Below, piece by piece: positions 1 to 64,000 of a stretch of 64,000 bases of DNA. The stretch covers positions 64,510-128,509 of the forward strand of contig CAZTQA010000001.1 of NCBI GenBank assembly GCA_964615205.1, written 5' to 3'. Each line of letters begins with the position of its first letter. Position 1 is the first letter of the stretch. Made by a program: the position numbers and the translations under genes. The notes beneath the pieces were generated by a model. The model was given only the letters and a program-made list of their open reading frames with translations. It had not been told where the DNA came from and made no database searches. Source of the stretch: an uncultured Candidatus Saccharibacteria bacterium (lineage in GTDB: Bacteria; Patescibacteriota; Minisyncoccia; Minisyncoccales; JAGMDC01).

Positions 1-1029
1 TACCAGCCAACAGGCACTGGTGAGTCGCCCTTAGCTAAGATTAAAGAATGGGTTAACGTTGCTTGTCCTAAGTGCGGCGGTCCAGCTAAAAGAGAAACTG
101 ATACCATGCCTAACTGGGCTGGTTCTTCCTGGTACTTTATACGTTATTGCGATCCTGATAATGGTAGATCTTTAGCTGACAAAAATAAGCTTCAATACTG
201 GATGCCGGTTGACTGGTATAATGGCGGTTTTGAACATATCACTTTGCATTTATTGTATTCTCGTTTTTGGTACAAGTTTCTTTACGACATCAAAGTTGTA
301 CCACAGGATGAACCATATAGTCGCCGTACCTCTCACGGTATTGTTTTGGCTGAAGACGGAAGAAAGATGTCTAAATCGTTTGGCAATGTTATTACTCCCG
401 ATGAGATTATCCAGAAATTTGGCGCTGATACTTTAAGGATTTATGAAATGTTTATGGGTCCTTTTGATCAAGCCATTGCCTGGAGTGAAGATGGGATCAA
501 AGGAGTTTATAGATTTCTTCAAAAAGTTTGGAAGCTTCAAGAGAAAGTCAAAAACAAAAGATCAAGTTTTGATAAGTTTATACATCAGACTATTAAGAAA
601 ATCAATGACGATTTAGAAGAATGTAAATTCAATACCGCAGTTTCTGCTTTAATGATTCTGGTTAATGGAATGGAAAAAGAAAAAGAATTATCCAAAGATG
701 ATTATTCTTCATTTTTAATTCTTTTAGCTCCTTTTGCTCCTCATTTGACAGAAGAACTTTGGTCTCAACTAGGCAATAAAGATTCTGTTTTTAAGGAGAA
801 ATGGCTAAAGTATGATTCAGAATTAGCCAGAGAAGAAAAAATAAATTTGATTATCCAGGTTAATGAAAAAATGCGGGATAAGATTAAAGTTGAACCAAAT
901 ATTTCTGAAGAAGAAGCCAAGAAATTGACATTAGAAAGAGAAAAGGTTAAAAAATGGATACAAGGCAAAGAAATTAAAAAGATTGTTTTTGTTCCTGGAA
1001 GATTAATTAATATAGTATGTGTGGGATAG
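1..1029 (+). CDS. leuS: Leucyl-tRNA synthetase, C-terminal part (5' end lies outside the window)
   Basis: Frame 1 is open from nt 1 (YQPTGTGESPLAKIKEWVNVACPKCGG..). Class I KMSKS loop (RKMSKSFGN) and LeuRS-type C-terminal domain. Confidence 0.9.
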   Translation, partial: YQPTGTGESPLAKIKEWVNVACPKCGGPAKRETDTMPNWAGSSWYFIRYCDPDNGRSLADKNKLQYWMPVDWYNGGFEHITLHLLYSRFWYKFLYDIKVVPQDEPYSRRTSHGIVLAEDGRKMSKSFGNVITPDEIIQKFGADTLRIYEMFMGPFDQAIAWSEDGIKGVYRFLQKVWKLQEKVKNKRSSFDKFIHQTIKKINDDLEECKFNTAVSALMILVNGMEKEKELSKDDYSSFLILLAPFAPHLTEELWSQLGNKDSVFKEKWLKYDSELAREEKINLIIQVNEKMRDKIKVEPNISEEEAKKLTLEREKVKKWIQGKEIKKIVFVPGRLINIVCVG

Positions 1030-2822
1030 TCGGTTACATTGGAAAAAGGGATGCTTTTCCCATTTTATTATCAGGATTGAAGCGACTTGAATATAGAGGA
1101 TATGATTCCTTTGGTTTTTATATTTCTAATGGAAATGAGGATTTCTTAATTAAAAAAACAGGAAGAATCTCTGATTTTGAAAACCCGGTCGTAAATGGAA
1201 AAATAGGTATTGGCCATACGCGTTGGGCAACAACCGGTACAGTAACCGAAGCCAATACTCATCCTCATTGTGATTGCCATCAAAATATTTTTTTAGTCCA
1301 TAATGGAATTATTGAAAACTATAAAGAGCTTAAGCAATCATTAGAGCAGGAAGGACATCAATTTAAAAGTGAAACAGATACTGAAGTTTTGGCCCATTTG
1401 ATTGAGAAATATTCTTCGGAGCAGGTTCCTTTAGAAGAAGCGGTTAGAGAAGCTCTTAAAAAAGTAAGGGGAACTTATGGTGTTGCAGTTATCTCTAAAA
1501 AAGATCCTCAAAAAATAGTAGCTGCCAAATTTGGTTCTCCTCTAATACTGGGAATAAATTCAGATGAATTTTTAATTGCTTCTGATCCTTCAGCCGTTAT
1601 TTCTCATACTAATCAGATTATTACTTTAGACGATAACGAAATCGCTGTTCTTTCTCCAGAAAAGTTTTTTATTCTTAAAGAAAAACCAATTGAAAAAATT
1701 GAATGGCAGAACGAAGAAGTTCAAAAACAAGGGTTTTCTCATTTTATGCTTAAGGAAATTTTTGAAGAGCCGGAAGCTATTCAAAAAAGCATTGTGGGAA
1801 GGACTGTTTTAGACCAGGGCTTGGCAAGATTAGGAGGGTTGGAGGGTACGGCCGAAAAACTTAAAGAGATTGATAGAATAATCTTAGTGGCTTGTGGAAC
1901 AGCTGGACACGCAGCTAGGATAGGCGAGTATATGTTGGAAGAATATGCAAAAATACCAGCCAAGGTGGAATCAGGTTCAGAATTTCGTTACAAAAACTCT
2001 ATTTTAGATGAAAGAACAACTGTTCTGGCTATTTCTCAATCCGGCGAAACTGCTGACACCTTAGAAGCTGTCAAAGAAGCCAAAAGGAAAAAAAGCTTGG
2101 CCTTGGGTTTAGTCAACACCGTTGGTTCTTCTATTGCCCGGGAAACTGATGCTGGGGTCTATTGTCGTATTGGGCCTGAAATCGGAGTGGCAGCTACTAA
2201 ATCTTTTGTTTCCCAAGTTTCCATTCTAGCTTTGATGACAGTTTTTTTAGGCAGGCAAAGACAAATGAGCTTAGTAACTGGCAAAAGAATTTTAGAAGAA
2301 CTGCAGAAGTTGCCTGAATTAACTCAAAAAATATTTAGCCAAACTGATTATATTAAAGAATTGGCTCAAAAATATGCCCAATACAAAAACTTTTATTTCT
2401 TGGGCAGAAAATACAATGCGCCGGTGGCTTTGGAGGGAGCTCTCAAATTAAAAGAAATTGCCTGGAAAATACATGCCGAGGGTTATCCAGCTGGTGAAAT
2501 GAAGCATGGGCCTATTGCTTTAATTGACGAAGGTTTTCCCACGGTGGTTATTTGTCCTTCTGACTCAGTTTATGATAAAATGAAGAATGCCATTGATGAA
2601 GTTAAAGCTAGGCAGGGAAAAGTATTAGCCATTGCCACTGAAGGCAATGAAGAAATTAAAAACATAGTTGATGATGTTATTTACATTCCCAAAACTCTGG
2701 AGATGTTAACTCCAATTTTAAGTGTAATCCCTTTACAGCTTTTGGCTGCTTATTTGGGCTTGGAATTAGGGTTAGATATTGATAAGCCCAGAAATTTAGC
2801 TAAGAGTGTAACCGTGGAATAA
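1017..2822 (+). CDS. glmS: Glutamine--fructose-6-phosphate aminotransferase
   Basis: MCGIVGY Ntn-amidotransferase start, two SIS domains, conserved C-terminus ..AKSVTVE. 601 aa. Overlaps the leuS stop by 13 nt. Confidence 0.95.
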   Translation: MCGIVGYIGKRDAFPILLSGLKRLEYRGYDSFGFYISNGNEDFLIKKTGRISDFENPVVNGKIGIGHTRWATTGTVTEANTHPHCDCHQNIFLVHNGIIENYKELKQSLEQEGHQFKSETDTEVLAHLIEKYSSEQVPLEEAVREALKKVRGTYGVAVISKKDPQKIVAAKFGSPLILGINSDEFLIASDPSAVISHTNQIITLDDNEIAVLSPEKFFILKEKPIEKIEWQNEEVQKQGFSHFMLKEIFEEPEAIQKSIVGRTVLDQGLARLGGLEGTAEKLKEIDRIILVACGTAGHAARIGEYMLEEYAKIPAKVESGSEFRYKNSILDERTTVLAISQSGETADTLEAVKEAKRKKSLALGLVNTVGSSIARETDAGVYCRIGPEIGVAATKSFVSQVSILALMTVFLGRQRQMSLVTGKRILEELQKLPELTQKIFSQTDYIKELAQKYAQYKNFYFLGRKYNAPVALEGALKLKEIAWKIHAEGYPAGEMKHGPIALIDEGFPTVVICPSDSVYDKMKNAIDEVKARQGKVLAIATEGNEEIKNIVDDVIYIPKTLEMLTPILSVIPLQLLAAYLGLELGLDIDKPRNLAKSVTVE

Positions 2823-2824
2823 AA

Positions 2825-3739
2825 TTGATAGCAATAATCGGTCATAAAAATCCGGACACAGATGCAGTTGTTTCCGCTTGTGTAATGGGGGATTTCTTAA
2901 AAAAAAGAGGCCAAAAAGCCCAGGCTTTTAGAGCAGGTAAGGTAAACAAGGAAACAGAGTTCGTTTTTAAAGAAGCAGGAATAAAAATACCTCCCTTGAT
3001 TAAAAATATATCTAAGAAGGAGGTTTTTTTAGTTGACCATAACGAGTCAGAGCAATCTGTTTCGGGAATTGAAAAGGCAGATGTAACAGGTGTTTTAGAC
3101 CATCATAAGTTAGGAGGCTTAAAAAACGATAAGCCGGTTTATTTTAGGATTGAACCTATTGGAAGCACCTCCACTTTAATTTTTAAATTGTTTCAGGAAA
3201 ATAATTTTATTTTAAATAAAAAGCAAGCCTTTTTATTGCTTTGTGGTATTCTTTCTGATACTTTAAAATTTAAATCTCCTACTGCTACTCCTGAAGATAT
3301 TAAAATAGCTAAACAATTAGCCAAAATTTGTAAAAGCAATATAGAAGAATTAGCTAAAGAAATGTTTAAGGCAAAGTCAGATATATCTGGAATGAGTTTG
3401 AAAGATTTGATTTTTATGGATTACAAAGAATTTCAGAAAAACAAAACTAAGTTTGGCATTGGCGTTCACGAAACAGTTAATCCTAAAAATGTTTTAGATA
3501 AAAGAGATGAAATCATAAAAACTATTTCATCTTCAAAAAAGAAACTTAATACGCCTTTGATTTTTTTCGCTGTAGTTGACATTCTTAAAAAAGAAAGTTA
3601 TCTGTTTGTGGCTGGGGAAAAGGAAAAACTGATTTCTAAAAAAGCTTTTAAGAAGACAAACAAAAATAATTTAGTTTTTCTTTCAAAGATTGTTTCTAGA
3701 AAGAAACAAATTGCTCCGGCAATTCTTAATGTTCTTTAA
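2825..3739 (+). CDS. ppaC: DHH/DHHA2 phosphoesterase, family II inorganic pyrophosphatase-like
   Basis: TTG start. Motifs GHKNPDTDAV, VDHNE, LDHHKLGG and GILSDT are typical of family II PPase. Confidence 0.65.
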   Translation: MIAIIGHKNPDTDAVVSACVMGDFLKKRGQKAQAFRAGKVNKETEFVFKEAGIKIPPLIKNISKKEVFLVDHNESEQSVSGIEKADVTGVLDHHKLGGLKNDKPVYFRIEPIGSTSTLIFKLFQENNFILNKKQAFLLLCGILSDTLKFKSPTATPEDIKIAKQLAKICKSNIEELAKEMFKAKSDISGMSLKDLIFMDYKEFQKNKTKFGIGVHETVNPKNVLDKRDEIIKTISSSKKKLNTPLIFFAVVDILKKESYLFVAGEKEKLISKKAFKKTNKNNLVFLSKIVSRKKQIAPAILNVL

Positions 3740-3803
3740 ATTCTTTATAGTTGTGGATAACTAGCCTTACATTTTCTGTTTTGATATTGTATCATATATA
3801 AAT

Positions 3804-4469
3804 ATGAGACTATTTATTTTATCTTGTTTTTTAACTGTTTTTTTACTAACTGGTTCTATGGTTTGTGCAGCCAGTTTAAGTTTATCGCCAGCCACTAACT
3901 CTTACAATGTGGGCGATGTATTTGAAGTTAAGATTATATTGAACACCGGCTTAGCAGATACAGATGGAGTAGATATTTATTATTTAAACTATCCTCAGAG
4001 TTCGCTAGAAGTTCAAGGAACACAAATTACAGATAATTCTCTTTATCCTATTACGGTTACAAATAATGCTTCTAATGGAAAAATTAATTTTTCTCAGGTT
4101 GTGGAGGGCGGTACCCATTATTCAACGGACGATTCTGAAAAAGTTTTAGCAACGATTACTTTTAAAGTTATAACGCAAGACACAGCTAATCTTTATTTTG
4201 ATTTTAAAGAAGGCTATACAGATGATTGTAATGTGGCTAGCGATGGTAATGATATATTAACATTGGCTACGGGAGCAAATTATTTTTTAGGTGAAGAAAT
4301 ATCTCAATCAGCTGATTTGGATGGAGACGATATTGTTGGCCCTTTAGATTTTGCGCAATTAATGATAAATTGGGGTTCTACTGATCGTTCTGCTGCCGAT
4401 ATCAACCAAGACGGCAAGGTTAATTCTGTTGATTTCGGCATTATGATGAGTCAGTGGACTACCAGTTAA
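3804..4469 (+). CDS. Secreted cohesin-like domain protein with C-terminal dockerin
   Basis: Signal peptide. N-terminal domain shared with the next three genes (LSLSP..Y.VGD.F.V.I.). Duplicated Ca-binding dockerin segments DLDGDDIVGPLDF and DINQDGKVNSVDF. Confidence 0.6.
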   Translation: MRLFILSCFLTVFLLTGSMVCAASLSLSPATNSYNVGDVFEVKIILNTGLADTDGVDIYYLNYPQSSLEVQGTQITDNSLYPITVTNNASNGKINFSQVVEGGTHYSTDDSEKVLATITFKVITQDTANLYFDFKEGYTDDCNVASDGNDILTLATGANYFLGEEISQSADLDGDDIVGPLDFAQLMINWGSTDRSAADINQDGKVNSVDFGIMMSQWTTS

Positions 4470-4476
4470 AAAAATT

Positions 4477-5085
4477 ATGAATAATAATCAAAGCATTAGT
4501 AAATTCTTAAAAAAGAAGATTAGTTTTTTCAAGGGTATAATTTTAATAATCATAGCTAGTTTCTTTTTATTGACTAGTGTGGGATTTCTACTTATTTATC
4601 AAGAAGTAGACGTAGAAAAAATTTACTTAACCCCACCCATAAATCCGAAGGCATCTCTATATCTTTCTCCGGAAAAAGGTACTTTCAAGGTAGGGGATGA
4701 CTTTATTCTTAATGTTTTAATTAACACTAAAGGAAGCGACATTGTCGCTTCAGCTGTTTATTTGAGCTATAACAGTACCAAGATGGAAGCTTTACACATT
4801 GATACTTCTGAATCTGTTTTCACTATGGAGGCAGAAAAAATAATCGACAATGAATCAGGCAATATTAAGTTAACCTTAGGCAAACCAACTCCAGGAGTTA
4901 ATACTCCTAATGGAAAAGTAGCCACTATTCACTTTAAAACTCTTGAGTCAATTAATCCCCGGAGAGATAATGTTTATTTTAACTTTGATCCAAATTCTTC
5001 TCTTTTTTCAACTGTCATTTTGGATGACAAGTTGGGTACGAATATTTTATCATCCGTTGCTGGAGCAAAAATATTTATTAAATAA
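4477..5085 (+). CDS. Membrane-anchored cohesin-like domain protein
   Basis: N-terminal TM helix (IILIIIASFFLLTSVGFLLI), then a domain with the shared GKPTPGVNTPNGKVATIHFK motif. No dockerin. Confidence 0.55.
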   Translation: MNNNQSISKFLKKKISFFKGIILIIIASFFLLTSVGFLLIYQEVDVEKIYLTPPINPKASLYLSPEKGTFKVGDDFILNVLINTKGSDIVASAVYLSYNSTKMEALHIDTSESVFTMEAEKIIDNESGNIKLTLGKPTPGVNTPNGKVATIHFKTLESINPRRDNVYFNFDPNSSLFSTVILDDKLGTNILSSVAGAKIFIK

Positions 5086-5117
5086 TAGAATATCTTAAAT
5101 CCAATATTTTTAATCTT

Positions 5118-6488
5118 ATGGAAAACAAAAAATATATTTCGAAATCAATCTTTATAGGTCTTTCGTTTATTATTTTTATTTTATTATTAATTAGCAATCC
5201 CTTAGAAACTGAAGCGGGGTGGGTTGGTAACTCAAGTTATGCTACCTTAAGATTAAGTCCTTATACCGGTGTGTATAAATTAGGAAATACTTTTTCAGTA
5301 GATGTTTATATGAATACCTATGGTCAGAACATAGTGGTTGCATCTATATTTTTAGAATACGACCCGGCTAAGTTTGAAGTAATTTCTTATGATACTACCA
5401 GTTCTGTTTTTTATGACCCAACAGGAACAAAAGAAATTTACGATGACTCAGAAATAGCCAATGGTAAATTCAGGCTTACTATAGGCAAACCAACTCCAGG
5501 AGTTAATACTTCTAATGGAAAAGTAGCCACGATTGTTTTAAAAGGAATGGGCGATACAGGCGTTCCTTCTTCTGATAACTTTACCTTTGATTTTGATTTT
5601 AGTCCACCGTCAACAAATGAATCGAATTTGCTTTTAGAGGGGGAAGTAGAAGATGTTCTTAAGGGAGTTTTAAATGCTAAATTCAGCATTGACGGAACAG
5701 CTCCACCTAAGATAACTAATTTTAATGCCACTGGTTATAATGGCTATATATCACTCTCTTGGACAAATCCAACACCAACACTTGATTTTGATAAGGTAAA
5801 AATTTTGAGAAAAACAACTAGTTCTCCAGCCAATCCTAATGATGGAAGTATGGTTTATGAAGGCACTGGTGAAAGTTATCAGGATTATGGATTGATCAAC
5901 GGGATCACTTATTATTACGCTGCTTTTTCAAAAGATGACGTTGGAAATTATTCTAGTGGTGTTACCGATTCTGCTGTACCCAGAGATCCTGTTGCGCCAG
6001 CCAAAATTACTAATCTTTTAGCCTCTTCTCCCGATTGGACTTCTATTACCCTAAACTGGACAGCTGTAGGAAATGATGGAACTTCTGGTACTGCTGCTAG
6101 TTATGATATTAGATATTCTGCTTCTACCATTACTGATTCTAACTGGTCTTCAGCCCATCAAGTTAATAACGAGCCAGATCCTAAATCAAGCGGAAATAGT
6201 GAATCAATGCAAGTCACCGGATTAGAAAGCGGAATAAATTATTACTTTGCTATAAAAGCTATTGACGAGGGCGGAAATACATCTTCTCTTTCAAATATCA
6301 CCAACGAAAAAACATATAGGCGGGCTGATTTACACAAAGATTATTATGTTAATTCGCAAGATTTTGCTATGTTAATGTCTAATTGGGGTGATCTTACTCG
6401 TCCTTCTCCCGATATAAATCAAGACGGCAATGTAGATTCTCTAGATTTTGCTATTATGATGACTCAATGGAGCAGCAGTGGATATTGA
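5118..6488 (+). CDS. Secreted cohesin-like / 2x fibronectin-III-like / dockerin protein
   Basis: Signal/TM, cohesin-like domain (GKPTPGVNTSNGKVATI), two FN3-like modules (..ISLSWTNP.., ..ITLNWTAVGNDG..YDIRYS..) and a C-terminal dockerin (DINQDGNVDSLDFAIMMTQW). Confidence 0.6.
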   Translation: MENKKYISKSIFIGLSFIIFILLLISNPLETEAGWVGNSSYATLRLSPYTGVYKLGNTFSVDVYMNTYGQNIVVASIFLEYDPAKFEVISYDTTSSVFYDPTGTKEIYDDSEIANGKFRLTIGKPTPGVNTSNGKVATIVLKGMGDTGVPSSDNFTFDFDFSPPSTNESNLLLEGEVEDVLKGVLNAKFSIDGTAPPKITNFNATGYNGYISLSWTNPTPTLDFDKVKILRKTTSSPANPNDGSMVYEGTGESYQDYGLINGITYYYAAFSKDDVGNYSSGVTDSAVPRDPVAPAKITNLLASSPDWTSITLNWTAVGNDGTSGTAASYDIRYSASTITDSNWSSAHQVNNEPDPKSSGNSESMQVTGLESGINYYFAIKAIDEGGNTSSLSNITNEKTYRRADLHKDYYVNSQDFAMLMSNWGDLTRPSPDINQDGNVDSLDFAIMMTQWSSSGY

Positions 6489-6537
6489 TAGTAACGATAA
6501 AAGGTAGTTTTATTAATTTTGTTACAGGATAAAAGTT

Positions 6538-7617
6538 ATGAAAAACTTTGATATTTTTCCAAAACTAATTATTTTAATAGGTATTTTAGGAATTTTTGTA
6601 ATACCTTCTCAAACACAAGCAAGCTTGGTTGGTAATACTAATAAAGCCACCTTAAGTCTTTCTCCTACAAGTGGTTCTTATGATGTTGGAGACACTTTTA
6701 ACTTAGATATAAAAGTAAATACTAATGGGCAGACAACAGTAGTAGTATCTGCTTATCTAAATTACGACAAAGATCATTTCAAAGCTGATAGTATTGATAC
6801 CAAGGGATCGATATTTACTGTTCAGGCTGAAAATAGTATTGATTCAAGCAACGGATTAATAAAGATTTGTCGTGGTAAGCCTACTCCTGGAATTAATACT
6901 AGTGATGGTCATGTAGCCACTGTTAATTTTACAGCTATTTCTAAAGTCACTCCCACTTCTGATAATTTTACTTTTAAATTTACTCCAGGAGCAACAACCG
7001 AATCAAATGTAATTCTAATTGGTGATAATCCTACAGACTTTCTTTCCGGTGTTTATAATGCTCGTATTTCAGTTAGCGGTGATGGCAACGGAACAGGAGA
7101 TTTGACTCCTCCTGTTATTTCTTCAATATCTGTATCTTCTATTAGTAGTTCCGGAGCGGTTATTACTTGGAAAACTAATGAGCCAGCTGATTCTCAAATA
7201 GAGTATGGCTCCAGCGTTAATTATGGTTCTCAAACCATACTCAAGACTAATTTGGTTACTTCTCACTCAGTAAATCTTTCTAATTTATCGCCAGGCACAT
7301 TCTATCATTATCGGATTAAGAGCAGAGATGAGGCTGGCAATCTGTCTACAAGTGGAGATAAAACCTTTACTACAACTGGAGGACAAACACCCAGCCAACC
7401 CAGCCAACCCAGCCAACCCAGCCAACCCAGCCAGCCCAGCCAGCCCAGCCAACCAATAGAATCTATAGAAATTGCAGAGCTTATAGGAGCATTAAAAGAT
7501 ATGAGCGATGAAGAACTAAAGATTAAAATTATTGAAGTTTTTTCCCTATTCTTGGATTTAAATAGCCGAACACTACAGGAATTACTTCTGATTGTGCCTT
7601 TTAAAATACTTTTGTAA
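6538..7617 (+). CDS. Secreted cohesin-like / FN3-like protein with (PSQ)n linker
   Basis: Signal peptide, cohesin-like domain (GKPTPGINTSDGHVATVNF), FN3-like module (AVITWKTNEPADSQIEYG..YHYRIKSRDEAGN), then the PSQPSQ.. repeat. Confidence 0.55.
   Translation: MKNFDIFPKLIILIGILGIFVIPSQTQASLVGNTNKATLSLSPTSGSYDVGDTFNLDIKVNTNGQTTVVVSAYLNYDKDHFKADSIDTKGSIFTVQAENSIDSSNGLIKICRGKPTPGINTSDGHVATVNFTAISKVTPTSDNFTFKFTPGATTESNVILIGDNPTDFLSGVYNARISVSGDGNGTGDLTPPVISSISVSSISSSGAVITWKTNEPADSQIEYGSSVNYGSQTILKTNLVTSHSVNLSNLSPGTFYHYRIKSRDEAGNLSTSGDKTFTTTGGQTPSQPSQPSQPSQPSQPSQPSQPIESIEIAELIGALKDMSDEELKIKIIEVFSLFLDLNSRTLQELLLIVPFKILL
7390..7452 (+). repeat. Seven tandem copies of a 9-nt unit (cccagccaa/g) encoding (PSQ)n
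   Basis: Counted directly: units start at 7390, 7399, 7408, 7417, 7426, 7435 and 7444. Units 5 and 6 end in g. Confidence 0.95.
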
Positions 7618-7647
7618 AGGGATTTCTTAAAATAATTGAGTGTAAAA

Positions 7648-7680
7648 AACTGCTGGAAGATATCAGTCAGTTTTTATTTT
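7648..7680 (+). terminator. Intrinsic terminator after the cohesin cluster
   Basis: AACTGCTG..CAGtCAGTT hairpin (8 bp with one bulge) followed by TTTTTATTTT. Confidence 0.65.
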
Positions 7681-7691
7681 TAAAAATTTTG

Positions 7692-7700
7692 TGTTAACAT
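7692..7700 (+). promoter_or_regulatory. Extended -10 (TGtTAACAT) 6 nt upstream of the iorA ATG
   Basis: tgttaacat at 7692-7700, ATG at 7707, no SD in between. This implies a leaderless or near-leaderless transcript. Confidence 0.4.
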
Positions 7701-7706
7701 AATTAT

Positions 7707-9386
7707 ATGTTTGAGAATATTTTAGAAAAAGAAAACAGGAAGGTTTTTTTATTAGGAAACGAAGCTGTAGTCAGGGGCGCTCTGGAAGCAGGTGTTCAGT
7801 ATGTTTCCACTTATCCTGGCACTCCAGCTTCAGAAATCGGAAATAATCTTTATCAGATTCAGAATTCTGATAAAAAAATAAAGAATCTTCATTTTGAGTT
7901 TTCAGTCAATGAAAAAGTAGCTATAGAAGGAGCAGCTGGGGCTGCTTTTTCCGGTTTGCGTTCATTGGTGGCAATGAAAAACTTTGGATTAAATGTAGCT
8001 TCTGATTTTCTTCTGCCCTTAGTCTATACCGGCATCAAAGCTGGCATGGTTATTTTAATTGCTGACGATCCAAGCTGCTGGAGTTCTGCCCAGTCGGAGG
8101 AGAATACGCGCGCTTTTGCTTATTTATCCCATATTCCTATTTTAGAGCCTTCTACACCTCAGGAATGCAAGGATTTTGTTAAATTAGGATTTGAATTGTC
8201 TGAGAAATTTGACATTCCCATAATGGTTAGGGAAACAACGCGCGTTTCCCACCAGAGCGCACCTGTAAAATTAGATAAAATAAATATATCGAGAACAGTT
8301 CTCGGCAATGCAAAGTTTATTAAGAACCACAAGAAGTTTGTGACTATGCCTCCACGGGTTTTGGAAATGCACCAGGAATTATTGGAAAAAATAGAGAAAA
8401 TCAGAAATTATTCTGAAAAATCTCCCCTCAATAAAATTGAAGAAGGTTCAACCTCCATCGATTTAGGAATTATAACATCCGGAATTTCTTATTTATATGT
8501 CAAAGAAGCGATAAAGGAATTGAACCTTTCTTTGCCTGTTTTAAAGCTGGGCTTTTTTCATCCTTTGCCAAAGAAGAAGATAAAGAAATTTATCAAAGGA
8601 TTAAAAAAAGTTTTAATTGTTGAGGAATTAGACCCTTATTTAGAAAGAGAGATAACTGTATTAGCTAAACAAGCTAATTGTCAATTGGAAATAGTTGGCA
8701 AAGAATTAATTTCAGAAGTAGGTGAACTCAAGCCAGAAATCGTCATACAGGCAGTTGCTAAAATAAGCAAAATAAACTATAAACTATTAACTATAAACTA
8801 TAAACTGCCTGGAGAAAAACGGCATCCCCAACTTTGTTCTGGCTGTCCTTATTGGCTGATTTTCAGCGGAATTAAGAGGGCAACCAAAGGAAAAGATGTT
8901 ATTTTTGGCGGAGGTATTGGATGCTATATGCTGGCTGGTTTACCGCCTCACAATATTCAAGATTATCTGTATTGTATGGGTGCTTCAGCTGGGATTGCTC
9001 ACGGTATTGCAAAAGCAAGCGGTCCCACCTTTGCTAAGGCTTCGACGGGCAAGCAAAAAGTGATTAGTCTAATGGGGGATTCAACTTTCTTTCATTCAGG
9101 CATTCCGCCTATTATTAATGCTGTTTTTAATAAATCCAATCCTTTAATTATCATCATGAATAATTCCACCACTGCTATGACTGGCCATCAACCGCATCCG
9201 GCTGCAGCTAAAGTGGAAGATAAGATAGATATTGAATCTTTAGTAAGGTCCTGCGGGGTCAAGAATTTAAAAGTTATTGACCCAGTCAAACAAAATGAAC
9301 TTGTGAAAACAATCCAGGAATTTTTAAATAAAAAAGAAGTTTCTGTTATTATTGCCCGTCATCCCTGCAAATTCGTCCAGGAATAA
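7707..9386 (+). CDS. iorA: Indolepyruvate:ferredoxin oxidoreductase, alpha subunit
   Basis: N-terminus ..LLGNEAVVRGALEAGV..STYPGTPASEI, TPP-binding GDSTFFHSGI, CSGCPYW cysteine motif. 559 aa. Confidence 0.85.
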   Translation: MFENILEKENRKVFLLGNEAVVRGALEAGVQYVSTYPGTPASEIGNNLYQIQNSDKKIKNLHFEFSVNEKVAIEGAAGAAFSGLRSLVAMKNFGLNVASDFLLPLVYTGIKAGMVILIADDPSCWSSAQSEENTRAFAYLSHIPILEPSTPQECKDFVKLGFELSEKFDIPIMVRETTRVSHQSAPVKLDKINISRTVLGNAKFIKNHKKFVTMPPRVLEMHQELLEKIEKIRNYSEKSPLNKIEEGSTSIDLGIITSGISYLYVKEAIKELNLSLPVLKLGFFHPLPKKKIKKFIKGLKKVLIVEELDPYLEREITVLAKQANCQLEIVGKELISEVGELKPEIVIQAVAKISKINYKLLTINYKLPGEKRHPQLCSGCPYWLIFSGIKRATKGKDVIFGGGIGCYMLAGLPPHNIQDYLYCMGASAGIAHGIAKASGPTFAKASTGKQKVISLMGDSTFFHSGIPPIINAVFNKSNPLIIIMNNSTTAMTGHQPHPAAAKVEDKIDIESLVRSCGVKNLKVIDPVKQNELVKTIQEFLNKKEVSVIIARHPCKFVQE

Positions 9387-9536
9387 TACGAATTTAATGC
9401 GAATAGATATTAATGCCGCGAATAAGCGGTTTTTTATTTGACTTTTGGTTTAGGTAGCATAAAAAGGAATATAGCTCGTTGACAACTTTGTTGGATGAAA
9501 TGAGCAGAAAGGAGTTAGGAGGTGAAACGAAAAAAA

Positions 9537-10415
9537 ATGGAAAAAGGATTTAGGCAAAGGCTTGCAGAACGACAGAAGAAAGTGAATTCGTTAGTGTGTG
9601 TAGGACTTGATCCGCTTGAGAGCAAAATCCCAGAGTTTATCAAGGGAAGACAACCCTGGAGTAGGATTCTTATCCAGATAAGGGAAATCATTGATGCCAC
9701 TGCTGGATATGCCTGTATGTTTAAGCCCCAGAGCGCACACTACGAAGCAGTTCCTGGAGGCCGACAAGCACTTCAATCAATTGTGGATTATATCCACACC
9801 ACATATCCTGATATTCCGGTGTTTCTTGACTGTAAACGAGGCGACATTGGACGTACTCAACAACAATATGGCATTGCTCATTTCGAAATAGACGGGGTTG
9901 ACGGAATGAATTTCAGTCCTTATATGGGAAGAGATTGCATGGAGTATCTGGTGAACGAGGACCATCCAGAGAGAGCAATTGTGGGGTTGTGCTATACCAG
10001 TAATGAATCTGCCAGGCAGGTTCAGGATGTAAAGCTAGCTGATGGTAGGTGCTACTGGGAGTTTATGGCTGAAACTACCTTGGGTTGGGCAAAGGAGCTT
10101 GGGGTTATTGAGAATGCCGGATTAGTAATGGCCGCAGCTTACGAATGGCCGAAAAAATCAGGCAATATTTTCTATGCGCACCTGTATCGGTGTCGAGAAA
10201 TCGTTGGTGATGAAATGTGGCTTTTGATTCCTGGAATTGGGACGCAAGGAGGCTTTGTTGCCGAAACTGTGAGAGCTGCCTATTCAGGTCCAGGAACAAT
10301 CGTCATAAATTCTTCCTCAGGTATAACTTTTGCCAGCTTGGACAAAGACTTTTCCGAAGTTTCTGGTAAAAAAGCCAAGGATCTCCGAGATCAAATCAAT
10401 GACAGTATTCCATGA
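9537..10415 (+). CDS. pyrF: Orotidine-5'-phosphate decarboxylase, type 2
   Basis: LVCVGLDP, FLDCKRGDIGRTQQ and LIPGIGTQGG motifs. The ORF track starts at GTG 9522. I prefer ATG 9537 by analogy with the next gene (same ggaggtgaaa..aaaaATG upstream). Confidence 0.75.
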   Translation: MEKGFRQRLAERQKKVNSLVCVGLDPLESKIPEFIKGRQPWSRILIQIREIIDATAGYACMFKPQSAHYEAVPGGRQALQSIVDYIHTTYPDIPVFLDCKRGDIGRTQQQYGIAHFEIDGVDGMNFSPYMGRDCMEYLVNEDHPERAIVGLCYTSNESARQVQDVKLADGRCYWEFMAETTLGWAKELGVIENAGLVMAAAYEWPKKSGNIFYAHLYRCREIVGDEMWLLIPGIGTQGGFVAETVRAAYSGPGTIVINSSSGITFASLDKDFSEVSGKKAKDLRDQINDSIP

Positions 10416-10512
10416 GGGAGGGATTTCAGAGATGACATAAATTATTATAATTTTTATACGGGGATTGATTTTTTTTACCCTTGTGCTTTTTTTTGGAGGT
10501 GAAAAGGAAAAA

Positions 10513-11214
10513 ATGAAAATAATTGACGCAGCTATTATAATGGAAGAAGCCATGGGTCTGCCATTAAGAGATCGTACAGTACCAGAGATTTTTGAAATGT
10601 GCGGAGCATGCTGGGTTTATAGCGGAAAACCTGGTGAACCTCATGCTCTTTTGGCGAGCGGCAGGCATAGCGATGCTTATTTCAATGTGAACTTGGTTAC
10701 TGAATTCCCTAATATTCGTAAGGAATTAGCCATGCGTTTAGTGCGCGCGTTAGACAGATTCATCGTTTCTGGCGTTGATGTCGTAGTTTCTTCAACATAC
10801 GCTGCCACAACCATTGGCCAAGCGGTCGCTGATTGCTTAAATGCTATGTTTGTTTTTACAGAAAAGGATGGCCAAGACCAGGTTTGGACAGGAAGATTTG
10901 AAATTCCTTCCGGGGCAAAAGTATTGCAAATAGAAGAACTTATAACTACTCTAGAGACTACTGAGAAAGTAAAGAAAGCGATTTTGGAGGCGGGTCTCGA
11001 TGTAGAGTTCATTAACTCCAAAGGCAAGACAATCGTTGGAACGATCGTTCATAGACCGGCGAAAGTACCCATCGATTACGAAAGTCACAAAGTTGCTTCG
11101 TTGTGGGAAAGAGAAGTCCATAGTTGGACTAAAAGAGGATGCCCGATTTGCCGGAAAGGATCCGAAGCGCTGAAGCCGAAAAAGAATTGGAATAGATTCA
11201 TAGGACGTATATAA
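10513..11214 (+). CDS. Type I phosphoribosyltransferase, orotate-PRTase-like (divergent)
   Basis: LASGRHSDAYFN (compare SSGxxSxxYFD) and a PRPP-loop-like VLQIEELITTLETTEK. Directly follows pyrF. ATG 10513 lies 13 nt after GGAGG. Confidence 0.5.
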   Translation: MKIIDAAIIMEEAMGLPLRDRTVPEIFEMCGACWVYSGKPGEPHALLASGRHSDAYFNVNLVTEFPNIRKELAMRLVRALDRFIVSGVDVVVSSTYAATTIGQAVADCLNAMFVFTEKDGQDQVWTGRFEIPSGAKVLQIEELITTLETTEKVKKAILEAGLDVEFINSKGKTIVGTIVHRPAKVPIDYESHKVASLWEREVHSWTKRGCPICRKGSEALKPKKNWNRFIGRI

Positions 11215-11216
11215 TT

Positions 11217-11258
11217 TCCCTTAGAGAGATTTCTCTTACGGGAATTTTTTTTATTGAT
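11217..11258 (+). terminator. Intrinsic terminator after the pyrF/PRTase pair
   Basis: ttcccttagagaga ttt ctcttacgggaa imperfect hairpin followed by T8. Confidence 0.65.
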
Positions 11259-11290
11259 GATTGGTAAATTTTATGATAAAGTAAAATATT

Positions 11291-11884
11291 ATGAAGGATT
11301 TTAATATTGTTATTGTCGGTACTGGCGGGCAGGGACAGATTACTCTACTTCAGGTTTTAGCTGAGGCTGCTTTAATTGAAAATTGTGACGTTAAGACATC
11401 AGAGCTTCATGGATTAAGCCAGAGAGGCGGTTCAGTAGAAGTCCATATTCGGCTAGGCCAACAAGTTTTTTCTCCTTTAGTCAAACAACAGGGGGCTGAT
11501 TTAATTTTAGCTATGGAAATGCAGGAGGCCTTAAAAGGTTTGTATTTTAGCAACAAAAATACTGTTTTCTTAATTAATAGGTTTTTTGTTCCTATTTTAG
11601 GAATTAAGTTGCTTAAGGAGAATGAAATTCTAAATAATTTAAAAAAAGTGACTAAAAATATAATTATTGTTCCGGCAGCTGATATTTGTGGAAAAGAGTT
11701 AGGCAAAAATGTAGTAGCCGGTATTTATTTATTAGGTTATGCTGCTTATAACAAAATTATTCCTTTAAAACCAAGTTCTATTGTTAAAGCAGTTGAAAAT
11801 ATCATTCCTCAAAAATATTTGGAATTGAATAAAAAAACTTTAGAGCTTTCCGAAAAATATGAAGGACCAAGAAAGAATAAATAA
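11291..11884 (+). CDS. iorB: Indolepyruvate:ferredoxin oxidoreductase, beta subunit
   Basis: NIVIVGTGGQGQITL..ELHGLSQRGGSV is typical of IorB / 2-oxoacid oxidoreductase gamma-type subunits. Confidence 0.8.
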   Translation: MKDFNIVIVGTGGQGQITLLQVLAEAALIENCDVKTSELHGLSQRGGSVEVHIRLGQQVFSPLVKQQGADLILAMEMQEALKGLYFSNKNTVFLINRFFVPILGIKLLKENEILNNLKKVTKNIIIVPAADICGKELGKNVVAGIYLLGYAAYNKIIPLKPSSIVKAVENIIPQKYLELNKKTLELSEKYEGPRKNK

Positions 11885-12872
11885 ATTTCTTAAAGAATTT
11901 GATTCTAAGTTAAGCAAGAAATATCCCCGAAAGATAGATTTTATTTTGCTTTTTGGCAGTGCTGCCAGGGGTGACTGGAAAAAGGGAGTGAGTGATGTAG
12001 ATTTAGTTATTCAAGTTAAGAAACAAGACTATATTAATGAAGTAAAAGAACATACAGACAAAATATTTTGGGAATTAGACAAAAAACACGGAACTCAGCT
12101 AAAAAATGCCTGCTCAACCGGGGATAAGAAAGACATTATTAAAAAAGCTTTGCGCAAGACAGAGCTCTATGTTCCTTATGAAGTTTTTGGACCCAAGGAC
12201 ATTGATTGGAAGAAAGGACGCATTAGAAAGAAAGAATTAATTCTGGGAGCCAAACTGATTGCTTCCCAGGCCATGCTTTTTAAAAAAATGAAGCAGGAAG
12301 GGCAGATTCTTTACGGCAGGGATATCAGAAAAGTGATTCATCCTAAGATAACCAAGTGGGAAAAAGTTAAAGCTATTTTGATTCCTTATCACATTGCTTC
12401 AGCTTCAGTTCTTCTGTCTTTGTTCTTGCCCAAAGTAGCTTTAAAAATAGCTGATAAAGCAGCTATTTATTCTATCAGTTCTACCCTTTTCTTTTTAGAT
12501 AAGCCGGTAGGCAAGGGATTAAAAAGAGACACCCAGAGATTAGAAAAAGAGATAAGAACTGATTTCAAATACAAGCGCAGTGTTTTGGGAATGATGGAAG
12601 TTGATTTTGTTTTAAATTTTGATTACAGAAAATTATTGAATTTCAAATTTGCTTCTGAAGCTATAAGATTAAAAGGCAATTGGGAAGAAGCTGAGAAATT
12701 CAATCGCTGGAAAACCTTGAGATTTTCTTTACGTTCTCTGTTTTTTGTTAATGCTATGAATTGGTATGCCATTTTGCGAAGCGACAGGCATCATCTAATT
12801 TTGAGTTTATTATTTGTTATAAGGACAATTTTATTCTTTTTAATTCTCTGGCTAATCATACATTATTTATGA
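11859..12872 (+). CDS. Nucleotidyltransferase-domain protein with hydrophobic C-terminus
   Basis: Pol-beta-type NTase signature LFGSAARGDW..SDVDLVI. C-terminal TM-like segments. Confidence 0.5.
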   Translation: MKDQERINKFLKEFDSKLSKKYPRKIDFILLFGSAARGDWKKGVSDVDLVIQVKKQDYINEVKEHTDKIFWELDKKHGTQLKNACSTGDKKDIIKKALRKTELYVPYEVFGPKDIDWKKGRIRKKELILGAKLIASQAMLFKKMKQEGQILYGRDIRKVIHPKITKWEKVKAILIPYHIASASVLLSLFLPKVALKIADKAAIYSISSTLFFLDKPVGKGLKRDTQRLEKEIRTDFKYKRSVLGMMEVDFVLNFDYRKLLNFKFASEAIRLKGNWEEAEKFNRWKTLRFSLRSLFFVNAMNWYAILRSDRHHLILSLLFVIRTILFFLILWLIIHYL

Positions 12873-14212
12873 AAATTGACCCTTACATTTTCAGAGCCTA
12901 CGACATCCGTGGAATCTATCCTGTTCAGATAAACGAAGATTTTGCTTATAATCTAGGAAGAGCTTTTGCCAGTTTTAATCCAGGAAAAATTGTTATAGGC
13001 AGAGATTGCCGTATTGGAGGGGAATCATTAGAAAAAGAACTAATTAAGGGATTAGTAGAAAGCGGGGCTGAAGTAATTGATATTGGTATTTTTCCTACTC
13101 CCTCAATTATTTTTACAATTGGCCATTATGGTTTTGATGGTGGGATTTCTATTACTGCCAGTCATAATCCAAAAGAATATCAAGGTTTTCTGCTTTATAA
13201 TAATAAAGCTGTAGGAATTGGTCGGGAAAATGGATTATTAAAAATAAAAGATTTGATTAATAAACAGGATTTTAAAAAAGGTGCGGGCTTTGTTCAAGAA
13301 AAAAATATTTTAGAAGATTACATCAATTTTATATCCTCTAAGATTAATCTGCAAAAAATAAACAAGAAAGTCGTTATTGATTGCGGAAATGGAACTATTT
13401 CCAGTGTAATTTTTAAACTTTTAGAAAAGTTTGGGATAGAATATTATCCTTTATTTTGTGAATTAAATGGAGATTTTCCCAATAGAGATCCAGAACCTAA
13501 GAATGATAATTTAAAGGAACTGCAAAAAAAAGTAATTTCTCAAAAAACAGATGCTGGATTTGCTTATGATGCAGATGGTGATAGAGTAGTGGCTGTAGAT
13601 GAAAAAGGAAATATTCTTAATTCCACCCAATTTTTCGGCATTTTAATAAAAAGTTACTTAGAAGAGAAAAAAGATAAAATTGTACATGATGTTTTAGCTT
13701 CCAGTGCCATAGACGATATAACCAAGTATTATAAAGGATTGTCTATTGGCTGCAGAGTAGGTCATGTTTTTATCCAGAAAAAACTTTTAGAATCTGAAGC
13801 AGCTGTGGCTGGAGAAATTTCAGGTCATTATTTTTTCAGAGAAATTTTCGGCGCAGACGATGCTGCTTTCGCTACCCTAAAGGTATTGGAATATTTAGAA
13901 AATAAAAAATTAAAATTATCAGAAGCTTTTAAAGATATTCCTAACTATCATTATGATTCTGTTAGAATAGGAATTAATGTTGAAAAAAAAGATAAATTTA
14001 AGTTTATTGAAGATTTAAGAAATGAATTCAAGGAAAAGTATAAAATGGATTGTTTAGATGGTCTTAAAATAATATTAAAGGATTCCTGGGCTTTGTTCCG
14101 ACCTTCTAACACAGAATCGAAAATTTCTATTGCCTATGAAGCTAAAACTAAAGAAGAGTTTAAAAAAATAGAAGAGTTTGTTAATAAAATTATAGAAACT
14201 ATTCCTCAATAA
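12869..14212 (+). CDS. Phosphohexomutase (phosphomannomutase / phosphoglucosamine mutase-like)
   Basis: FRAYDIRG, active-site TASHNP, DADGDR metal loop, GEISGH sugar loop. Start moved to ATG 12869 (ATGA overlap with the upstream stop). The track's N-terminal 36 aa overlap the previous gene. Confidence 0.85.
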   Translation: MKIDPYIFRAYDIRGIYPVQINEDFAYNLGRAFASFNPGKIVIGRDCRIGGESLEKELIKGLVESGAEVIDIGIFPTPSIIFTIGHYGFDGGISITASHNPKEYQGFLLYNNKAVGIGRENGLLKIKDLINKQDFKKGAGFVQEKNILEDYINFISSKINLQKINKKVVIDCGNGTISSVIFKLLEKFGIEYYPLFCELNGDFPNRDPEPKNDNLKELQKKVISQKTDAGFAYDADGDRVVAVDEKGNILNSTQFFGILIKSYLEEKKDKIVHDVLASSAIDDITKYYKGLSIGCRVGHVFIQKKLLESEAAVAGEISGHYFFREIFGADDAAFATLKVLEYLENKKLKLSEAFKDIPNYHYDSVRIGINVEKKDKFKFIEDLRNEFKEKYKMDCLDGLKIILKDSWALFRPSNTESKISIAYEAKTKEEFKKIEEFVNKIIETIPQ

Positions 14213-14216
14213 AAAT

Positions 14217-15350
14217 ATGAAAATTTCACAAGCTGTAATTTTGGCTGCGGGAAAAGGAACAAGAATTTATCCGTTGACTTTAACTAAACCTAAACCGCTT
14301 TTGAAAGTATGCGGAAAGACAATCTTAGAGCATGATTTAGAACAAGTTAAGGGACTAGTTAAAGAAGTGATTTTGGTTATAGGATATAGGGGAGAGGAAA
14401 TAAAAAAATTAATAGGTGATAATTATAAAGGTGTAAAGATGAAATATGTCTGGCAAAAAAATCAGCAGGGAACTGGAGATGCAGTTAAAAAATGCCAGCC
14501 CCTTTTAAAAGATAAATTCTTACTTTTATACGGGGATGATTTGTATAGTAAGGAAGATATTCAAAAATGCTTAAGAAAGTTTCCTTGTATTCTATTAAAA
14601 AAAATTGAAGAAGCTAAAGCTTTTGGCCAAGTTATTGTTAAGAAAAATCTAATACAGGAATTAAAAGAAAAACCCAAGAGAATTTTTAGTAATTTAGTCA
14701 ATACGGGAGTTTATTTTTTAGATAAAGAGATTTTAAATTTGAAAATTAAAAAATCAGAAAGAAATGAGTATGAATTCACGGATTATATCAAAGAATTCAT
14801 AAAAAAGGAAAAACTGCATTCTGTTTTGGCTAAGGATTGGATTCCTCTCCCTTACGCTTGGAGTTTGTTGAATGCCAACGAATTTTTATTGAGCAAATCA
14901 AAAATAGAAAAAAGTGCTTTAATTAAAAAAGGAGTTTATATAGAAGGCCCAGTCTATATCGGAAAAAATTGTGTTATTGGTCCCAATTGTTATTTAAGAA
15001 AACATACTAGTATTGGAGATAACTGTCATATTGGCCAGGCAGTGGAAATTAAAAATTCAATTATTGGAGATAGCACTAAAATTAATCATTTAAGCTATAT
15101 AGGAGATTCTATTATTGGAGAGAAATGTAATTTTGGGGCAGGGACGATTACAGCTAATCTAAGACACGATTATGCAACCGTAAAGACAATGGTTAAAGGG
15201 GAGCTTGTTGATACTAAAAGGAAGAAATTAGGAACGATTATAGGCGATAATGTTAAAACTGGAATTGGAACCTTAATTTATCCAGGCAGGAAAATCTGGC
15301 CTAATAAATTTACCAGGCCCGGAGAAATAGTAACCAAGGATATAATATGA
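14217..15350 (+). CDS. Sugar-1-phosphate nucleotidyltransferase with C-terminal left-handed beta-helix (GlmU-like, archaeal type)
   Basis: AVILAAGKGTRIYPLT..PKPLL N-terminal NTP-transferase motif. Hexapeptide repeats (IGDNCHIGQAVEIKNSIIGD..). Confidence 0.75.
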   Translation: MKISQAVILAAGKGTRIYPLTLTKPKPLLKVCGKTILEHDLEQVKGLVKEVILVIGYRGEEIKKLIGDNYKGVKMKYVWQKNQQGTGDAVKKCQPLLKDKFLLLYGDDLYSKEDIQKCLRKFPCILLKKIEEAKAFGQVIVKKNLIQELKEKPKRIFSNLVNTGVYFLDKEILNLKIKKSERNEYEFTDYIKEFIKKEKLHSVLAKDWIPLPYAWSLLNANEFLLSKSKIEKSALIKKGVYIEGPVYIGKNCVIGPNCYLRKHTSIGDNCHIGQAVEIKNSIIGDSTKINHLSYIGDSIIGEKCNFGAGTITANLRHDYATVKTMVKGELVDTKRKKLGTIIGDNVKTGIGTLIYPGRKIWPNKFTRPGEIVTKDII

Positions 15351-16282
15351 AAAATCACATTTATGATTTAATTATTATTGGCGGGGGGCCGGCAGGCATG
15401 GCAGCCGGTATTTACGGAGCCAGAGAAAATTTAGATATGCTTTTGATTACAAAAAGTTTTGGAGGCCAAATAACCAGAAAGTCAGTAGAAATTGAAAATT
15501 ATCCTGGATTTAAAAAGATTAGCGGACAAAAACTTATTCAGAGATTAGAAAGTCATTTTAAACGATACAAAGTACCAGTAGTGATGGAAAAAGTAACTGA
15601 TGTGAAGAAAAAAGGAAATGTTTTTAAGGTTTGTACGGAGAAGAAAAAAGAGTTTCAAACCTTATCTGTTTTGGTAGCTTCTGGAGCTGATCCTAGACCG
15701 TTGGAGGTGCCGGGAGAGAAAGAATTTATTGGCAAAGGAGTGAGTTATTGCGTTACCTGTGACGGACCTTTATATAGAAACAAAAATGTGGCAGTAATCG
15801 GCGGAGGCAATGCCGGTTTTGAAGCAGCTCTTTTTCTAAGTAAGATTGCTGATAAGGTATATATTTTGGAATTTGGTTCAAAGATTAAAGCTGATAAAAT
15901 TAATCAGGATAGAATTAAAAAAACCAATAATGTGGAAGTAATAACTAAAGCAGGATTGAAAGAAATAAAAGGGACTAGATTTGTTGAATCAATTGTTTAT
16001 CAGGAAGTTGATACAAAGAAAGAAAAGGAAGTAAAAGCAGAGGGTGTTTTTGTCCAGATAGGCAGTGTACCGGCTACGGATTTTGTTAAGGATTTAGTGG
16101 ATTTTACAAAAATAGATGAAATAGTTGTTGATTCCAAAACAGGGGAAACTAAATTGGCAGGGCTTTTTGCTGCAGGTGACATTACAAATGAAGAATATAA
16201 GCAGATTGTTATAGCGGTTGGGCAAGGAACCAAAGCGGTCTTGTCTATTTCCCGCTATATTGATAAATTAAAAAATAATTGA
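15347..16282 (+). CDS. trxB: Thioredoxin reductase
   Basis: DLIIIGGGPAGMAAG FAD motif, redox-active CVTCDG, GGGNAG NADPH motif, FAAGD. Confidence 0.9.
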   Translation: MKNHIYDLIIIGGGPAGMAAGIYGARENLDMLLITKSFGGQITRKSVEIENYPGFKKISGQKLIQRLESHFKRYKVPVVMEKVTDVKKKGNVFKVCTEKKKEFQTLSVLVASGADPRPLEVPGEKEFIGKGVSYCVTCDGPLYRNKNVAVIGGGNAGFEAALFLSKIADKVYILEFGSKIKADKINQDRIKKTNNVEVITKAGLKEIKGTRFVESIVYQEVDTKKEKEVKAEGVFVQIGSVPATDFVKDLVDFTKIDEIVVDSKTGETKLAGLFAAGDITNEEYKQIVIAVGQGTKAVLSISRYIDKLKNN

Positions 16283-16317
16283 AAGGTCGTTTAAGATAAT
16301 CTTAGAGTTATAAAAAT

Positions 16318-16584
16318 ATGAAGGTTCTAAAAATAGGGAGAAAGGAGTGTGAGGATTGCAAGATTATGGGTCCTCGCTGGCAAGAGATTGAAGAAGAGAA
16401 TCCTTGGTTGGAAACAGAATATATTAAAGCAGATGAGAAACCAGAAATAATTGAAGAGTACCATATTACAGCTGTTCCCACTTTTATTTTTCTTAACAGA
16501 GAAGGAAAAGAAATTAGAAGATTTATTAATATAGTAGAAAAAGAGATTTTAGTTGAAGTTATTTTAGAAGACAGAGATAAATAA
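16318..16584 (+). CDS. Small thioredoxin-fold protein
   Basis: CEDC (CxxC) and the cis-Pro motif AVPTFIF. 88 aa. Confidence 0.6.
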   Translation: MKVLKIGRKECEDCKIMGPRWQEIEEENPWLETEYIKADEKPEIIEEYHITAVPTFIFLNREGKEIRRFINIVEKEILVEVILEDRDK

Positions 16585-16593
16585 ATTTAAAAT

Positions 16594-17862
16594 ATGAATA
16601 AAAAATATTCTAAACTTCTAACAGTTTTAATACTGACAGTTCTGGTTTCTGCACTTTTCCAGACTCAAAACGTATTGGCTGAAAGCGAAAAGAGTCAAGT
16701 TTCGGTTTATTTCTTTTATAGTCGCACCTGTAGTGTTTGCGCTAAAGAAAAACCTTTTTTAGAAAATTTAGCCAAAGAACATTCTGAAATTGATCTTCAG
16801 AAATTTGACCTTTACGGCAGTGAAGAAAATTTTGCCTTAATAAAGAAATTTTATGAAAATTATAATGTTTCTTCTAATTATCAAGGGAGCGTGCCTATTA
16901 CTTTTATAGATGAAAAGTATTTTTGCGGTTGGTGGTCTGAAGACATAACTGGGCGAGAAATTGAGAATTATATTTTGCAATTAATAGATGAGTTTCAACC
17001 CGAACCAGAGCCGGAACCTGAACCCAATCCTGAACCTAATCCTTATCCCGAGCCAGAGTCCAATCCTGGACCTGAACAGGAGTCCAATAAAAAGATTATA
17101 GTTGTTCCCTTTTTTGGCCAGATTGAAATTCCTCAAAATATTTCTCCTTTATTTTTAGCCGTTTTTTTGGGAACTTTAGATGGTTTTAATGCTTGCGCTA
17201 TGGTGGCTTTGGGATTTTTATTGACAGTTTTAATCTCCACAGGAATAAGAAGAAGAGTTATCTTAATAGGGGGAACTTTTATTTTAGTCTCCGGCTTGGT
17301 TTATTTTCTTATTATCTCTGGGATATTAAAACTGATTCTTTTTTCCGGTCATGAGAAAATCATTAACATTGCAGTAGGCGTTATCATTATTGTTTTCTCT
17401 GTATTTTTACTTAAAGATTATTTTCAGGGGGTGGTTTGTAAGGTGTGCGAGATCGGAAATAAAAAAGAAAATATTTTAGCTAAAATTCAAAAGAACCTCT
17501 TTGCTAAAATGAAAACTTTTTCCAGTGCCAGAATGTCTTTACCCATAATGCTTTTAGGAGTGGCTTTAGTAGCAACTGGAGTAAATGTGGTAGAGCTGGT
17601 TTGTTCTTTTGGTTTTCCCTTGACTTTTAGTAACATTTTGAGATCAGCAAATCTTTCCGCATTTTCTTATTATTTCTATATTTTTATTTTCGTGCTTTTC
17701 TATATGCTGGACGATTTTATTATCTTCCTTATAGCTGTTTATACCTTAAGAATGACTCAAGTATCCCAGAAATATTTGAAGTTTATTAAGTTAGTTTCTG
17801 GAATTGTTCTATTAGTTATGGGTCTAACTATGCTTTTTAGACCTGAGCTTTTAGTCTTTTAA
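16594..17862 (+). CDS. Membrane thiol-disulfide protein: periplasmic Trx-like domain + (PE/PN) linker + CcdA/DsbD-like membrane domain
   Basis: Signal peptide, CSVC motif, PEPEPEPEPNPEPNPYPEPESNPGPE linker (about 16996-17076), then multiple TM helices with conserved Cys (LDGFNACAM, ELVCSFGFP). Confidence 0.5.
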   Translation: MNKKYSKLLTVLILTVLVSALFQTQNVLAESEKSQVSVYFFYSRTCSVCAKEKPFLENLAKEHSEIDLQKFDLYGSEENFALIKKFYENYNVSSNYQGSVPITFIDEKYFCGWWSEDITGREIENYILQLIDEFQPEPEPEPEPNPEPNPYPEPESNPGPEQESNKKIIVVPFFGQIEIPQNISPLFLAVFLGTLDGFNACAMVALGFLLTVLISTGIRRRVILIGGTFILVSGLVYFLIISGILKLILFSGHEKIINIAVGVIIIVFSVFLLKDYFQGVVCKVCEIGNKKENILAKIQKNLFAKMKTFSSARMSLPIMLLGVALVATGVNVVELVCSFGFPLTFSNILRSANLSAFSYYFYIFIFVLFYMLDDFIIFLIAVYTLRMTQVSQKYLKFIKLVSGIVLLVMGLTMLFRPELLVF

Positions 17863-17864
17863 CC

Positions 17865-18842
17865 ATGAACGATGATATCATTGAAAAATTAAAGGAATCT
17901 GGATTAAGGGGCCGAAGCGGATCCGGTTTTCCTACTGGGTTGAAATGGGAAATGGTAAAAAAAGCCAAAGGAGAAAAGACATACATTGTTTGTAATGGAG
18001 CTGAAGGGGAGCCAGATGTTTTAAAAGATGGATTTATTTTAGAAAATTATCCTCAAGAAATTATAGACGGAATAAAGATTGCCCTAAAAACTTTTGATAA
18101 TAGCTCTGCTTATCTTTATTTGCGTAAAGATTATTATCAAAAACTAAACAAAAAGCTAAAAAAAATAATTGCCAAATCCCCCATCACTTTATTTAAAAAA
18201 CCAAGCGGCTATTTGAACGGAGAGGAAACAGTAATTTGTGAAGTTATTGAAGGAAAAAAATCCGAACCAAGATTAAAACCCCCCTATCCCACTGAAAAAG
18301 GTATTTGGGGATATCCTACTTTAATAAACAATGTAGAGACTTTTTATTGTATATCTAAGATTGCTAAAGATGAATACCAAAAAGAACGTTTTTATTCCAT
18401 TAATGGTTCGGTTAAAAATAAGGGAGTTTACAAACTGCCAAAAGATTGGATAATTGAGAAAATCTTAAAAGAAACTGGAAATTATCCTAACTTTAAGTTT
18501 TTCATCCAAATGGGAGGAGGAGCCAGTGGTGAAATTTTGTCACCCCAGGAACTTAATCGAAAAATTGAGGGCATTGGTTCTATTATTGTTTTCAATCGTC
18601 AAAAGACAAATCCTTTTTCTCTAATGAAAAAATGGGCTCATTTTTTCTATGAAGCAAATTGTGATAAATGCATACCTTGTCGGGAAGGTATTTACCGTAT
18701 AAATGAAATGTTAAAAACAAAAAAAATTGACAACAAATTAATGGCTGATTTGATATTTGTCTTAGAAGAGACCAGTTTCTGCGGTTTGGGTAAGGCAGCC
18801 GCTGTGCCTTTTAAGAGTTTAATCCAAAAACTATATGATTAA
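17865..18842 (+). CDS. NuoF-like flavoprotein subunit (hydrogenase diaphorase-type, compact)
   Basis: GLRGRSGSGFPTGLKW, CNGAEGEPDVLKD, and the C-terminal Fe-S motif CDKCIPCREG..SFCGLG. Confidence 0.7.
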   Translation: MNDDIIEKLKESGLRGRSGSGFPTGLKWEMVKKAKGEKTYIVCNGAEGEPDVLKDGFILENYPQEIIDGIKIALKTFDNSSAYLYLRKDYYQKLNKKLKKIIAKSPITLFKKPSGYLNGEETVICEVIEGKKSEPRLKPPYPTEKGIWGYPTLINNVETFYCISKIAKDEYQKERFYSINGSVKNKGVYKLPKDWIIEKILKETGNYPNFKFFIQMGGGASGEILSPQELNRKIEGIGSIIVFNRQKTNPFSLMKKWAHFFYEANCDKCIPCREGIYRINEMLKTKKIDNKLMADLIFVLEETSFCGLGKAAAVPFKSLIQKLYD

Positions 18843-20538
18843 TTTGAAGATAAATGGCAAAAGAATACAGGCCAAGGAAAACCAGACTATTTTAGAAGCA
18901 GCTCAGGACAATGGAATTGAAATTCCTGCTCTTTGTTATCATTCTGATTTAGATATCAAGGCTAATTGCCGGATCTGTTTAGTGGAAATAAAAGGCAGGA
19001 AAGATCTTCTTCCTTCCTGTTCAACAAAAGCAGAAGAAGGCATGGAAATACTAATAGATTCTCCGCGCGCTAAAAGAGCAAGGAAAATTAATTTAGAACT
19101 GGCTTTTTCCCAGCATTGCGAGGAATGCCAAGATTGCATCTGGGATTTCGACTGCCGGCTTTTGAAATTAGCTAAAAAATATAATCTTAAAATAGCCAGG
19201 TTTCCAGACAGAAAAAAGAATTTCCCGGTTTATCAATTCGGGCCCAGTTTAATTTTTGACAGTTCCAAGTGTATTGACTGCGGAAACTGTATTGAGATGT
19301 GCCAAAAACAAGGCGTAGGTTTTTTGGAGAAGAAAGAAAAGAAAGACTTATTTCAGGTTGTTCCTTCAAAGGATAAGAATAAAGACTGTATTTATTGTGG
19401 CCAATGCATTGTTCATTGTCCGGTAGGTGCTTTTGAGGCAGTGGGTGAGTTTGAAGATGTAGAGAAGCCCCTTTCTGATAGAAACAAAATTGTAGTTTTT
19501 CAGTTTGCGCCAACTATCAGAACTAGTATTGGTGAAGAGTTTGATTTGCCTTACGGTGAAGTGGTAACTGAAAAGCTGGTAGCCGGGATAAAAAAATTAG
19601 GCGTAGATAAGGTTTTTGATACCAGCGTTGGGGCTGATTTTACCACAGTTGAAGAAGCTAAGGAGTGGTTAGAGAAATTAGACAAAGGAAAAGTTCCTTG
19701 TTTGACTTCCTGCTGTCCGGCCTGGGTCAAGTTTGTTGAGTTTTATTATCCGGAATTTATTCCTTGTTTAGCTACCACTAGGTCCCCTCAAGTTATTTTA
19801 GGCGGTTTAATTAAAACTTATTGGGCGGAAAAAGAAAAAATTAATCCTAAAAAAATTGTTGTCGTTTCTATTATGCCCTGCGTGGCTAAAAAATATGAAA
19901 TCCAGAGAAAAGAGATGGAAATTGACGGAATGAAGCCGGTTGATTATGTTTTAACCACCCGGGAATTAGCTTATCTTTTTAAAAAGCATAATATAGACTT
20001 AAAGACAATAAATCCAGAAAAAATAGACGATCCCTTAGGCATTCCTTCAGGCGCCGGCGTGATTTATGGCGCCAGCGGCGGAGTAACTGAATCAGCTTTG
20101 CGAACAGCTTATAGTAAAATAACAGGAAAGAATTTAATCATAGAGTTTAAGAAGATTAGAGGTATGGATAGGGTAAAAAAAGCTGAAATCAGAATAAACG
20201 GAAAGAAAATCAAATTAGCTGTGGTCAATGGCATTGGAGAGGCAAAATTGATTTTAGAAGAGATAAAAAAAAAGCCGGGTATTTATGACGGAGTAGAGGT
20301 TATGGCTTGTTTTGGAGGATGTATTGGCGGTGGCGGCCAGCCAGTGCCCACAGACGGGAAAATAAGAAAGAGAAGAGCAGATTCGCTTTATCAAATTGAT
20401 AACAAAAAAGAAATCAGATTAGCTCATAAAAATCCTATTGTTAAAGAAGTTTATAATAATTTTTTAACTAATGATAAAATTATAAAAAAGATCTGTCACA
20501 CAAAATATTCTACTAAAAAAAGAGAAGTTAAACTATGA
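18835..20538 (+). CDS. hydA: [FeFe]-hydrogenase catalytic subunit
   Basis: N-terminal 2Fe-2S domain (ALCYH..CRICLVE), two CxxCxxCxxxCP ferredoxin motifs, H-cluster signatures TSCCPAW, MPCVAKKYE, MACFGGCIGGGGQP. Confidence 0.9.
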   Translation: MINLKINGKRIQAKENQTILEAAQDNGIEIPALCYHSDLDIKANCRICLVEIKGRKDLLPSCSTKAEEGMEILIDSPRAKRARKINLELAFSQHCEECQDCIWDFDCRLLKLAKKYNLKIARFPDRKKNFPVYQFGPSLIFDSSKCIDCGNCIEMCQKQGVGFLEKKEKKDLFQVVPSKDKNKDCIYCGQCIVHCPVGAFEAVGEFEDVEKPLSDRNKIVVFQFAPTIRTSIGEEFDLPYGEVVTEKLVAGIKKLGVDKVFDTSVGADFTTVEEAKEWLEKLDKGKVPCLTSCCPAWVKFVEFYYPEFIPCLATTRSPQVILGGLIKTYWAEKEKINPKKIVVVSIMPCVAKKYEIQRKEMEIDGMKPVDYVLTTRELAYLFKKHNIDLKTINPEKIDDPLGIPSGAGVIYGASGGVTESALRTAYSKITGKNLIIEFKKIRGMDRVKKAEIRINGKKIKLAVVNGIGEAKLILEEIKKKPGIYDGVEVMACFGGCIGGGGQPVPTDGKIRKRRADSLYQIDNKKEIRLAHKNPIVKEVYNNFLTNDKIIKKICHTKYSTKKREVKL

Positions 20539-21020
20539 ATACAACAAAAACAAATATTCTGACAAAAATAAATATTTTAATTCTGCTTCGTTTTGGGTTG
20601 CTGTTAAGTTTAGCTGTTTTAGCGCCTTTATTCGGCAACCAAATTGTTAGCGGTCCTATTGTTAATGCGGTTTTGTTTATTTCTGTGTTTATAGTGGGGA
20701 TCAGAGGAGCAGTTCTGATTGCTTTTACTCCCAGTCTTATAGCTCTATCAACGGGTCTCTTACCTTTAGTTTTAGCGCTAATGATTCCTTTTATTATAAT
20801 GGGTAATATTATCTTAGTTTTGTCTTTTTATCATTTAAGAAGCAAAAATTATTGGTTAGGAGTAATTTCAGCCAGCTTGTTTAAGTTTATTTTTCTTTTT
20901 TCAGCCAGTTCCATTATTTCTTCTAAATTAGCTGTTATGATGGGCTGGCCGCAGCTTTTGACTGCTTTAGCTGGTGGCTTAATAGCTTATTTTGTTTTAA
21001 AAAGTTTTAGAGAAATATGA
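20535..21020 (+). CDS. Integral membrane protein (about 5 TM; ECF S-component-like?)
   Basis: Hydrophobic throughout. Coupled by ATGA overlaps to hydA upstream and sufC downstream. No diagnostic motif recognised. Confidence 0.35.
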   Translation: MNTTKTNILTKINILILLRFGLLLSLAVLAPLFGNQIVSGPIVNAVLFISVFIVGIRGAVLIAFTPSLIALSTGLLPLVLALMIPFIIMGNIILVLSFYHLRSKNYWLGVISASLFKFIFLFSASSIISSKLAVMMGWPQLLTALAGGLIAYFVLKSFREI

Positions 21021-21715
21021 TTTTAGAAGTTAAAAAATTAAAAGTAGAAAAGGATAGAATCTCTGTATTAAAAGGGGTTAATTTAAGAATAAAAAAAGGG
21101 GAAATCCAAGCTCTTTTGGGGCCTAATGCTAGTGGAAAAAGTAGTTTAGCTCAAGTTATTGCTGGTAACCAAAATTATAATATTAAAGAAGGCAAGGTTT
21201 TTTTAAATGGTAAGGATATTACCAAGTTAGCTCCTGAAAAAAGAGTTAAAATGGGATTGGTTTTAACTTGGCAAAGTCCTCCGGGAATCAAAGGAATTAA
21301 GCTTTCCCAATTGTTACCAGATACAACTGATCGAGAACCGTTCTCGTACAGTTTATTAGATAGGGAAGTGAATATTAATCTTTCTGGGGGAGAGAAAAAA
21401 ATGTCAGAATTAATGCAAATCTTAGCTTTAGAACCCAAGCTGGTTATTTTTGATGAAATTGACTCTGGATTGGATTTGAAGAAAATAAAAGAAACAGCAG
21501 AAATTATTAAAAGAGAGTTAATTAAAAAAGGCGTGGCTGTTCTTTTGATTACACATTCCGGTGAAATTTTAAATTTTTTGAATCCTAAAATTACCAATGT
21601 AATGGTAAATGGCAGGATTATTTGTAAGAATAAAAATTACAAGAAGATTCTTAAAGTGATTAAAAAATATGGCTACGAAAAATGTAAAAAATGCCAATTA
21701 CTGGCAAGTAAATAA
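21017..21715 (+). CDS. sufC: Fe-S cluster assembly ATPase SufC
   Basis: Walker A GPNASGKSS, ABC signature LSGGEKK, Walker B LVIFDEIDSGLD. Confidence 0.8.
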   Translation: MILEVKKLKVEKDRISVLKGVNLRIKKGEIQALLGPNASGKSSLAQVIAGNQNYNIKEGKVFLNGKDITKLAPEKRVKMGLVLTWQSPPGIKGIKLSQLLPDTTDREPFSYSLLDREVNINLSGGEKKMSELMQILALEPKLVIFDEIDSGLDLKKIKETAEIIKRELIKKGVAVLLITHSGEILNFLNPKITNVMVNGRIICKNKNYKKILKVIKKYGYEKCKKCQLLASK

Positions 21716-22580
21716 AGACCAACCCCAAATCTGTTCTCTAAGGGGGGCAGAAATTCTTCCCAGTAGAATTGCTTGGGAGAGATATTCTTGGTTCAGAAAG
21801 TATTTTTTTAAAAAGCCACAGTACGGTTATTCTATTTGGATTAATCATCAGCCTAATGGAATAGTTTATACCTGTGTTAACATTGATAAAAAGGGCATTA
21901 AGCAAGGAATGAATAATCTTTTAGTAATAGAAAAAAACTTAAAAGTCACTCTTAGAGGTACCTGTAGCGCTTTAAAGAAAAATTTATCAGCTAGTCATCA
22001 GGCCCAAGGAAAAATAATTTTAAAAGAAAGTTCAGTTCTCAATTACGAGCATTTTCATTCCTGGGGAGGGAAAGATTTTTTAGATACTGACTATGATTTT
22101 ATTTTAGAGAAAAGGGCTAAATTAAATTACAATTACAAAATATTATCTTCACCTCGAAAAGCTAAAATAAAAACAAATGTTGATCTAAAAGAAGAATCAT
22201 CAGCTGATACTAATATTGTAGGCAGTTTTTCTGATACCCAAACAGAAATTAAAGACAATTTAATTTTAAAAGGCAAGAATTGCTCTGGTATGGCTAAACT
22301 AAGATTGGTAGGGAATAAAAACAGCCGTATTTCTGCTTGTTCTCAAATTAAAGCCTTGGCTGAAAGCAAAGGTCATTTGGATTGCCAGGGATTATTGATT
22401 GATAAAAAAGCTAAAATTTCTTTGACACCGGAATTAATTTGTGAAAATAAAAAAGCCCAGCTTACTCATGAGGCATCCATAGGAAAAATATCTGAACAAG
22501 AGTTGATTTACTTAAGAATGCGCGGATTTACTGAAAAACAAGCTATAGATTTAATTGTTAATGGTTTTTTGAGAAAATAA
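21669..22580 (+). CDS. SufB/SufD-family Fe-S assembly protein
   Basis: C-terminal signature ..THEASIGKISEQELIYLRMRGFTEKQAIDLIVNGF. Start uncertain (47-nt overlap with sufC). Confidence 0.7.
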   Translation: MATKNVKNANYWQVNKDQPQICSLRGAEILPSRIAWERYSWFRKYFFKKPQYGYSIWINHQPNGIVYTCVNIDKKGIKQGMNNLLVIEKNLKVTLRGTCSALKKNLSASHQAQGKIILKESSVLNYEHFHSWGGKDFLDTDYDFILEKRAKLNYNYKILSSPRKAKIKTNVDLKEESSADTNIVGSFSDTQTEIKDNLILKGKNCSGMAKLRLVGNKNSRISACSQIKALAESKGHLDCQGLLIDKKAKISLTPELICENKKAQLTHEASIGKISEQELIYLRMRGFTEKQAIDLIVNGFLRK

Positions 22581-22582
22581 TT

Positions 22583-23164
22583 ATGCAGGAAAGAGATAAC
22601 GAACTCAAAAAAATTAAAGATGAAGTTATAGAATGCCAAAGATGCCAGCTTCATAAAACCAGAAATTTGCCCGTAATAGGCCAGGGCAGCCATAGTGCAA
22701 AAACAATGTTTATCGGCGAAGCTCCGGGCCAGTCAGAAGATCAAACCGGCCGCCCCTTTTGCGGGGCGGCCGGTAAAGTTCTTGACGAGCTTCTGGCTTC
22801 AGTCAATATTAAGAGAGAAGAGGTTTACATCTGTAATATTCTAAAGTGCCGGCCCCCGGGCAATCGCAATCCCAAACCAGACGAAATCAAGGCCTGCACG
22901 TCCTATCTTTTAGGCCAGATTGAAATTATTAAACCCGAAATAATCTGTACCTTGGGTAATTTTTCCACGGCCTTTATTTTAGAACAGTTTGGATTAAAAG
23001 ATAAAGTTGAGGGTATTGGCAAGATACACGGAAAGGTTTTTGAAGCTCAATCCTTGTTTGGCAAAATAAAAATTATTCCTCTTTATCATCCAGCTGCTGC
23101 TACCTACAATCCTAATATGAAAACCATTCTCCAAAAAGATTTCCAATCTCTTCTCTATGATTAA
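22583..23164 (+). CDS. Uracil-DNA glycosylase, family 4
   Basis: CQRCQLH.., FIGEAPG, ICNILKCRPPGNR, HPAAA motifs. Confidence 0.85.
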   Translation: MQERDNELKKIKDEVIECQRCQLHKTRNLPVIGQGSHSAKTMFIGEAPGQSEDQTGRPFCGAAGKVLDELLASVNIKREEVYICNILKCRPPGNRNPKPDEIKACTSYLLGQIEIIKPEIICTLGNFSTAFILEQFGLKDKVEGIGKIHGKVFEAQSLFGKIKIIPLYHPAAATYNPNMKTILQKDFQSLLYD

Positions 23165-23191
23165 ATGATTGAGATTCAGTCTCACTCATTT

Positions 23192-25225
23192 TTATTTTAC
23201 ATAGTCGCATTCTTTATTGGAACACTTGATCTGGCCTCTTTTTGTTTGCATAAGCAGGGAACCGCATTGGGGGCATTTTTCATTAAGGGGTTTTTCCCAA
23301 AGAGCAAAATCACAATTAGGCCATTCAGAACAGGCATAAAAGGTTTTTCCTTTCTTAGTTCTTTTTTCAACTATTTCTCCTTCTCCGCATTTAGGGCATT
23401 TTATATTTAATCTTGGTCTTTCTACTGGTTTAGTAAATCGGCATTTGGGAAAATTAGGGCAGGCATAAAATTTTCCAAACCTTCCGATTTTCTTGATCAG
23501 TTTTGCTCCGCATTCTGGACAGACCTGATCTGTTTCTTCTTCTGCTATTTCTTTCTTATCTATTTCTTGTTCTTTAATCTTTAATTTTTCTTCAAAGGGA
23601 TCATAAAATTCTTTGATAACCGGAACCCATTTTCTTTTGCCATCAGCAATCTGGTCCAAGTCCTTTTCCATTTCTGCAGTGAATTTTATATCCACAATTT
23701 CAGGAAAATGATTGACCAGTAAGTCATTGACAATCGTTCCTATTTCTGTTGGCTGGAATTTTTTATTCTCATTTTTCTCAACATAGTTTCTTTCCTGAAT
23801 AGTAGAGATTATAGGGGCATAAGTTGAGGGCCGGCCAATGCCATTAATTTCTAGGACCTTAATAAGTGTGGCTTCGCTGTATCGCGAAGGCGGTTGGGTA
23901 AAATGCTGGGAGGGAATAAGTTTTAGTAATTCTAAAATCTCATTAATTTCTAAAAAGGGAAGTTCGTTTTCCTCGAATTTCATTGGATAAACCTTAAGGA
24001 ATCCATCAAACTTTAATATCTGACCATTACTTCTGAAAGTATGATCCTTAGCTAGAATATCTACGGTTGTAGAGTCAAATAAAGCTTCTTTCATCTGGCA
24101 AGCAATAAATCTTCTCCAGATTAAATCATAAATCCGGAACTGATTGTCATCTAATTTTGCCTGCAGCTTTAAATCACCGGGTTGTTTGTCGGCATAGCTG
24201 GGTCTAATAGCTTCGTGGGCTTCTTGAGCACCCTTAGATTTGGTTTTGTACCGTTTTAAATAACCAGCCCAGTATTCTTGGCCGTAATTTTGAATAATAA
24301 ATTTTTTAGCAGTAGACAAAGACATTTCTGAAAGATTGAGAGAGTCGGTTCGGTGATAAGTGATATGTCCTTTTTCATAAAGCTGCTGGGCAGTTCTCAT
24401 AGTCATTTTGGCTGGCCAGTGGAATCTTTTCCAAGATTCTTGCTGAAGAGTGGAAGTAGCAAAAGGAGGCAAAGGGTTTTTCTTAATTTCTTTTTTTTCT
24501 ATATTACTCACCTTATATTCTGCTTTTTCTAAGTCCTTAAGTATTTTTTCTGCTTCCTCTTTTGTTTTAATTCCTAATTTAGGAATTACTTTTCCATCTT
24601 TTTTTATAAGTAATGCTTTAAAATCATTTTTTGATTTCCGAATCTCCGCTTCAATCTGCCAGTATTCTTCTGGTTTGAAATTTTCTATTTCTCTTTCTCT
24701 TTCAACTACCAAACGAACAGCTACTGACTGGACTCTGCCAGCGGAAAGCCCCCTAGCCACTTTTTTCCATAAAAGCGGAGAAAGCTTATATCCCACCAAA
24801 CGATCTAAAACCCTCCTTGCTTGCTGAGCATCAACTAAATTAATATCAATTTCTCTAGGATTCTTTAAAGCTTCTTCAACAGCCTGCTTGGTAATTTCAT
24901 GAAAAACAATACGTTGATAATTTTTGCTACCTGAATCTAAAACATGGGCTATATGCCAGGCAATAGCTTCTCCTTCTCTGTCTTCATCAGTAGCTAAAAT
25001 TATATTATCGATTTTTTGAGCTTCTTTTTTTAATAGAGAAACTTTTTTTCTGGCTTTTAAAGGAATAATATACTTAGGTTCAAAGTTTTTTTCTGTATCA
25101 ATGCCTAATTCGCTTTTAGGAAGGTCACGGATATGGCCATATGAAGAAACAACTCTATAGTTAGGGCCTAAAAATCTTTCAATGGTATTGGCTTTTGTAG
25201 GTGATTCAACGATAATTAAATTCAT
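23192..25225 (-). CDS. topA: DNA topoisomerase I
   Basis: TOPRIM start LIIVESPTKA, DEDREGE, active-site region ITYHRTDS, three C-terminal zinc ribbons (CPECG.., CPKCG.., CPQCG..). Confidence 0.95.
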   Translation of the reverse strand: MNLIIVESPTKANTIERFLGPNYRVVSSYGHIRDLPKSELGIDTEKNFEPKYIIPLKARKKVSLLKKEAQKIDNIILATDEDREGEAIAWHIAHVLDSGSKNYQRIVFHEITKQAVEEALKNPREIDINLVDAQQARRVLDRLVGYKLSPLLWKKVARGLSAGRVQSVAVRLVVEREREIENFKPEEYWQIEAEIRKSKNDFKALLIKKDGKVIPKLGIKTKEEAEKILKDLEKAEYKVSNIEKKEIKKNPLPPFATSTLQQESWKRFHWPAKMTMRTAQQLYEKGHITYHRTDSLNLSEMSLSTAKKFIIQNYGQEYWAGYLKRYKTKSKGAQEAHEAIRPSYADKQPGDLKLQAKLDDNQFRIYDLIWRRFIACQMKEALFDSTTVDILAKDHTFRSNGQILKFDGFLKVYPMKFEENELPFLEINEILELLKLIPSQHFTQPPSRYSEATLIKVLEINGIGRPSTYAPIISTIQERNYVEKNENKKFQPTEIGTIVNDLLVNHFPEIVDIKFTAEMEKDLDQIADGKRKWVPVIKEFYDPFEEKLKIKEQEIDKKEIAEEETDQVCPECGAKLIKKIGRFGKFYACPNFPKCRFTKPVERPRLNIKCPKCGEGEIVEKRTKKGKTFYACSEWPNCDFALWEKPLNEKCPQCGSLLMQTKRGQIKCSNKECDYVK

Positions 25226-25778
25226 ATGATTGAATTAATTGGCAGGTTTCTTTAATCGTCTCTTTTATAATCTTTTCTTCATCTTTGTCAGATTTCTGCA
25301 GAACAAATCTCTCCACATTCTTGATTTCTTTTTCTTGAGGTTTAATTCCCAAACGAAACCTAATAAAATTTTTAGTACATAGGCTATCTATTATTGATTG
25401 AACTCCTTTATGACCGGCTGAACCACGATTCTGGACAACTTTAATTTTTCCCAATTCTATATCCAAATCATCATGAACTACCCATAAGTTGGTAGTTTGC
25501 TTGTCCACCGAAGCCTTGGCGTAGGCGGATGGTTTATAATTGGTAGTTAATTTTTTTACTGCGTAGCCAGAATCATTCATAAAGGTTTGGGGTTTGGCAA
25601 GAATTGTCTTTTTGCCATTTATAATCCCTTCAGAAATTTCTGCTTTGAGCTTCTTTTTTTTTTGCCAATCTGAAAAGCTATGAATTTTTTGCAATTCATC
25701 TAAAACTCTGAATCCTAAATTATGGCGCGTCCTTTTATATTTTTCTCCTGGATTTCCCAGACCCACAATCAAAATCAT
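25206..25778 (-). CDS. pth: Peptidyl-tRNA hydrolase
   Basis: LIVGLGNPG..Y..TRHNLGF, QTFMNDSG, VVHDDLD, GSAGHKG. Contains an extra segment PSAYAKASVDKQTTN (see findings). Confidence 0.9.
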   Translation of the reverse strand: MILIVGLGNPGEKYKRTRHNLGFRVLDELQKIHSFSDWQKKKKLKAEISEGIINGKKTILAKPQTFMNDSGYAVKKLTTNYKPSAYAKASVDKQTTNLWVVHDDLDIELGKIKVVQNRGSAGHKGVQSIIDSLCTKNFIRFRLGIKPQEKEIKNVERFVLQKSDKDEEKIIKETIKETCQLIQSYEFNYR

Positions 25779-25859
25779 TGTCTCATTATAGCATCCATTA
25801 GAATAACATCAAACCTCTTTTTTTTATTTAGAAACAGGGCTTGTTTCATTTTTAAAAAC

Positions 25860-25868
25860 TGGTATAAT
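25860..25868 (+). promoter_or_regulatory. Extended -10 (TGgTATAAT) 7 nt upstream of the lepB ATG
   Basis: tggtataat at 25860-25868, TTGTTT at 25841-25846 (16-nt spacer), ATG at 25876, no SD. Confidence 0.45.
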
Positions 25869-25875
25869 AGAAGAT

Positions 25876-26433
25876 ATGAAAAAACTGCTAACCAATACTT
25901 TGTTATTTTTCTGGGAAATAACAAAAATTGTTATTATTGCCTTATTAATTGTTATTCCCATTCGTTATTTTATTTTCCAGCCCTTTTTTGTTAACGGACA
26001 GAGCATGGAACCCAATTTCACAGATGGTGATTATTTAATTATTGATGAAATAAGCTATCGCTTTTCTCCTCCCCAAAGAGGAGAAGTAATTGTTTTTAGA
26101 TATCCAAATGATCCTTCCCAGCGCTACATCAAAAGAATTATTGGCTTGCCCGGAGAAACAATAGTTATCAAAGACGAACAAGTGGGCGTTATAAACGAGA
26201 GTTACAGTTGGTATTTAAATGAATCAGATTATTTAGGAAATATTAGCCAAACCCCAGGAGAAATTATGATTACACTTGGAGAAAATGAATATTTTGTTAT
26301 GGGTGATAATCGCGATGCTTCTTATGATTCCAGAAGATGGGGAGCCTTGGAAGAAGATAAAATTATAGGTAGGGTTGTTTTCCGGGCTTGGCCTGTGAAT
26401 TCTTTAGCTAAAATTGAATTACCCGACTATTAA
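25876..26433 (+). CDS. lepB: Signal peptidase I
   Basis: GQSMEP (catalytic Ser), YIKRIIGLPGE (catalytic Lys box), GDNRDASYDSR. Confidence 0.9.
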   Translation: MKKLLTNTLLFFWEITKIVIIALLIVIPIRYFIFQPFFVNGQSMEPNFTDGDYLIIDEISYRFSPPQRGEVIVFRYPNDPSQRYIKRIIGLPGETIVIKDEQVGVINESYSWYLNESDYLGNISQTPGEIMITLGENEYFVMGDNRDASYDSRRWGALEEDKIIGRVVFRAWPVNSLAKIELPDY

Positions 26434-26436
26434 AAT

Positions 26437-27717
26437 ATGCGAAAACCCAAATTCCAAACCTTAACTGGCATGCATGATGTTTTGGGAGAGGATCAGAGAT
26501 ATTTTCATAAAATATATAAAGTGTGTGAAAATATAGCTGATTTCTATAGCTTTGATAGAATTATTACTCCTGTAGTAGAACAGGCAGAGCTTTTTGAGAA
26601 AGGAACTGGAGTCAGCACCGATATAGTGCAGAAAGAAATGTATGCTTTTAAAACTAAAGGAGGCGATGTGGTGACTTTGAGGCCGGAAGGTACACCCTCT
26701 ATTGTCCGCGCCTACATCGAACATGGAATGAGCTCTTTGCCTCAACCCATCAAGCTTTGGTATAATGGTCCTTTTTTCCGCTACGAACGACCCCAGGCCG
26801 GACGCTATCGCCAGTTTAATCAAGTTGGTTTTGAGGTTTTAGGAGAAAAAAGTTCAGTTATTGACGCCCAGATTATTCAGATTTTCTATAATATTCTAAA
26901 AGAATTAAAAATTAAAGATATTATTGTAGAAATAAATACCATTGGTGATTTTCAGTGTCGTCCTTACTATAAGAAGCTTTTAACAAGTTATCTAAAGAAT
27001 AGAGAGAGTATGCTTTGCCCTAACTGTCGCAGGAGATTAAAAGAAAATCCTTTGAGAGTTTTGGATTGTAAGGAAGAACGATGCAAAAAAATTATTAGCC
27101 AGGCACCTCAAATGATTGATCATCTTTGCGAAGAATGCAAAAAACATTTTAAAGAAGTGTTGGAATTTTTAGATAGTACGCAGCTTCCTTATAATCTCAA
27201 TCCCTATTTAGTCAGAGGTCTTGATTATTACACTAAAACAGTTTTTGAAATATATGAAAATAGCAAGGAAGGCAGAGAGCAAGGGGCTTTGTCTGCTGGA
27301 GGAAGATATGATAAACTAATTAAACTATTGGGTGGCAAGGATTTTCCTGGATGTGGTGGAAGTTTAGGGATAGAAAGAATAGTTAATATAATGAAAGATA
27401 AGGAGATTTCTCTACCTATTCAAAATCCCCCTTCAGTTTTCTTTGCTCAGTTAGGAATGATGCCCAGACAAAAAGGATTAAGTTTATTGGAAGATTTTCG
27501 CAAAGCCCGAATTTCAGTAGCCGAGGCCTTCAGTAAAGATTCTCTAAAAAATCAATTGAGAATGGCAGATAGATTGAAGGTTAAGTATACTTTAATTCTG
27601 GGACAGAAAGAAGTTTTTGAAGATATGATAATTTTACGGGAAATGAGAACGGGTAAGCAGGAGACAGTCAATATTGATAAAATTGTGGATGTGGTAAAGA
27701 AAAAATTAAAAAAATAG
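26437..27717 (+). CDS. hisS: Histidyl-tRNA synthetase
   Basis: Class II motifs (..LRPEGT.., FRYERPQAGRYRQF, GGRYD). 426 aa. Confidence 0.95.
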   Translation: MRKPKFQTLTGMHDVLGEDQRYFHKIYKVCENIADFYSFDRIITPVVEQAELFEKGTGVSTDIVQKEMYAFKTKGGDVVTLRPEGTPSIVRAYIEHGMSSLPQPIKLWYNGPFFRYERPQAGRYRQFNQVGFEVLGEKSSVIDAQIIQIFYNILKELKIKDIIVEINTIGDFQCRPYYKKLLTSYLKNRESMLCPNCRRRLKENPLRVLDCKEERCKKIISQAPQMIDHLCEECKKHFKEVLEFLDSTQLPYNLNPYLVRGLDYYTKTVFEIYENSKEGREQGALSAGGRYDKLIKLLGGKDFPGCGGSLGIERIVNIMKDKEISLPIQNPPSVFFAQLGMMPRQKGLSLLEDFRKARISVAEAFSKDSLKNQLRMADRLKVKYTLILGQKEVFEDMIILREMRTGKQETVNIDKIVDVVKKKLKK

Positions 27718-27719
27718 TT

Positions 27720-28079
27720 ATGGAAGATTGCATCTTTTGCAAAATAGCCAATAATCAGGCACCAGCAGATATAATCTACGAAGATAATAAATTTGTAGTT
27801 TTTAAAAATATTAAGCCATCTGCTCCTATTCATTTATTGGTTGTTCCCAAAAAGCATATTCCTTCTGTCCAACATTTGGAGTTAGAGGACAAGGAATTAA
27901 TGGGTGAAATGTTTTTAGTCGCTAAGAAAATTGCCGAATTACAAAATATTGCTAACAAAGGTTATAAACTAGTTTTTAATGTAGGTGAAGGTGGAGGACA
28001 AATAATCAATCATCTTCATTTACATCTAATCGGTGGATGGAAATCAGAAAAAGAAAGAGATATTCCCGGAATGCCATAA
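27720..28079 (+). CDS. HIT-family nucleotide hydrolase
   Basis: CIFCKI start and histidine triad HLHLHLIGG. Confidence 0.85.
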   Translation: MEDCIFCKIANNQAPADIIYEDNKFVVFKNIKPSAPIHLLVVPKKHIPSVQHLELEDKELMGEMFLVAKKIAELQNIANKGYKLVFNVGEGGGQIINHLHLHLIGGWKSEKERDIPGMP

Positions 28080-28095
28080 AAATTAGAATAAAATT

Positions 28096-28308
28096 ATGCC
28101 AATTAAGATTCAAAAACAATCAAGAGAAAATTCCCAGTCTTTGACAAGACGCTTTTCTAGAAGAATTCAGCAAAGCGGTCTTTTACGCAGAGCTAAAAAA
28201 AATAGATTTAGAGAAAGACCTAAAAGCCAACAGGCAAAAAAACATTCCGCTTTAAGGAAAGAAAAGAAAAAACAAGAGTACCAAAGTTTGAAAAAACTGG
28301 GAAAATAA
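28096..28308 (+). CDS. rpsU: Ribosomal protein S21
   Basis: MPIKI..ENSQSLTRRFSRRIQQSGLL..RFRERPKSQ..KK pattern. 70 aa, highly basic. Confidence 0.75.
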   Translation: MPIKIQKQSRENSQSLTRRFSRRIQQSGLLRRAKKNRFRERPKSQQAKKHSALRKEKKKQEYQSLKKLGK

Positions 28309-28323
28309 AATTATTGCTCAATT

Positions 28324-28671
28324 ATGAACGGATTGAGAGAGAAAATCCAACAAGATTTAATATCAGCTCTTAAAGAAAAGAGAGAATTTGATTTATCTGT
28401 TTTGAGAATGCTGGCAGCTGCTTTTCAGAATAAGGAGAAGGAAAAAAGATTTAATTTAACCAAAGAAAAGCCGGATCTAAAAGAAGAAGAATTAATCCAA
28501 CAAAGCCAACTAAGCGACGAAGAAATAGTTAAAGTTATATCCTCGGAGATTAAAAAGAGAAGAAAAACGATCCCAGATTACGAAAGAGGGAGAAGACAGG
28601 ATTTAGTTGATAAAGAGCAAAAGGAGATAGAGATTTTGAATGAATACTTGCCAGAAGAAACACATGATTGA
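28324..28671 (+). CDS. GatB/YqeY-domain protein
   Basis: LISALKEK....LSVLRML.AAFQNKE and the C-terminal ..E.EIL.EYLPE pattern. Confidence 0.7.
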   Translation: MNGLREKIQQDLISALKEKREFDLSVLRMLAAAFQNKEKEKRFNLTKEKPDLKEEELIQQSQLSDEEIVKVISSEIKKRRKTIPDYERGRRQDLVDKEQKEIEILNEYLPEETHD

Positions 28672-29089
28672 GATTAACAATTTGACAACCAATTCTGTTG
28701 ATGAGAATTTTTTAAAAAAAATTGCCAAAATAGTATTGGAAGAGGAGAAAAGTAGTGAGAGTAATATTTCTTTAGCTTTTGTGGGTCAAGGAAGAATGAG
28801 AGAGATAAACAAAAGATATCGGGGGAAAAATAAAACTACAGATGTTTTGAGTTTTCCAGAATCAAAGGTTTCATTTAACAAATTTAAAATTGGTCCTACC
28901 CAAAAGATTGAAGGATTAGGAGAAATAATAATTTGCTTACGAGAAATTAAAAAGAATGCTAAAAAATTTAATTCTTCTTTTGAAAAAGAATTAGCCAAAG
29001 TTTTAATTCATGGTATCCTACATCTGTTGGGTTATGAACACGAGACCATGCAGGAGAAAGAAGAAAATTATTTAAATAAAGTAATCTAA
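28664..29089 (+). CDS. ybeY: rRNA maturation endoribonuclease YbeY
   Basis: HGILHLLGYEHE zinc motif. Start taken at the internal ATG 28664 (MIEINN..); the track ORF begins at 28640. Confidence 0.85.
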   Translation: MIEINNLTTNSVDENFLKKIAKIVLEEEKSSESNISLAFVGQGRMREINKRYRGKNKTTDVLSFPESKVSFNKFKIGPTQKIEGLGEIIICLREIKKNAKKFNSSFEKELAKVLIHGILHLLGYEHETMQEKEENYLNKVI

Positions 29090-29094
29090 TTTTT

Positions 29095-30309
29095 ATGCCC
29101 AAAAAAGATTTCATAACCGGATTGGATATTGGCACTGGATCTATTAAGGGTTTGATCGCGGTAAAGAGAAACGGTTCTCCTAATTTTGATGTTTTAGGTA
29201 GGGCAGAAAAATTTTCTTTAGGAATTAGACGAGGTATAATTATTAATCCAGATGTTGTTTCTGATAATATTCGGTGGGTTATTAACCAACTTGAAAACGA
29301 ATCTGGGCAGAAAATCAGAGATGTTTATGTAAACTTAGGCGGAGGCCATATTTTTTGCACTCCTTCTCACGGAACAGTGGTTGTTTCCAGGGCAGATCAG
29401 CGTATTTCCCGAGAGGATATTGATAGAGTGCTTCAATCAGCTCAGGCCTTTTCTCTGCCTTTTAATAAAGAAATCCTAGAAGTGTATCCCAGGGAGTTTA
29501 TCGTTGATGGAGAAAAAGGAATAAAAGAAGCTGAAGGTATGAGGGGTGTAAAGCTGGAAGTAGATGCTCTGGCTCTCTGTGCTTTTACTCCTTATTTAAA
29601 TAATTTAAGCAAGGCAGTTTTAAATTCAGAAATCCAAGTTAATGATATTATTCCTTCTGTTTTAGCTTCTGGCAGATCAGTTCTTTCTCCTCGTCAAAAG
29701 GAATTAGGTGTAGCCCTGGTTGATATTGGAGCTGGAACAACTTCTTTAGCTATATACGAAGAAGGGGACTTAATCCATACAGCTGTTTTTCCCATCGGTT
29801 CTGATCATATTACTAATGATATTGCTATCGGACTTCAAACAGATGTGGATATAGCTGAAAAAATAAAGAAACAGTTTGGCGCTTGTATTCTCAATGGTTC
29901 TTCGGGAAAGAAGAAAGAAAAAATCAATGTCAATAATTCTTCCTTGATTTTTTCCAAGAAAATGTTAACCAGAATTATTGAGGCCAGAGTTTCAGAAATA
30001 TTTAGGTTGGTTCAGAAAGAAATAAAGAAAGTTTCTCCTCAATCGATGCTTCCAGCCGGGATAGTTTTAACTGGAGGTGGAGCCAAGACAGCCAAGATTA
30101 TGGAATTGGCTAAAAAGAGTTTTAAACTGCCTGTGAAGAGGGGATTTGCCCAGGGTTTTTCTGAAATAGAAAATGATTCTTCCTTAAGTACGGTTTGTGG
30201 TTTAGTTTTAGAAGGTTCTTACTGGAGCAAGCCGGACACTGTTAGTTTTAATTCCGGAAAAGGAATTTTAAGAAAATTCAAAAAAATATTTAAAATCTTT
30301 ATACCATGA
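29095..30309 (+). CDS. ftsA: Cell division protein FtsA
   Basis: Actin-fold motifs GLDIGTGSIKG and VDIGAGTTS. Immediately upstream of ftsZ. Confidence 0.9.
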   Translation: MPKKDFITGLDIGTGSIKGLIAVKRNGSPNFDVLGRAEKFSLGIRRGIIINPDVVSDNIRWVINQLENESGQKIRDVYVNLGGGHIFCTPSHGTVVVSRADQRISREDIDRVLQSAQAFSLPFNKEILEVYPREFIVDGEKGIKEAEGMRGVKLEVDALALCAFTPYLNNLSKAVLNSEIQVNDIIPSVLASGRSVLSPRQKELGVALVDIGAGTTSLAIYEEGDLIHTAVFPIGSDHITNDIAIGLQTDVDIAEKIKKQFGACILNGSSGKKKEKINVNNSSLIFSKKMLTRIIEARVSEIFRLVQKEIKKVSPQSMLPAGIVLTGGGAKTAKIMELAKKSFKLPVKRGFAQGFSEIENDSSLSTVCGLVLEGSYWSKPDTVSFNSGKGILRKFKKIFKIFIP

Positions 30310-31250
30310 TTTCAAAATCGGCTAATATAAAAGTAGTAGGAATAGGAGGTTCTGGCGGGAATGCCATTTCCCGAATGATGAAGTGCGATATTAAAAATAT
30401 TGATTTGTTAGCTTTAAATACTGACGTTCAGGATCTTTCCAAGATTAATGCCCATAAAAAAATACATATTGGAAGAGAAATAACTAAAGGCTTAGGAACA
30501 GGCATGAATCCTATTATAGGAAGGAAAGCAGCTGAAGAAAATATAGAGGAAATAGAACAAATGCTTAAAAACAGCGATATGGTTTTTATTACCTGCGGGT
30601 TGGGAGGAGGCACTGGTTCTGGTGCCAGCTCGGTTGTGGCTGAAATAGCTAAGAAACAGGGAGCCTTAACCATTGCTGTAGTAACTAAACCTTTTACTTT
30701 TGAAGGAAATCAACGTAAAATAATAGCTGAACAGGCATTAAAGGATTTAAGAGGAAAAGTAGACACCCTGCTTATTATACCCAATGACAAAGTTCTTTCT
30801 TTAATTGACAAAGAAACCACTCTCTTGTCTGCTTTCTGGGCCTGCGATGAAGTTTTAAGAGAAGCGGTCCAGGGTATTTCTGATTTAATTGTTTTTCCGG
30901 GCATTATCAATGTTGATTTTGCTGATTTGAAAGCCATTATGAAAAATTCTGGGCCAGCTTTATTTGGCATTGGCCGCGGAAGAGGAGAAAACAAAATTGA
31001 AGAAGCAGTTAATAAAGCTATAAATTCTCCTTTACTTGATTTTTCTATCAAAGGAGCTAAAGGTATTTTATTTAATGTTAGTGGGGGCCAGGAAGTAAGC
31101 TTAGATGAAGTTAAAAACATTGCTGATCTTATTACCCAGAACGTTGATTATAAGGCTAAGATTATTTTTGGAGCTGTTCAAAGTAAAAAAATGGATAAAG
31201 GAGAGGTAAAAATAACAGTTATTGCTACTGGTTTTGAAAATGGTTGTTGA
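30306..31250 (+). CDS. ftsZ: Cell division GTPase FtsZ
   Basis: GIGGSGGNA and the tubulin signature GLGGGTGSG, NVDFADL. Confidence 0.95.
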   Translation: MISKSANIKVVGIGGSGGNAISRMMKCDIKNIDLLALNTDVQDLSKINAHKKIHIGREITKGLGTGMNPIIGRKAAEENIEEIEQMLKNSDMVFITCGLGGGTGSGASSVVAEIAKKQGALTIAVVTKPFTFEGNQRKIIAEQALKDLRGKVDTLLIIPNDKVLSLIDKETTLLSAFWACDEVLREAVQGISDLIVFPGIINVDFADLKAIMKNSGPALFGIGRGRGENKIEEAVNKAINSPLLDFSIKGAKGILFNVSGGQEVSLDEVKNIADLITQNVDYKAKIIFGAVQSKKMDKGEVKITVIATGFENGC

Positions 31251-31557
31251 ATTAAACGATGAAAATTTCAAACAAGCAGTCTTAGAAAATGACAAGCTTT
31301 TTTTAGTTGATATGTATGCCGAATGGTGTCCGCCTTGCAAGGTAATGGCGCCTTTAATTGATAAAATCAGCCAGGATTATGAAGATAAAATAAAAGTAGG
31401 CAAATTAAATGTGGATAAAGCTAGAATGACAGCTATCCATTATAATATTGAAGTCATCCCCACTCTTTTGCTTTTTAAGCAGGGTCAGGTAGTAGATAAA
31501 ATCATTGGTCTGGTACCTCCTGAAGTACTAATTCAAAAAATTAATTCTAATTTATGA
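31240..31557 (+). CDS. trxA: Thioredoxin
   Basis: WCPPCK active site, IPTLLLFK. Start at internal ATG 31240 (MVVELND..). Confidence 0.85.
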   Translation: MVVELNDENFKQAVLENDKLFLVDMYAEWCPPCKVMAPLIDKISQDYEDKIKVGKLNVDKARMTAIHYNIEVIPTLLLFKQGQVVDKIIGLVPPEVLIQKINSNL

Positions 31558-31841
31558 ACAAAAAAGAAATTTCCAATTTAATAGATGATTACAGAATTTA
31601 TGCCCAGGAAAACAATTTGAAGCTAAACCCTGATCAAAGAATAGTTGAAGTTTTAGTAAATAAAATTTTAGAGAATGAAAAAAAATACGGGAAAAGATAC
31701 TGCCCCTGCTATTTTATTAGCAATAATTGTGAAGATTGTGAAAATAAAAAAAGAATTTGTCCCTGCCATTTTTTGAAACAAGAGGTTGAGAAAAATAATC
31801 AATGCCACTGCGGATTATTTATTAAAAATGAAAAAGATTAA
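31554..31841 (+). CDS. Ferredoxin:thioredoxin reductase catalytic-subunit-like protein
   Basis: CPC-x16-CPC-x12-CHC cysteine pattern (RYCPCYF..ICPCHF..QCHCGLF). ATGA-coupled to trxA. Confidence 0.6.
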   Translation: MNKKEISNLIDDYRIYAQENNLKLNPDQRIVEVLVNKILENEKKYGKRYCPCYFISNNCEDCENKKRICPCHFLKQEVEKNNQCHCGLFIKNEKD

Positions 31842-32757
31842 AGTCCTTCTCTTATTTTCCGGCGGATTGGATTCCATTTTGGCGGCCAAGATTCTACAGG
31901 AACAAAAAATAAAGCTTTTGGGAATAAATTTCAAGAGCTGTTTTTTTAATGATGACGTAGCTAAAGATATAGCTCGGAAGATAAATCTACCCTTAATTAA
32001 GACTGATTTTTCCGAAGAGCAAATGAGATTAGTCAAAAAACCAAAATATGGTTATGGCAAGAATATAAATCCTTGTATTGATTGTCGGATCTTGATGCTG
32101 AAAAAAGCTAAGGAAATAATGGAAAAGAAAGGGTTTGATTTTGTGGCTACAGGTGAAGTTTTAGAACAGAGGCCAATGACTCAGAACAAAAGGATTATGA
32201 AATTAGTTGAAGAAAAATCTGGTTTGAAAAAATTGATTTTGCGTCCCCTTTCAGCTAAATTGCTAGAACCAACCATTCCCGAAGAAAAAGGATGGGTAAA
32301 AGGAGAAAAGCTTCTGGGTATCTCCGGCCGTTCCAGGAAAAAACAAATTGAATTGGCTAAAAAATACAAAATTAAAAGTTATCCAGCTCCAGCTGGCGGC
32401 TGTTTGTTAACCGATAGGGAATTCAGTGAAAGATTAAGAAAGTTAACAGAAGTTTATTCTCAATATCAGGAAAATGATATTGACTTACTTAAATTAGGCA
32501 GGCATTTTTTAATTAACAAAACTAAGATAATTGTTGGACGTAACAAGAAAGAGAACCAGAAAATAAAGAAAGTGGCTCAATCAGGAGATATTTTAATTGA
32601 AATGAAAGATTTTGTCGGGCCCTTAACCTTAGTTCGTAAATATGGAAAAAGAAAGATTTCTAATAAAGCTTTACAAAAAGCCAAAAGTTTAACCCAATAT
32701 TATTCTCCTCGCACCCGTGGCAAAAAAGAGATCCAATTTATCCTAAACCAGGTTTAG
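31828..32757 (+). CDS. PP-loop ATP pyrophosphatase (ThiI/MnmA-like tRNA thiolation family)
   Basis: LLFSGGLDS PP-loop and NPCIDCR motif. Start taken at ATG 31828. Confidence 0.6.
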   Translation: MKKIKVLLLFSGGLDSILAAKILQEQKIKLLGINFKSCFFNDDVAKDIARKINLPLIKTDFSEEQMRLVKKPKYGYGKNINPCIDCRILMLKKAKEIMEKKGFDFVATGEVLEQRPMTQNKRIMKLVEEKSGLKKLILRPLSAKLLEPTIPEEKGWVKGEKLLGISGRSRKKQIELAKKYKIKSYPAPAGGCLLTDREFSERLRKLTEVYSQYQENDIDLLKLGRHFLINKTKIIVGRNKKENQKIKKVAQSGDILIEMKDFVGPLTLVRKYGKRKISNKALQKAKSLTQYYSPRTRGKKEIQFILNQV

Positions 32758-32764
32758 AAAAATG

Positions 32765-32848
32765 TGCCGGGGGTGGGAGTCGAACCCACACGGACTTGCG
32801 TCCAAAGGTTTTTGAAACCTTCTTGTCTACCAGTTCCAACACCTCGGC
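32765..32848 (-). tRNA. tRNA-Leu (anticodon CAA)
   Basis: Reverse complement GCCGAGGTG..AAGGT-TTCAAAA-ACCTT..long variable arm..GTGGGTTCGACTCCCAC-CCCCGGC-A folds as a class II cloverleaf. One A5:C68 acceptor mismatch. CCA is not encoded. Confidence 0.85.
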
Positions 32849-32879
32849 TCAATTTTAGATTAACAGAATTTTTACCCTT

Positions 32880-32908
32880 TTGTCAATTTTATTTTTTTGT
32901 GCTATATT
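32880..32908 (+). promoter_or_regulatory. Promoter of parAB: TTGTCA-17-(TGc)TATATT, 6 nt from the ATG
   Basis: -35 at 32880-32885, extended -10 at 32900-32908, parA ATG at 32915, no SD. Confidence 0.5.
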
Positions 32909-32914
32909 AATTTA

Positions 32915-33694
32915 ATGGCTAGAATTATTTCTATTGCCAACCAAAAGGGAGGTGTGGGAAAATCCAATGTGGCAGTTAATCTTCCTGTTTTTTTAAGTGC
33001 CCAGGGCAAAAAAGTTTTATTAATTGATATGGATCCTCAAGCCAATGCTACTTTGAGTTTGGGAATCAATTGTCGTAATCTACCTCTTTCTATTTACAAT
33101 GTTTTGATGGATCAAATAACGCCATCTGCCATTATCAGAAGAAGTTCTTTTTTTGGTTATGATATTATGCCTGCTTCTCCAGATTTGGCTGGAGCCACTG
33201 TGGAGTTGGTATTTATGAAAGACCGGGAATTTAAACTATCCCATATTATTTCCAAGGTTGAAAGAGATTATGACTTTATTATTATTGATTCCCCTCCCAG
33301 CTTAGGTATCCTTACTCTTAATTCTTTGGTCGGCTCCAAAGAAGTCCTTATACCTGTTCAGTGCGAATATTTAGCCTTGGAAGGTTTAGGGCAGCTTTTA
33401 AATACTATTGATTTGGTTAAAAATAATCTTGGCCAGGATATAAAAATTGCTGGAGCTGTTTTAACTATGTATAATAGAAGAAACCGTATTTCCAGAGACG
33501 TAGCTAAAGAAGTAAGAAGAAATTTTCCAGGATATGTTTTTGATACGGTTATTCCCAGAAGCGTGGTTTTAGCAGAAGCTCCTAAATTTGGCCAGACCAT
33601 TCTTCAATATGCTCCTGCTTCTCAAGCCGCTAAAGCTTACCGCCAGCTGGCAGAAGAATTAATTAATAGAGAAAAAGAAAATTTAGAATCTTAA
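32915..33694 (+). CDS. parA: Chromosome partitioning ATPase ParA/Soj
   Basis: Deviant Walker A NQKGGVGKS, DMDPQAN, IIDSPPSL. Confidence 0.9.
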   Translation: MARIISIANQKGGVGKSNVAVNLPVFLSAQGKKVLLIDMDPQANATLSLGINCRNLPLSIYNVLMDQITPSAIIRRSSFFGYDIMPASPDLAGATVELVFMKDREFKLSHIISKVERDYDFIIIDSPPSLGILTLNSLVGSKEVLIPVQCEYLALEGLGQLLNTIDLVKNNLGQDIKIAGAVLTMYNRRNRISRDVAKEVRRNFPGYVFDTVIPRSVVLAEAPKFGQTILQYAPASQAAKAYRQLAEELINREKENLES

Positions 33695-33698
33695 ATTT

Positions 33699-34607
33699 AT
33701 GAAGCAAACATTTGGAAAAGGGTTAGAATCTTTGATCCCTAATAAAATTCAAAAAACTAATACAGAATCTGTTAAAAAAGGAGAAAGTATTTTTTATGTT
33801 GATATTGATAAAATTAAATCCAACCCTTATCAGCCCAGAAAAGAATTCGATTCTGTTGCCCTGAATTCTTTAGCAGAATCAATCAGGGAATATGGTATTT
33901 TACAGCCTTTAGTGGTGAGTAAAACGGAGAAATTCAGTCCCCAAGGAAGAACCATAACTGCTGAATACCAGCTTATTGCCGGAGAAAGAAGATTAATGGC
34001 TTCCAAGATAGCTGGATTAAAAGAAGTGCCAGTAGTAATTAGAAAACCCACTGATAAAGAAAAATTGGAGATATCTTTGATTGAAAATATTCAGCGTCAG
34101 GATTTAAATGCTATGGAAAAAGCTGAGGCTTTTGACCGTCTTCAGAAGGAGTTTAATCTCACCCATGCTAAAATTGGGGAGATGGCTGGAATATCGCGTA
34201 CAGCCGTAACCAATTATATAAGATTCTTAAGTTTTTCAGATGATATTAAACAAGCCCTTAGAGAAAATAAAATAACCGAAGGTTTGGGCAGGGCTATCCT
34301 AATGACTAAAAATCTTTCTGATAGAAGATTAATTCTTAAGAAAATTTTGGAAGATAATTTAAATGTCAGGGAAGCAGAACATCTTGCCAGAAAAATAAAT
34401 ATCAGCCAACCCAACGTTAAGATTAAGGGAGATATTGTCCAGGAATTAAGGGATTTAGAATTAAAAATTAAGGATTTTTTTGGAGTAAGCGCTAAGACAA
34501 TCAATCTTCGACTCGTGGACGGAAGACCCAAATTAACCATATTTTTCAATTCCAAAAAATATGTGGAAGATTTGATTGATGATTTAGACAAAACTCGTTT
34601 AAGTTAA
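33699..34607 (+). CDS. parB: Chromosome partitioning protein ParB/Spo0J
   Basis: NPYQPRK, GILQPLVV, IAGERR, and HTH region ..GISRTAVTNYIR. Confidence 0.9.
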   Translation: MKQTFGKGLESLIPNKIQKTNTESVKKGESIFYVDIDKIKSNPYQPRKEFDSVALNSLAESIREYGILQPLVVSKTEKFSPQGRTITAEYQLIAGERRLMASKIAGLKEVPVVIRKPTDKEKLEISLIENIQRQDLNAMEKAEAFDRLQKEFNLTHAKIGEMAGISRTAVTNYIRFLSFSDDIKQALRENKITEGLGRAILMTKNLSDRRLILKKILEDNLNVREAEHLARKINISQPNVKIKGDIVQELRDLELKIKDFFGVSAKTINLRLVDGRPKLTIFFNSKKYVEDLIDDLDKTRLS

Positions 34608-34608
34608 T

Positions 34609-36366
34609 CTATTCCCACTTGGCCTTAACGATTCGCTGGGGCCATTTTTGTTTTATTTTTTTTAGATTAGGGCAGTCAAGAGTGTGTATGGAGGCTCCGC
34701 TGTTTCTGGTGATATAGGCGACTATTTTTTCTCCTGGTTTGGGAGAGCAACATTTAGCCATATTGATTAAAATCCCTTCTCCTCCTTCCAAAGATACTTT
34801 TAATTTATGAGCTTCTTCCTTCTTTTTTGTTTTTTCTTTTTTAGAACCTAAGGAAATAAAAGAAAGAATAGAGGGTATGGCTTTTTTCTTTTCTTCTTTT
34901 TTTAAAGGAGGATTGAAGAATTTTTTAATCCTGATTTTAGCTAAATTAGTTTTGACAAAATCCAGCCAGTCACGGGAGGGCGTTCTGTTCTTATTAGTAA
35001 TAATCTTCACTACATCTCCGTTTTGCAGCTCATAATTTAATTTTATTAATTTACCGTTTACCTCGGCTTCCTGGCAGTGATGCCCTACATCTGTATGGAT
35101 AGCATAAGCAAAATCCACAGGCGTAGATTTTTCGGGTAGATCAATGACATCTTTTTTAGGCGTAAAAACAAATATGCGATTGCCGAAGAAGTCAATCTTT
35201 AATGAATCTAAATATCTGTCCGGAGAAAAACCCTTAGTTTCTTCCTGCCACCGCCTTAGTTGTTTCAACCAGTAAAATTTAGTTTCTGGCGGCTTGGTGA
35301 CCAATTTTTTAATGTAAGTTTTAAGTCCTTTTTGCTCCGAGTAGTACCAATGGGCAGCAATACCTAATTCTGCTTCCCTGTGCATTTGAGGAGTGCGAAT
35401 TTGTATTTCAATGATTTTATCGTCTAAACAATTCACAGTGGTGTGCAAAGAACGATAGCCATTGGGCTTAGGTTTGGAAATGTAGTCCTTTAATCGGTTA
35501 GGAAGAGGTTTCCAAAGTTTATGAATAACGGCCAATGTTTTATAACATTCTCCTTCGTCGGGAACTATAATCCGCAGAGCCACTAAATCATATATTCGAT
35601 CTAAGTCATTGTTGTATCTTTTGAGTTTCTGAAAAAGAGAAAAGTAATGTTTTGCCCGGGAGTCAATTTGAATAGGATGTATCCCTTCTTGAATAAGATT
35701 TTTTTTAATGGCAGGAACCAATTTTTTAAGATATTTTTCTCTCTGCTCGTATTTGTCTTTTACTTTGAAAATAAGTTGTTTGTATTCTTGGGGATAAGCA
35801 TAGGGAAAAGAAAAATCTTCCAACAGTCCTTTTATTTCTCCGATTCCTAAACGATAAGCCAGAGGAGCATAAATCTCAATTGTTTCCAAAGCAATTCTTT
35901 GGGCTTTATCTGGGCGGAGACAATGAAGGGTTTTTAGATTGTGAAGGCGGTCGCAAAGTTTGATAAGGATAACTCGAATATCCTCTGCCATAGCCAAGAA
36001 CAGTTTTCTGAAATTTTCTGCCTGTCTTTCTTTTCCGTGGTATTTTATTTTTCCTAATTTGCTTACTCCGTTAACCAAAAAAGCAATTTCTTTTCCAAAT
36101 TCTTTTTTTAATTCTTCCTGAGTGACATCTGTATCGTCAACAACATCGTGAAGCAGTCCAGCGGCTATGGTGGTGGGACAGGCTTTGGTTTTTTTAAGGC
36201 AAACAGCTGTTTTTAGAGGATGAATAATAAAATCATCACCCGACTGTCTTTTTTGGTTTCTATGGGCTTTTTCAGCAAAACAATAAGCTTTTTGAATCAG
36301 CTTTGGATCAGGACTGTTCTTAAGAAGTTCTTTTAATAATTTTTGCTTGGATAATGATTTGTTCAT
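34609..36366 (-). CDS. Bifunctional (p)ppGpp synthetase/hydrolase (RelA/SpoT homologue)
   Basis: HD domain (HPL..LLHDVVDDT), synthetase domain (..YRSLHTTV..EIQIRT..H), TGS and ACT-like C-terminus. Start taken at ATG 36366. Confidence 0.9.
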   Translation of the reverse strand: MNKSLSKQKLLKELLKNSPDPKLIQKAYCFAEKAHRNQKRQSGDDFIIHPLKTAVCLKKTKACPTTIAAGLLHDVVDDTDVTQEELKKEFGKEIAFLVNGVSKLGKIKYHGKERQAENFRKLFLAMAEDIRVILIKLCDRLHNLKTLHCLRPDKAQRIALETIEIYAPLAYRLGIGEIKGLLEDFSFPYAYPQEYKQLIFKVKDKYEQREKYLKKLVPAIKKNLIQEGIHPIQIDSRAKHYFSLFQKLKRYNNDLDRIYDLVALRIIVPDEGECYKTLAVIHKLWKPLPNRLKDYISKPKPNGYRSLHTTVNCLDDKIIEIQIRTPQMHREAELGIAAHWYYSEQKGLKTYIKKLVTKPPETKFYWLKQLRRWQEETKGFSPDRYLDSLKIDFFGNRIFVFTPKKDVIDLPEKSTPVDFAYAIHTDVGHHCQEAEVNGKLIKLNYELQNGDVVKIITNKNRTPSRDWLDFVKTNLAKIRIKKFFNPPLKKEEKKKAIPSILSFISLGSKKEKTKKKEEAHKLKVSLEGGEGILINMAKCCSPKPGEKIVAYITRNSGASIHTLDCPNLKKIKQKWPQRIVKAKWE

Positions 36367-36433
36367 GTTTAATTGTAAACTTATTTTAACCCTGAAAAGC
36401 GATTTTATCAAGGTTTCATTAATCTGATTTATG

Positions 36434-36442
36434 TGGTAAAAT
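36434..36442 (+). promoter_or_regulatory. Extended -10 (TGgTAAAAT) 6 nt upstream of ATG 36449
   Basis: tggtaaaat at 36434-36442, then ttaata, then ATG. No SD. Confidence 0.4.
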
Positions 36443-36448
36443 TAATAT

Positions 36449-36889
36449 ATGGAAAGAATTATTATTACTTCAATGGGATCGGATTTAAATTCAGCGGTTT
36501 CGCCTGTTTTTGGAAGATGCAGTTTCTTTCTGGTTATTGACGAGAAGAAGAAGCTGGAGAAGAGTATTCCCAATTCAGCTCTTCAGGCTATAAGAGGCGC
36601 TGGTATTGCAGCTGCCCAAGTTGTGGTAAGTGAGGGAGTAAAGGCAGTTATTACGGGCAATGTTGGACCGAATGCTTTTGTCGTGCTCAAGGATTCCGGA
36701 GTAAGGCTTTACAATGGTACTGGGATGAGTGTTAAGCAAGCTATAGAAGGATTTGAACAAAACCAGCTTTCTGAAATTAGTGTTTCCGCTGGTCGTTTTG
36801 GTCCAGGCGGAGGAGGAATGGGCAGAGGAGCTGGTGGAGCTGGTGGAACTGGTGGAGGTGGTGGCAGAGCTTTTGGAAGAGAATTATGA
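36449..36889 (+). CDS. NifB/NifX-type (dinitrogenase FeMo-cofactor-binding fold) protein with Gly-rich tail
   Basis: ..VSPVFGRC.FF.V....AGIAAAQ.V...GVKAVITGN.GPNAF..L...G pattern. C-terminal GPGGGGMGRGAGGAGGTGGGGGRAFG. Confidence 0.7.
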   Translation: MERIIITSMGSDLNSAVSPVFGRCSFFLVIDEKKKLEKSIPNSALQAIRGAGIAAAQVVVSEGVKAVITGNVGPNAFVVLKDSGVRLYNGTGMSVKQAIEGFEQNQLSEISVSAGRFGPGGGGMGRGAGGAGGTGGGGGRAFGREL

Positions 36890-37710
36890 AAACGATCGCT
36901 CTTACGGGAGGCAAAGGCGGGACAGGCAAATCAACCGTAGCTGTTTTGTTAGCTAAAGGTTTTCTTAAAAAAGGAAAACGGGTTTTGCTTTGTGATTGTG
37001 ATGTTGAATGCCCTAATGATTATTTGTTAATCAATCAAAAGCTAAAAAAACCAGTTAAAAAAATCTATGCTTATTTTCCAGTTTTAGATAAGAAGAAATG
37101 TCAGAAATGCGGTCTTTGCAGAGAAACTTGTCAGAGCAATGCCATTTTTCAGAAACCGGGTTCATTTCCGGTTTTTATTAAAGATTTATGTTCAGCCTGC
37201 GGCGCTTGCTGGCAGGTTTGTCCTTTTAAAGCTATTAAACCTAAAAAAGAAGAAGTAGGGAAAGTATATTTAAATACAATATCCAAACTTTGGCTGGTTA
37301 CAGGAATGGCTAAACCTGGCTTAGAAGAAACCGGCCCTGTTGTCAGTCAGGTTAAAGAATGGACCTTAGATTTGGCTCGGAAGGTAAAAGCAGATTATGT
37401 TTTATTTGATACCGCAGCCGGTATTCATTGTCCTGTAATCAGCGCCTTAATGGATTGTAATTTGGCTTATTTAGTTACAGAACCCACGCCTATGGGTATC
37501 CATGACCTGAAATTAGTTTTAGATTTGTGCCGAAAACTGAAAGTGCCGGCAGAAATAATTATTAATCAATCTGATTTAGGGGATAAAAAAGAGATTAAGA
37601 AAATAGCTCAAAAGTTTAAGATTAAGATAAAAAAAGAAATTCCTTATTCAAAAGAAATAGTCCAAGCTTATTCCCAAGGAAATTTGCTTAAAATAAATGA
37701 AAAGATTTAA
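36886..37710 (+). CDS. MinD/ParA-type P-loop ATPase with two inserted 4Fe-4S ferredoxin motifs
   Basis: GGKGGTGKST Walker A; CQKCGLCRETC and CSACGACWQVCP. Confidence 0.75.
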   Translation: MKTIALTGGKGGTGKSTVAVLLAKGFLKKGKRVLLCDCDVECPNDYLLINQKLKKPVKKIYAYFPVLDKKKCQKCGLCRETCQSNAIFQKPGSFPVFIKDLCSACGACWQVCPFKAIKPKKEEVGKVYLNTISKLWLVTGMAKPGLEETGPVVSQVKEWTLDLARKVKADYVLFDTAAGIHCPVISALMDCNLAYLVTEPTPMGIHDLKLVLDLCRKLKVPAEIIINQSDLGDKKEIKKIAQKFKIKIKKEIPYSKEIVQAYSQGNLLKINEKI

Positions 37711-38545
37711 ATTAGCCATAGCTTCTGGTAAAGGAGGAGTAGGAAAGTCAATGCTTTCTTCAGTTTTAGCAGTTCTCTTTTCGGATAAAAAAAAGATAGT
37801 GGCTGTGGACTGTGATGTGGATGCACCTAATTTAGCCATTTGGCTTAACGAAGGCAGAGAATGGAAAACAAGGAAAAAAGTTTATACTTCTTCCAAAGCA
37901 GTGATAGATTACAGAAAGTGTACTGGTTGTGGATTGTGTGCTGATGTCTGCAGGTTTAGGGCTATTAAAATGGTCAAGGGCAAACCTGTAATTAATCCCT
38001 TTTTGTGTGAAGGATGCGCGGCTTGCAAGGTTGTCTGTCCCCAGAAAGCCATCAGCTTAAAAAAAGTCAGGAATGGAGAAATTAAGATTAAAAAAACCAA
38101 GCACGGCTTTTATTTAATAGCGGGCCAGCTTGTGCCTGGAGAAACCGGTTCTGGAAAAATAGTAGCCCAATTAAAACAGGAAGCTGAGAAAATAAAGCAT
38201 GATCTGGCTATTATTGATTCAGCTCCAGGAACCGGCTGTCCGGTTATTGCTTCTTTACAGGGCGTAGATTATGTGGTTTTGATTACTGAACCCACTCCTT
38301 CTGGGGTGAGCGATTTAAAAAGAACCTTGGAAGTAGTCAGTCATTTCGGGATTAACTGGGGATTAGTTATTAATAAATGGGATGTTAATCCGGATTTAAC
38401 CCAGAAAATAGAGAAAGAATTTAAATCCAGAAACATAGGGAAGATATCTTATGACAAGGATATTTTTAAAATGAAGATAAGCTCTAAGATAAGGAAAGAG
38501 ATTGATAATATATTTAAACACCTATTGACTATCTTTTCGGCTTAA
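37697..38545 (+). CDS. MinD/ParA-type P-loop ATPase with two inserted 4Fe-4S ferredoxin motifs (paralog)
   Basis: SGKGGVGKSM Walker A; CTGCGLCADVC and CEGCAACKVVCP. Confidence 0.75.
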   Translation: MKRFKLAIASGKGGVGKSMLSSVLAVLFSDKKKIVAVDCDVDAPNLAIWLNEGREWKTRKKVYTSSKAVIDYRKCTGCGLCADVCRFRAIKMVKGKPVINPFLCEGCAACKVVCPQKAISLKKVRNGEIKIKKTKHGFYLIAGQLVPGETGSGKIVAQLKQEAEKIKHDLAIIDSAPGTGCPVIASLQGVDYVVLITEPTPSGVSDLKRTLEVVSHFGINWGLVINKWDVNPDLTQKIEKEFKSRNIGKISYDKDIFKMKISSKIRKEIDNIFKHLLTIFSA

Positions 38546-38619
38546 TTTAAGCTAATATATAGGGGAAATATAGAATAAAGGTCGAGGACTTATAATATCA
38601 TAATCATTTTTATTTTATT

Positions 38620-38787
38620 ATGGCTGAAAAAATTACAGCATATTGCGTAAAGTGTAAAGCTAAAAGAGAAATACAAGATCCCAAGGAAGTAACTATGAAG
38701 GGTAAAGGCGGAATGAAGAGAAGAGCTATGACAGGCACTTGCCCCAAATGTGGAACCAAGATGTTTAGAATAATGGGCAATAAATAG
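38620..38787 (+). CDS. Small zinc-ribbon protein (55 aa; DUF5679-like)
   Basis: Not in the ORF track (<60 aa). MAEKITAYCVKCKAKREIQDPKEVTMKGKGGMKRRAMTGTCPKCGTKMFRIMGNK has two CxxC pairs and is followed by a strong terminator. Confidence 0.6.
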   Translation: MAEKITAYCVKCKAKREIQDPKEVTMKGKGGMKRRAMTGTCPKCGTKMFRIMGNK

Positions 38788-38815
38788 GGATTTTAGAGTA
38801 CTCTGAAATTCAAAT

Positions 38816-38846
38816 CCCGATGCCGTTAGCACGGTATCGGGTTTTG
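38816..38846 (+). terminator. Intrinsic terminator
   Basis: CCCGATGCCGT-tagc-ACGGTATCGGG (11 bp, one G:U pair) followed by TTTT. Confidence 0.8.
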
Positions 38847-39000
38847 CTTTCTAAATAAGAGAAGGGCAAAAAAATGCCCATAAGTGTGATATAGGAGATC
38901 CTTCATCAGCCTACTTCTTTAATGTTGGGAGGATAAAGTTATGGCTTCAGGATTCTCCTGTTCTCAGGATAGCTTATCCCTCTTATATTGTCAAGTAAAA

Positions 39001-39009
39001 TGCTATAAT
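39001..39009 (+). promoter_or_regulatory. Extended -10 (TGcTATAAT) exactly 6 nt upstream of ATG 39016
   Basis: tgctataat at 39001-39009, attcca, then ATG. Supports the internal start and a leaderless mRNA. Confidence 0.5.
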
Positions 39010-39015
39010 ATTCCA

Positions 39016-39858
39016 ATGAAGGATGATAAAAAGATCGTCTTATACATCCTATGTGGATTAATTCTATCCAATATCGTGGCTTTTTATGCTATTTGGGATC
39101 TAGGGCAGTCCCAGGATCTGGAAGTAATTTTCTTTGATGTTGGCCAGGGCGACAGTATTTTTATTGAAACAGAGGGTAGATACCAGATTTTAATTGATGG
39201 AGGTCCGGATTCCACAATTTTAGAAAAATTAGGAAGAGAAATGCCTTTTTATGACCGTACACTTGAAATGGTTGTTTTAACCCATCCCGACCATGATCAT
39301 ATGGCTGGTTTGCTTGAAGTTTTGGAAAGATACAATGTGAAATATATTCTATGGACGGGTGTGATTAAAGACACTTCTGAATTTGAAAAATGGCAGGAGT
39401 TGATTAAAAAGGAAGGGGCAGAAATAATTATTGCCCAATCGGGACAGAAAATAGAACTTGGAGAAGCTTATTTAGATATTCTTTATCCTTTGGAAAACTT
39501 GGAGGGAAAAGAGTCTAAAAGTATAAATAATACCTCCATTGTCTGCCGTTTGGTTTTTGAAGACAATTCTTTTCTGTTTACCGGGGATATAGAGAAGAGC
39601 GTGGAAAGGGAATTAGTTTCCTCAAATACAGATTTAGATTCAGATTTTTTAAAAGTAGCTCATCACGGAAGCAAAACCTCTTCTTGCGAGGAATTCATTC
39701 AATCTGTCAGTCCTGAAACAGCTGTTATCCAGTGCGGAAAAGACAATAGCTATGGCCATCCCCACAAGGAAGTTTTGGAAATTTTGGAAAAGTATGATAT
39801 AACTATTTTAAGAACAGACGAACAAGGAGATATTAAATATGGATTTTCCAATCTTTAA
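39016..39858 (+). CDS. ComEC/Rec2-related metallo-beta-lactamase domain protein (MBL domain only, one N-terminal TM)
   Basis: FFDVGQGDS, THPDHDHMAGL, FTGD, KVAHHGS. Lacks the competence-channel domain of full-length ComEC. The track's N-terminal 25 aa lie upstream of the promoter-like element. Confidence 0.75.
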   Translation: MKDDKKIVLYILCGLILSNIVAFYAIWDLGQSQDLEVIFFDVGQGDSIFIETEGRYQILIDGGPDSTILEKLGREMPFYDRTLEMVVLTHPDHDHMAGLLEVLERYNVKYILWTGVIKDTSEFEKWQELIKKEGAEIIIAQSGQKIELGEAYLDILYPLENLEGKESKSINNTSIVCRLVFEDNSFLFTGDIEKSVERELVSSNTDLDSDFLKVAHHGSKTSSCEEFIQSVSPETAVIQCGKDNSYGHPHKEVLEILEKYDITILRTDEQGDIKYGFSNL

Positions 39859-40906
39859 AACAAAACAGCCAGGAGTAAAAAAGAAATTTAATTTAACTAA
39901 ACCTGAAGAACGTCAGGAATATTTTTATTTGAAGGCAGGTAAAGATATTAAAAAAGTAAGAAAATATCTGGAAAAGCATACTTTTATTATCTATCTTTTA
40001 GGAAAGAAAAACTCAGGAAAAGGAACTTATGCTAAAATGTTTGCTGAAGCAGTGGGTCCGGAAAAGGTTTTTCATTTTTCAGTAGGCGATATGATTAGAG
40101 ATATTGACGAAGAATTAAAAGACAAGAAGAAAAAAGAGGAATTAGTTCAGTTTTTAAAGAATAATTACCGGGGCTGGTTTTCTCTGGAGGAAATAATATC
40201 TGTCTTAGAGTCCAGAAACACCAAAAAATTACTTCCCACAGAATTAATCTTAGCTTTGGTTAAAAGAGAAATTGCCAGACATAAAAGAAAAGCTCTTTTC
40301 ATTGACGGTTTTCCCAGAGAAATGGATCAAATAGCTTTCACTTTATTTTTCAGGGATTTAATTGATTACCGGGACGATCCAGATATTTTCGTTTTAATTG
40401 ATGTTCCAGAAGAAGCTATTAACGAAAGAATTAAAAAAAGAAGGGTTTGTCCTGTTTGTCATACTTCAAGAAACTTAACTACTTTACCCACCGCCCAAAT
40501 TGGCTATGATAAAAAAAAGAAGGAATTTTTCTTGATCTGCGATAATCCAAAATGCAAACAGGTTAGAATGGTCAAGAAAGAGGGAGATGAAGCGGGTATT
40601 GAACCCATTAAGAAACGTTTAGCTCTGGATGGGAAACTAATTGAAAGAGCTTTTTCTCTTTACGGCGTGCCTAAAATCCTATTAAGAAATTCTATTCCAG
40701 TGGATAAGGCCCGGAACAGCGTTGATGATTATGAACTTACTCCGGAATATTTTTATCATTGGAATGAGAAAGAAAAAAAAGTTGAAATAACTAAAAAGCC
40801 CTGGATAATTAAAGACAACCAGGGCGTCAAATCTTACAGTTTAATGCCTCCACCTGTAGTGGTTTCTATGATTTCTCAATTGACAGATATTTTAGATAAG
40901 CTATAA
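39839..40906 (+). CDS. Adenylate-kinase-family protein, atypically long (355 aa)
   Basis: P-loop GKKNSGKGT, IDGFPRE, and a zinc-lid-like CPVC..CDNPKC. N- and C-terminal extensions. Confidence 0.55.
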   Translation: MDFPIFKTKQPGVKKKFNLTKPEERQEYFYLKAGKDIKKVRKYLEKHTFIIYLLGKKNSGKGTYAKMFAEAVGPEKVFHFSVGDMIRDIDEELKDKKKKEELVQFLKNNYRGWFSLEEIISVLESRNTKKLLPTELILALVKREIARHKRKALFIDGFPREMDQIAFTLFFRDLIDYRDDPDIFVLIDVPEEAINERIKKRRVCPVCHTSRNLTTLPTAQIGYDKKKKEFFLICDNPKCKQVRMVKKEGDEAGIEPIKKRLALDGKLIERAFSLYGVPKILLRNSIPVDKARNSVDDYELTPEYFYHWNEKEKKVEITKKPWIIKDNQGVKSYSLMPPPVVVSMISQLTDILDKL

Positions 40907-41128
40907 TGAAAATACAGGGGCAGTGCTTCTTTGAAAATTATATCAATAGTTTTTAACGGAGCCCTGCTGGATTATCTAGATTCTGGGACAAAATTTCTAT
41001 TTGGGGTTTGCGGTTTGTATAATCCTTGGGTTATACGACAAATCCCCACTTGGATTATTTTCCGGAGATTTCTAGAACCAGTAGGGTGTTAAGTTAAACT
41101 TTTACAAACACCGGGTGTTTGTTTTTTT
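40907..41128 (+). ncRNA. Candidate structured/untranslated RNA region ending in an intrinsic terminator
   Basis: About 220 nt with no ORF of 60 aa or more. Long imperfect hairpin GGGGTTTGcggttTGTATAA..TTATACgaCAAAtCCCC (about 41013-41057). Terminator ACAAACAC-cgg-GTGTTTGT+T6 at 41104-41128. Confidence 0.3.
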
Positions 41129-41131
41129 ATT

Positions 41132-41156
41132 AAAAAAAGGTGGCTCTTTAAGAGCC
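41132..41156 (-). terminator. Intrinsic terminator of the minus-strand gene (overlaps its stop codon)
   Basis: On the minus strand GGCTCT-taa-AGAGCC followed by ACC-T7. Confidence 0.5.
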
Positions 41157-41660
41157 AGCTTCGCCGAAAACTTCACCACCAATAACGATTGTTCCTGTTT
41201 GGAATGGTCCGTTTATTGCTAATATATTTGCTTCGCTAGTTAAAGCAATAGTTCTACCATTCTCTTGTGATGATTTGAGGGCTTGATTAGACAAGATTCT
41301 TCCTGAATCAACGAGTAAGAGCAGTGCGTTTACTCTGTCTTTTTTCTCAAGAGGCCAAAGCTTAATTTTGCAGTATGTGTTTTCAAGATTAGTTATAGTC
41401 GTGAAATCAATTCTGGCTGGTTCCTGAAATTGCATTTTTATTCGTTCGGTGACTTCAGAAGAAAAGAGTATTGGCACTTTTTTATCCTTGATTTGCGCGT
41501 CAACAGCTTTCACTAAGGGTTTTCGATGATCAAATATATGTGTTCTTGTAAACCCTTTGATTTCTAAAAGGACAAAATTCCTTTCGGAGGACAAAAGTAT
41601 TTTTGATATCTCTTCTGGTGGTATGATTATGTTTCCTGATATACCTTTATTTCTTTGCAT
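41148..41660 (-). CDS. Hypothetical protein (170 aa)
   Basis: Long ORF on the minority strand with its own terminator. No motif recognised. Visibly more G+C than its neighbours. Confidence 0.55.
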   Translation of the reverse strand: MQRNKGISGNIIIPPEEISKILLSSERNFVLLEIKGFTRTHIFDHRKPLVKAVDAQIKDKKVPILFSSEVTERIKMQFQEPARIDFTTITNLENTYCKIKLWPLEKKDRVNALLLLVDSGRILSNQALKSSQENGRTIALTSEANILAINGPFQTGTIVIGGEVFGEAGS

Positions 41661-41777
41661 TTAAGGTCCTACTTTCAGGATACAAAATCGCTTTCCAAAA
41701 AGCAAGAGGAAACCCTTGATTTTTTTGGATAAGTTATTAATATAAAAATAGCATCCAGCATAAAGAGGTGAAAAAAA

Positions 41778-42110
41778 ATGAACCATCTTTTTCTAGGAAA
41801 GGATGACATCATTGTCCTTGAATTTCCACCAGATCAACACCTTCCCACACTTTTTCCTGACATAGAAACAGCTGAAGAAAGGATATGGGGTTTAGTTATC
41901 CTTCCTAAAAGAGACAAATGGCGGTTAGAAGAACAAGAAACTTTGATTAATAGGACCCTGCTTGGCGAAAAAGGAAGCATTCTAGAGCAGCTAATCGGAG
42001 TTTTCAAACCTGGCAAATTAATCGGTTTTACCAATCTTCTGTCATATATGATAGAAGAAAGAAAAGATCTTTTTGAACGGAGCTTAGCTCGCTTTAGCGC
42101 TCAAGATTAA
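41778..42110 (+). CDS. Hypothetical protein (110 aa)
   Basis: ORF preceded by SD-like agaggtga 7 nt from the ATG and a TTGATT..TAATAT promoter-like pair. No motif recognised. Confidence 0.5.
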   Translation: MNHLFLGKDDIIVLEFPPDQHLPTLFPDIETAEERIWGLVILPKRDKWRLEEQETLINRTLLGEKGSILEQLIGVFKPGKLIGFTNLLSYMIEERKDLFERSLARFSAQD

Positions 42111-42118
42111 ACAAACCA

Positions 42119-42139
42119 GCCCTTCTGGGCCTTTTTTTA
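42119..42139 (+). terminator. Weak intrinsic terminator
   Basis: GCCC-ttct-GGGC followed by cT7. Confidence 0.45.
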
Positions 42140-42209
42140 TTATTCCCGGCGGCCGTTTATTGCCTAAAGCCCCAAAAAGAGGTAAATTAGTTATCCCCAG
42201 GAAAAGCCA

Positions 42210-42238
42210 TTGACCCAGAATAAATAGTCGGGTATCAT
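42210..42238 (+). promoter_or_regulatory. lexA promoter TTGACC-17-TATCAT, 6 nt from the ATG
   Basis: -35 at 42210-42215, -10 at 42233-42238, ATG at 42245. The spacer contains an ACCC-N13-GGGT inverted repeat (possible operator). Confidence 0.5.
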
Positions 42239-42244
42239 AAAGTA

Positions 42245-42892
42245 ATGGAAAAGCAGATAACAAAGAGACAAAAAGAACTATTATTTATTATCTACGAATA
42301 TATTAAAAATACAGGTTATCCGCCAACATTTGAAGAAATGAGAGAACGATTAAACGTTTCTTCAAATCAATCAGTAATTGATCTTCTAGAGAAATTAAAA
42401 CGAGCTAGTCTAATTAAACGTGAACAAGGTGGAGCAAGGAATATGATTATTCTTCCGTTTGGATATAAAATTCTTGGAGAACCGCCACTTCTTGCTTTTC
42501 TTGGTGTTTCTAGTGCTGGCGCGCCAATTGAGACAATAGAAATTTCTGGAGAATGGGAAACTCTATCTTCAGATGTTGATAAATTAGAGAAATTAAGTAA
42601 TGAAATTTTCCTATTGAAAATTTCAGGTGATTCTATGATTAACGCCGGGATTGAAAACGGCGATATTGTTTTAGTTAAAAATCAAAAAGAATTTGTTTCT
42701 GGCGATATTATTCTGGCTCAAATAGGTGATGAATCAACTATAAAAAGATTCATTTCAGAAGATAAACCTCCTTATATTTACTTGAAACCTGAAAATCCTG
42801 ATTACAACATAATTCCTTTTACCGAAGAAATGCAAATTAAAGGTAAAATTATTTCGGTATTAAAAAATAATTATTGGAAAAAAATTAAATAA
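42245..42892 (+). CDS. lexA: LexA-type repressor (winged HTH + S24 autopeptidase)
   Basis: LT.RQKELL.FI..Y....GYPPT..E start, Ala-Gly cleavage site (SSAGAP), catalytic GDSM Ser and TIKRF Lys. Confidence 0.85.
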   Translation: MEKQITKRQKELLFIIYEYIKNTGYPPTFEEMRERLNVSSNQSVIDLLEKLKRASLIKREQGGARNMIILPFGYKILGEPPLLAFLGVSSAGAPIETIEISGEWETLSSDVDKLEKLSNEIFLLKISGDSMINAGIENGDIVLVKNQKEFVSGDIILAQIGDESTIKRFISEDKPPYIYLKPENPDYNIIPFTEEMQIKGKIISVLKNNYWKKIK

Positions 42893-42907
42893 TTAATTTT
42901 TAAAATT

Positions 42908-44866
42908 ATGCCAACAAAAAAAATAAACAAAACAAAAGAGATAATTAACAAGGTTTTCCGAAATCCTGAAATTTCTTATGGCTTAAAAGAATTTGAAAAT
43001 ATTGACCTTGAAAAAGCTTTAGAAATCACAGAACAGGAAAGAGATAAATTTTATATTAGAGATCTTAAATCAAAAAAGTTAAAATTTGTTTTTGATAATA
43101 AAATTCAAAAGAGCAAACCCGAAGAAATTATTCGTCAATTGTGGCTTTACAAACTTAATGAATATTACAAATACCCATTTGAGAGAATTGATACGGAAAA
43201 AAGTATTCATTTTGGCAGAGAAATTCATGCTAAAGCTGCAGATATTGTGGTTTATAAGAAGGATAAAATAACGCCTTTTATTATTATAGAAGTCAAAAAC
43301 CCAACAGAGAAGAAAGGAATTGAACAACTTAAAAGCTATCTTTCTGCCGAAGGTTCAGAAATAGGTGTCTGGTCAAATGGTATAGAGCGGGTAATACTTT
43401 ATAGGCCTTATCCAAAAGAATTCCAGGATTCTTTAAGTGAAATACCTCGAGCGGATCAAACCATTGATGATTTATTTGAAATTAAGAAAACATGGCCAGA
43501 ATTAAATCCAAAATTTGATTTTGTGGAGATTATTAAAATAACAGAAGAATTAGCTCTGGCTGGTTCCGGAGTTAATGTTTTTGAGGAGATATTTAAAATT
43601 ATATATGCTAAACTTTATGACGAAAAATTAGCTATAGAACAGAGAGAAAATCAAGAAGTTCTTTTTAGAAAATATCGTGATCCTGAAAAAACATACGAAA
43701 TAATTAATGATGAACTTTTTAAGAAAGCTATTAATGAATGGCCTGATACTTTTGAAGAGTCAGAGCATATAAAACTTTCTCCTGCTCGATTAAATATTTG
43801 TGTTCCTTTCTTAGAGAATGTTCGACTTTTTGAATTAGGAAAAGGAGAAATGGAAATTATTGATAGTGCTTTCGAATATTTAATTACAGAGGTTTCCAGA
43901 GGTAAAAAGGGTCAATATTTTACACCGCGACATGTTATTAAAATGTGTGTGAGGATGTTAAATCCTAAAACAGAGGAACATGTTATTGATCCGGCTTGCG
44001 GCTCTGGAGGATTTCTTTTACATACAATGTATTATATTTGGGATAAATCAAAAACAGAAGAAGCTAAAAAAGATTACGCTTCTAAATATCTTTTTGGCAT
44101 TGATTTCGACGAAAATATGCGTCGTATCTCTCAAGCTTTGATGCTCATTGCCGGCGATGGTAAACATAATATTTTTAAAAGAGATTCTTTAGATGCCCGT
44201 GATTGGCAAGGAACAGAAAGTGAAGAGGCGAGAGTAGCTTTAAAATCTCATTTGATAAAAACAGAGAATTCATCGGAAATTAAAGAAAACCAATTAACTT
44301 ATAGAAAATTTGATTTTGATATTTTAATGACAAATCCGCCTTTTGCTGGCGAAAATCCGGAATCTGGTTTGCTCCGCCAATATGAGCTTGCTAAAAAAGA
44401 TGGAAAATTAAAAAGTAATGTTGAAAGGCATATTCTTTTTATTGAACGTTCTCTTGATGCTATACGACCTGGCGGAAGAATGGCCATTGTTTTACCTCAA
44501 GGAGTTTTGAATAATACTAATATGGGATATGTCAGAGATTATCTTTTTAATAAAGCAAGAATTTTAGCAGTGGTTGGGCTACATGGCAATACGTTTAAAC
44601 CCCATACTGGAACAAAGACAAGTGTTTTATTTTTACAGAAATGGGGCGGAGAAACGGGAAAACCATTAAAAGATTATAAAATTTTTATGGCGGTTTCCAA
44701 AAAAGCAGGTAAAGATAATTCTGGAGATTATGTCTATAAAAAAGATGAAAAAGGAAATTATGTTCATAATGAAAAAGGCCGAAAAGTTTTAGACCACGAT
44801 TTAGATGAAATTGCAGATGCTTTCATAAAATTCGCCAGAGACCAAAAATTTAATTTTTGGAAGTGA
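42908..44866 (+). CDS. PD-(D/E)xK nuclease-domain / N6-adenine DNA methyltransferase fusion (BcgI-A-like R-M subunit)
   Basis: N-terminal HsdR_N-type motif ADIVVYKKDKITPFIIIEVK (D-x15-E-x-K). MTase motif I IDPACGSGGFL and motif IV NPPFAG. 652 aa. Confidence 0.75.
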   Translation: MPTKKINKTKEIINKVFRNPEISYGLKEFENIDLEKALEITEQERDKFYIRDLKSKKLKFVFDNKIQKSKPEEIIRQLWLYKLNEYYKYPFERIDTEKSIHFGREIHAKAADIVVYKKDKITPFIIIEVKNPTEKKGIEQLKSYLSAEGSEIGVWSNGIERVILYRPYPKEFQDSLSEIPRADQTIDDLFEIKKTWPELNPKFDFVEIIKITEELALAGSGVNVFEEIFKIIYAKLYDEKLAIEQRENQEVLFRKYRDPEKTYEIINDELFKKAINEWPDTFEESEHIKLSPARLNICVPFLENVRLFELGKGEMEIIDSAFEYLITEVSRGKKGQYFTPRHVIKMCVRMLNPKTEEHVIDPACGSGGFLLHTMYYIWDKSKTEEAKKDYASKYLFGIDFDENMRRISQALMLIAGDGKHNIFKRDSLDARDWQGTESEEARVALKSHLIKTENSSEIKENQLTYRKFDFDILMTNPPFAGENPESGLLRQYELAKKDGKLKSNVERHILFIERSLDAIRPGGRMAIVLPQGVLNNTNMGYVRDYLFNKARILAVVGLHGNTFKPHTGTKTSVLFLQKWGGETGKPLKDYKIFMAVSKKAGKDNSGDYVYKKDEKGNYVHNEKGRKVLDHDLDEIADAFIKFARDQKFNFWK

Positions 44867-44873
44867 AAGATCC

Positions 44874-45356
44874 ATGAATATTGATGTAGAAAAATTTAAG
44901 AAAATCAAAGAAGAAGTTGAGGAATTTTATAAACAAATTAACGAAGTTTATTGCCCTTATTTTAAAGAAACCATATCCTTTAATGTAAAAGGATTAGATC
45001 ATATAAAATTTAAAGATTGGAACAGAACACGTCTTATTGAAGATCAATATTTTAGATTAAAATTCTTGAAATTAGCGCCAGAAGTTATAAAAAAATCTAA
45101 TACACTTCAGGAATACCGAGAAACACAAAACTTCGAAAGACAAAAAATAAATTCACGTTGGGAGCGGAGAATGACTCTGGTGAAATATTATGCCTTTATA
45201 GCTATTATGAATAGTGTGCGAATTAAAGTAATAATAAAAGAGATTACGGGTGGGAAAAAGTTTTTTTGGTCGATATGTCCTTTTTGGAAACAACGAAAAA
45301 AATATGATGGAACAATTGAAAAAGCCCTTTATGAGGGCAACTTAGAAACACAGTAA
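44874..45356 (+). CDS. Hypothetical protein (160 aa) inserted between the methylase and specificity genes
   Basis: ORF starts 8 nt after the methylase stop. Basic, no motif confidently recognised. Confidence 0.5.
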   Translation: MNIDVEKFKKIKEEVEEFYKQINEVYCPYFKETISFNVKGLDHIKFKDWNRTRLIEDQYFRLKFLKLAPEVIKKSNTLQEYRETQNFERQKINSRWERRMTLVKYYAFIAIMNSVRIKVIIKEITGGKKFFWSICPFWKQRKKYDGTIEKALYEGNLETQ

Positions 45357-45366
45357 AGTTTTAGTA

Positions 45367-45434
45367 GTACTTGTCTGCGGTTTAAAGGTCGTCCCTTTAT
45401 TGAACCGCGGGAGAGCCAAAGCCCTCACAAGTAC
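45367..45434. ncRNA. 68-nt Y-shaped (three-helix) structured element
   Basis: P1 GTACTTGT/ACAAGTAC (8 bp). P2 CTGCGGTTTAA/TTGAACCGCGG (11 bp, 2 G:U) with a 14-nt loop. P3 GAGAGC/GCCCTC (one mismatch) with a CAAA loop. G+C-rich in an AT-rich spacer. Strand undetermined. Confidence 0.4.
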
Positions 45435-45514
45435 CATTTATATATTATCATATTAATAATTTGCGTCAAGTGGAAAACCACAAAAGGCTGAAAATAAAAC
45501 AAAAATTTAGTTTT

Positions 45515-45542
45515 TAGAAATAACAAATTAGAAATAACAAAT
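45515..45542 (+). repeat. Perfect tandem duplication of the 14-mer TAGAAATAACAAAT abutting ATG 45543
   Basis: Units at 45515-45528 and 45529-45542. A third copy of AGAAATAACAAAT lies at 47584-47596. Confidence 0.9.
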
Positions 45543-46058
45543 ATGATTAAAACGATTAATAAATTTAGGCAGACTAAAAAGGAACGTAAAAATTCTTACT
45601 GGTTACCGCGAGAAGTACCACGAAAAATTTATAAGTTTCTAATGTCTTTAGGAGGAGATAGATTCTTTTTTGTTTTTGTAATTATAATTCCTGGAGGTAT
45701 AATTTTTATGAGATATCTAAAAGGAATTTCGTTTCCGCTATTGCCTACAGGAACGATGAACGAGATACTTAAAGTGATTGCGGGCTCTATTTTAATTGGG
45801 GTTTTAGTATTTTTAGGAACCGTGATTATTGAAACACGTAATAAGCTTGAAAAAAATAAATTAAAAAAAATATGGAAAGGAATTTTAACAGTAATTACCT
45901 TCGCCTTTAGTGTGGCAATTTTAAGCTTGAGTTTTATAGCTCTATCTGAATTTTTTCGCCAGCAAAATCTTGAAGTACCAATTTTGATTATAATATTCGC
46001 TCTCGTATACTATACTTTTTATTTAATTATCGATATACTTGAACATTCTTTTTTATAA
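45543..46058 (+). CDS. Hypothetical membrane protein (about 4 TM, 171 aa)
   Basis: Four hydrophobic helices. Sits between the methylase and specificity genes. Confidence 0.5.
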   Translation: MIKTINKFRQTKKERKNSYWLPREVPRKIYKFLMSLGGDRFFFVFVIIIPGGIIFMRYLKGISFPLLPTGTMNEILKVIAGSILIGVLVFLGTVIIETRNKLEKNKLKKIWKGILTVITFAFSVAILSLSFIALSEFFRQQNLEVPILIIIFALVYYTFYLIIDILEHSFL

Positions 46059-46066
46059 ACAGAATA

Positions 46067-47407
46067 ATGATTACTTATTCAATAATTAATAAAAGTCAAT
46101 TAGAAGGAAATTTGCGGCTGGATGCGGAATACTACCGGCCGGAGTATTTAGAGTTAATAGAAAATATTAATAATCTTGGTGCAGTACCAATAAGAAATAT
46201 GGTTGCAAATCCAAAGCGGAAGTTTAAACCACAAAAAGATAAAGTTTTTCAGTATATCGAAATTTCGGAAGTAGATTTATCAACTGGTGAATATAATAAA
46301 AGAGAAATTTTAGGGAGATATACTCCAGATCGGGCACAGTGGATTGTTAGACAAAATGATGTAATTATCTCTACTGTTCGACCGATTCGCAATGCGGTTT
46401 CTTTAATTAAAGAAGATATTGAAAATTTAGTTTGTTCATCTGGATTTGCTATCTTAAAACCAGAAAAAATTGAACCCGAATATTTATTTATTTATCTTAA
46501 ATCAAAACCCATAGTTGAACTTTTAGATAGGATGACAACTGCTACAATGTATCCAGCGATTACTGTTGAGGATATTTTAAAAACAAAAATATATTTAGGA
46601 AATCAAAAATTTAGAAATGAAATTAAAAATGAAGTTCTAGAGGCAGAAAAAGAAACAGAAAAATCAAAATCTTTTTACTCTCAAGCGGAAAATTTGCTTT
46701 TAGAGGAATTAGGACTAAAAGATTTTAAGGTTGAAGATGATTTGTTTTATGTCGTTAATCTTTCTAACGTAAAATCAGCCCATCGCACCGACGCCGAATA
46801 TTTCCAGCCGAAATATAGATTAATTGAAAAAAAATTGATTAAAGATTTTAAGGCCAAGAAAATAAGAGATTTTAACTTTATAGAAATAACAACAGGGCAA
46901 TATTCAGAAGAATATATTGAGGCGGCTTTAGGAAAACCATATATCCGTGGCACTGATTTATCAGGGACTATAACTGTAAAATTAGATAATTTAGTTTATA
47001 TAGATTCTAAGAAGCAATTATCTTCAAAAAAAGCAAAATGTGGAGATGTGGTAGTTACACGAGTAGGTACAGTAGGTATTAGCGCAAGATTACCAAAAGA
47101 AGTCGAAGGCGGTACTATAAGCGATAATTTGATAAGATTAAGTTTCCCAGAAGAAAGGTTAAATTCTTATTATGTAAGCTTATTTTTAAATTCTATCGGA
47201 TCTCAATTTATGATTCGTGAAAGCAGGGGAAGTGTTCAGTCGAGATTAAACCAAGAAACACTAAAAGAAATCGTATTGCCGGTTTTGCCAAAAGCTACCC
47301 AGCAGAAGATTGCGGATTTGGTTCGAAAATCTCACGAAGCTCGCAAAAAAGCTAAGGAATTATTAGAAGAAGCAAAAACAAAAGTCGAAAAATTAATTGA
47401 AAAATAA
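46067..47407 (+). CDS. hsdS: Restriction-modification specificity subunit (HsdS-type, two target-recognition domains)
   Basis: Duplicated architecture with conserved starts LRLDAEYYRPEY and HRTDAEYFQPKY, and central and C-terminal coiled-coil spacers. Confidence 0.85.
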   Translation: MITYSIINKSQLEGNLRLDAEYYRPEYLELIENINNLGAVPIRNMVANPKRKFKPQKDKVFQYIEISEVDLSTGEYNKREILGRYTPDRAQWIVRQNDVIISTVRPIRNAVSLIKEDIENLVCSSGFAILKPEKIEPEYLFIYLKSKPIVELLDRMTTATMYPAITVEDILKTKIYLGNQKFRNEIKNEVLEAEKETEKSKSFYSQAENLLLEELGLKDFKVEDDLFYVVNLSNVKSAHRTDAEYFQPKYRLIEKKLIKDFKAKKIRDFNFIEITTGQYSEEYIEAALGKPYIRGTDLSGTITVKLDNLVYIDSKKQLSSKKAKCGDVVVTRVGTVGISARLPKEVEGGTISDNLIRLSFPEERLNSYYVSLFLNSIGSQFMIRESRGSVQSRLNQETLKEIVLPVLPKATQQKIADLVRKSHEARKKAKELLEEAKTKVEKLIEK

Positions 47408-47658
47408 ATAAAATGTGTTTTGATTTTAATATAATAAAAAATTTATTTCTGAAGCTTAGTATAGGAAAAAAGAAAAAAAATTCAATTGGTATATTGAATA
47501 AAGGGAGAGATAATAAATTTATAAATAATAAAGTTGATGGATTTGATATAGGTATGAAAGATGAAGGAAAGAATACTGAAGCAAGAAATAACAAATTTAA
47601 GAAATAAGGAAAAAGTTTTTTAAATTAAAATAATCAAAATTTAGGCCGAAATTAAAAT

Positions 47659-48870
47659 ATGAATAACAGATATTCGCCGTCGAAATTGAATACTTTTAGT
47701 GGTTGTAAACTTCAATATAAATACAAATATATTGATAACCTTAAATCTGACTTAACAACCATTGAAAATTTCTTGGGATCAAGGGTTCATGAAACTCTGG
47801 AAAATTTTTATAAATTAGTGAAAAACAGCCGCGTTGAATCACTTAATTGGCTTTTAAAAGAATATGAAAATCTCTGGAAAAAGAATTTTGATGACAGCAT
47901 AAAAATTATTAGAAAGGATTTAACCGCTGAAGATTATTTTAATAAAGGAAAGCAATGCCTTGTTGATTATTATAATAGTTATAAGCCATTCAATCAGGCA
48001 AAAATTGTTGAAATAGAGTATCATGCTGATTTTGAAGTTGAAGATAACGGATCTAAATATTTATTCAATGGTTATTTGGACAGATTAGATTGGGATGATA
48101 AGAATAGTGTTTTTGAGATTCATGATTATAAAACATCCAATAAATTAATGACTCAGGAAGAAGCAGATAACAATTGGCAGCTTGGACTTTATAATCTTGC
48201 ATTAAAAGAAAAATGGCCGGACGCTCAAAAGGTAAAGCTTATCTGGCACGCACTGCCGTTTAATAAAGAAATAATATCATACAGAACAAATGACCAGCTT
48301 GAAGAATTGCAGAAAGATATTATTGAAAAGGTAAAAGAGATAGAATCGTGCAGAGATTTTCCATCCAAGAAAAGCGCTCTTTGCGACTGGTGTGATTTTC
48401 AAAATATCTGTCCTTTATGGAAACATCCAAAAGAAATGGAAGCAATTTCGGTTAACGAATACAAGAAAAACCCTGGCGTGAAATTGGTAACCGCATATAA
48501 AGACTTAGATGAAAAGAAAAATGAGCTTCAGGAGGAAATTAAAAAGATAGAAGAAGAGCAGGGAAAAATTGCTGAAGCAGCAATAGATTTTGCCAAGAAA
48601 AACAATATATCAGTTATTGACGGGCCAGATATAAAATTAAAAGTGGATATAAAAACCGAGTTAAGGCCTCCTGCTAAAGCTGAAAATGAAGAAAAATGGT
48701 GGCAATTAAGGGAGCTTTTAATAAAAGAGGGCAGATTTCAAGATGTATCTACAATAAATGCCAATATGATGACATATAAAATAAAAGGATGGCCGGCTGA
48801 ATTAGTGGATAAAATATCCAAATTCCTTATTAGCAAAACAACCGAAACAGTTAAATTAATTAAAAAATAA
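47659..48870 (+). CDS. PD-(D/E)xK nuclease, RecB/Cas4-like with Cys cluster, plus about 150-aa C-terminal extension
   Basis: YSPSKL..F..C..Y start, GSRVHETLE, LDRLD..EIHDYKTS (D..D/E-x-K), QLGLY, CDWCDFQNIC. Confidence 0.7.
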   Translation: MNNRYSPSKLNTFSGCKLQYKYKYIDNLKSDLTTIENFLGSRVHETLENFYKLVKNSRVESLNWLLKEYENLWKKNFDDSIKIIRKDLTAEDYFNKGKQCLVDYYNSYKPFNQAKIVEIEYHADFEVEDNGSKYLFNGYLDRLDWDDKNSVFEIHDYKTSNKLMTQEEADNNWQLGLYNLALKEKWPDAQKVKLIWHALPFNKEIISYRTNDQLEELQKDIIEKVKEIESCRDFPSKKSALCDWCDFQNICPLWKHPKEMEAISVNEYKKNPGVKLVTAYKDLDEKKNELQEEIKKIEEEQGKIAEAAIDFAKKNNISVIDGPDIKLKVDIKTELRPPAKAENEEKWWQLRELLIKEGRFQDVSTINANMMTYKIKGWPAELVDKISKFLISKTTETVKLIKK

Positions 48871-48879
48871 AATAAAATT

Positions 48880-49083
48880 GTGAAAAAGAATATTATAAAA
48901 AAGGAAGTTTTTGATAGAGAAATTAGCCTTTGTAGGATGTTGTCAAAAAAGAATAAAGGAAAGTGCGCTTGGGGAAAATGTAAAGATTGCGGGGTTATTC
49001 CTCTGCTTTATAAATTACACAAAGGAAAGTTATTGGAGAAATCAGCTGAATTAGCTAAAATAAGGAAAAAGATTTTTAAATAA
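48880..49083 (+). CDS. Small Cys-rich protein (67 aa)
   Basis: GTG start. C-x12-C-x4-C-x2-C pattern (SLCRML..GKCAWGKCKDCG). Confidence 0.4.
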   Translation: MKKNIIKKEVFDREISLCRMLSKKNKGKCAWGKCKDCGVIPLLYKLHKGKLLEKSAELAKIRKKIFK

Positions 49084-49089
49084 GAGATT

Positions 49090-49467
49090 ATGAATAAACA
49101 GCTCGCAAAACAAATTGAATATCTCGAGGTTTCATTATTACAGCCAGAAGTTCGTAGATCAGCAAAAAGAATCAGTGAATTGCTCGCTGATGAATTTGTT
49201 GAATTTGGAATGTTCGGAAAAATATACTCTAAACAGGATTTCTTAGAGCTTTTGCCGAATTCTGAAGAAGAAAAATTTGAGAGATATAAGGCTTCAAATT
49301 TTGAAGCAAAAGAAATTACTCCAGATACAGTTCTTTTAACATATAAGGCATCTATAGAATTCCTTAAAACCAATGAAATGGTTTGGACGCTTCGTTGTTC
49401 AATCTGGCAAAAGCGCAGCGAAAACTGGCAAATGATTTTTCATCAAGGAACTGTGATTAAAAATTAG
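49090..49467 (+). CDS. SnoaL/NTF2-like protein (DUF4440-like)
   Basis: ..L.ELLADEFVEFG..G......D.L........ and ...W.R....WQ..FHQGT pattern. 125 aa. Confidence 0.55.
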   Translation: MNKQLAKQIEYLEVSLLQPEVRRSAKRISELLADEFVEFGMFGKIYSKQDFLELLPNSEEEKFERYKASNFEAKEITPDTVLLTYKASIEFLKTNEMVWTLRCSIWQKRSENWQMIFHQGTVIKN

Positions 49468-49477
49468 TGAGTGAAAG

Positions 49478-49500
49478 TGTTAGACACTGAGTGTCTAACA
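49478..49500 (+). terminator. Perfect 10-bp hairpin (TGTTAGACAC-tga-GTGTCTAACA) without a U-tract
   Basis: Read directly. It lies 10 nt after the stop at 49467. No T-run follows, so its terminator function is uncertain. Confidence 0.35.
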
Positions 49501-49515
49501 TATTAATATAAAATT

Positions 49516-50331
49516 ATGAAAAACGATAAAATTGTATTAGCTACCAGGACTAGTTATGATGAATATGATGATTGTATTGAGCGTATTAAGAGACTAAAAT
49601 CTTCTAGCACTGGCAATGTTATCCATAAGGTTTATATCATTTCCAATTTAAGGAAAGAAGATGTTAAAACCGATGAAAATATTGAGATTGTTTTTGATCA
49701 AAATCCACCTAGGTCAACAGCATTCAACTTAATTATTGATAGATTAAGGAAAGAACAAGGTGAAGAATATCATCTTTTAGTTTTTTCTAAAGAGGTTGAG
49801 TTTGATTATAGCCATATAACCAGAATGACAGAAGAACTTAACAAAGATATAGATCATTTAATAGTGGTCGGATATTCTTTACGAGATAATATTCTTAGCG
49901 ATGAAGAATATAAATTATATTCTAATGATATAAATGGCAATAAAGGCATAGCATATCAGGCTCCGTGGAATACTTGCGCTTTATGGAATAAAAAATTTAT
50001 TTATAGTAAAGGAAAGGAATCTTTAAGATTTGATGAAATATGCGAGAAAGAAAAAAATCAACTTGGGGAATTAATGGTTAAAATAGATGGTAAACCTGAA
50101 ACAACGAACTATAAAGGAGTGGAGGCTGGTTTGGCGATTGCGGGATTTGTGACAAGAAACAATAAACTGAAATTTAAACTTATAGAAGACAAGTTGGCTT
50201 GGAATATTAAGGGAGATGAAAAGAAAATTAAAGAACACAAAAAAAAGATGGCAAGGAAAAACATTGTCCTCGCTACATTTATAAATATTAAAGGATATTC
50301 CATTGATGCTTTACTAAAAGCGAAAATGTGA
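49516..50331 (+). CDS. Hypothetical protein (271 aa)
   Basis: Long ORF, no motif confidently recognised. Confidence 0.5.
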   Translation: MKNDKIVLATRTSYDEYDDCIERIKRLKSSSTGNVIHKVYIISNLRKEDVKTDENIEIVFDQNPPRSTAFNLIIDRLRKEQGEEYHLLVFSKEVEFDYSHITRMTEELNKDIDHLIVVGYSLRDNILSDEEYKLYSNDINGNKGIAYQAPWNTCALWNKKFIYSKGKESLRFDEICEKEKNQLGELMVKIDGKPETTNYKGVEAGLAIAGFVTRNNKLKFKLIEDKLAWNIKGDEKKIKEHKKKMARKNIVLATFINIKGYSIDALLKAKM

Positions 50332-50984
50332 GTAATAAACCTATGGCGAATTATCCGAAAATTATTTTTAGATATTCATTTATTTATGACCTGTTTTGGA
50401 GAGAGGTCTGGTTAGAAAGAAATAAAAAAATAAAAAATCATCTTTTTTCTAAAAAGAAAATTTTAAATTATATAAAAAAAGTAGAAAGATTATGGAAAAA
50501 AGATGAGAAGAAAATTTTACGAGAACTTTCAAGAATAAGCAGCTTAAATTGGCAAGAAAAGATAATAAATTGTTATATTATAAGTATTGGCATCTCATTT
50601 TCTGAACCTTTGACTATGTCATTAACTATGCCTTCTAAGAAAGGTCTTCCTAAAAATATTAAAGAAGATTACTTTATTGATATATTAATCCATGAGCTTA
50701 TTCATAGATTATTGAATCAAGAGTGTAATTCTAAAAAATTTTGGAAAGCATATAAATTTTTTCAAAAAAAATATTCAAAAGATGATTGGAATACCATATT
50801 ACATGTAATGGTTTTTGCAATATATTGGCAAATATATTTGAAATTATTTAATGAGAAGAGATTAAAACAGGAAATAAAAACATCAAGTAGTTTTCCAGAC
50901 CCAAGTTATCGAAAAGCCTGGCAGATTGTTGAGAAAGAGGGTTATCAAAACATAATTAAAGAATTCCAAAAGAGGATAAAATAA
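50328..50984 (+). CDS. Hypothetical protein with HExxH motif (putative zinc metallopeptidase)
   Basis: DILIHELIHRLL. ATGA-coupled to the upstream gene. Confidence 0.45.
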   Translation: MSNKPMANYPKIIFRYSFIYDLFWREVWLERNKKIKNHLFSKKKILNYIKKVERLWKKDEKKILRELSRISSLNWQEKIINCYIISIGISFSEPLTMSLTMPSKKGLPKNIKEDYFIDILIHELIHRLLNQECNSKKFWKAYKFFQKKYSKDDWNTILHVMVFAIYWQIYLKLFNEKRLKQEIKTSSSFPDPSYRKAWQIVEKEGYQNIIKEFQKRIK

Positions 50985-50987
50985 ATT

Positions 50988-51635
50988 ATGAAATTATTTT
51001 TAACTTCGGCAGGATTGCCACCTGAAACAACTAAATATTTTTTAAAGCTACTCGCTAAAAAACCAAAAAATACAAAGGTTTGTTTTGTGACTACGGCAGC
51101 TGTTCCTGAAAAGAATAAATGGTATCTTAGAAAAGATAGAAAAAGGCTTTTGGATTTAGGCTTTAAAGTAACTAGCATGGATTTAAGAGAAGAAAATAAA
51201 AAATCATTAAATGATAAACTGAAAAATTTTGATGTAATCTATATAGAGGGTGGTAATACTTTTTACTTACTGAAATATATTAAAAAGAGCGGGTTTGATA
51301 AAGTTATTAAACATTTTTTGAAGAAAAAGGGGATTTATGTTGGAGTAAGCGCTGGTAGTATTGTTGCTGGGTTAAATATAGATTCAGCTAAGTGGAAGCA
51401 GGCTGATAAAAATATAGTTCGCTTAAAAGATTTAACTGGCCTAAAATTAGTGCCTTTTGGCTTGACAGTTCATATAGATGAAACAAATATAGAAATAATT
51501 AAAAAATGCGCTCAAAAAGTGAATTATCCAATCATAGCTTTGTCAAATAAGCAAGCTGTTTTAATAAAAGATAAAACAAAAAAGATAGTCGGCCCAGGCG
51601 AAAAGCTTGTTTTTAATACAAGAGAAGGATTTTAA
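50988..51635 (+). CDS. Peptidase E / S51-family (type 1 glutamine-amidotransferase-like) protein
   Basis: MKLFLTS.G, IYIEGGNTFYLL, and the nucleophile elbow GVSAGS. Confidence 0.7.
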   Translation: MKLFLTSAGLPPETTKYFLKLLAKKPKNTKVCFVTTAAVPEKNKWYLRKDRKRLLDLGFKVTSMDLREENKKSLNDKLKNFDVIYIEGGNTFYLLKYIKKSGFDKVIKHFLKKKGIYVGVSAGSIVAGLNIDSAKWKQADKNIVRLKDLTGLKLVPFGLTVHIDETNIEIIKKCAQKVNYPIIALSNKQAVLIKDKTKKIVGPGEKLVFNTREGF

Positions 51636-51636
51636 T

Positions 51637-51665
51637 TTGACAATAAATATTGCAGGTGTTAAAAG
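51637..51665 (+). promoter_or_regulatory. Promoter TTGACA-17-(TGt)TAAAAG
   Basis: -35 at 51637-51642, -10 at 51660-51665. Near-twin of the promoter at 52076-52104. Followed by an approximately 55-nt leader with GGAGG. Confidence 0.5.
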
Positions 51666-51721
51666 TTAACCAGTACCTTAGGGTATTCTAAATAAAGAAG
51701 GATTAGGAGGCGAGAAGAACG

Positions 51722-52000
51722 ATGCCGAACATTAAACTCTATAGTTTTAACAGTAGGGGAGTAAGGTCAGTTAAGGAAACCTTAAGAGAACTTTTTAAAG
51801 ACCATCCTGACTTTGACAAGATGGTTGTAACAGTTATATCTAGCACAGTAACGACCGTAAAAGATGGTACTCCTGCGCCATACATTGAGGTAGCTGATAC
51901 TGATACACCACGAGGCAAGACTGTTGCTGACGAGATATCTAAAGTTCTCAAAGCGGATGTAGAACAAACATTGATAATCAAATTCACACCCACTAAATAG
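51722..52000 (+). CDS. Hypothetical protein (92 aa)
   Basis: GGAGG 11 nt upstream. More G+C-rich than the flanks. Begins Met-Pro. No family assigned. Confidence 0.5.
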   Translation: MPNIKLYSFNSRGVRSVKETLRELFKDHPDFDKMVVTVISSTVTTVKDGTPAPYIEVADTDTPRGKTVADEISKVLKADVEQTLIIKFTPTK

Positions 52001-52014
52001 ATCGTAAAAAAGTT

Positions 52015-52047
52015 GAAAGCTATATGCAAATAGGCTTTCTTTTTTTA
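52015..52047 (+). terminator. Intrinsic terminator
   Basis: GAAAGCta..taGGCTTTC hairpin followed by T7. Confidence 0.6.
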
Positions 52048-52075
52048 TTTACCAGTTGGTGAAGATAGAACTTTT

Positions 52076-52104
52076 TTGACAATTTTTATAGATTGTGTTA
52101 AAAA
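52076..52104 (+). promoter_or_regulatory. Promoter TTGACA-17-(TGt)TAAAAA
   Basis: -35 at 52076-52081, -10 at 52099-52104. Same TTGACAAT..GTGTTAAAA layout as 51637-51665. Confidence 0.5.
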
Positions 52105-52128
52105 ATATTATCCTAGGAGGTAAGTTCG

Positions 52129-52626
52129 TTGAAAAGAAAACATAAAGTGACTGTTGGGGTATTTGGGATTCCGCAGAATTCAGAGGGAAAAGGACTCTGG
52201 TCTAAAAGAACTGACGGCAAGGGCATTAATGCGATCGGAGGCACGATTGATCCTGAAGATGCAAAAAATTCAAGGAAATTGTTTGAAGTTCTTAAGCGTG
52301 AGTTTAGAGAAGAAGCGGGCGTCGAAATAGAATTGGTAGAAGAAAGGCCATTGGGAGTATTCCCGACAGCCAACCTTCAAGATATTGCCATTCTTTTCAA
52401 TGTTAGGATTGTTTCAGGAGAGCCTGCGCCGAGCCCTGAGGTCTTAGAACACATCTGGATGGATCCTTTTCAGGTTGTTAGAGCTGCCAAGCGTTACGAT
52501 AAAGGCGATATAGCTAATGGTCTTGTGAGTGGAAGGGGAAAGCGGCAATGGCAGATGGCAAAAGCTTTCTTTAAATACGCCAACCAAAACGCAGGATTTA
52601 AAAAGATCGCTGAAAGCGCAATGTAA
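52129..52626 (+). CDS. NUDIX hydrolase
   Basis: TTG start 8 nt after AGGAGG. Nudix box GGTIDPEDAKNSRKLFEVLKREFREEAGV (Gx5Ex7REUxEExGU). Confidence 0.8.
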   Translation: MKRKHKVTVGVFGIPQNSEGKGLWSKRTDGKGINAIGGTIDPEDAKNSRKLFEVLKREFREEAGVEIELVEERPLGVFPTANLQDIAILFNVRIVSGEPAPSPEVLEHIWMDPFQVVRAAKRYDKGDIANGLVSGRGKRQWQMAKAFFKYANQNAGFKKIAESAM

Positions 52627-52644
52627 ATAAAATGTAAATAAAAG

Positions 52645-52689
52645 GGGTATAAAGAAATTAAAAATAATTTCTTATTCCCTGTTTTTTTT
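52645..52689 (+). terminator. Intrinsic terminator
   Basis: GGGtatAAGAAATTA-aaaa-TAATTTCTTattCCC followed by tgT8. Confidence 0.7.
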
Positions 52690-52842
52690 ATTTAAATTTA
52701 GTTTACTCTTTCATTTACCAGTTGGCGGATGGGCAGTTTTTTGGTCCTCCTTCGTCCCGTTTAACGGAACTTCGGGTGGATTTAGTCTTCCTTCGCTTGC
52801 AAGCTTCGAACAGACGCAGTAAAATAAGATAATATAAAGAAA

Positions 52843-53088
52843 ATGAAATCATTTATTAAAGAGACTAACATACTGGCAATTTTTAGTTTTCTGATTGCGG
52901 TCTTCGCTTATGTGTATGAATTTATTATTAGTCATGAATATGGTACTACGGTTCTAAATTCAAGCGGAGTTATTGCTGTCGTTATAGGAATAATATCTTT
53001 AATTTACATAAGAAAAAGAAAAGAAAGAGGGAAATGGTTTGCGATTTTAGGAATAATTTTAGGATTATTAGCTGCCTCAATAATATAA
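52843..53088 (+). CDS. Small membrane protein (81 aa, 3 TM)
   Basis: Three hydrophobic helices. TAATAT at 52830-52835 lies 7 nt before the ATG. Confidence 0.45.
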   Translation: MKSFIKETNILAIFSFLIAVFAYVYEFIISHEYGTTVLNSSGVIAVVIGIISLIYIRKRKERGKWFAILGIILGLLAASII

Positions 53089-53099
53089 ATATAAAAAAT

Positions 53100-55046
53100 A
53101 TGTTTGAATTATTAAATCGAGGCATTTCAACATTAATCATTCTTTTAGTAGTTGCCGTTGCTGGCACAGGTATTTTAGCTTACCAATATCTCTGGCAACC
53201 GGAACCTATTACGTCACCAAATAAAACGCCACAAGTTCAGTCGCCAACTGATGAAACCGCTGGTTGGCAGACTTATGAAAATGAGGAACATAGACTTGCG
53301 ATGAAATATCCTAAGGAATGGGGTTTTTTAACATTAAAATCTGTAAAAAATAACGAGATCTATATTTTTGATTGTTCTAATGAAAGAATAGATCAAATTT
53401 TTTATTTAGAATCACGGGAAATATTTGCTTTTATAGAAGAAGGTAGACAATATAATAACTCATATACTTTTATAAACGAGGGTAGAGGATATGAACAAAT
53501 TATTAAAATTTTATATCCAGATAAGACAATAGAAAAGGTTTATAGCAGTTATGATGAAGATAAGGGAAATAGCCTTCCATCATTAGGAAGAATAAGAGAT
53601 ATCTATCTTTTACCTAATGAGAAATATCTTGCTTTTAAGAAAACTTTTTTTGAAGGCTCAAAATCTTATGTGACTAATACGGAAACTGGTTTGAATATAT
53701 TAGAGAATCAACCTGAAGAGATTTTATTTTCCCCTTACGATGATCTTTATTTATCACAAGATAATCAAGTTTTGGTAATTAGAAGCTATAGTGATGTTTT
53801 TACGACTATTGGCACAAACGGTTTATTTGTAAGCGATTATGGTAATCTTGAAAAACTAAATGAGGTTTTTGAATTTGTTAGTGAGTTTCCTGTATTTGAT
53901 ACTAAAATTGACCAGATATATTTTATAGATGATGAAAATTTATCTTTTATTTTAAAATCAGAGAACGAAGAAACCTTTTATCAATATTCTATAAAAACAA
54001 AGGAATTAAAAGAGGTAGAATTTACCAATTGGAAAACTTATAGAAATGAAGAATACGGCTTTGAGATAAAGCATCCTTCAGAATGGTCGAATCCAGAAAT
54101 ATCAGGAAGAACAGTTTCTTGGTATATTACGCCGTTTTTTTCTTTTAAGATTTTTAATGGAATACCTAATAATGAGTCTACTTTTAATGAGGATCCAGGT
54201 CTAATAAATGATTTAGAAAAATGGGTAGAGGTAGGAGATTGGCAGAGGGGCGGAGGTGTTTGGAGAACTTTTATAGATTGGCTTACTATAGGTAATTATA
54301 AAGCAGTTAAGGCTGAAGTAAACTGGACACACGCTAATCAAACCCATGTATATATTGGGAAAGATGGCGTTCTTTATGATATTTGGCTTACAAGTTCAAT
54401 ACCATTTGATGAAGCGACAGATGAAGAACGTGAGAAGTATATAAAAGATAAGGCTAACGAGAAAAAGTATGAAGAGATTTTCAATCAGATGCTTTCTACT
54501 TTTAAGTTTATCGAAGAAGAGGAATACGCTACGGCTTTGCTATTTTGTCTTGAAAAGTATAAAGAACATGAGTTGGTCTTAGAGGTATTACGCATAGAGC
54601 CGTATTTACAATCAGCTTCTTTCTTGAATTTTGATAGCGATGAAGATAAAGAAATAATAAGTCTTTGCTGGAATGGGGAATATTCTGGAAAAGAAGGAAT
54701 ATTATTTGTTTTAGATAAACAAAATAACCAGTGGAAATCTGTATGGGAAAAAGAGGGCGGGATTGATCAAAGATATTTTACTTTTGAAAATTTACGAATA
54801 AATGATGTTGATAATGACGGAATTGATGAAATAATATATGAAGAAAGAGGTTGGTATGGTGGAGGGGGCAATAACTATTTACATTTATATTCTCCAAAAT
54901 ATGATGAGTGGTTTTTGCGAGATAGTTGGTGGAGTTGGGATCTTGAGAAAGAAGAAGAAATAACAGGAACAAATTTTTCTCCCAATCTAGATTTGGAAGA
55001 ATATAAAGTTTTTAAAGAATTTTTAGAAAACTATAGCATACAATAG
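53100..55046 (+). CDS. Large N-terminally anchored/secreted protein of unknown function
   Basis: Start at ATG 53100 (MFELLNRGISTLIILLVVAVAGTGILAY = signal anchor). Two copies of a W.TY.NEE.....K(Y/H)P.EW module. FG-GAP/VCBS-like NDVDNDGIDEIIYE near the C-terminus. Confidence 0.6.
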   Translation: MFELLNRGISTLIILLVVAVAGTGILAYQYLWQPEPITSPNKTPQVQSPTDETAGWQTYENEEHRLAMKYPKEWGFLTLKSVKNNEIYIFDCSNERIDQIFYLESREIFAFIEEGRQYNNSYTFINEGRGYEQIIKILYPDKTIEKVYSSYDEDKGNSLPSLGRIRDIYLLPNEKYLAFKKTFFEGSKSYVTNTETGLNILENQPEEILFSPYDDLYLSQDNQVLVIRSYSDVFTTIGTNGLFVSDYGNLEKLNEVFEFVSEFPVFDTKIDQIYFIDDENLSFILKSENEETFYQYSIKTKELKEVEFTNWKTYRNEEYGFEIKHPSEWSNPEISGRTVSWYITPFFSFKIFNGIPNNESTFNEDPGLINDLEKWVEVGDWQRGGGVWRTFIDWLTIGNYKAVKAEVNWTHANQTHVYIGKDGVLYDIWLTSSIPFDEATDEEREKYIKDKANEKKYEEIFNQMLSTFKFIEEEEYATALLFCLEKYKEHELVLEVLRIEPYLQSASFLNFDSDEDKEIISLCWNGEYSGKEGILFVLDKQNNQWKSVWEKEGGIDQRYFTFENLRINDVDNDGIDEIIYEERGWYGGGGNNYLHLYSPKYDEWFLRDSWWSWDLEKEEEITGTNFSPNLDLEEYKVFKEFLENYSIQ

Positions 55047-55047
55047 T

Positions 55048-55653
55048 ATGGAAGCAGAACTTAAGTGGCAAATTACTTCGTCAAAAAAAAGAAAACAAAT
55101 TCAAGAAGGAGTTCTTATTATTGGACCAGTACTTATTGGTTTTATTTTTCTTTTTTTAACGAGTAGATTCAATATATACAATATTAGCTTTAAAGAAATT
55201 ATTTATGCCATTCTTGGCGTAATAATTAGTTTTTTATTACTTTTATTGATAAATAAAATTTTTCCATACCAGGACAGAAAATATTCTTTAGATAATAATG
55301 GAATAACGATCTCTAAGGGTAAAAAAACAAAAAGATATTTATGGACTGATTTTGAATGTTTTCATCCATATTCAGAGGGGCGTGGTTTTAAGCCGGATGT
55401 AAGGCCGCGCAGTTTAGATTTAGAAGAATCCAGAGAAAAAATATTTGAAGCTGGCAAAAAGATTGAAGGATATATATTCTATCTTAAGAAGAAACAAAAA
55501 AATATTTTCTCTAAATTATATAAAGTTTTTGTTGTCGTTTATTCTGAAATTGAAAATCAAAAAGCGGTTAATAAATTTCTATCAAACCATTTGCCCAAAA
55601 AATCAATGAAAAATACAACTGACTTAGGATTGATTTTTTACGAGTTTAAATAA
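55048..55653 (+). CDS. Hypothetical membrane protein (2 TM + soluble domain)
   Basis: Two adjacent TM helices, then a basic soluble domain. No family assigned. Confidence 0.45.
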   Translation: MEAELKWQITSSKKRKQIQEGVLIIGPVLIGFIFLFLTSRFNIYNISFKEIIYAILGVIISFLLLLLINKIFPYQDRKYSLDNNGITISKGKKTKRYLWTDFECFHPYSEGRGFKPDVRPRSLDLEESREKIFEAGKKIEGYIFYLKKKQKNIFSKLYKVFVVVYSEIENQKAVNKFLSNHLPKKSMKNTTDLGLIFYEFK

Positions 55654-55662
55654 AAAAATAAT

Positions 55663-56016
55663 ATGGAGAAATTCTGTATAGGAAAATATAAAGAGGACGC
55701 AAAGGAGGGCAAGGGCTGGTTTTTAGGTTCTTTTATGAAAGATGAAATCAGAAAGACCGATAAAATCCAGTTTAAATATTGGAAGCTTAAAAAAGGAAAG
55801 AATCCGGAAAACAAGGCCCTAACCCATACCTCGCCGGAGTATACTATTATTCTAAAAGGTAAATTAGACGGCGAGATTGACGGCCAGAAAATAGAATTAG
55901 AAACAGGAGATTATATTGTTATAAGAGCCGGAGTGCCTCATCATTATCCAATTAATATCTATGAGGACGTAGAGGCCTTTACCCTCAGAGTTCCAAATAA
56001 CGAAAAACACTCTTGA
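55663..56016 (+). CDS. Cupin-domain protein
   Basis: GDYIVIRAGVPHHY-type cupin motif 2. 117 aa. Confidence 0.6.
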   Translation: MEKFCIGKYKEDAKEGKGWFLGSFMKDEIRKTDKIQFKYWKLKKGKNPENKALTHTSPEYTIILKGKLDGEIDGQKIELETGDYIVIRAGVPHHYPINIYEDVEAFTLRVPNNEKHS

Positions 56017-56029
56017 GAGTGTTCTTTAT
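56006..56029 (+). terminator. Hairpin terminator overlapping the cupin stop codon
   Basis: AACACTC-ttga-GAGTGTT followed by cTTTaT. Confidence 0.45.
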
Positions 56030-56030
56030 G

Positions 56031-56104
56031 TCGGGGCACCCGGACTTGAACCGGGAATCACACGCACCCCATGCGTGCATGTTAGCCAATTACACTATGC
56101 CCCG
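56031..56104 (-). tRNA. tRNA-Pro (anticodon GGG)
   Basis: Reverse complement CGGGGCA-TA-GTGTAATTGGCTAACAT-G-CACGC-ATGGGGT-GCGTG-TGATT-CCCGG-TTCAAGT-CCGGG-TGCCCCG-A. Perfect 7-bp acceptor stem. CCA is not encoded. Confidence 0.9.
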
Positions 56105-56121
56105 AATTTTGAGAGTTGGCG

Positions 56122-56343
56122 TCATTTTGTCTTAAATAGAGTTCTCATACACTTTGCGCAGACAAGAATTCTTTTTCCAGCAAAAGCTTTGAATGCTTTT
56201 TTTTCTACATCCATAGGAACTCTAACCCATTGAAGATTGGGGTATTTTCTTTTTTTGGGAGAAGGATTATACTTTCCTCTTAGCTTATTGAGTTTGCGCG
56301 CCATTATTCCTTTTTTTTCGCAGAGAGCGCATTGTTTAGCCAT
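56122..56343 (-). CDS. rpmB: Ribosomal protein L28
   Basis: MAKQCALCEKKG....N.....K.KR...PNLQ...V......R.LVCAKCMR pattern. Start at the internal ATG 56343. Confidence 0.7.
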   Translation of the reverse strand: MAKQCALCEKKGIMARKLNKLRGKYNPSPKKRKYPNLQWVRVPMDVEKKAFKAFAGKRILVCAKCMRTLFKTK

Positions 56344-56413
56344 CGCTATTATACTAATATCTTTTTTAAAATTTGGCAAGCCCTGTTTTTTTTGTTATAA
56401 TCTAATTACCTTT

Positions 56414-57031
56414 ATGGATTTAGTGGCTTTTAAAATTTTTTTGTACATCGTTATAATCTTTTCTGCAGTTTTTCATGAATTTAGCCATGGATGGATGGCT
56501 AATTTTTTGGGAGACCCGACCGCCAAGTATGCCGGCCGACTTACTTTAAATCCTTTGAAGCACATAGATCCTTTGGGTACAGTAATTATCCCTTTATTTC
56601 TCTTATTTTCTGTGGGCGGATTTATTGGATGGGCTAAACCAGTACCCTATAACCCCTATAACCTTAGAAGCGGAAAGTATGCTTCCACAAAAGTGGCTAT
56701 GGCTGGTCCGGCCTCAAATCTTGTTATTGCCTTGATTTTTGCTTTGATTCTAAGATTTTTTCCCTTGCAAGGTTTTTTCTATATTGCCTTTACCTGGATT
56801 GTTTATATCAATATTTTCTTGGCCTTTTTTAACCTTATACCTATTCCGCCCCTAGACGGTTCTAAGTTATTGATGGACATCTTTCCTCAATCCCAGGCAT
56901 TGAGAGTTTTAGAACAATCATTCATAGGCATATTTTTGGCCATTGCTTTGGCTATTATGATTTTACCAGTTATTTCTTCAGTTATTTATTATGCCTTTGT
57001 GGGAAATGTTTTCCAGGGCTTAATATTTTAA
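56414..57031 (+). CDS. Site-2 protease family (peptidase M50) membrane metalloprotease
   Basis: HEFSHG zinc motif, LNPLKHIDPLGT, NLIPIPPLDGS. Start at ATG 56414; the track's upstream 59 aa are antisense to rpmB. Confidence 0.8.
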   Translation: MDLVAFKIFLYIVIIFSAVFHEFSHGWMANFLGDPTAKYAGRLTLNPLKHIDPLGTVIIPLFLLFSVGGFIGWAKPVPYNPYNLRSGKYASTKVAMAGPASNLVIALIFALILRFFPLQGFFYIAFTWIVYINIFLAFFNLIPIPPLDGSKLLMDIFPQSQALRVLEQSFIGIFLAIALAIMILPVISSVIYYAFVGNVFQGLIF

Positions 57032-57058
57032 TTGACAATGTAAGTATTATTTGTTAAA

Positions 57059-57087
57059 TTGACAATAGGCACTTGGTGCTGTATTAT
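57059..57087 (+). promoter_or_regulatory. str-operon promoter TTGACA-17-TATTAT, 7 nt from the rpsL ATG
   Basis: -35 at 57059-57064, -10 at 57082-57087, ATG at 57095, no SD. A second TTGACA lies at 57032-57037. Confidence 0.5.
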
Positions 57088-57094
57088 TTTTAAT

Positions 57095-57562
57095 ATGCCA
57101 ACAATACACCAACTTATAAAAAAGAAAAGAAAGACTGCTAAAAAAGCCAGTAAGAGGCCGGCTTTGGCTTTTGGCTTCAATGTCTTAAAAAATAGACCCA
57201 GTAAATACAGATCTCCTTTTAAAAGAGGAGTTTGCGTTAAAGTTTTTACGGTTACTCCCAGGAAGCCTAATTCTGCCTTAAGAAAGGTGGCTAGAGTGAG
57301 ATTGAGCAACGGGATGGAGGTGAGCGCCTATATTCCAGGCATTGGCCATAATTTGCAGGAACACTCTGTGATTATAATCAGAGGAGGCAGGGTAAAAGAT
57401 CTGCCCGGAGTGAGATACCACGTAGTGAGAGGTATTTTAGACACTAGCGGTGTGGAAGGAAGAAAACAGGGAAGAAGCAAGTATGGAGCTAAAAAAGAAA
57501 AAGGTCCAGCAGGTGCTGCTGCTTCCAAGGCAGAACCAGCGAAGCCGGATAAAACAAAATAA
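57095..57562 (+). CDS. rpsL: Ribosomal protein S12 (with about 30-aa Ala/Lys-rich C-terminal extension)
   Basis: [25 protein letters not shown], and the PGVRYH.VRG motif. Confidence 0.95.
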
Positions 57563-57565
57563 ACT

Positions 57566-58030
57566 ATGCCTAGAGGACAATACAAAAAAAAAGAAATTAT
57601 TCCAGATCCAGTTTTTGAAGATATTATGGTGAGCAAATTTATTAATTGCCTTATGCGTAAAGGCAAAAAAAGTGTTGCCCGAAAAATTGTTTACAATGCC
57701 TTTGATATTATAAAGAAAAAAGCCCAAAAGGAACCCTTGGAAGTTTTTACATCAGCTATAGAAAATACTTCTCCTTCTGTTGAAGTGAAATCAAGAAGAA
57801 TGGGAGGAGCTGTTTATCAGGTTCCAATTGAAATTAAAGGCGAAAGAAAAACCAGTTTGGCTATGCGCTGGATTGTGGCTGCAGCCCAAAAAAAGAAAGG
57901 GAAAGTTATGGCAGAGAAACTGGCAGAAGAATTAATGGCTGCTTCCAAAAATGAAGGCGCAGCTATAAAGAAGAAAATTGATACTCATCGCATGGCTGAA
58001 GCTAATAGAGCCTTTGCTCATTTTGCCTAA
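57566..58030 (+). CDS. rpsG: Ribosomal protein S7
   Basis: ..DP.F.......KFIN.LM..GKKS.A..I.. and the C-terminal ..[13 protein letters not shown]. Confidence 0.95.
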
Positions 58031-58120
58031 GCCCAATTAATATGTTTGGAGAAAAAACAGATTTCATTCTTAGTTTTATTTTAGTCTTATTATTGATTTA
58101 TCTTTTATATATTTTAAACA

Positions 58121-60229
58121 ATGCCTAGGAAATACCCCATTGAAAAAACAAGAGATATAGGAATTATTGCTCATATTGACGCTGGAAAAACTACGGTTAG
58201 CGAGCGAGTTTTGTTTTACACCGGCATTTCTCATAAAATCGGAGAAGTTCATGAAGGCCAGGCTATTATGGACTGGATGGAACAAGAAAGAGAAAGAGGC
58301 ATTACCATTACTTCAGCAGCTACAACTTGTTTCTGGTCTCCGGAAGAATATACCACCAAGGAAAAAACCAATGAACATAAGATAAACATCATTGATACCC
58401 CGGGCCACATTGATTTTACAGCTGAAGTCCAGCGCTCTTTAAGGGTTTTAGACGGAGCAGTAGTTATTTTTGACGGAGTAGCCGGTGTTGAATCCCAGTC
58501 AGAAACAGTTTGGCATCAGGCAGACAAATTCAAGGTTCCCAGAATATGTTTTATCAATAAATTAGACAGAATGGGAGCTAATTTTGAAAAAAGCTTTGAT
58601 TCCATTATCCAAAAACTTACTCCTAATGCTGTGGCTATGCAGATACCTATTGGGAGCGAAGACAAGCTGGAAGGAGTAATTGATTTGTTAAAAATGAAGG
58701 CCTTTAAATTTGAAGGCAGTTTAGGAGAACAAGTGAAGGAAGAGGAAATTCCTGAAAATTTAAAAAGTGAATCTGAAGACTGGCATCAGAAAATGTTAGA
58801 AAAGATTGCTGGCGAGGATGAAAAGCTTGTAGAAAAGTATTTAAAGGAAGAGAAAGTATCAGAAGAGGAACTAAAAAATGTTTTGCGAAAAGCAGTTATA
58901 AATTATAAGCTAATTCCGGTTTTCTGCGGTTCAGCTCTTAAAAACAAAGGAGTTCAGCTTCTTTTGGACGCAGTGGTTTATTATCTTCCCTCTCCCACAG
59001 AATTGCCTGCCATTAAAGGCAGAAATCCCAAGACTGACCAGGAGGAGGAAAGAAAACCAGACGATAACGAACCCTTTGCGGCTTTGTCTTTTAAAATTGC
59101 TACCGACCCTTTTGTGGGAACCCTGACTTATTTTCGGGTTTATTCTGGTTCTATTAAAAAAGGTTCTTATGTTTCAAATAGCCATACTGGAGAAAAGGAA
59201 CGCTTAGGAAGGATTTTGCGCATGCATTCCAACGAAAGAGAAGAAGTGGAAGAGCTTTTTGCCGGGGATATTGCAGCTACTGTAGGATTAAAAAATACTG
59301 GCACCGGGCATACACTTTGCGACGAACAGTATCCTATCATCTTGGAAGAAATTACTTTTCCAGAACCAGTTATTTCTATTCGTATTGAGCCTAAAACCAA
59401 AGCTGATCAGGAAAAGATGAGCTTGGCCTTGAAACGGTTGTCAGAGGAAGATCCTACTTTTAAGATCAAAACCGATGAAGAAACAGGAGAAACAATTATT
59501 TCCGGTATGGGAGAGCTGCATTTAGATATTCTTTGCGACCGCATGAAAAGAGAATTTAAGGTGGAAGCCAACAAGGGCAGGCCTCAAGTCGCCTATAAAG
59601 AAACAATCAGAAATTCGGCTGAAGCAGAAGGGAAATATATCCGTCAGTCAGGAGGCCGAGGTCAGTACGGACATGTCTGGTTAAGATTGGAGCCTAAGGA
59701 AAGAGGCAAGGGTTTTGAATTTATTGATGAGATAAAAGGAGGAGTTATTCCTAGAGAATTCATTCCGGCTGTAGAGAAAGGAGTTAAAGAAGCTATAGAA
59801 AAAGGAGTTGTGGCTGGATATCCAGTGGTTGATGTTTCAGTTGCTCTTTACGACGGTTCTTTTCACGAAGTTGATTCTTCTGAGATTGCTTTCAAGATTG
59901 CTGCTTCTACTGCTTTTCAAGAGGCAGCCAGAAGAGCCAAGCCGGTTTTGCTGGAACCGATTATGAAACTGGAAGTGGTTATTCCCCAAGAGCACTTGGG
60001 TGATGTTATTGGTAATTTAAGTTCCCGCAGGGGAAAGATTGAAGAAACCCAAGATCGTTTGAATATGAAAGTAATTGATGCTAAAGTACCTTTAGCCGAA
60101 ATGTTTGGTTATGCGACAACTCTTCGTTCTTTAACTGAAGGACGGGGAACTTTTACCATGGAATTTGACCACTATGAACCAGTACCAGATAATATTACCC
60201 AGGAAATAATAGAGGGTAAAAGGAAATAA
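58121..60229 (+). CDS. fusA: Elongation factor G
   Basis: [22 protein letters not shown] GTPase motifs. 702 aa. Confidence 0.97.
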
Positions 60230-60268
60230 GCTTGCTTTTTTTCTTGGTTTTTGCTATTATATTTTATT

Positions 60269-60511
60269 ATGGATTTAGAAGAAATAAAAAATTTAATGAA
60301 ATTAGATAAAGGAAAATTTATTATTGTAGAAGAAGGAAAGCCGGTTTTAGTAGTGGTTAGTTTTGAGGATTACAAAAAAATGGTGGGCAATCCGGAAAGA
60401 TTATTTTCCCAGCAGCCAGCTCCGAGCGAAAAAAGCAATTCCGAGGTTCAGGATTTTAGTTCTGAAGAAACAGATGAAGAATCCTTGAATATTGAGGATT
60501 TACCCGTCTAA
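60269..60511 (+). CDS. Phd/YefM-antitoxin-like small protein with acidic tail
   Basis: ..GKFIIVEEGKPVLVVVSFEDYKKM.. matches the Phd/YefM N-terminal fold pattern. TGcTATTAT at 60252-60260 lies 8 nt before the ATG. No toxin gene follows. Confidence 0.45.
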   Translation: MDLEEIKNLMKLDKGKFIIVEEGKPVLVVVSFEDYKKMVGNPERLFSQQPAPSEKSNSEVQDFSSEETDEESLNIEDLPV

Positions 60512-60515
60512 AAGG

Positions 60516-60543
60516 TTGACTTTATTTTAAATTTTAATATTAT
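60516..60543 (+). promoter_or_regulatory. Candidate tuf promoter TTGACT-16-TATTAT
   Basis: -35 at 60516-60521, -10 at 60538-60543. Would give an approximately 87-nt leader. Confidence 0.4.
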
Positions 60544-60555
60544 GAACTATATATA

Positions 60556-60627
60556 GTAACATTTTAGCATAGTAATGTTTTAACATAGGAATGTTTGTTA
60601 GAATGTTAAAATGTTAGAATGTTTAAA
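60556..60627 (+). repeat. AATGTT / AACAT(T) repeat cluster in the tuf leader
   Basis: AATGTT at 60574, 60590, 60602, 60610 and 60618. Its complement AACAT(T) at 60558 and 60582. gttagaatgtt repeated at 60597 and 60613. Confidence 0.85.
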
Positions 60628-60636
60628 CGATTAATT

Positions 60637-61836
60637 ATGGCAGAAAAAGAAAAATTCGAAAGAGGCAAGCCTCATCTTAATATCGGAACCATTGGTCACG
60701 TTGATCACGGTAAGACAACTCTTACCGCAGCTATACTTAAAACCTTGAATTTGAAGGGTTTTAAAGCCACTGAAAAAGCAGTTGATCAGATTGATTCCGC
60801 TCCTGAAGAAAAAGCCAGAGGAGTTACCATTAACATTGCTCATTTAGAGTATGAAACAGAGAAGAGGCACTATGCCCATATTGATTGTCCTGGACACGCT
60901 GACTATATTAAAAATATGGTTACTGGAGCAGCCCAGATGGATGGAGCTATCTTGGTAGTTTCTGCTTCTGATGGAGTTATGCCCCAAACCAGAGAACATA
61001 TTCTTTTAGCTCGCCAGGTAGGCCTTTCCAATATTGTGGTTTTCTTAAATAAAACAGATATGGTTGATGATCCGGAAATTATTGATTTGGTCGAATCAGA
61101 AGTAAGAGAACTTTTAAAGAAATATGAATTTCCTGGAGATGAAGTTCCCATTGTCCGCGGTTCTGCTCTTAAAGCCTTGGATATTAAGTCAGCTGATGAT
61201 GAAGCCGCCAAACCTATTTTGGATTTACTAAAGGCTGTGGATGATTATTTTCCAGAGCCAACTAGAGATATAGAAAAACCCTTTTTAATGGCTGTGGAAG
61301 ATGTTTTCTCAATTGCTGGAAGGGGAACTGTAGCTACAGGAAGAATTGAAAGAGGAGTTGTTCATCCTAATGAAGAAATAGAACTTATTGGCTTTAAACC
61401 TACCCAAAAAACAGTAGCCGTAAGCGTAGAAATGTTTAACAAGATGCTTGATGAAGGAAGAGCGGGAGATAATGTGGGGATTCTTTTAAGAGGCCTAAAA
61501 AAAGAAGAAGTGGAAAGAGGTCAGGTTTTAGCCAAACCAGGCAGTGTCACTCCCCATACCGAATATGAAAGCGAAATCTATATCTTAACCAAAGAAGAGG
61601 GAGGAAGGCATTCGCCATTTTTTGCCGGATACAAGCCCCAATTCTATATCAGAACCACTGATGTTACTGGTGAGGTTACTTTGCCTGAAGGGACAGAAAT
61701 GGTTATGCCCGGAGATACGGTTAAATTGAAAATTAAATTAATTGCTCCTGTTGCCTTAGAAGAACAACAAAGATTTGCTATTAGAGAAGGGGGTAAAACA
61801 GTAGGTGCAGGAGTAGTGACCAAGATTATAAATTAA
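60637..61836 (+). CDS. tuf: Elongation factor Tu
   Basis: [31 protein letters not shown]. Start at ATG 60637 (MAEKEKF..). Confidence 0.97.
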
Positions 61837-61847
61837 AGGTTCATTAG

Positions 61848-62186
61848 ATGTCAGTTAAAAAGAAAGCAGTTGAAGAAGAAGTTAAATCAAAACTCCGTAT
61901 TAAGCTGCGGGGTTTTGACCATAAGGTGATTGACAACAGCGCCAGACAGATTGTCGAGACGGCTTTACGTTATGGAGTGGAAGTTTTCGGACCCATTCCA
62001 TTGCCCACAGAGATTCATAAATACACTGTTAACAGGTCTACTTTTGTCCACAAGGACAGCCGGGAACAGTTTGAAATGAGAATTCACAAACGTTTGATAG
62101 ATATTCTTAATCCTAATCCCAAAATGATTGATGCCTTAACTAATCTTACTCTTCCTGCCGGGGTTGAAATAGAAATCAGAATGTAA
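61848..62186 (+). CDS. rpsJ: Ribosomal protein S10
   Basis: [13 protein letters not shown].....IV......G....GPIPLPT. Confidence 0.95.
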
Positions 62187-62206
62187 TTTTTAATCACTAT
62201 TTGCCT

Positions 62207-62234
62207 GAAAAACTGGGCAATTGCCCAGTTTTTC
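62207..62234. terminator. Perfect 28-nt palindrome / bidirectional intrinsic terminator between rpsJ and rplC
   Basis: GAAAAACTGGGCAATTGCCCAGTTTTTC equals its own reverse complement. The GC-rich stem CTGGGC/GCCCAG is flanked by A5 and T5. Confidence 0.7.
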
Positions 62235-62248
62235 ATTGGAAAGATTTT

Positions 62249-62845
62249 ATGGTTAAGTTTATTTTAGGGAAAAAGTTAGAAATGACCCAGATTTTCAACG
62301 ATAAAAACAAGGTTGTGCCAGTAACCTTAGTTAAGGTAGGCCCTTGTTATGTAACCCAGATTAAGAATAAAGAGAAAGATGGCTATGAATCAGTTCAGAT
62401 AGGTTTTGAAAAATTAAAAGATAAGAAAGTGGGCAAGAGCAAAAAAACAAAACCCTATAGATATTTAAGCGAATTCAAAAAGAATGATCAGGAATTGAAA
62501 ATAAATGATGAGATCAATGTTTCGGTCTTTGAAGAAGGAGATAAAATAGAGATTTCCGGGATATCAAAAGGAAAGGGTTTTCAGGGAGCAGTGAGAAGAT
62601 GGGGATTCCACGGAAGGAATGCCACCCATGGCGTTAAACATGAGCAAAGAACCCTTGGTTCTGTGGGTAGTGCTTATCCGGAAAGAGTCATTAAGGGCAG
62701 GAAGATGCCGGGTCGCATGGGCGCAGACAGAACTACAGTCAAGAACTTAAGAATAGTAAAAATTGATAAAGAAAATAATATTATAGCGGTTAAGGGAGCA
62801 GTTCCAGGCCACAGAGGAACTTTATTAGAAATCAAAGCCCGATAA
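62249..62845 (+). CDS. rplC: Ribosomal protein L3
   Basis: ILGKKLEMTQIF, VTLV and GKGFQG..RW.F motifs. Start at ATG 62249; the track's TTG-initiated extension covers the palindrome. Confidence 0.93.
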   Translation: MVKFILGKKLEMTQIFNDKNKVVPVTLVKVGPCYVTQIKNKEKDGYESVQIGFEKLKDKKVGKSKKTKPYRYLSEFKKNDQELKINDEINVSVFEEGDKIEISGISKGKGFQGAVRRWGFHGRNATHGVKHEQRTLGSVGSAYPERVIKGRKMPGRMGADRTTVKNLRIVKIDKENNIIAVKGAVPGHRGTLLEIKAR

Positions 62846-62850
62846 TATTT

Positions 62851-63474
62851 ATGAAAATAGATATTTATAATCAAAAAGGCGAAAAGACAGGACAGACAGA
62901 ATTACCTAAAGAAATTTTTGAGGTTCCTATGAACTCTGATTTAGTGCATCAGGTGATTGTTTCCCAGATGGCTAATCAAAGACAAGGAGGAGCCAAAGCT
63001 AAAGACAGAAGTGAAGTAAGGGGCGGAGGCAGAAAACCTTGGCGCCAGAAAGGAACTGGCAGAGCCAGACATGGTTCCATTCGTTCTCCTTTGTGGATGG
63101 GCGGAGGAGTTACTTTTGGTCCTGTTAAAGAAAGGAATTTTAAAAGAGTTATTCCTAAAAAGATGAGAAGAAAGGCTTTGTTTATGGTTTTAAGCCAGAA
63201 AGTGAGAGATAAAGAATTAGTTGTTTTAGATCAAATGAAACTGGAGGAAATAAAAACCAAACATATGGCAGAAATAATTAAGAAATTGAAGTTAACCAAA
63301 GCTTTGATAGCTTTGTCCCGGATAGATAAATATTTGATTTTATCAACCAGAAATATTCCTGATATAAGCGCTATTCAAGCAAGAGAATTGAATTGCTTAG
63401 ATGTTCTGAAGTATAAATACCTGGTTATGCCTGAAGAAAGTATAAAAATAATTAAAGAAACATTTCTAAAATGA
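62851..63474 (+). CDS. rplD: Ribosomal protein L4
   Basis: ..RGGGRKPWRQKGTGRARHGSIRSP.W.GGG..FGP. Confidence 0.95.
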   Translation: MKIDIYNQKGEKTGQTELPKEIFEVPMNSDLVHQVIVSQMANQRQGGAKAKDRSEVRGGGRKPWRQKGTGRARHGSIRSPLWMGGGVTFGPVKERNFKRVIPKKMRRKALFMVLSQKVRDKELVVLDQMKLEEIKTKHMAEIIKKLKLTKALIALSRIDKYLILSTRNIPDISAIQARELNCLDVLKYKYLVMPEESIKIIKETFLK

Positions 63475-63929
63475 GTTTAATAGATTTTTTTAAAAAAACC
63501 AAAAAAGAGCCAGAAAAAAAGGAAATAGAGAAGAAGGTTAGAGAGATTAAGGAAATCAAAAAAACCAAGGAGAAAAAAGAAAGGAAAGAGATGAAAGAAA
63601 AGAAAGTTGAGAAGCCCAGAACTGAAAAAACCAAAACCAAAGGTCTTGATTTAGCTTGGAGAATTTTAAAAGAACCTCACATTTCAGAAAAAGCCACAGA
63701 TTTAAATAAAGAAAACAAATATGTTTTTGATGTTTTTCCCAAGAGTAATAAAAAGGAAGTTAAGGAAGCAGTGGAAGCTGTTTATAATGTGGATGTAGTC
63801 AAAGTTAATATAATTAAAGTTCCCAGGAAACCCAAGAGAAGAGGCAGGGTAGAGGGATTTAAGAAAGGATACAAAAAAGCTATTGTTCAAATCAAGAAAG
63901 ATCAAAAAATAGAATTATTACCAAGATGA
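63471..63929 (+). CDS. rplW: Ribosomal protein L23 with about 60-aa Lys/Glu-rich N-terminal extension
   Basis: Core ..L..P.ISEKA.........YVF.V....NK.E.K.AVE..Y.V.V..VN preceded by KKTKKEPEKKEIEKKVREIKEIKK... Confidence 0.9.
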   Translation: MSLIDFFKKTKKEPEKKEIEKKVREIKEIKKTKEKKERKEMKEKKVEKPRTEKTKTKGLDLAWRILKEPHISEKATDLNKENKYVFDVFPKSNKKEVKEAVEAVYNVDVVKVNIIKVPRKPKRRGRVEGFKKGYKKAIVQIKKDQKIELLPR

Positions 63930-64000
63930 AGATATATAAACCAACTACACCCGGAAGAAGAGGTATGACCAGAGTAGACACATCAGAATTAACCAAAAAG
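63926..64000 (+). CDS. rplB: Ribosomal protein L2, N-terminal 25 codons (continues beyond the window)
   Basis: MKIYKPTTPGRRGMTRVD.. ATGA overlap with the rplW stop. Confidence 0.9.
   Translation, partial: MKIYKPTTPGRRGMTRVDTSELTKK

Follow-up and report, generated by a model that had tools for sequence, protein, structure and literature searches.

How did two genes of pyrimidine synthesis come to lie between iorA and iorB, the genes for the subunits of a 2-oxoacid:ferredoxin oxidoreductase, in a Nealsonbacteria-like Patescibacterium? The question is raised by positions 9387-11290 of the window, by which we mean the whole 64-kb stretch of DNA that was analysed, where a type-2 orotidine-5'-phosphate (OMP) decarboxylase gene, pyrF, is followed by a gene for a divergent relative of orotate phosphoribosyltransferase (OPRT), here called OPRTL (Table 1). 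A sequence-only reading of the window had noticed that this pair splits iorA from iorB, as indeed it does, and had proposed that the pair was acquired horizontally. One half of that proposal stands, in that the two genes belong to a pool of horizontally exchanged genes, and the other half, a new insertion of foreign DNA, does not. The 1.9-kb stretch is likely to be a local, reduced version of an older pyrimidine islet that is found across a clade and whose genes have been swapped singly.

Table 1. Features at and around the pyrimidine islet, in window coordinates
Feature	Positions	Strand	Basis or remark
iorA-like gene (2-oxoacid:ferredoxin oxidoreductase alpha subunit)	7707..9386	+	left islet border; TIGR03336, POR_N, TPP_enzyme_C
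iorA 3' flank	9387..9425	+	homologous to L159/L161 iorA 3' flank (blastn)
Weak hairpin GCCGC/GCGGT, then T-run, after iorA	9415..9440	+	terminator scan
Shine-Dalgarno (SD) module 1, TTAGGAGGTGAAACGAAAAAAA, immediately 5' of pyrF ATG	9515..9536	+	same module 5' of L159 pyrF2
pyrF, predicted type-2 OMP decarboxylase, 292 aa	9537..10415	+	TIGR02127, PF00215
Weak U-rich-loop hairpin CGGGG...ACCC, then T-run, in pyrF/OPRTL spacer	10459..10494	+	read from sequence
SD module 2, TTTGGAGGTGAAAAGGAAAAA, immediately 5' of OPRTL ATG	10492..10512	+	sequence
OPRTL, putative divergent Thermus-type OPRT, 233 aa	10513..11214	+	profile, AF2 fold, neighbourhood
Terminator-like hairpin (11216-11244) and T8 (11245-11252), 3' of OPRTL	11216..11252	+	folding
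AT-rich stretch 5' of iorB, TTTTATGATAAAGTAAAATATT, with -10-like hexamers	11266..11290	+	candidate iorB promoter
iorB-like gene, 197 aa	11291..11884	+	right islet border; PF01558 POR

The same four genes stand in identical order in three independent assemblies (ENA, Logan and JGI) that were made from different samples with different pipelines, and the gene order is therefore no assembly artefact. A chimera, in which misassembly of a metagenome had joined the pyr genes to iorA and iorB, would account for a pair whose composition is unlike that of its flanks, but for all practical purposes it is ruled out by this agreement, and analogous arrangements occur on four further contigs. The bordering genes are themselves only loosely assigned. 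IorA scores 614.6 bits on TIGR03336 (IOR_alpha; cutoff 650.9), with the match stopping at position 534 of the 595 in the model, and IorB scores 135.9 bits on the NCBIfam IOR beta models (cutoff 230) and matches PF01558 at 1.8e-24; because both subunits are below cutoff, these profile scores do not fix the substrate specificity. IorA shares 72-76% of its residues with the IorA proteins of Nealsonbacteria/Parcubacteria MAGs, and IorB is 68-74% identical to its counterparts in related genomes.

The first gene of the pair scores above cutoff on both TIGR02127 (pyrF_sub2; 163.2 bits vs 110.6) and PF00215 (62.5 vs 27; 6.8e-17), and its motifs FLDCKRGDIG and PGIGTQGG are intact and align with the OMP decarboxylase of Leishmania donovani (3qw3/3qw4), so that its product is predicted to convert OMP to UMP. 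The Patescibacteria set of which it is a member is very large and conserved to an unusual degree: there are more than 7900 homologues at E<=1e-10, the best 120 are 61-79% identical to it, and the named ones among these 120 are all candidate-phylum bacteria and nearly all Patescibacteria.

The identity of OPRTL, for which translation confirms the ATG at 10513 as the start, calls for more discussion. It is below cutoff on TIGR01367 (69.5 bits, E 2.8e-19, vs 150.25) and on TIGR00336 (35.7 vs 106.8), and it has no Pfam domain, with no match to PF00156 even at E<=10; because of the TIGR01367 score and the missing PF00156 match, we file it as a divergent relative and not as an equivalog member. A canonical PRPP loop has two acidic residues and two hydrophobic ones ahead of T-T-G-x-[ST]; across the family, including its fusions to PyrF, the glycine of this loop is replaced by Leu, Met, Ile or other residues (TT[LMI]xTT; Leu in the window, EELITTLETT), and PurR and APRT chains appear, at lower rank, among the fold matches. 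Such features would suit a PRT-fold protein with another role, for example a PyrR/PurR-like regulator or a transferase acting on another base or a sugar phosphate, but we think such a role quite improbable on several grounds. The AF2 model (pLDDT 93.8, pTM 0.89) retrieves OPRT or UMP-synthase chains, and nothing else, at Foldseek ranks 1-21 in the PDB, with the H. pylori OPRT 4paw at the top (E 3e-13, TM 0.66-0.80). OPRTL shares with 4paw the motifs SG.HS..Y, FTE[KR], an acidic pair followed by TT, and C-terminal CP.C; the acidic pair (E141, E142), the TT at 145-146 and the invariant Lys118 are all retained, and the protein has no domain for binding DNA or RNA. Among the 67 metagenome loci, OPRTL adjoins pyrF in most of those that show enough flank, in either order, with pyrF of type 1 or type 2 and sometimes with pyrD as well, and clusters of the form pyrD-pyrF-OPRTL exist in relatives. 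Full-length PyrF-OPRTL fusions (P0297, P0334 and P0367, of 466-486 aa, as well as P0036) are distributed over at least three separate clusters. In other islets the slot that OPRTL fills is held by a TIGR00336-type pyrE, the two being mutually exclusive there, and the OPRTL cassettes L001, L005 and L163 contain no second PRT gene. As a separate observation on these neighbourhoods, the pyr cluster of the relative L001 contains a Y1 transposase. Taken by its sequence and predicted fold, OPRTL is thus best described as a putative divergent OPRT in the role of PyrE, which would convert orotate and PRPP to OMP. The 236 cluster representatives found at E<=1e-30, the named members of which are Patescibacteria, define an OPRT subfamily that is restricted to Patescibacteria, has a modified PRPP loop and is now annotated as hypothetical or without any Pfam domain, and its recognition should improve estimates of the capacity for nucleotide synthesis in Patescibacteria. 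A literature search found no report linking CPR with OPRT or IOR with Parcubacteria, and none on HP1257.

What first sets the pair apart from its surroundings is composition. As the sequence-only reading had it, the insert is richer in G+C (44.9% in pyrF and 43.2% in OPRTL, vs 34.4% for the window, 32.2% for iorB and 37.2% for iorA). The GC3 values are 0.399 and 0.385, and when each of 65 ORFs is compared with its own amino-acid sequence recoded with host codon usage, the GC3 excess of pyrF ranks first (z=4.5) and that of OPRTL third (z=3.7); the Karlin codon bias gives z=3.7 and z=1.3, respectively. The codon-usage comparison that had been called for thus bears out the deviation and at the same time finds similar deviations in translation genes of the window, with a GC3 excess of z ~2.7-3.9 in EF-G, L3, S10 and S12, as well as in a UDG and a cupin. 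The anomaly of the pair is genuine, yet it is not unique to the pair.

The second distinguishing mark is the SD module that both genes share, in a window where such sites are rare, and here again the sequence-only reading was accurate. The string GGAGGTGAAA occurs exactly twice on the two strands of the window, at 9518 and 10495, and each copy starts 18-19 nt 5' of an ATG, with a spacer of 9 or 8 nt; a module of 22 nt recurs at 86% identity. An SD core of at least 5 nt is found in only about 8 of the 65 ORFs, and the ribosomal-protein and EF genes of the window have no SD or only a 4-nt partial match. The pattern extends to other genomes: in some 70 loci an SD core precedes 68 of 104 pyr genes (65%) vs 39 of 315 neighbours (12%; Fisher p 1e-24). 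The anti-SD motif is missing from many Parcubacteria (PMC9297842); Rfam at the gathering threshold found no rRNA gene in the 64-kb window. That SD sites are so strongly concentrated on the pyr genes of otherwise SD-less genomes offers a testable lead on translation initiation, and one that concerns lineages in which the anti-SD motif is often missing.

Should these two marks be read as the signature of a recent event, in which iorAB, in this genome only, took in a foreign pyrF-PRT cassette whose donor was richer in G+C and used SD sites? The GC3 ranks, the presence in the pair of the window's only two full SD modules, and the adjacency of iorA and iorB in L012 and L013 (the closest GTDB relatives) and in L164 are all in keeping with such an event. 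It is nevertheless very improbable. The proposed check of taxonomic affinity went against it, since the named relatives of OPRTL are Patescibacteria and those of PyrF nearly all so, the phylum to which the flanking genes also belong, and no donor lineage distinct from the host was found among the named homologues of either protein. Three further lineages of the clade, one of which (L163) has pyrF-OPRTL directly before iorB, hold pyr genes at the same site, and flank DNA is common to the window and L159. Among 5.8 billion proteins the nearest homologues are 79% identical for pyrF2 and 60% for OPRTL, and identity to these at four-fold sites (0.46 and 0.31) is near saturation; no recent donor is visible. 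Nor does the insert bear the marks of mobility: direct or inverted repeats bracketing 9387-11290 were limited to short matches at chance level, junction alignments with islet-free relatives gave no target-site duplication, the ORFs adjoining the insert (6538-12872) had no Pfam matches to mobility genes such as integrase or transposase, and there is no tRNA at the insert, the single Rfam hit over the whole window at the gathering threshold being a tRNA at 32765-32848. Of the two outcomes that the sequence-only reading had set against its own proposal, homologues in the lineage of the flanking genes were found as such, and the same insertion in related genomes was found in a modified form. Recent foreign insertion is thus largely refuted by same-phylum homologues, recurrence at the site and the flank DNA of L159. 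The elevated G+C and SD modules of the pair are traits of an exchanged set of pyr genes, or of selection on that set, and were not left behind by a recent insertion of DNA from another lineage; more generally, atypical G+C and a strong SD inside a split operon are not by themselves signs of fresh foreign DNA.

The comparison of related genomes tells more about the age of the islet. The expectation that iorA and iorB are normally adjacent holds in 21 of the 23 related Patescibacteria genomes checked, with gaps of ~10-200 bp, as it does with similar gaps in the archaeal and Firmicutes loci listed, and the islet is missing from the site in L012, L013, L164 and ~18 more distant genomes. Adjacency is therefore the rule among relatives, but three lineages of the window's own IorA clade hold pyr genes at the same site: L163 (ppa-iorA-ΨpyrD-pyrF1-OPRTL-iorB-PMM), L014 (iorA-pyrD-pyrF1-pyrE-iorB) and L159/L161/L162 (ppa-iorA-pyrC-ΨpyrD-pyrF2-pyrE, followed by the end of the contig). 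An NJ tree of IorA groups these islet loci with the window and the islet-free L012 and L013 in ~90% of 200 bootstraps, whether or not L015 is included, which is moderate NJ support. The blastn match between the window and L159 extends 39 nt beyond the iorA stop codon, to 9425, vs matches of L012, L164, L163 and L014 that end before that codon, and the two genomes have both flanks of pyrF2 in common. The best homologue of OPRTL (60%) is in a Ca. Nealsonbacteria genome, JAUWMZ01, which also gives a near-best match to IorA (72-74%). The islet is older than this species, and we infer that it had a single origin. If there was one ancestral insertion, the L012/L013/L164 lineage must since have lost the islet cleanly, and the number of events is then similar to that for three independent insertions. 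The similarities at the islet junctions are short and AT-rich; at the right junction, the homology with L014 and L163 amounts to only ~25 AT-rich nt 5' of iorB, and it was rejected as proof of a single origin.

Has the islet then simply been handed down unchanged from the ancestor of the clade, with its G+C and SD sites shaped by selection for expression level or SD-dependent control and with no transfer at all? In the three genomes that have both proteins, the identities of OPRTL (60.6, 58.8 and 52.0%) track those of IorA (74.0, 74.0 and 69.8%), the SD modules 5' of the pyr genes have been kept despite saturated synonymous sites, which argues for selection, and EF-G and ribosomal-protein genes are likewise raised in GC3. 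We nonetheless consider purely vertical descent rather unlikely, because the content of the islet is a mosaic (pyrF of type 1 or 2; a pyrE slot with either the TIGR00336-type gene or OPRTL) and because replacement can be seen directly. To either side of the pyrE slot the nucleotide sequences of L163 and L014 agree at 96-99%, but the DNA exactly within the slot is unrelated, so that turnover of the islet proceeds by replacement confined to one gene. Similarly, the pyrF1 genes of L001 and L014 share 92.7% of their nucleotides (0.80 at four-fold sites) in genomes whose iorA genes are only 73.5% identical (0.34 at four-fold sites), and the block of high identity runs from the SD site into the 3' hairpin, while PyrF2 of L159 is nearer to a Portnoybacteria copy (86%) than to that of the window (78%). 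These genomes do exchange pyr genes horizontally.

It appears, then, that the reading of a reduced and piecemeal-exchanged islet best accommodates these results, and its parts may be sketched as follows. The islet would occupy the iorA-iorB spacer in one clade of Nealsonbacteria-like Patescibacteria, where PyrF and OPRTL together would carry orotate and PRPP through OMP to UMP, each pyr gene having a strong SD site to itself in a genome with very little SD use elsewhere. Single genes would be replaced through recombination with other Patescibacteria, and the upstream steps (pyrC and pyrD) would be in the course of being lost. The window pair represents the last two steps of UMP synthesis. As the sequence-only reading had noted, no other genes of de novo pyrimidine synthesis accompany it: tblastn with queries from related loci found no pyrC, pyrD, pyrI or further pyrE in the 64 kb. 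In relatives, pyrD of L163 has a frameshifting deletion of 73 nt and that of L159 is reduced to a remnant of 62 codons; the decay of pyrD in two lineages and its absence from the window islet fit a reduced orotate-to-UMP module. Nealsonbacteria have been reported to be without complete nucleotide synthesis (bioRxiv 10.1101/2022.04.20.488981). Over the 64 kb examined, conversion of orotate to UMP without the upstream steps, and hence a salvage role, is a reasonable supposition; beyond it, pyrB, pyrC, pyrD and carAB may lie elsewhere in the genome, in which case the pair would serve a full de novo pathway and not salvage. The locus offers a small-scale view of how pathways are remodelled in reduced, symbiont-like genomes, with alternative versions of the same steps at one site, single genes replaced between otherwise near-identical genomes, and upstream steps eroding to an orotate-to-UMP module.

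How iorB is expressed behind such an insert depends on the hairpins at its borders. The sequence-only reading had described a weak hairpin and T-run after iorA and a clear terminator after the second gene. The former is listed by the terminator scan (GCCGC...GCGGT at 9415-9430, then TTTTTTATTT), and its region has an ordinary folding energy (-12.1 kcal/mol, z -1.2). The latter is built like an intrinsic terminator, but its stem is interrupted, it is absent from the consensus-scan list, and its energy (-11.1 kcal/mol, z -1.2), as with the islet hairpins in general, is no better than that of shuffled sequence. With a terminator-like hairpin closing the pyrF-OPRTL pair, iorB is probably expressed from a promoter of its own, possibly the AT-rich stretch listed in Table 1. 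This stretch is common to the islet-bearing L014 and L163 and is not found in the iorA-iorB spacers of the islet-free L164 and L013; being short (~25 nt) and AT-rich, it is weak evidence. The hairpin region between pyrF and OPRTL, whose fold is not significant relative to shuffled sequence, aligns at 72-75% to the spacer downstream of pyrF2 in L159, and similar hairpins lie 3' of pyrF1 in L001, L014 and L163. A general pyrF-pyrE attenuator was considered and rejected, since U-rich-loop hairpins occur only in the window, L159, L001/2, L014 and L163, and most other pyrF-OPRTL spacers consist of 2-30 nt with an SD site only; the hairpin is not family-wide and is kept as a clade-specific lead. The hairpin TTCCGAGAAnnnTTCTCGGAA, common to L014 and L159, is not in the window, where the best match has three mismatches and falls inside iorA, and a permissive Rfam search of 9300-11400 found nothing.

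The position of these signals allows a tentative suggestion, which we hold to be unlikely: that the pyr genes of SD-poor Patescibacteria are a class apart, made up of swappable single-gene units whose shared boundaries double as expression signals and recombination anchors. The 5' boundary would be the conserved SD-plus-A-run module (TAGGAGGTGAAA..A6-7ATG) and the 3' boundary, in the Nealsonbacteria-like clade, the U-rich-loop hairpin. Expression would be SD-dependent and possibly pyrimidine-responsive, and the boundaries would make it possible to replace just a single gene from one genome to another, the iorA|iorB spacer being a favoured place for docking.

Several known systems put the locus in perspective. 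In the known iorAB operon the alpha and beta genes are adjacent and co-oriented, whereas 1904 bp, including terminator-like elements, separate them in the window. PyrF shows no notable difference from the type-2 OMP decarboxylases (TIGR02127) of actinobacteria, kinetoplastids and apicomplexa, with an above-cutoff score, the DxKxxD and PGIGxQGG motifs and a length of ~290 aa. For OPRTL the best sequence family is the Thermus-type OPRT (TIGR01367 pyrE_Therm; H. pylori HP1257, PDB 4paw), and 4paw is both its best PDB sequence match (1e-11) and its best fold match; the two have a C-terminal CP.C...KP tail in common, but OPRTL differs in its PRPP loop (EELITT[LMI]xTT vs EDIITTGKS) and in ~30 additional N-terminal residues. 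Bifunctional UMP synthases with the order OMPDC-OPRT (L. donovani 3qw4; cyanobacterial PRK05500) place the same two activities side by side, and the fusions P0297, P0334 and P0367 match this order; the window, in contrast, has two genes that lie 97 nt apart, each with an SD site of its own, and its OPRT half is from a different subfamily. Finally, small genomic islets undergo in-situ displacement of genes by distant or non-orthologous equivalents. In contrast to such islets, that of the window yielded no integrase, tRNA, attachment repeats or integron-type sites and lies inside what is normally a two-subunit operon; like them, it offers a fixed site that holds alternatives (pyrF of either type, and for the pyrE step a TIGR00336-type gene or OPRTL) between conserved flanks that allow recombination.

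The interval between iorA and iorB (9387-11290) is occupied by two co-oriented genes, a type-2 pyrF and the divergent orotate phosphoribosyltransferase (OPRT)-like gene OPRTL (see the table). The sequence-only reading held that this pair splits two normally adjacent genes and looks horizontally acquired. Adjacency is indeed the rule: of the 23 related loci from Patescibacteria, 21 have iorB about 10-200 bp after iorA, as do the archaeal and Firmicutes loci listed. The pair does part the two genes in the window: the same four-gene order is present in three independent assemblies, and an assembly chimera is therefore ruled out. The pair encodes an OMP decarboxylase and a partner with the OPRT fold; the former, whose DCKRGD and PGIGTQGG motifs can be aligned with solved OMPDC structures, is intact. 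Both flanking subunits of the iorA/iorB oxidoreductase (IOR) score under the IOR equivalog cutoffs. The IorA match to TIGR03336 stops at model position 534 of 595, the homologues in Patescibacteria (L012-L034) are all 530-586 aa long, and the C-terminal stretch of canonical IorA, the site of two [4Fe-4S] motifs, appears to be absent from all of these proteins.

Genes in and around the interval, and gene content of related loci
Feature or locus	Position	Strand	Remarks
iorA	7707-9386	+	left neighbour of interval; score slightly under curated IOR cutoff
pyrF, type-2 OMP decarboxylase, 292 aa	9537-10415	+	TIGR02127, 163 bits vs cutoff 110.6
OPRTL, 233 aa	10513 (ATG)-11214	+	TIGR01367, below cutoff
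iorB	11291-11884	+	right neighbour of interval; score well under curated IOR cutoff
L014 (Parcubacteria RS_17_37)			iorA, pyrD, pyrF (type 1), pyrE (TIGR00336-like), iorB
L163 (JGI Ga0451374_93994)			leuS-glmS-ppa-iorA-pyrD-pyrF1-OPRTL-iorB-PMM
L159/L161/L162			ppa-iorA-pyrC-(pyrD remnant)-pyrF2-pyrE, then contig ends
L012, L013, L164			no islet

The four features that had suggested a foreign origin are all real. The higher G+C of the pair is borne out (44.9% for pyrF and 43.2% for OPRTL vs 34.4% for the window; GC3 0.40 and 0.385), and when each ORF is compared with its own protein recoded with host codon usage, pyrF has the largest GC3 excess of 65 ORFs (z=4.5) and OPRTL the third largest (z=3.7). 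However, EF-G, L3, S10, S12, a UDG and a cupin share such an excess (z about 2.7-3.9), so that raised GC3 is no specific sign of foreign DNA here. Among relatives pyr genes do not consistently exceed their neighbours in GC3 (mean difference +0.019, above zero at 21 of 33 loci), the window's +0.11 lying at the high end. The Shine-Dalgarno (SD) modules proposed for both genes are likewise present: GGAGGTGAAA occurs only twice in 64 kb, starting 18-19 nt upstream of the pyrF ATG and the OPRTL ATG respectively, and an SD site is nearly absent from the remaining ORFs, the ribosomal-protein and elongation-factor genes having none or at most a 4-nt partial match. There is no rRNA gene in the 64-kb window; a survey reports the anti-SD motif to be missing in about half of Parcubacteria (PMC9297842). 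The ORF with the top codon-usage deviation in the window, which encodes 110 aa without a Pfam match (41778-42110), carries an SD module similar in style to those of the pyr genes, AGAGGTGAAAAAAAATG.

At about 70 Patescibacteria loci within our set (L001-L164), an SD core 5-13 nt before the start codon precedes 68 of 104 pyr genes (pyrD, pyrF and pyrE-like; 65%) but only 39 of 315 neighbouring genes (12%; odds ratio 13, Fisher p 1e-24), and thus a minority class of SD-led genes exists in these otherwise SD-poor genomes. The modules thus go with the pyr gene set of these bacteria and are no evidence for its recent arrival in the window. Because the module before pyrF2 is identical in the window and in L159, a related locus, despite synonymous sites near saturation, its sequence suggests that it has been kept by selection.

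The homologues point to the lineage of the flanking genes. IorA is closest, among species-representative genomes, to Ca. Nealsonbacteria and Parcubacteria MAGs (72-73%), and no match among 5.8 billion proteins exceeds 73%. Relatives of the type-2 PyrF number more than 7900; the top 120 share 61-79% identity with it, and nearly all of these with an organism name belong to Patescibacteria (Portnoy-, Falkow-, Staskawiczbacteria and others). The OPRTL family is small (48 matches in a word-indexed search, 236 cluster representatives in a profile search at E<=1e-30), its members carrying as source names 'orotate phosphoribosyltransferase', 'hypothetical protein' or a Patescibacteria/Parcubacteria organism, and nothing else. 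Since Nealsonbacteria JAUWMZ01 supplies both the top OPRTL homologue (60%) and a near-best IorA match, the best hits fall in the lineage of the flanking genes, an outcome that the sequence-only reading itself had named as refuting it.

Within the IorA clade to which the window belongs, the iorA-iorB spacer carries pyrimidine genes in several members. In a neighbour-joining tree of IorA the window, L159, L012, L013 and L014 form a cluster that about 90% of bootstraps recover, whether L015 is included or not. In L015 (4471-11162) iorA is followed by nusG and by genes for L11, a dCMP deaminase and a ThyX-like protein; iorB does not occur within 5 kb. The product of the L014 pyrD (6832-7941) scores above cutoff, at 370 bits, as a dihydroorotate dehydrogenase of the quinone-dependent type (class 2); this group of bacteria is not generally known to have quinones or a respiratory chain. 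The blastn match between the window and L159 reaches 39 nt beyond the iorA stop codon, and also spans 30 nt before pyrF2, SD module included, and the pyrF2 downstream spacer. On the simplest reading of these alignments, the iorA/pyrF2 arrangement would be older than the split of the two lineages, pyrC and pyrD would have been lost in that of the window, and the pyrE slot would differ between them. That the islet arose once and was later lost once is the favoured, though unproven, history: a similar number of events would be needed for independent insertions, and the similarities at the junctions near iorB are short and AT-rich.

The surroundings of the islet vary as well. A 337-aa nucleotidyltransferase-domain gene (NTP_transf_2/Polbeta; 11859-12872), without an SD site and of host-like G+C, lies between iorB and the phosphomannomutase gene (PMM), overlapping them by 26 and 4 nt; because PMM directly follows iorB in L012, L013, L163 and L164, this is a second insertion, of one gene only, beside the islet. 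Where all relatives have leuS-glmS-ppa upstream of iorA, the window has genes for three consecutive paralogous secreted/surface proteins (4477-7617; 202, 456 and 359 aa) with a common N-terminal domain (motif GKPTPGVNT.NGKVATI), fn3 domains in two and a (PSQ)n repeat (about 7285-7450) in the third.

Two comparisons show that replacement can be limited to one gene. Nucleotide identity between L163 and L014 is 96-99% over about 8.9 kb on the left and 1.7 kb on the right (IorA 98.9%, IorB 96.9%, PyrF1 98%), with no nucleotide similarity across the pyrE slot, which holds the barely related OPRTL (L163, 11880-12593) and a TIGR00336-like pyrE (L014, 8972-9759); the boundaries lie no more than some tens of nucleotides from where the ORFs end. 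Between L001 (from JAUWMZ01) and L014, pyrF1 is 92.7% identical in nucleotides (0.80 at four-fold degenerate sites) and iorA of the same genomes 73.5% (0.34), the high-identity block starting exactly at TAGGAGGTG and ending in a hairpin past the stop codon. The L001 pyrF1 lies at a different locus, an IS200/IS605-type Y1 transposase gene (6205-7056) standing between pyrD and pyrF1 of a pyrD-pyrF1-OPRTL cluster; iorA and iorB are adjacent in JAUWMZ01. There is thus movement of pyr genes between these genomes. No recent event is visible for the pair in the window: its four-fold identities to the nearest homologues are 0.46 (pyrF2) and 0.31 (OPRTL), compared with 0.34-0.41 for iorA, and OPRTL identities follow IorA identities across the three genomes having both. 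What stands of the sequence-only reading is thus a split operon and genes from an exchanged pool; a recent foreign insertion does not.

Within the clade pyrD is eroding: in L163 (9832-9903) a 73-nt frameshifting deletion brings a stop after 22 codons, although the gene is intact in its near-identical sister L014, and L159 (4293-4478) retains no more than 62 N-terminal codons, after which comes a tandem duplication of roughly 40 nt. The window's islet has no trace of pyrD, and no match to pyrC, pyrD, pyrI or alternative pyrE queries turned up by tblastn elsewhere in the 64 kb.

OPRTL has no Pfam match and scores 69.5 bits against the Thermus-type OPRT model TIGR01367, under the curated cutoff of 150, and for this reason its sequence is filed as a divergent relative of that family and not as a member. 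In the PDB the closest sequence is that of the OPRT of H. pylori (4paw, E 1e-11), and a confident AlphaFold2 model built with 45 family members (pLDDT 93.8, pTM 0.89) has only OPRT/UMP-synthase chains among its 21 best PDB matches, 4paw first (TM 0.66-0.80). Several of the family motifs (EPHALL.SG.HS..Y; FTEK, with Lys118 invariant; VLQVEELITT[LMI]xTT; HRP; CPLC..GS..KPK.NW) are common to 4paw, the one clear departure being the replaced PRPP-loop glycine (TTG). The gene adjoins pyrF in most of 67 metagenome loci, before or after it, with either pyrF type and sometimes with pyrD. PyrF-OPRTL fusions are found in four cluster representatives (three full length, 466-486 aa, N-terminal PF00215). 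The OPRTL cassettes examined hold no other phosphoribosyltransferase gene, and cassettes without OPRTL have a TIGR00336- or TIGR01367-like pyrE instead. From fold, motifs, neighbourhood, fusions and this exclusive slot, we take OPRTL to be the predicted OPRT of these organisms. One metagenome contig (L110, 94-2446) has a type-2 pyrF between two copies of OPRTL that have diverged (47% and 41% identity to that of the window).

Together, PyrF and OPRTL would turn orotate and PRPP into UMP. The pair may draw on externally supplied orotate, since pyrC and pyrD are absent within the 64 kb and decaying in sisters, and Nealsonbacteria reportedly cannot synthesise nucleotides de novo (bioRxiv 10.1101/2022.04.20.488981). 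Each gene would be translated from its own SD site, transcription would end at 11216-11252, and iorB would be expressed from -10-like sequences at 11266-11290. The hairpins noted earlier are there in form, a small one with a T-run 3' of iorA and a 10-bp interrupted stem with T8 3' of OPRTL; neither folds better than shuffled sequence. The locus adds a new subfamily member to the OPRTs and one more instance of genes turning over in situ.

In the Nealsonbacteria-like clade, pyrF of either type is trailed by a similar element right ahead of the next gene's SD site: a small G/C stem whose U-rich loop measures 11-14 nt, and then a T-run. It lies at 10459-10494 in the window, at 5770-5815 in L159, at about 7995-8030 in L001 and after pyrF1 in L014 and L163, and most other pyrF-OPRTL spacers are without it. 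It recalls UTP-sensitive attenuators, of which E. coli rph-pyrE is an example.

Follow-up and report, generated by a model that had tools for sequence, protein, structure and literature searches.

Organization and comparative analysis of a lexA-headed restriction-modification module in Patescibacteria with a putative LexA-regulated promoter

Type II restriction-modification (R-M) operons controlled by C proteins are well known, and include those of C.PvuII, C.AhdI, and C.Esp1396I (see the review PMC3874152). In these operons a gene for a small DNA-binding regulator of the XRE helix-turn-helix type is located first, a palindromic operator lies inside its own promoter, and the regulator is co-transcribed with the nuclease and moves with the cassette. 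LexA is mentioned in that 2013 review for toxin-antitoxin and SOS induction, but not as an R-M regulator. Canonical examples of SOS control are the Escherichia coli lexA-dinF operon and the Bacillus subtilis Cheo box (GAAC-N4-GTTC), and canonical lexA operons carry a repair or division gene as cargo. DNA-damage-responsive regulators also serve defence systems, and CapW/BrxR (with a WYL domain) and CapH-CapP are known for CBASS and BREX; a related WYL regulator is described in PMC10693628. Finally, Type I R-M loci are known to embed accessory defence genes, such as prrC within an hsd locus.

The window examined here (the whole 64-kb stretch of DNA that was analysed) contains a rightwards-transcribed set of genes in the order lexA, RM, two cargo genes, and S. 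The lexA gene (42245-42892, + strand) codes for a 215-residue protein with a winged-helix DNA-binding domain (Pfam PF01726 LexA_DNA_bind, E 5e-14) and an S24 self-cleaving domain (PF00717 Peptidase_S24, E 2e-25), and it exceeds the cut-off of the NCBIfam equivalog TIGR00498 (140.8 bits versus 110.95). An earlier sequence-only reading described this LexA as autocleavable, and all of the residues expected for this are present: A91-G92 (within SSAGAP), S130 (GDSM), and K167 (TIKRF) do not vary among 16 aligned sequences and are positioned opposite A84-G85, S119, and K156, the cleavage and dyad positions of E. coli LexA. The S24 domain is as well conserved as the DNA-binding domain in the same alignment and, together with conservation of the cleavage residues, this argues that self-cleavage is under selection. 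The window LexA is 65-85% identical to hundreds of other Patescibacteria LexAs, and the gene is a conserved Patescibacteria lexA orthologue with no R-M-specific oddity. A motif search of the 64-kb window found no recA, and the RecA side of the circuit is thus unseen here.

A sigma-70-type promoter (TTGACC-17-TATCAT; 42210-42238, + strand) precedes lexA and matches the consensus at 10 of 12 positions. It had been proposed as the only good promoter, and this holds in the sense that, of three + strand sites reaching 10/12 between 41000 and 49000, no other precedes lexA and RM; none in that interval is stronger than the lexA promoter. A comparable layout is present in most of 77 lexA loci from different species, and sites matching at least 10/12 positions are found upstream of lexA in 59% of loci versus 1% of random coding windows. 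The -10 hexamer ends just 6 nt before the lexA ATG and the lexA mRNA is therefore probably leaderless or nearly so, although this is an inference from sequence alone.

The promoter spacer is filled by an 18-bp box, CCAGAATAAATAGTCGGG (42215-42232, + strand), that touches both hexamers and has the core GAM-N6-GTC, with a perfect palindromic form of CCCGACTA-N2-TAGTCGGG. The inverted repeat noted previously in the spacer (ACCC-N13-GGGT) is present and forms the outer edge of this larger box; a 4-bp inverted arm is by itself unremarkable. In 76 of the 77 species loci the box is kept at the identical place within the promoter, and loci with both box and promoter span many candidate phyla, going by the record labels. 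With an information content of 23.9 bits and a position-weight-matrix score of 30.2 in the window, both its conservation and its score are far in excess of chance. We regard the box as a putative LexA operator, an assignment that rests solely on conservation, palindromy, and position, there being no binding data. Many copies read GAAC-N4-(G/A)GTC (e.g. AGAACATATGGTCGGG) and are thus near to the Gram-positive motif, but the right half-site differs, being GTC(G/A)G in place of the GTTC of the Cheo box. When loci with the GTCGG and GTCAG variants were compared, the LexA recognition helix (SSNQSxIDLL) was found to be near-invariant, with one paralogue differing, and this test of protein-operator covariation is uninformative because the helix barely varies.

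A matrix scan of the 64-kb window revealed no second strong box either in the module or elsewhere, the next-best independent site scoring 10.9. Across 1.47 Mb of related loci there are eight extra boxes, all of them weaker, compared with one in reversed-sequence controls; the sequence scanned is biased to lexA neighbourhoods, and whole-genome absence of the box is hardly addressed by it. The best of the extra boxes (locus L155) was rejected as a LexA site, as it corresponds to a terminator-like GC hairpin following a gene.

Two further elements lie to the left of the promoter. A DnaA-box-like element, TTATCCCCA (42190-42198, + strand), is situated 11 nt upstream of the -35 hexamer and has one mismatch to TTATCCACA. 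The latter sequence occurs exactly in 30 of the 77 species loci and with one mismatch in a further 21 (background, 0.9% and 4%, respectively), at a fixed position of -52 to -56 relative to the lexA ATG. Further upstream, after a 110-residue gene, there is a GCCC-UUCU-GGGC hairpin followed by seven U residues (42119-42138, + strand), with a predicted fold of -7.5 kcal/mol (z = -1.3, which is weak). This is probably a weak terminator that insulates the lexA operon from upstream transcription.

The junction between lexA and RM, TTAATTTTTAAAATT (42893-42907, + strand), is only 15 nt long, with the lexA stop codon ending at 42892 and the RM ATG at 42908. The two genes are co-oriented, and the earlier description of this junction as free of signals is supported by the sequence, a consensus scan, and an RNA fold. 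The scan of 42893-42907 gave no promoter-like or terminator-like site, the interval contains no Shine-Dalgarno sequence, and folding yields only a weak all-A/U hairpin (-2.7 kcal/mol). Short junctions are typical of the relatives: in 102 of 112 homologous lexA-RM pairs the gap falls between -23 and +25 nt (median 4 nt), some with overlapping stop and start codons (e.g. TAATG), and a Shine-Dalgarno-like tetramer is present in the gap of just seven of the 112 pairs. Promoter-like sites of at least 10/12 are found in the lexA 3′ end in 5% of loci versus 59% upstream of lexA, and none reaches 11/12 there in any of 56 loci. Weaker sites (9/12) are mildly enriched in the lexA 3′ end (34% versus 19% in random coding sequence), and a low LexA-independent basal RM promoter therefore cannot be excluded. 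RM is nonetheless likely to be co-transcribed with lexA, an inference made without transcript data.

RM (42908-44866, + strand) encodes a 652-residue PD-(D/E)xK nuclease fused to a gamma-class N6-adenine methyltransferase, with Pfam matches to HSDR_N_2 (the PD-(D/E)xK nuclease domain; E 9e-21), N6_Mtase (E 6e-38), and Eco57I. The N-terminal nuclease residues are D112 and E128-x-K130, and the methyltransferase has a DPACGSGGF motif and NPPF at residues 476-479; D112, E128, K130, GSGGF, and NPPF are invariant in 24 sequences. It scores 557 bits against the PADLOC MTase_I model PDLC03034, and the closest relative of solved structure is the BsaXI RM subunit (8w0p; E 3e-26, 95.5 bits). Annotation of the gene pair as 'type I M protein' masks this nuclease-methyltransferase fusion. 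Mean pairwise identity is 0.69 for RM versus 0.62 for LexA, and we note that RM is unusually conserved for a defence gene.

Between RM and S is a hypervariable slot. Its first gene here (44874-45356, + strand) encodes a 160-residue protein with no match in Pfam, NCBIfam, or PADLOC and with 152 homologues, a few of them tagged PF18798. Its predicted structure is confident (pLDDT 86) and has no fold match in the PDB (best E 0.6), and the gene is in the identical slot in two of the other loci (L031 and L037). It is followed by a 186-nt intergenic gap (45357-45542, + strand) with two weak promoter-like sites (45424-45451 and 45520-45547, both 9/12). A secondary promoter here, making the second cargo gene and S partly independent, is possible although inferred from sequence alone. 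The second cargo gene (45543-46058, + strand) codes for a hydrophobic, predicted membrane protein of 171 residues that has no homologue in the surveyed loci. Across the loci, the slot holds from zero to four unrelated defence-type genes, with 51 proteins falling into 38 sequence clusters and including DUF3800, NYN, HEPN, OLD/GajA-like, AbiLi, and RnlA representatives.

The S gene (46067-47407, + strand) starts 1.2 kb downstream of RM and encodes a 446-residue specificity subunit (Pfam Methylase_S) with two target-recognition domains; several PADLOC Specificity_I models match it twice, at residues ~43-206 and ~262-420. Sequence identity of its homologues at the corresponding position after RM is mostly 29-39% in the species loci, and reaches 57-70% in three. 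The conserved module contains no helicase or SNF2 gene in any locus, although an hsdR elsewhere in the genome is not excludable. A PD-(D/E)XK/Cas4-like gene at 47659-48870 was considered as a module member and rejected, as in other loci S is followed by unrelated housekeeping genes. An Rfam scan of the window for structured RNAs gave one tRNA alone (ARAGORN gives two tRNAs), and only AT-rich chance repeats are present in 41000-49500.

That the RM subunit is combined with a hypervariable cargo slot and a separate S subunit points to a Type IIB-like system, with cleavage on both sides of the site being inferred. The earlier assignment to an R-M operon is thereby refined. Like BcgI and BsaXI, it joins an N-terminal PD-(D/E)xK nuclease to a gamma-class N6-adenine methyltransferase in a single polypeptide, and has a separate S with two target-recognition domains and no ATP-dependent translocase in the module. 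BsaXI is only distantly related, however, its RM subunit being 916 residues in length, and the Type IIB systems differ in that here the cargo slot separates RM from S and lexA heads the module. The presence of defence-type genes between the methyltransferase and S genes is reminiscent of the Type I/prrC loci, but here the host is a Type IIB-like R-M system and lexA precedes the entire module. Among curated NCBIfam models, those of MADS come closest, with RM matching MAD2 (297 bits) and S matching MAD5 (141 bits), and one cargo protein of another locus matches mad3. The window does not qualify as a MADS locus, as the cut-offs are 720 and 400 bits, respectively, and of the models available (MAD2, MAD3, and MAD5) it has MAD2-like and MAD5-like genes alone, with no other mad genes.

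The lexA-RM arrangement is not restricted to this window. Species loci were gathered using two LexA peptide patterns, and the percentages thus refer to this LexA clade and not to every Patescibacteria genome. Among loci with enough downstream sequence, the RM family is straight behind lexA in 53 of 65, and ten of the other 12 informative loci have a different R-M system or DNA methyltransferase at this position. In the reverse query, starting from the RM protein, lexA and its box are directly upstream in 64 of 75 informative metagenome loci; several of the metagenome loci come from the Hainich groundwater site. The implied regulatory logic had been regarded as unusual; the arrangement is the rule among relatives and involves an ordinary Patescibacteria lexA. 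Recurrence in relatives, the check proposed with that reading, is positive from both directions. Within the limits of this sample, the lexA-R-M wiring is likely to be the norm across Patescibacteria, being found in almost every relative examined.

R-M cassettes of differing types can occupy the position behind lexA. Among the replacements, a C5 methyltransferase is accompanied by R.HinP1I, two N6_N4 methyltransferases by an HNH/AlwI-like nuclease, an Eco57I-type methyltransferase by a weak Tsp45I-like match, and a further methyltransferase by TdeIII; there is also a methyltransferase-S fusion. One locus (L072) contains a second lexA with its own box that heads a methyltransferase and MvaI/BcnI type II cassette, and a remnant of the 5′ end of the RM gene is retained beside the newly arrived cassette. 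Outside of the Patescibacteria, the same RM and S pair is present, without lexA, on a Klebsiella plasmid. Across loci, the module is flanked by unrelated housekeeping genes. The RM subtypes do not track LexA phylogeny, with a LexA identity of 0.63 within RM subtypes versus 0.62 between them (Spearman 0.20), which implies cassette exchange. That unrelated R-M systems replace one another at a fixed position strongly indicates selection on the linkage itself.

We propose that lexA, RM, the two cargo genes, and S form a single module under one LexA-autorepressed, DNA-damage-responsive promoter. We consider this likely, although LexA binding, co-transcription, induction by damage, and the benefit are all inferred. 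LexA bound to the 18-bp spacer box would block RNA polymerase, and translation of RM would be coupled to that of lexA across the very short junction lacking a ribosome-binding site. In an unstressed cell, LexA and the Type IIB-like enzyme would be co-expressed at a low and self-limiting level. RecA filaments formed on single-stranded DNA, whether produced by DNA damage, by stalled or phage replication, or by the processing of incoming or restricted DNA, would trigger LexA self-cleavage at A91-G92, opening the promoter and raising RM output; the cargo genes and S would also rise insofar as they are co-transcribed. The benefit that we favour would be a feed-forward increase in restriction and re-methylation upon the appearance of foreign or damaged DNA. 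We note that induction of a nuclease during DNA damage looks risky, and that Type I systems are known to show the opposite response of 'restriction alleviation'.

LexA would thus play the role of the C protein in classical R-M operons, with a DNA-damage input added. The proposal that LexA occupies this position and ties R-M to DNA damage and RecA is strongly supported by the comparative data, with binding, co-transcription, and SOS induction remaining inferred. The layout of a C-protein operon is met, with the regulator first, co-oriented, and tightly linked (15 nt), with a palindromic box in its promoter; as in those operons, the regulator would be co-transcribed with the nuclease, and it can move with a cassette (as in L072). 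The module does not belong to the C-protein family, as the regulator is a LexA with a winged helix and S24 protease rather than an XRE-type protein, although it would work in the manner of a C-controlled operon. In contrast to a C protein, LexA is expected to act by repression alone, with RecA and DNA damage as an input. As in canonical SOS operons there is a self-cleavable LexA, a putative palindromic operator over its own promoter, and genes that are presumably co-transcribed with lexA, but the cargo is an R-M system. By analogy with CapW/BrxR and CapH-CapP, an adjacent repressor may free a defence system upon DNA damage or exposure to single-stranded DNA; those, however, are dedicated accessory regulators of patchily distributed systems, whereas here it is the global SOS repressor, and the wiring is conserved across many Patescibacteria lineages.

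Other explanations can be considered. The 3′ side of lexA could be an integration hot-spot, with RM transcribed independently of LexA from its own promoter in the end of lexA. The independence of RM subtypes from LexA phylogeny, the RM remnant beside the new cassette in L072, the unrelated housekeeping flanks, and the mild enrichment of 9/12 sites in the lexA 3′ end are all consistent with this. It leaves unexplained, however, the tight, ribosome-binding-site-free gaps of 102 of the 112 pairs (TAATG overlaps among them), the equally tight placement of unrelated R-M types, and the cassette that brings its own lexA and box, and no site of 11/12 or better was found in the lexA 3′ end of 56 loci. 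We consider this explanation unlikely. It also seems improbable that LexA is an autoregulating, dedicated R-M controller with little or no wider regulon and an SOS/RecA input that is minor or vestigial. In favour of this are the single strong box in 64 kb, the near absence of boxes beyond lexA promoters in the 1.47 Mb of related loci, and the lexA paralogue that moves with a type II cassette. Against it are the invariant Ala-Gly and Ser/Lys dyad, the conservation of S24 equal to that of the DNA-binding domain, the bias of the scanned sequence to lexA neighbourhoods, and the SOS regulon reported for Patescibacteria by Sánchez-Osuna et al. (2017; cited in PMC8565304).

Least credible of all, in our view, is that the 652-residue protein and S are not a restriction system but part of the SOS response in their own right, as a repair nuclease or as a methyltransferase with a housekeeping or epigenetic role. 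The greater identity of RM than of LexA (0.69 and 0.62), unusual for a defence gene, and the near-universal location of RM behind lexA would fit such a role. However, the D...ExK nuclease residues are invariant beside the methyltransferase motifs, and the nearest relative with a solved structure, BsaXI, is a genuine Type IIB restriction enzyme. Moreover, S is highly variable, as diversifying selection on specificity predicts, defence genes gather in the slot between RM and S, and the replacements are classical R-M pairs with the known nucleases HinP1I, MvaI/BcnI, and TdeIII.

The LexA-repressed R-M module thus remains our preferred interpretation. A bolder version is that many, and possibly all, Patescibacteria/CPR lineages hard-wire the SOS repressor LexA as R-M controller, with cassettes of any type (IIB, IIP, IIS, and IIG-like) and the defence slot swapping behind lexA, some cassettes carrying a lexA of their own, and the DnaA-box-like element adding an input of replication status. 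We entertain this only tentatively, and the balance at present tips slightly against it. Searches of full-text literature on LexA with R-M, CPR, and controller proteins gave no description of a lexA-R-M operon, and papers citing Sánchez-Osuna, Barbé and Erill 2017 (Environ Microbiol 19:3465) gave no regulon detail. It is possible that the lexA-RM wiring has been described previously, for example in that 2017 study.

Patescibacteria account for a substantial part of bacterial diversity and, by published accounts, CRISPR is absent from most of them and their defence is believed to depend on R-M. If their R-M systems are generally transcribed from a LexA-repressed promoter, then defence in these organisms would be tied to signals of DNA damage and single-stranded DNA, the reverse of Type I 'restriction alleviation', and in LexA a new class would be added to the known R-M controllers. 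A fixed chromosomal site for defence-gene discovery would then be available between RM and S, and the lexA promoter and its operator would provide simple, testable components for the first genetic tools in Patescibacteria. The recurrence of the arrangement suggests that the main DNA defence of the Patescibacteria is subject to DNA-damage control.

The window is AT-rich (~34% GC) with nearly every gene on the + strand. Its lexA gene (42245-42892, +) encodes a 215-aa protein with a LexA DNA-binding domain and an S24 peptidase domain, which exceeds the curated TIGR00498 lexA threshold and in a similarity search is 65–85% identical to hundreds of LexA proteins. The named top matches are all Patescibacteria/CPR, unclassified ('bacterium', 'marine sediment metagenome') or Saganbacteria, indicating the window to be a Patescibacteria chromosome fragment. 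An alignment of 16 sequences shows no variation at the A91-G92 cleavage site or the S130/K167 dyad, and these residues line up with the catalytic positions of E. coli LexA. Only 15 nt separate the lexA stop from the start of the RM gene (42908-44866), whose 652-aa product joins an HSDR_N_2 PD-(D/E)xK nuclease domain to an N6_Mtase domain; a scan of this junction found no promoter-like or terminator-like site, and RNA folding gives a weak A/U hairpin and nothing more. Upstream of lexA, the sequence that best matches a promoter is TTGACC-17-TATCAT (42210-42238). A sequence-only reading had proposed that a self-cleavable LexA heads a restriction-modification (R-M) operon in the manner of a C protein, and its observations on the self-cleavage residues, the signal-free 15-nt junction, the promoter and an inverted repeat all held, with the ACCC-N13-GGGT repeat being the outer edge of a larger 18-bp box.

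The main result is that the lexA-RM arrangement recurs across species. We retrieved 80 lexA loci (L001-L080), each from a different GTDB species, including records labelled as Parcubacteria-type, Microgenomates-type, Doudnabacteria and Peregrinibacteria, plus two labelled Saganbacteria; 65 are informative in having ≥2.1 kb downstream of lexA. A full-length RM homologue (61–84% identity) is the immediate next gene in 50 of the 65, and in three further loci it follows a small membrane-protein gene behind lexA. Measured from the conserved RM start ATG CCN ACN (M-P-T), the gap is -23 to +25 nt in 102 of 112 pairs from genomes and metagenomes (median 4, TAATG overlaps included), and only seven pairs have a Shine-Dalgarno-like tetramer within it. 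The reverse query, from the RM protein, found lexA and the box directly upstream in 64 of 75 informative metagenome loci.

The lexA-RM spacer of one RM-containing locus (L124) is 90 nt long and consists of four tandem copies of ~21 nt (TTATTCGAAGAAAAGCTTTGC). A ~125-aa protein is wedged between lexA and RM in nine of the 112 pairs (L029:5936-6379, L030:6649-7032, L032:6641-7012, L036:6614-7015, and also L105, L129, L130, L132 and L164); it shows hydrophobic, transmembrane-like stretches, as judged by eye, and has a conserved N-terminus, HDNTEE-x-LI-x-VPPSVL-x-NKL. Small membrane division inhibitors adjoin lexA in other bacteria (yneA, chiZ), and by analogy this protein might be an SOS cell-division inhibitor, a function that is inferred. 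Two loci labelled 'Candidatus Saganbacteria' (L012 and L015) have the same lexA promoter, box and RM, with LexA 67% identical; the specificity subunit gene, S, is also present in L012, and the L015 record stops after RM. Saganbacteria are not a CPR lineage, and either these records are mislabelled or the module possibly reaches beyond Patescibacteria. Mislabelling also seems to affect several TPA records assigned to Gammaproteobacteria or Saccharibacteria.

Nearly all of the lexA loci share an upstream layout, TTGAC-n-CC(A/C)GA(A/C)(T/C)A(A/T)(A/T)T(A/G)GTCGGG-TATAAT, with the ATG 6–9 nt further on, such that the lexA mRNAs are probably leaderless. In its perfect form the box is an 18-bp palindrome, CCCGACTA-N2-TAGTCGGG, and many copies read AGAAC-N4-GGTC; such copies resemble the Gram-positive LexA box. 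With a matrix derived from 76 sites (23.9 bits), the window box (42215-42232) scores 30.2, against 10.9 for the runner-up among independent sites in the 64 kb. The box occupies the entire promoter spacer and contacts both hexamers, and a bound protein would therefore block RNA polymerase. The identification of this protein as LexA is inferred without binding data, from the palindromy, position and conservation of the box together with a LexA recognition helix that shows almost no variation, and from a variant box that precedes a second lexA in one locus.

A DnaA-box-like 9-mer (TTATCCACA) lies ~10 nt upstream of the lexA promoter -35 hexamer, about -52 to -56 from the ATG in L001-L080 (window copy 42190-42198, TTATCCCCA). 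Of 77 species loci, 30 contain it without mismatch and 21 with a single mismatch, compared with 0.9% and 4% of random windows. Inferred from sequence alone, it possibly gives the lexA-RM promoter a second input that is linked to replication.

The RM residues D112 and E128-x-K130 (nuclease), DPACGSGGF (SAM-binding) and the catalytic NPPF do not vary among 24 diverse homologues, and the closest relative with a solved structure is 8w0p (E 3e-26), the RM subunit of BsaXI, which is a Type IIB enzyme. S is a separate gene (46067-47407) with two target-recognition domains, and no translocase gene belongs to the module, with an hsdR elsewhere in the genome not excluded. For these reasons the system is best described as Type IIB-like, in the style of BcgI/BsaXI, with its cleavage, too, predicted rather than observed. 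Source annotations call RM 'type I M protein' or 'N-6 DNA methylase'. A MADS assignment was rejected; MAD2 and MAD5 are the nearest NCBIfam models for RM and S, yet the matches are far under the cut-offs. Most S homologues from the species loci share 29–39% identity with the window S and three share 57–70%; averaged over pairs, identity is 0.38 among S proteins, 0.69 among RM proteins and 0.62 among LexA proteins. The same pairing of RM and S is present on Klebsiella and cyanobacteria plasmids (40–45% identity); no lexA is listed upstream of the Klebsiella pair, in a gene table that is possibly incomplete, and the lexA link thus appears group-specific, on this single outside example.

Twelve informative loci lack the RM family behind lexA, and ten of these have a different R-M system or DNA methyltransferase there: a C5 methyltransferase with R.HinP1I (L073), two N6_N4 methyltransferases with an HNH/AlwI-like nuclease (L069), an Eco57I-type methyltransferase with a weak Tsp45I-like match (L013; E 6e-4, under the Pfam cut-off), an N6_N4 methyltransferase with TdeIII (L058), N6_Mtase with a short S subunit (L050, L052), an N6_Mtase-S fusion protein (L014), an unscanned 808-aa gene with an N6_N4 methyltransferase after it (L054), a truncated RM with S (L019), and an RM remnant followed by a type II cassette (L072). 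In this last locus (L072:1880-4261) a remnant of the 5′ part of RM (MPTIKPNKAEDVIGKIFKNEEAVYGLKES) comes after lexA, and behind it are a second promoter bearing a box variant (ACTGACTATATAGTCAGT), a second lexA (2023-2640) 47% identical to the first that retains its domains and cleavage residues, an N6_N4 methyltransferase and an MvaI/BcnI nuclease, showing that an R-M cassette can bring its own lexA. Only L051 and L068 among the 65 have no recognisable methyltransferase behind lexA. R-M genes are a small fraction of these genomes. Chance cannot account for one standing behind lexA in 63 of 65 species, and on this comparative evidence the unrelated R-M types in one slot make it likely that the lexA linkage is itself under selection.

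Among RM loci without lexA, nine were listed (L117, L120, L128, L149, L151, L152, L160, L163 and L165), and in eight of these a RadC-type gene is directly in front; its product has the UPF0758_N helix-hairpin-helix domain and in some cases the RadC JAB domain as well (assigned in L151 and L160 by ORF size alone). A 72-aa XRE helix-turn-helix gene also comes before it in L120, a 396-aa gene lies in between in L149, and a DUF3800 gene separates RadC from RM in L163 and L165; in L068 a UPF0758_N gene (6660-7004) follows lexA. From gene neighbourhood, the RadC-type protein may be a second DNA-repair-associated partner for this R-M family.

Between RM and S is a cargo slot of 0–4 same-strand genes that vary by locus, with 51 proteins forming 38 sequence clusters. 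Many belong to defence-associated families, among them DUF3800 (PDC-M04A), NYN, DUF4145, PBECR3, RiboL-PSP HEPN domain, RnlA, OLD/GajA/AriA-like ATPase-TOPRIM proteins, GIY-YIG and AbiLi. The window has two cargo genes, parted by a 186-nt gap with weak promoter-like sites. The first (44874-45356) encodes a 160-aa protein from a family of at least 152, a few of them tagged PF18798 and the named matches mostly Patescibacteria or unclassified 'bacterium' with one Flavobacterium sp.; its confidently predicted fold (pLDDT 86) has no PDB match. The second encodes a 171-aa hydrophobic protein. Past S, the other loci carry unrelated housekeeping genes, which defines the module as lexA-RM-cargo-S and rules out as a member the PD-(D/E)XK/Cas4-like gene at 47659-48870. 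This gene and a 67-aa ORF are flanked by a 24-nt direct repeat, AAATAAGGAAAAAG(T/A)TTTTTAAAT (47602-47625 and 49058-49081; 96% identical), that may mark an inserted cassette.

The reading we favour as likely, and best supported, is that one LexA-repressed promoter would drive lexA and RM, and cargo genes and S to an unknown extent; RM translation would be coupled to that of lexA, basal expression would be low and self-limiting, and RecA-stimulated LexA cleavage would raise R-M output. LexA binding, co-transcription, inducibility and selective benefit are all inferred. The slot could instead be purely an integration hot-spot with RM expressed from an independent promoter, a reading that leaves the tight placement of unrelated R-M types there unexplained; we consider it unlikely, and promoter-like sites scoring ≥10/12 are present in 59% of loci upstream of lexA, in 5% at the lexA 3′ end and in 1% of random coding windows. 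It is similarly doubtful that LexA is a dedicated controller with little SOS role, a reading partly compatible with the favoured model; the invariant cleavage residues speak against it. A non-restriction housekeeping role for RM is the least credible, and the invariant nuclease residues count against it.

The module is like C-protein-controlled R-M operons in that the regulator comes first, would autoregulate via a promoter palindrome and travels with the cassette, but it falls outside that family because its regulator is LexA and not a C protein of the XRE type. It also resembles CapW/BrxR and CapH-CapP, which are DNA-damage-responsive defence regulators, but differs in using the cell's global SOS repressor. 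In a 2013 review of R-M regulation, LexA comes up solely in connection with toxin-antitoxin systems and SOS induction and is not presented as regulating R-M. The full-text literature searched, which did not cover a 2017 comparative study of the Patescibacteria SOS network, yielded no account of an R-M operon headed by LexA; prior description is not excluded, and that study is its likeliest source.

The RM sequences form three subtypes (identity 0.76 within and 0.64 between) that do not match LexA phylogeny, as LexA identity is 0.63 within RM subtypes versus 0.62 between. The R-M part thus has been swapped among lineages while the architecture persisted, a pattern consistent with a defence cassette at a fixed, regulated slot.
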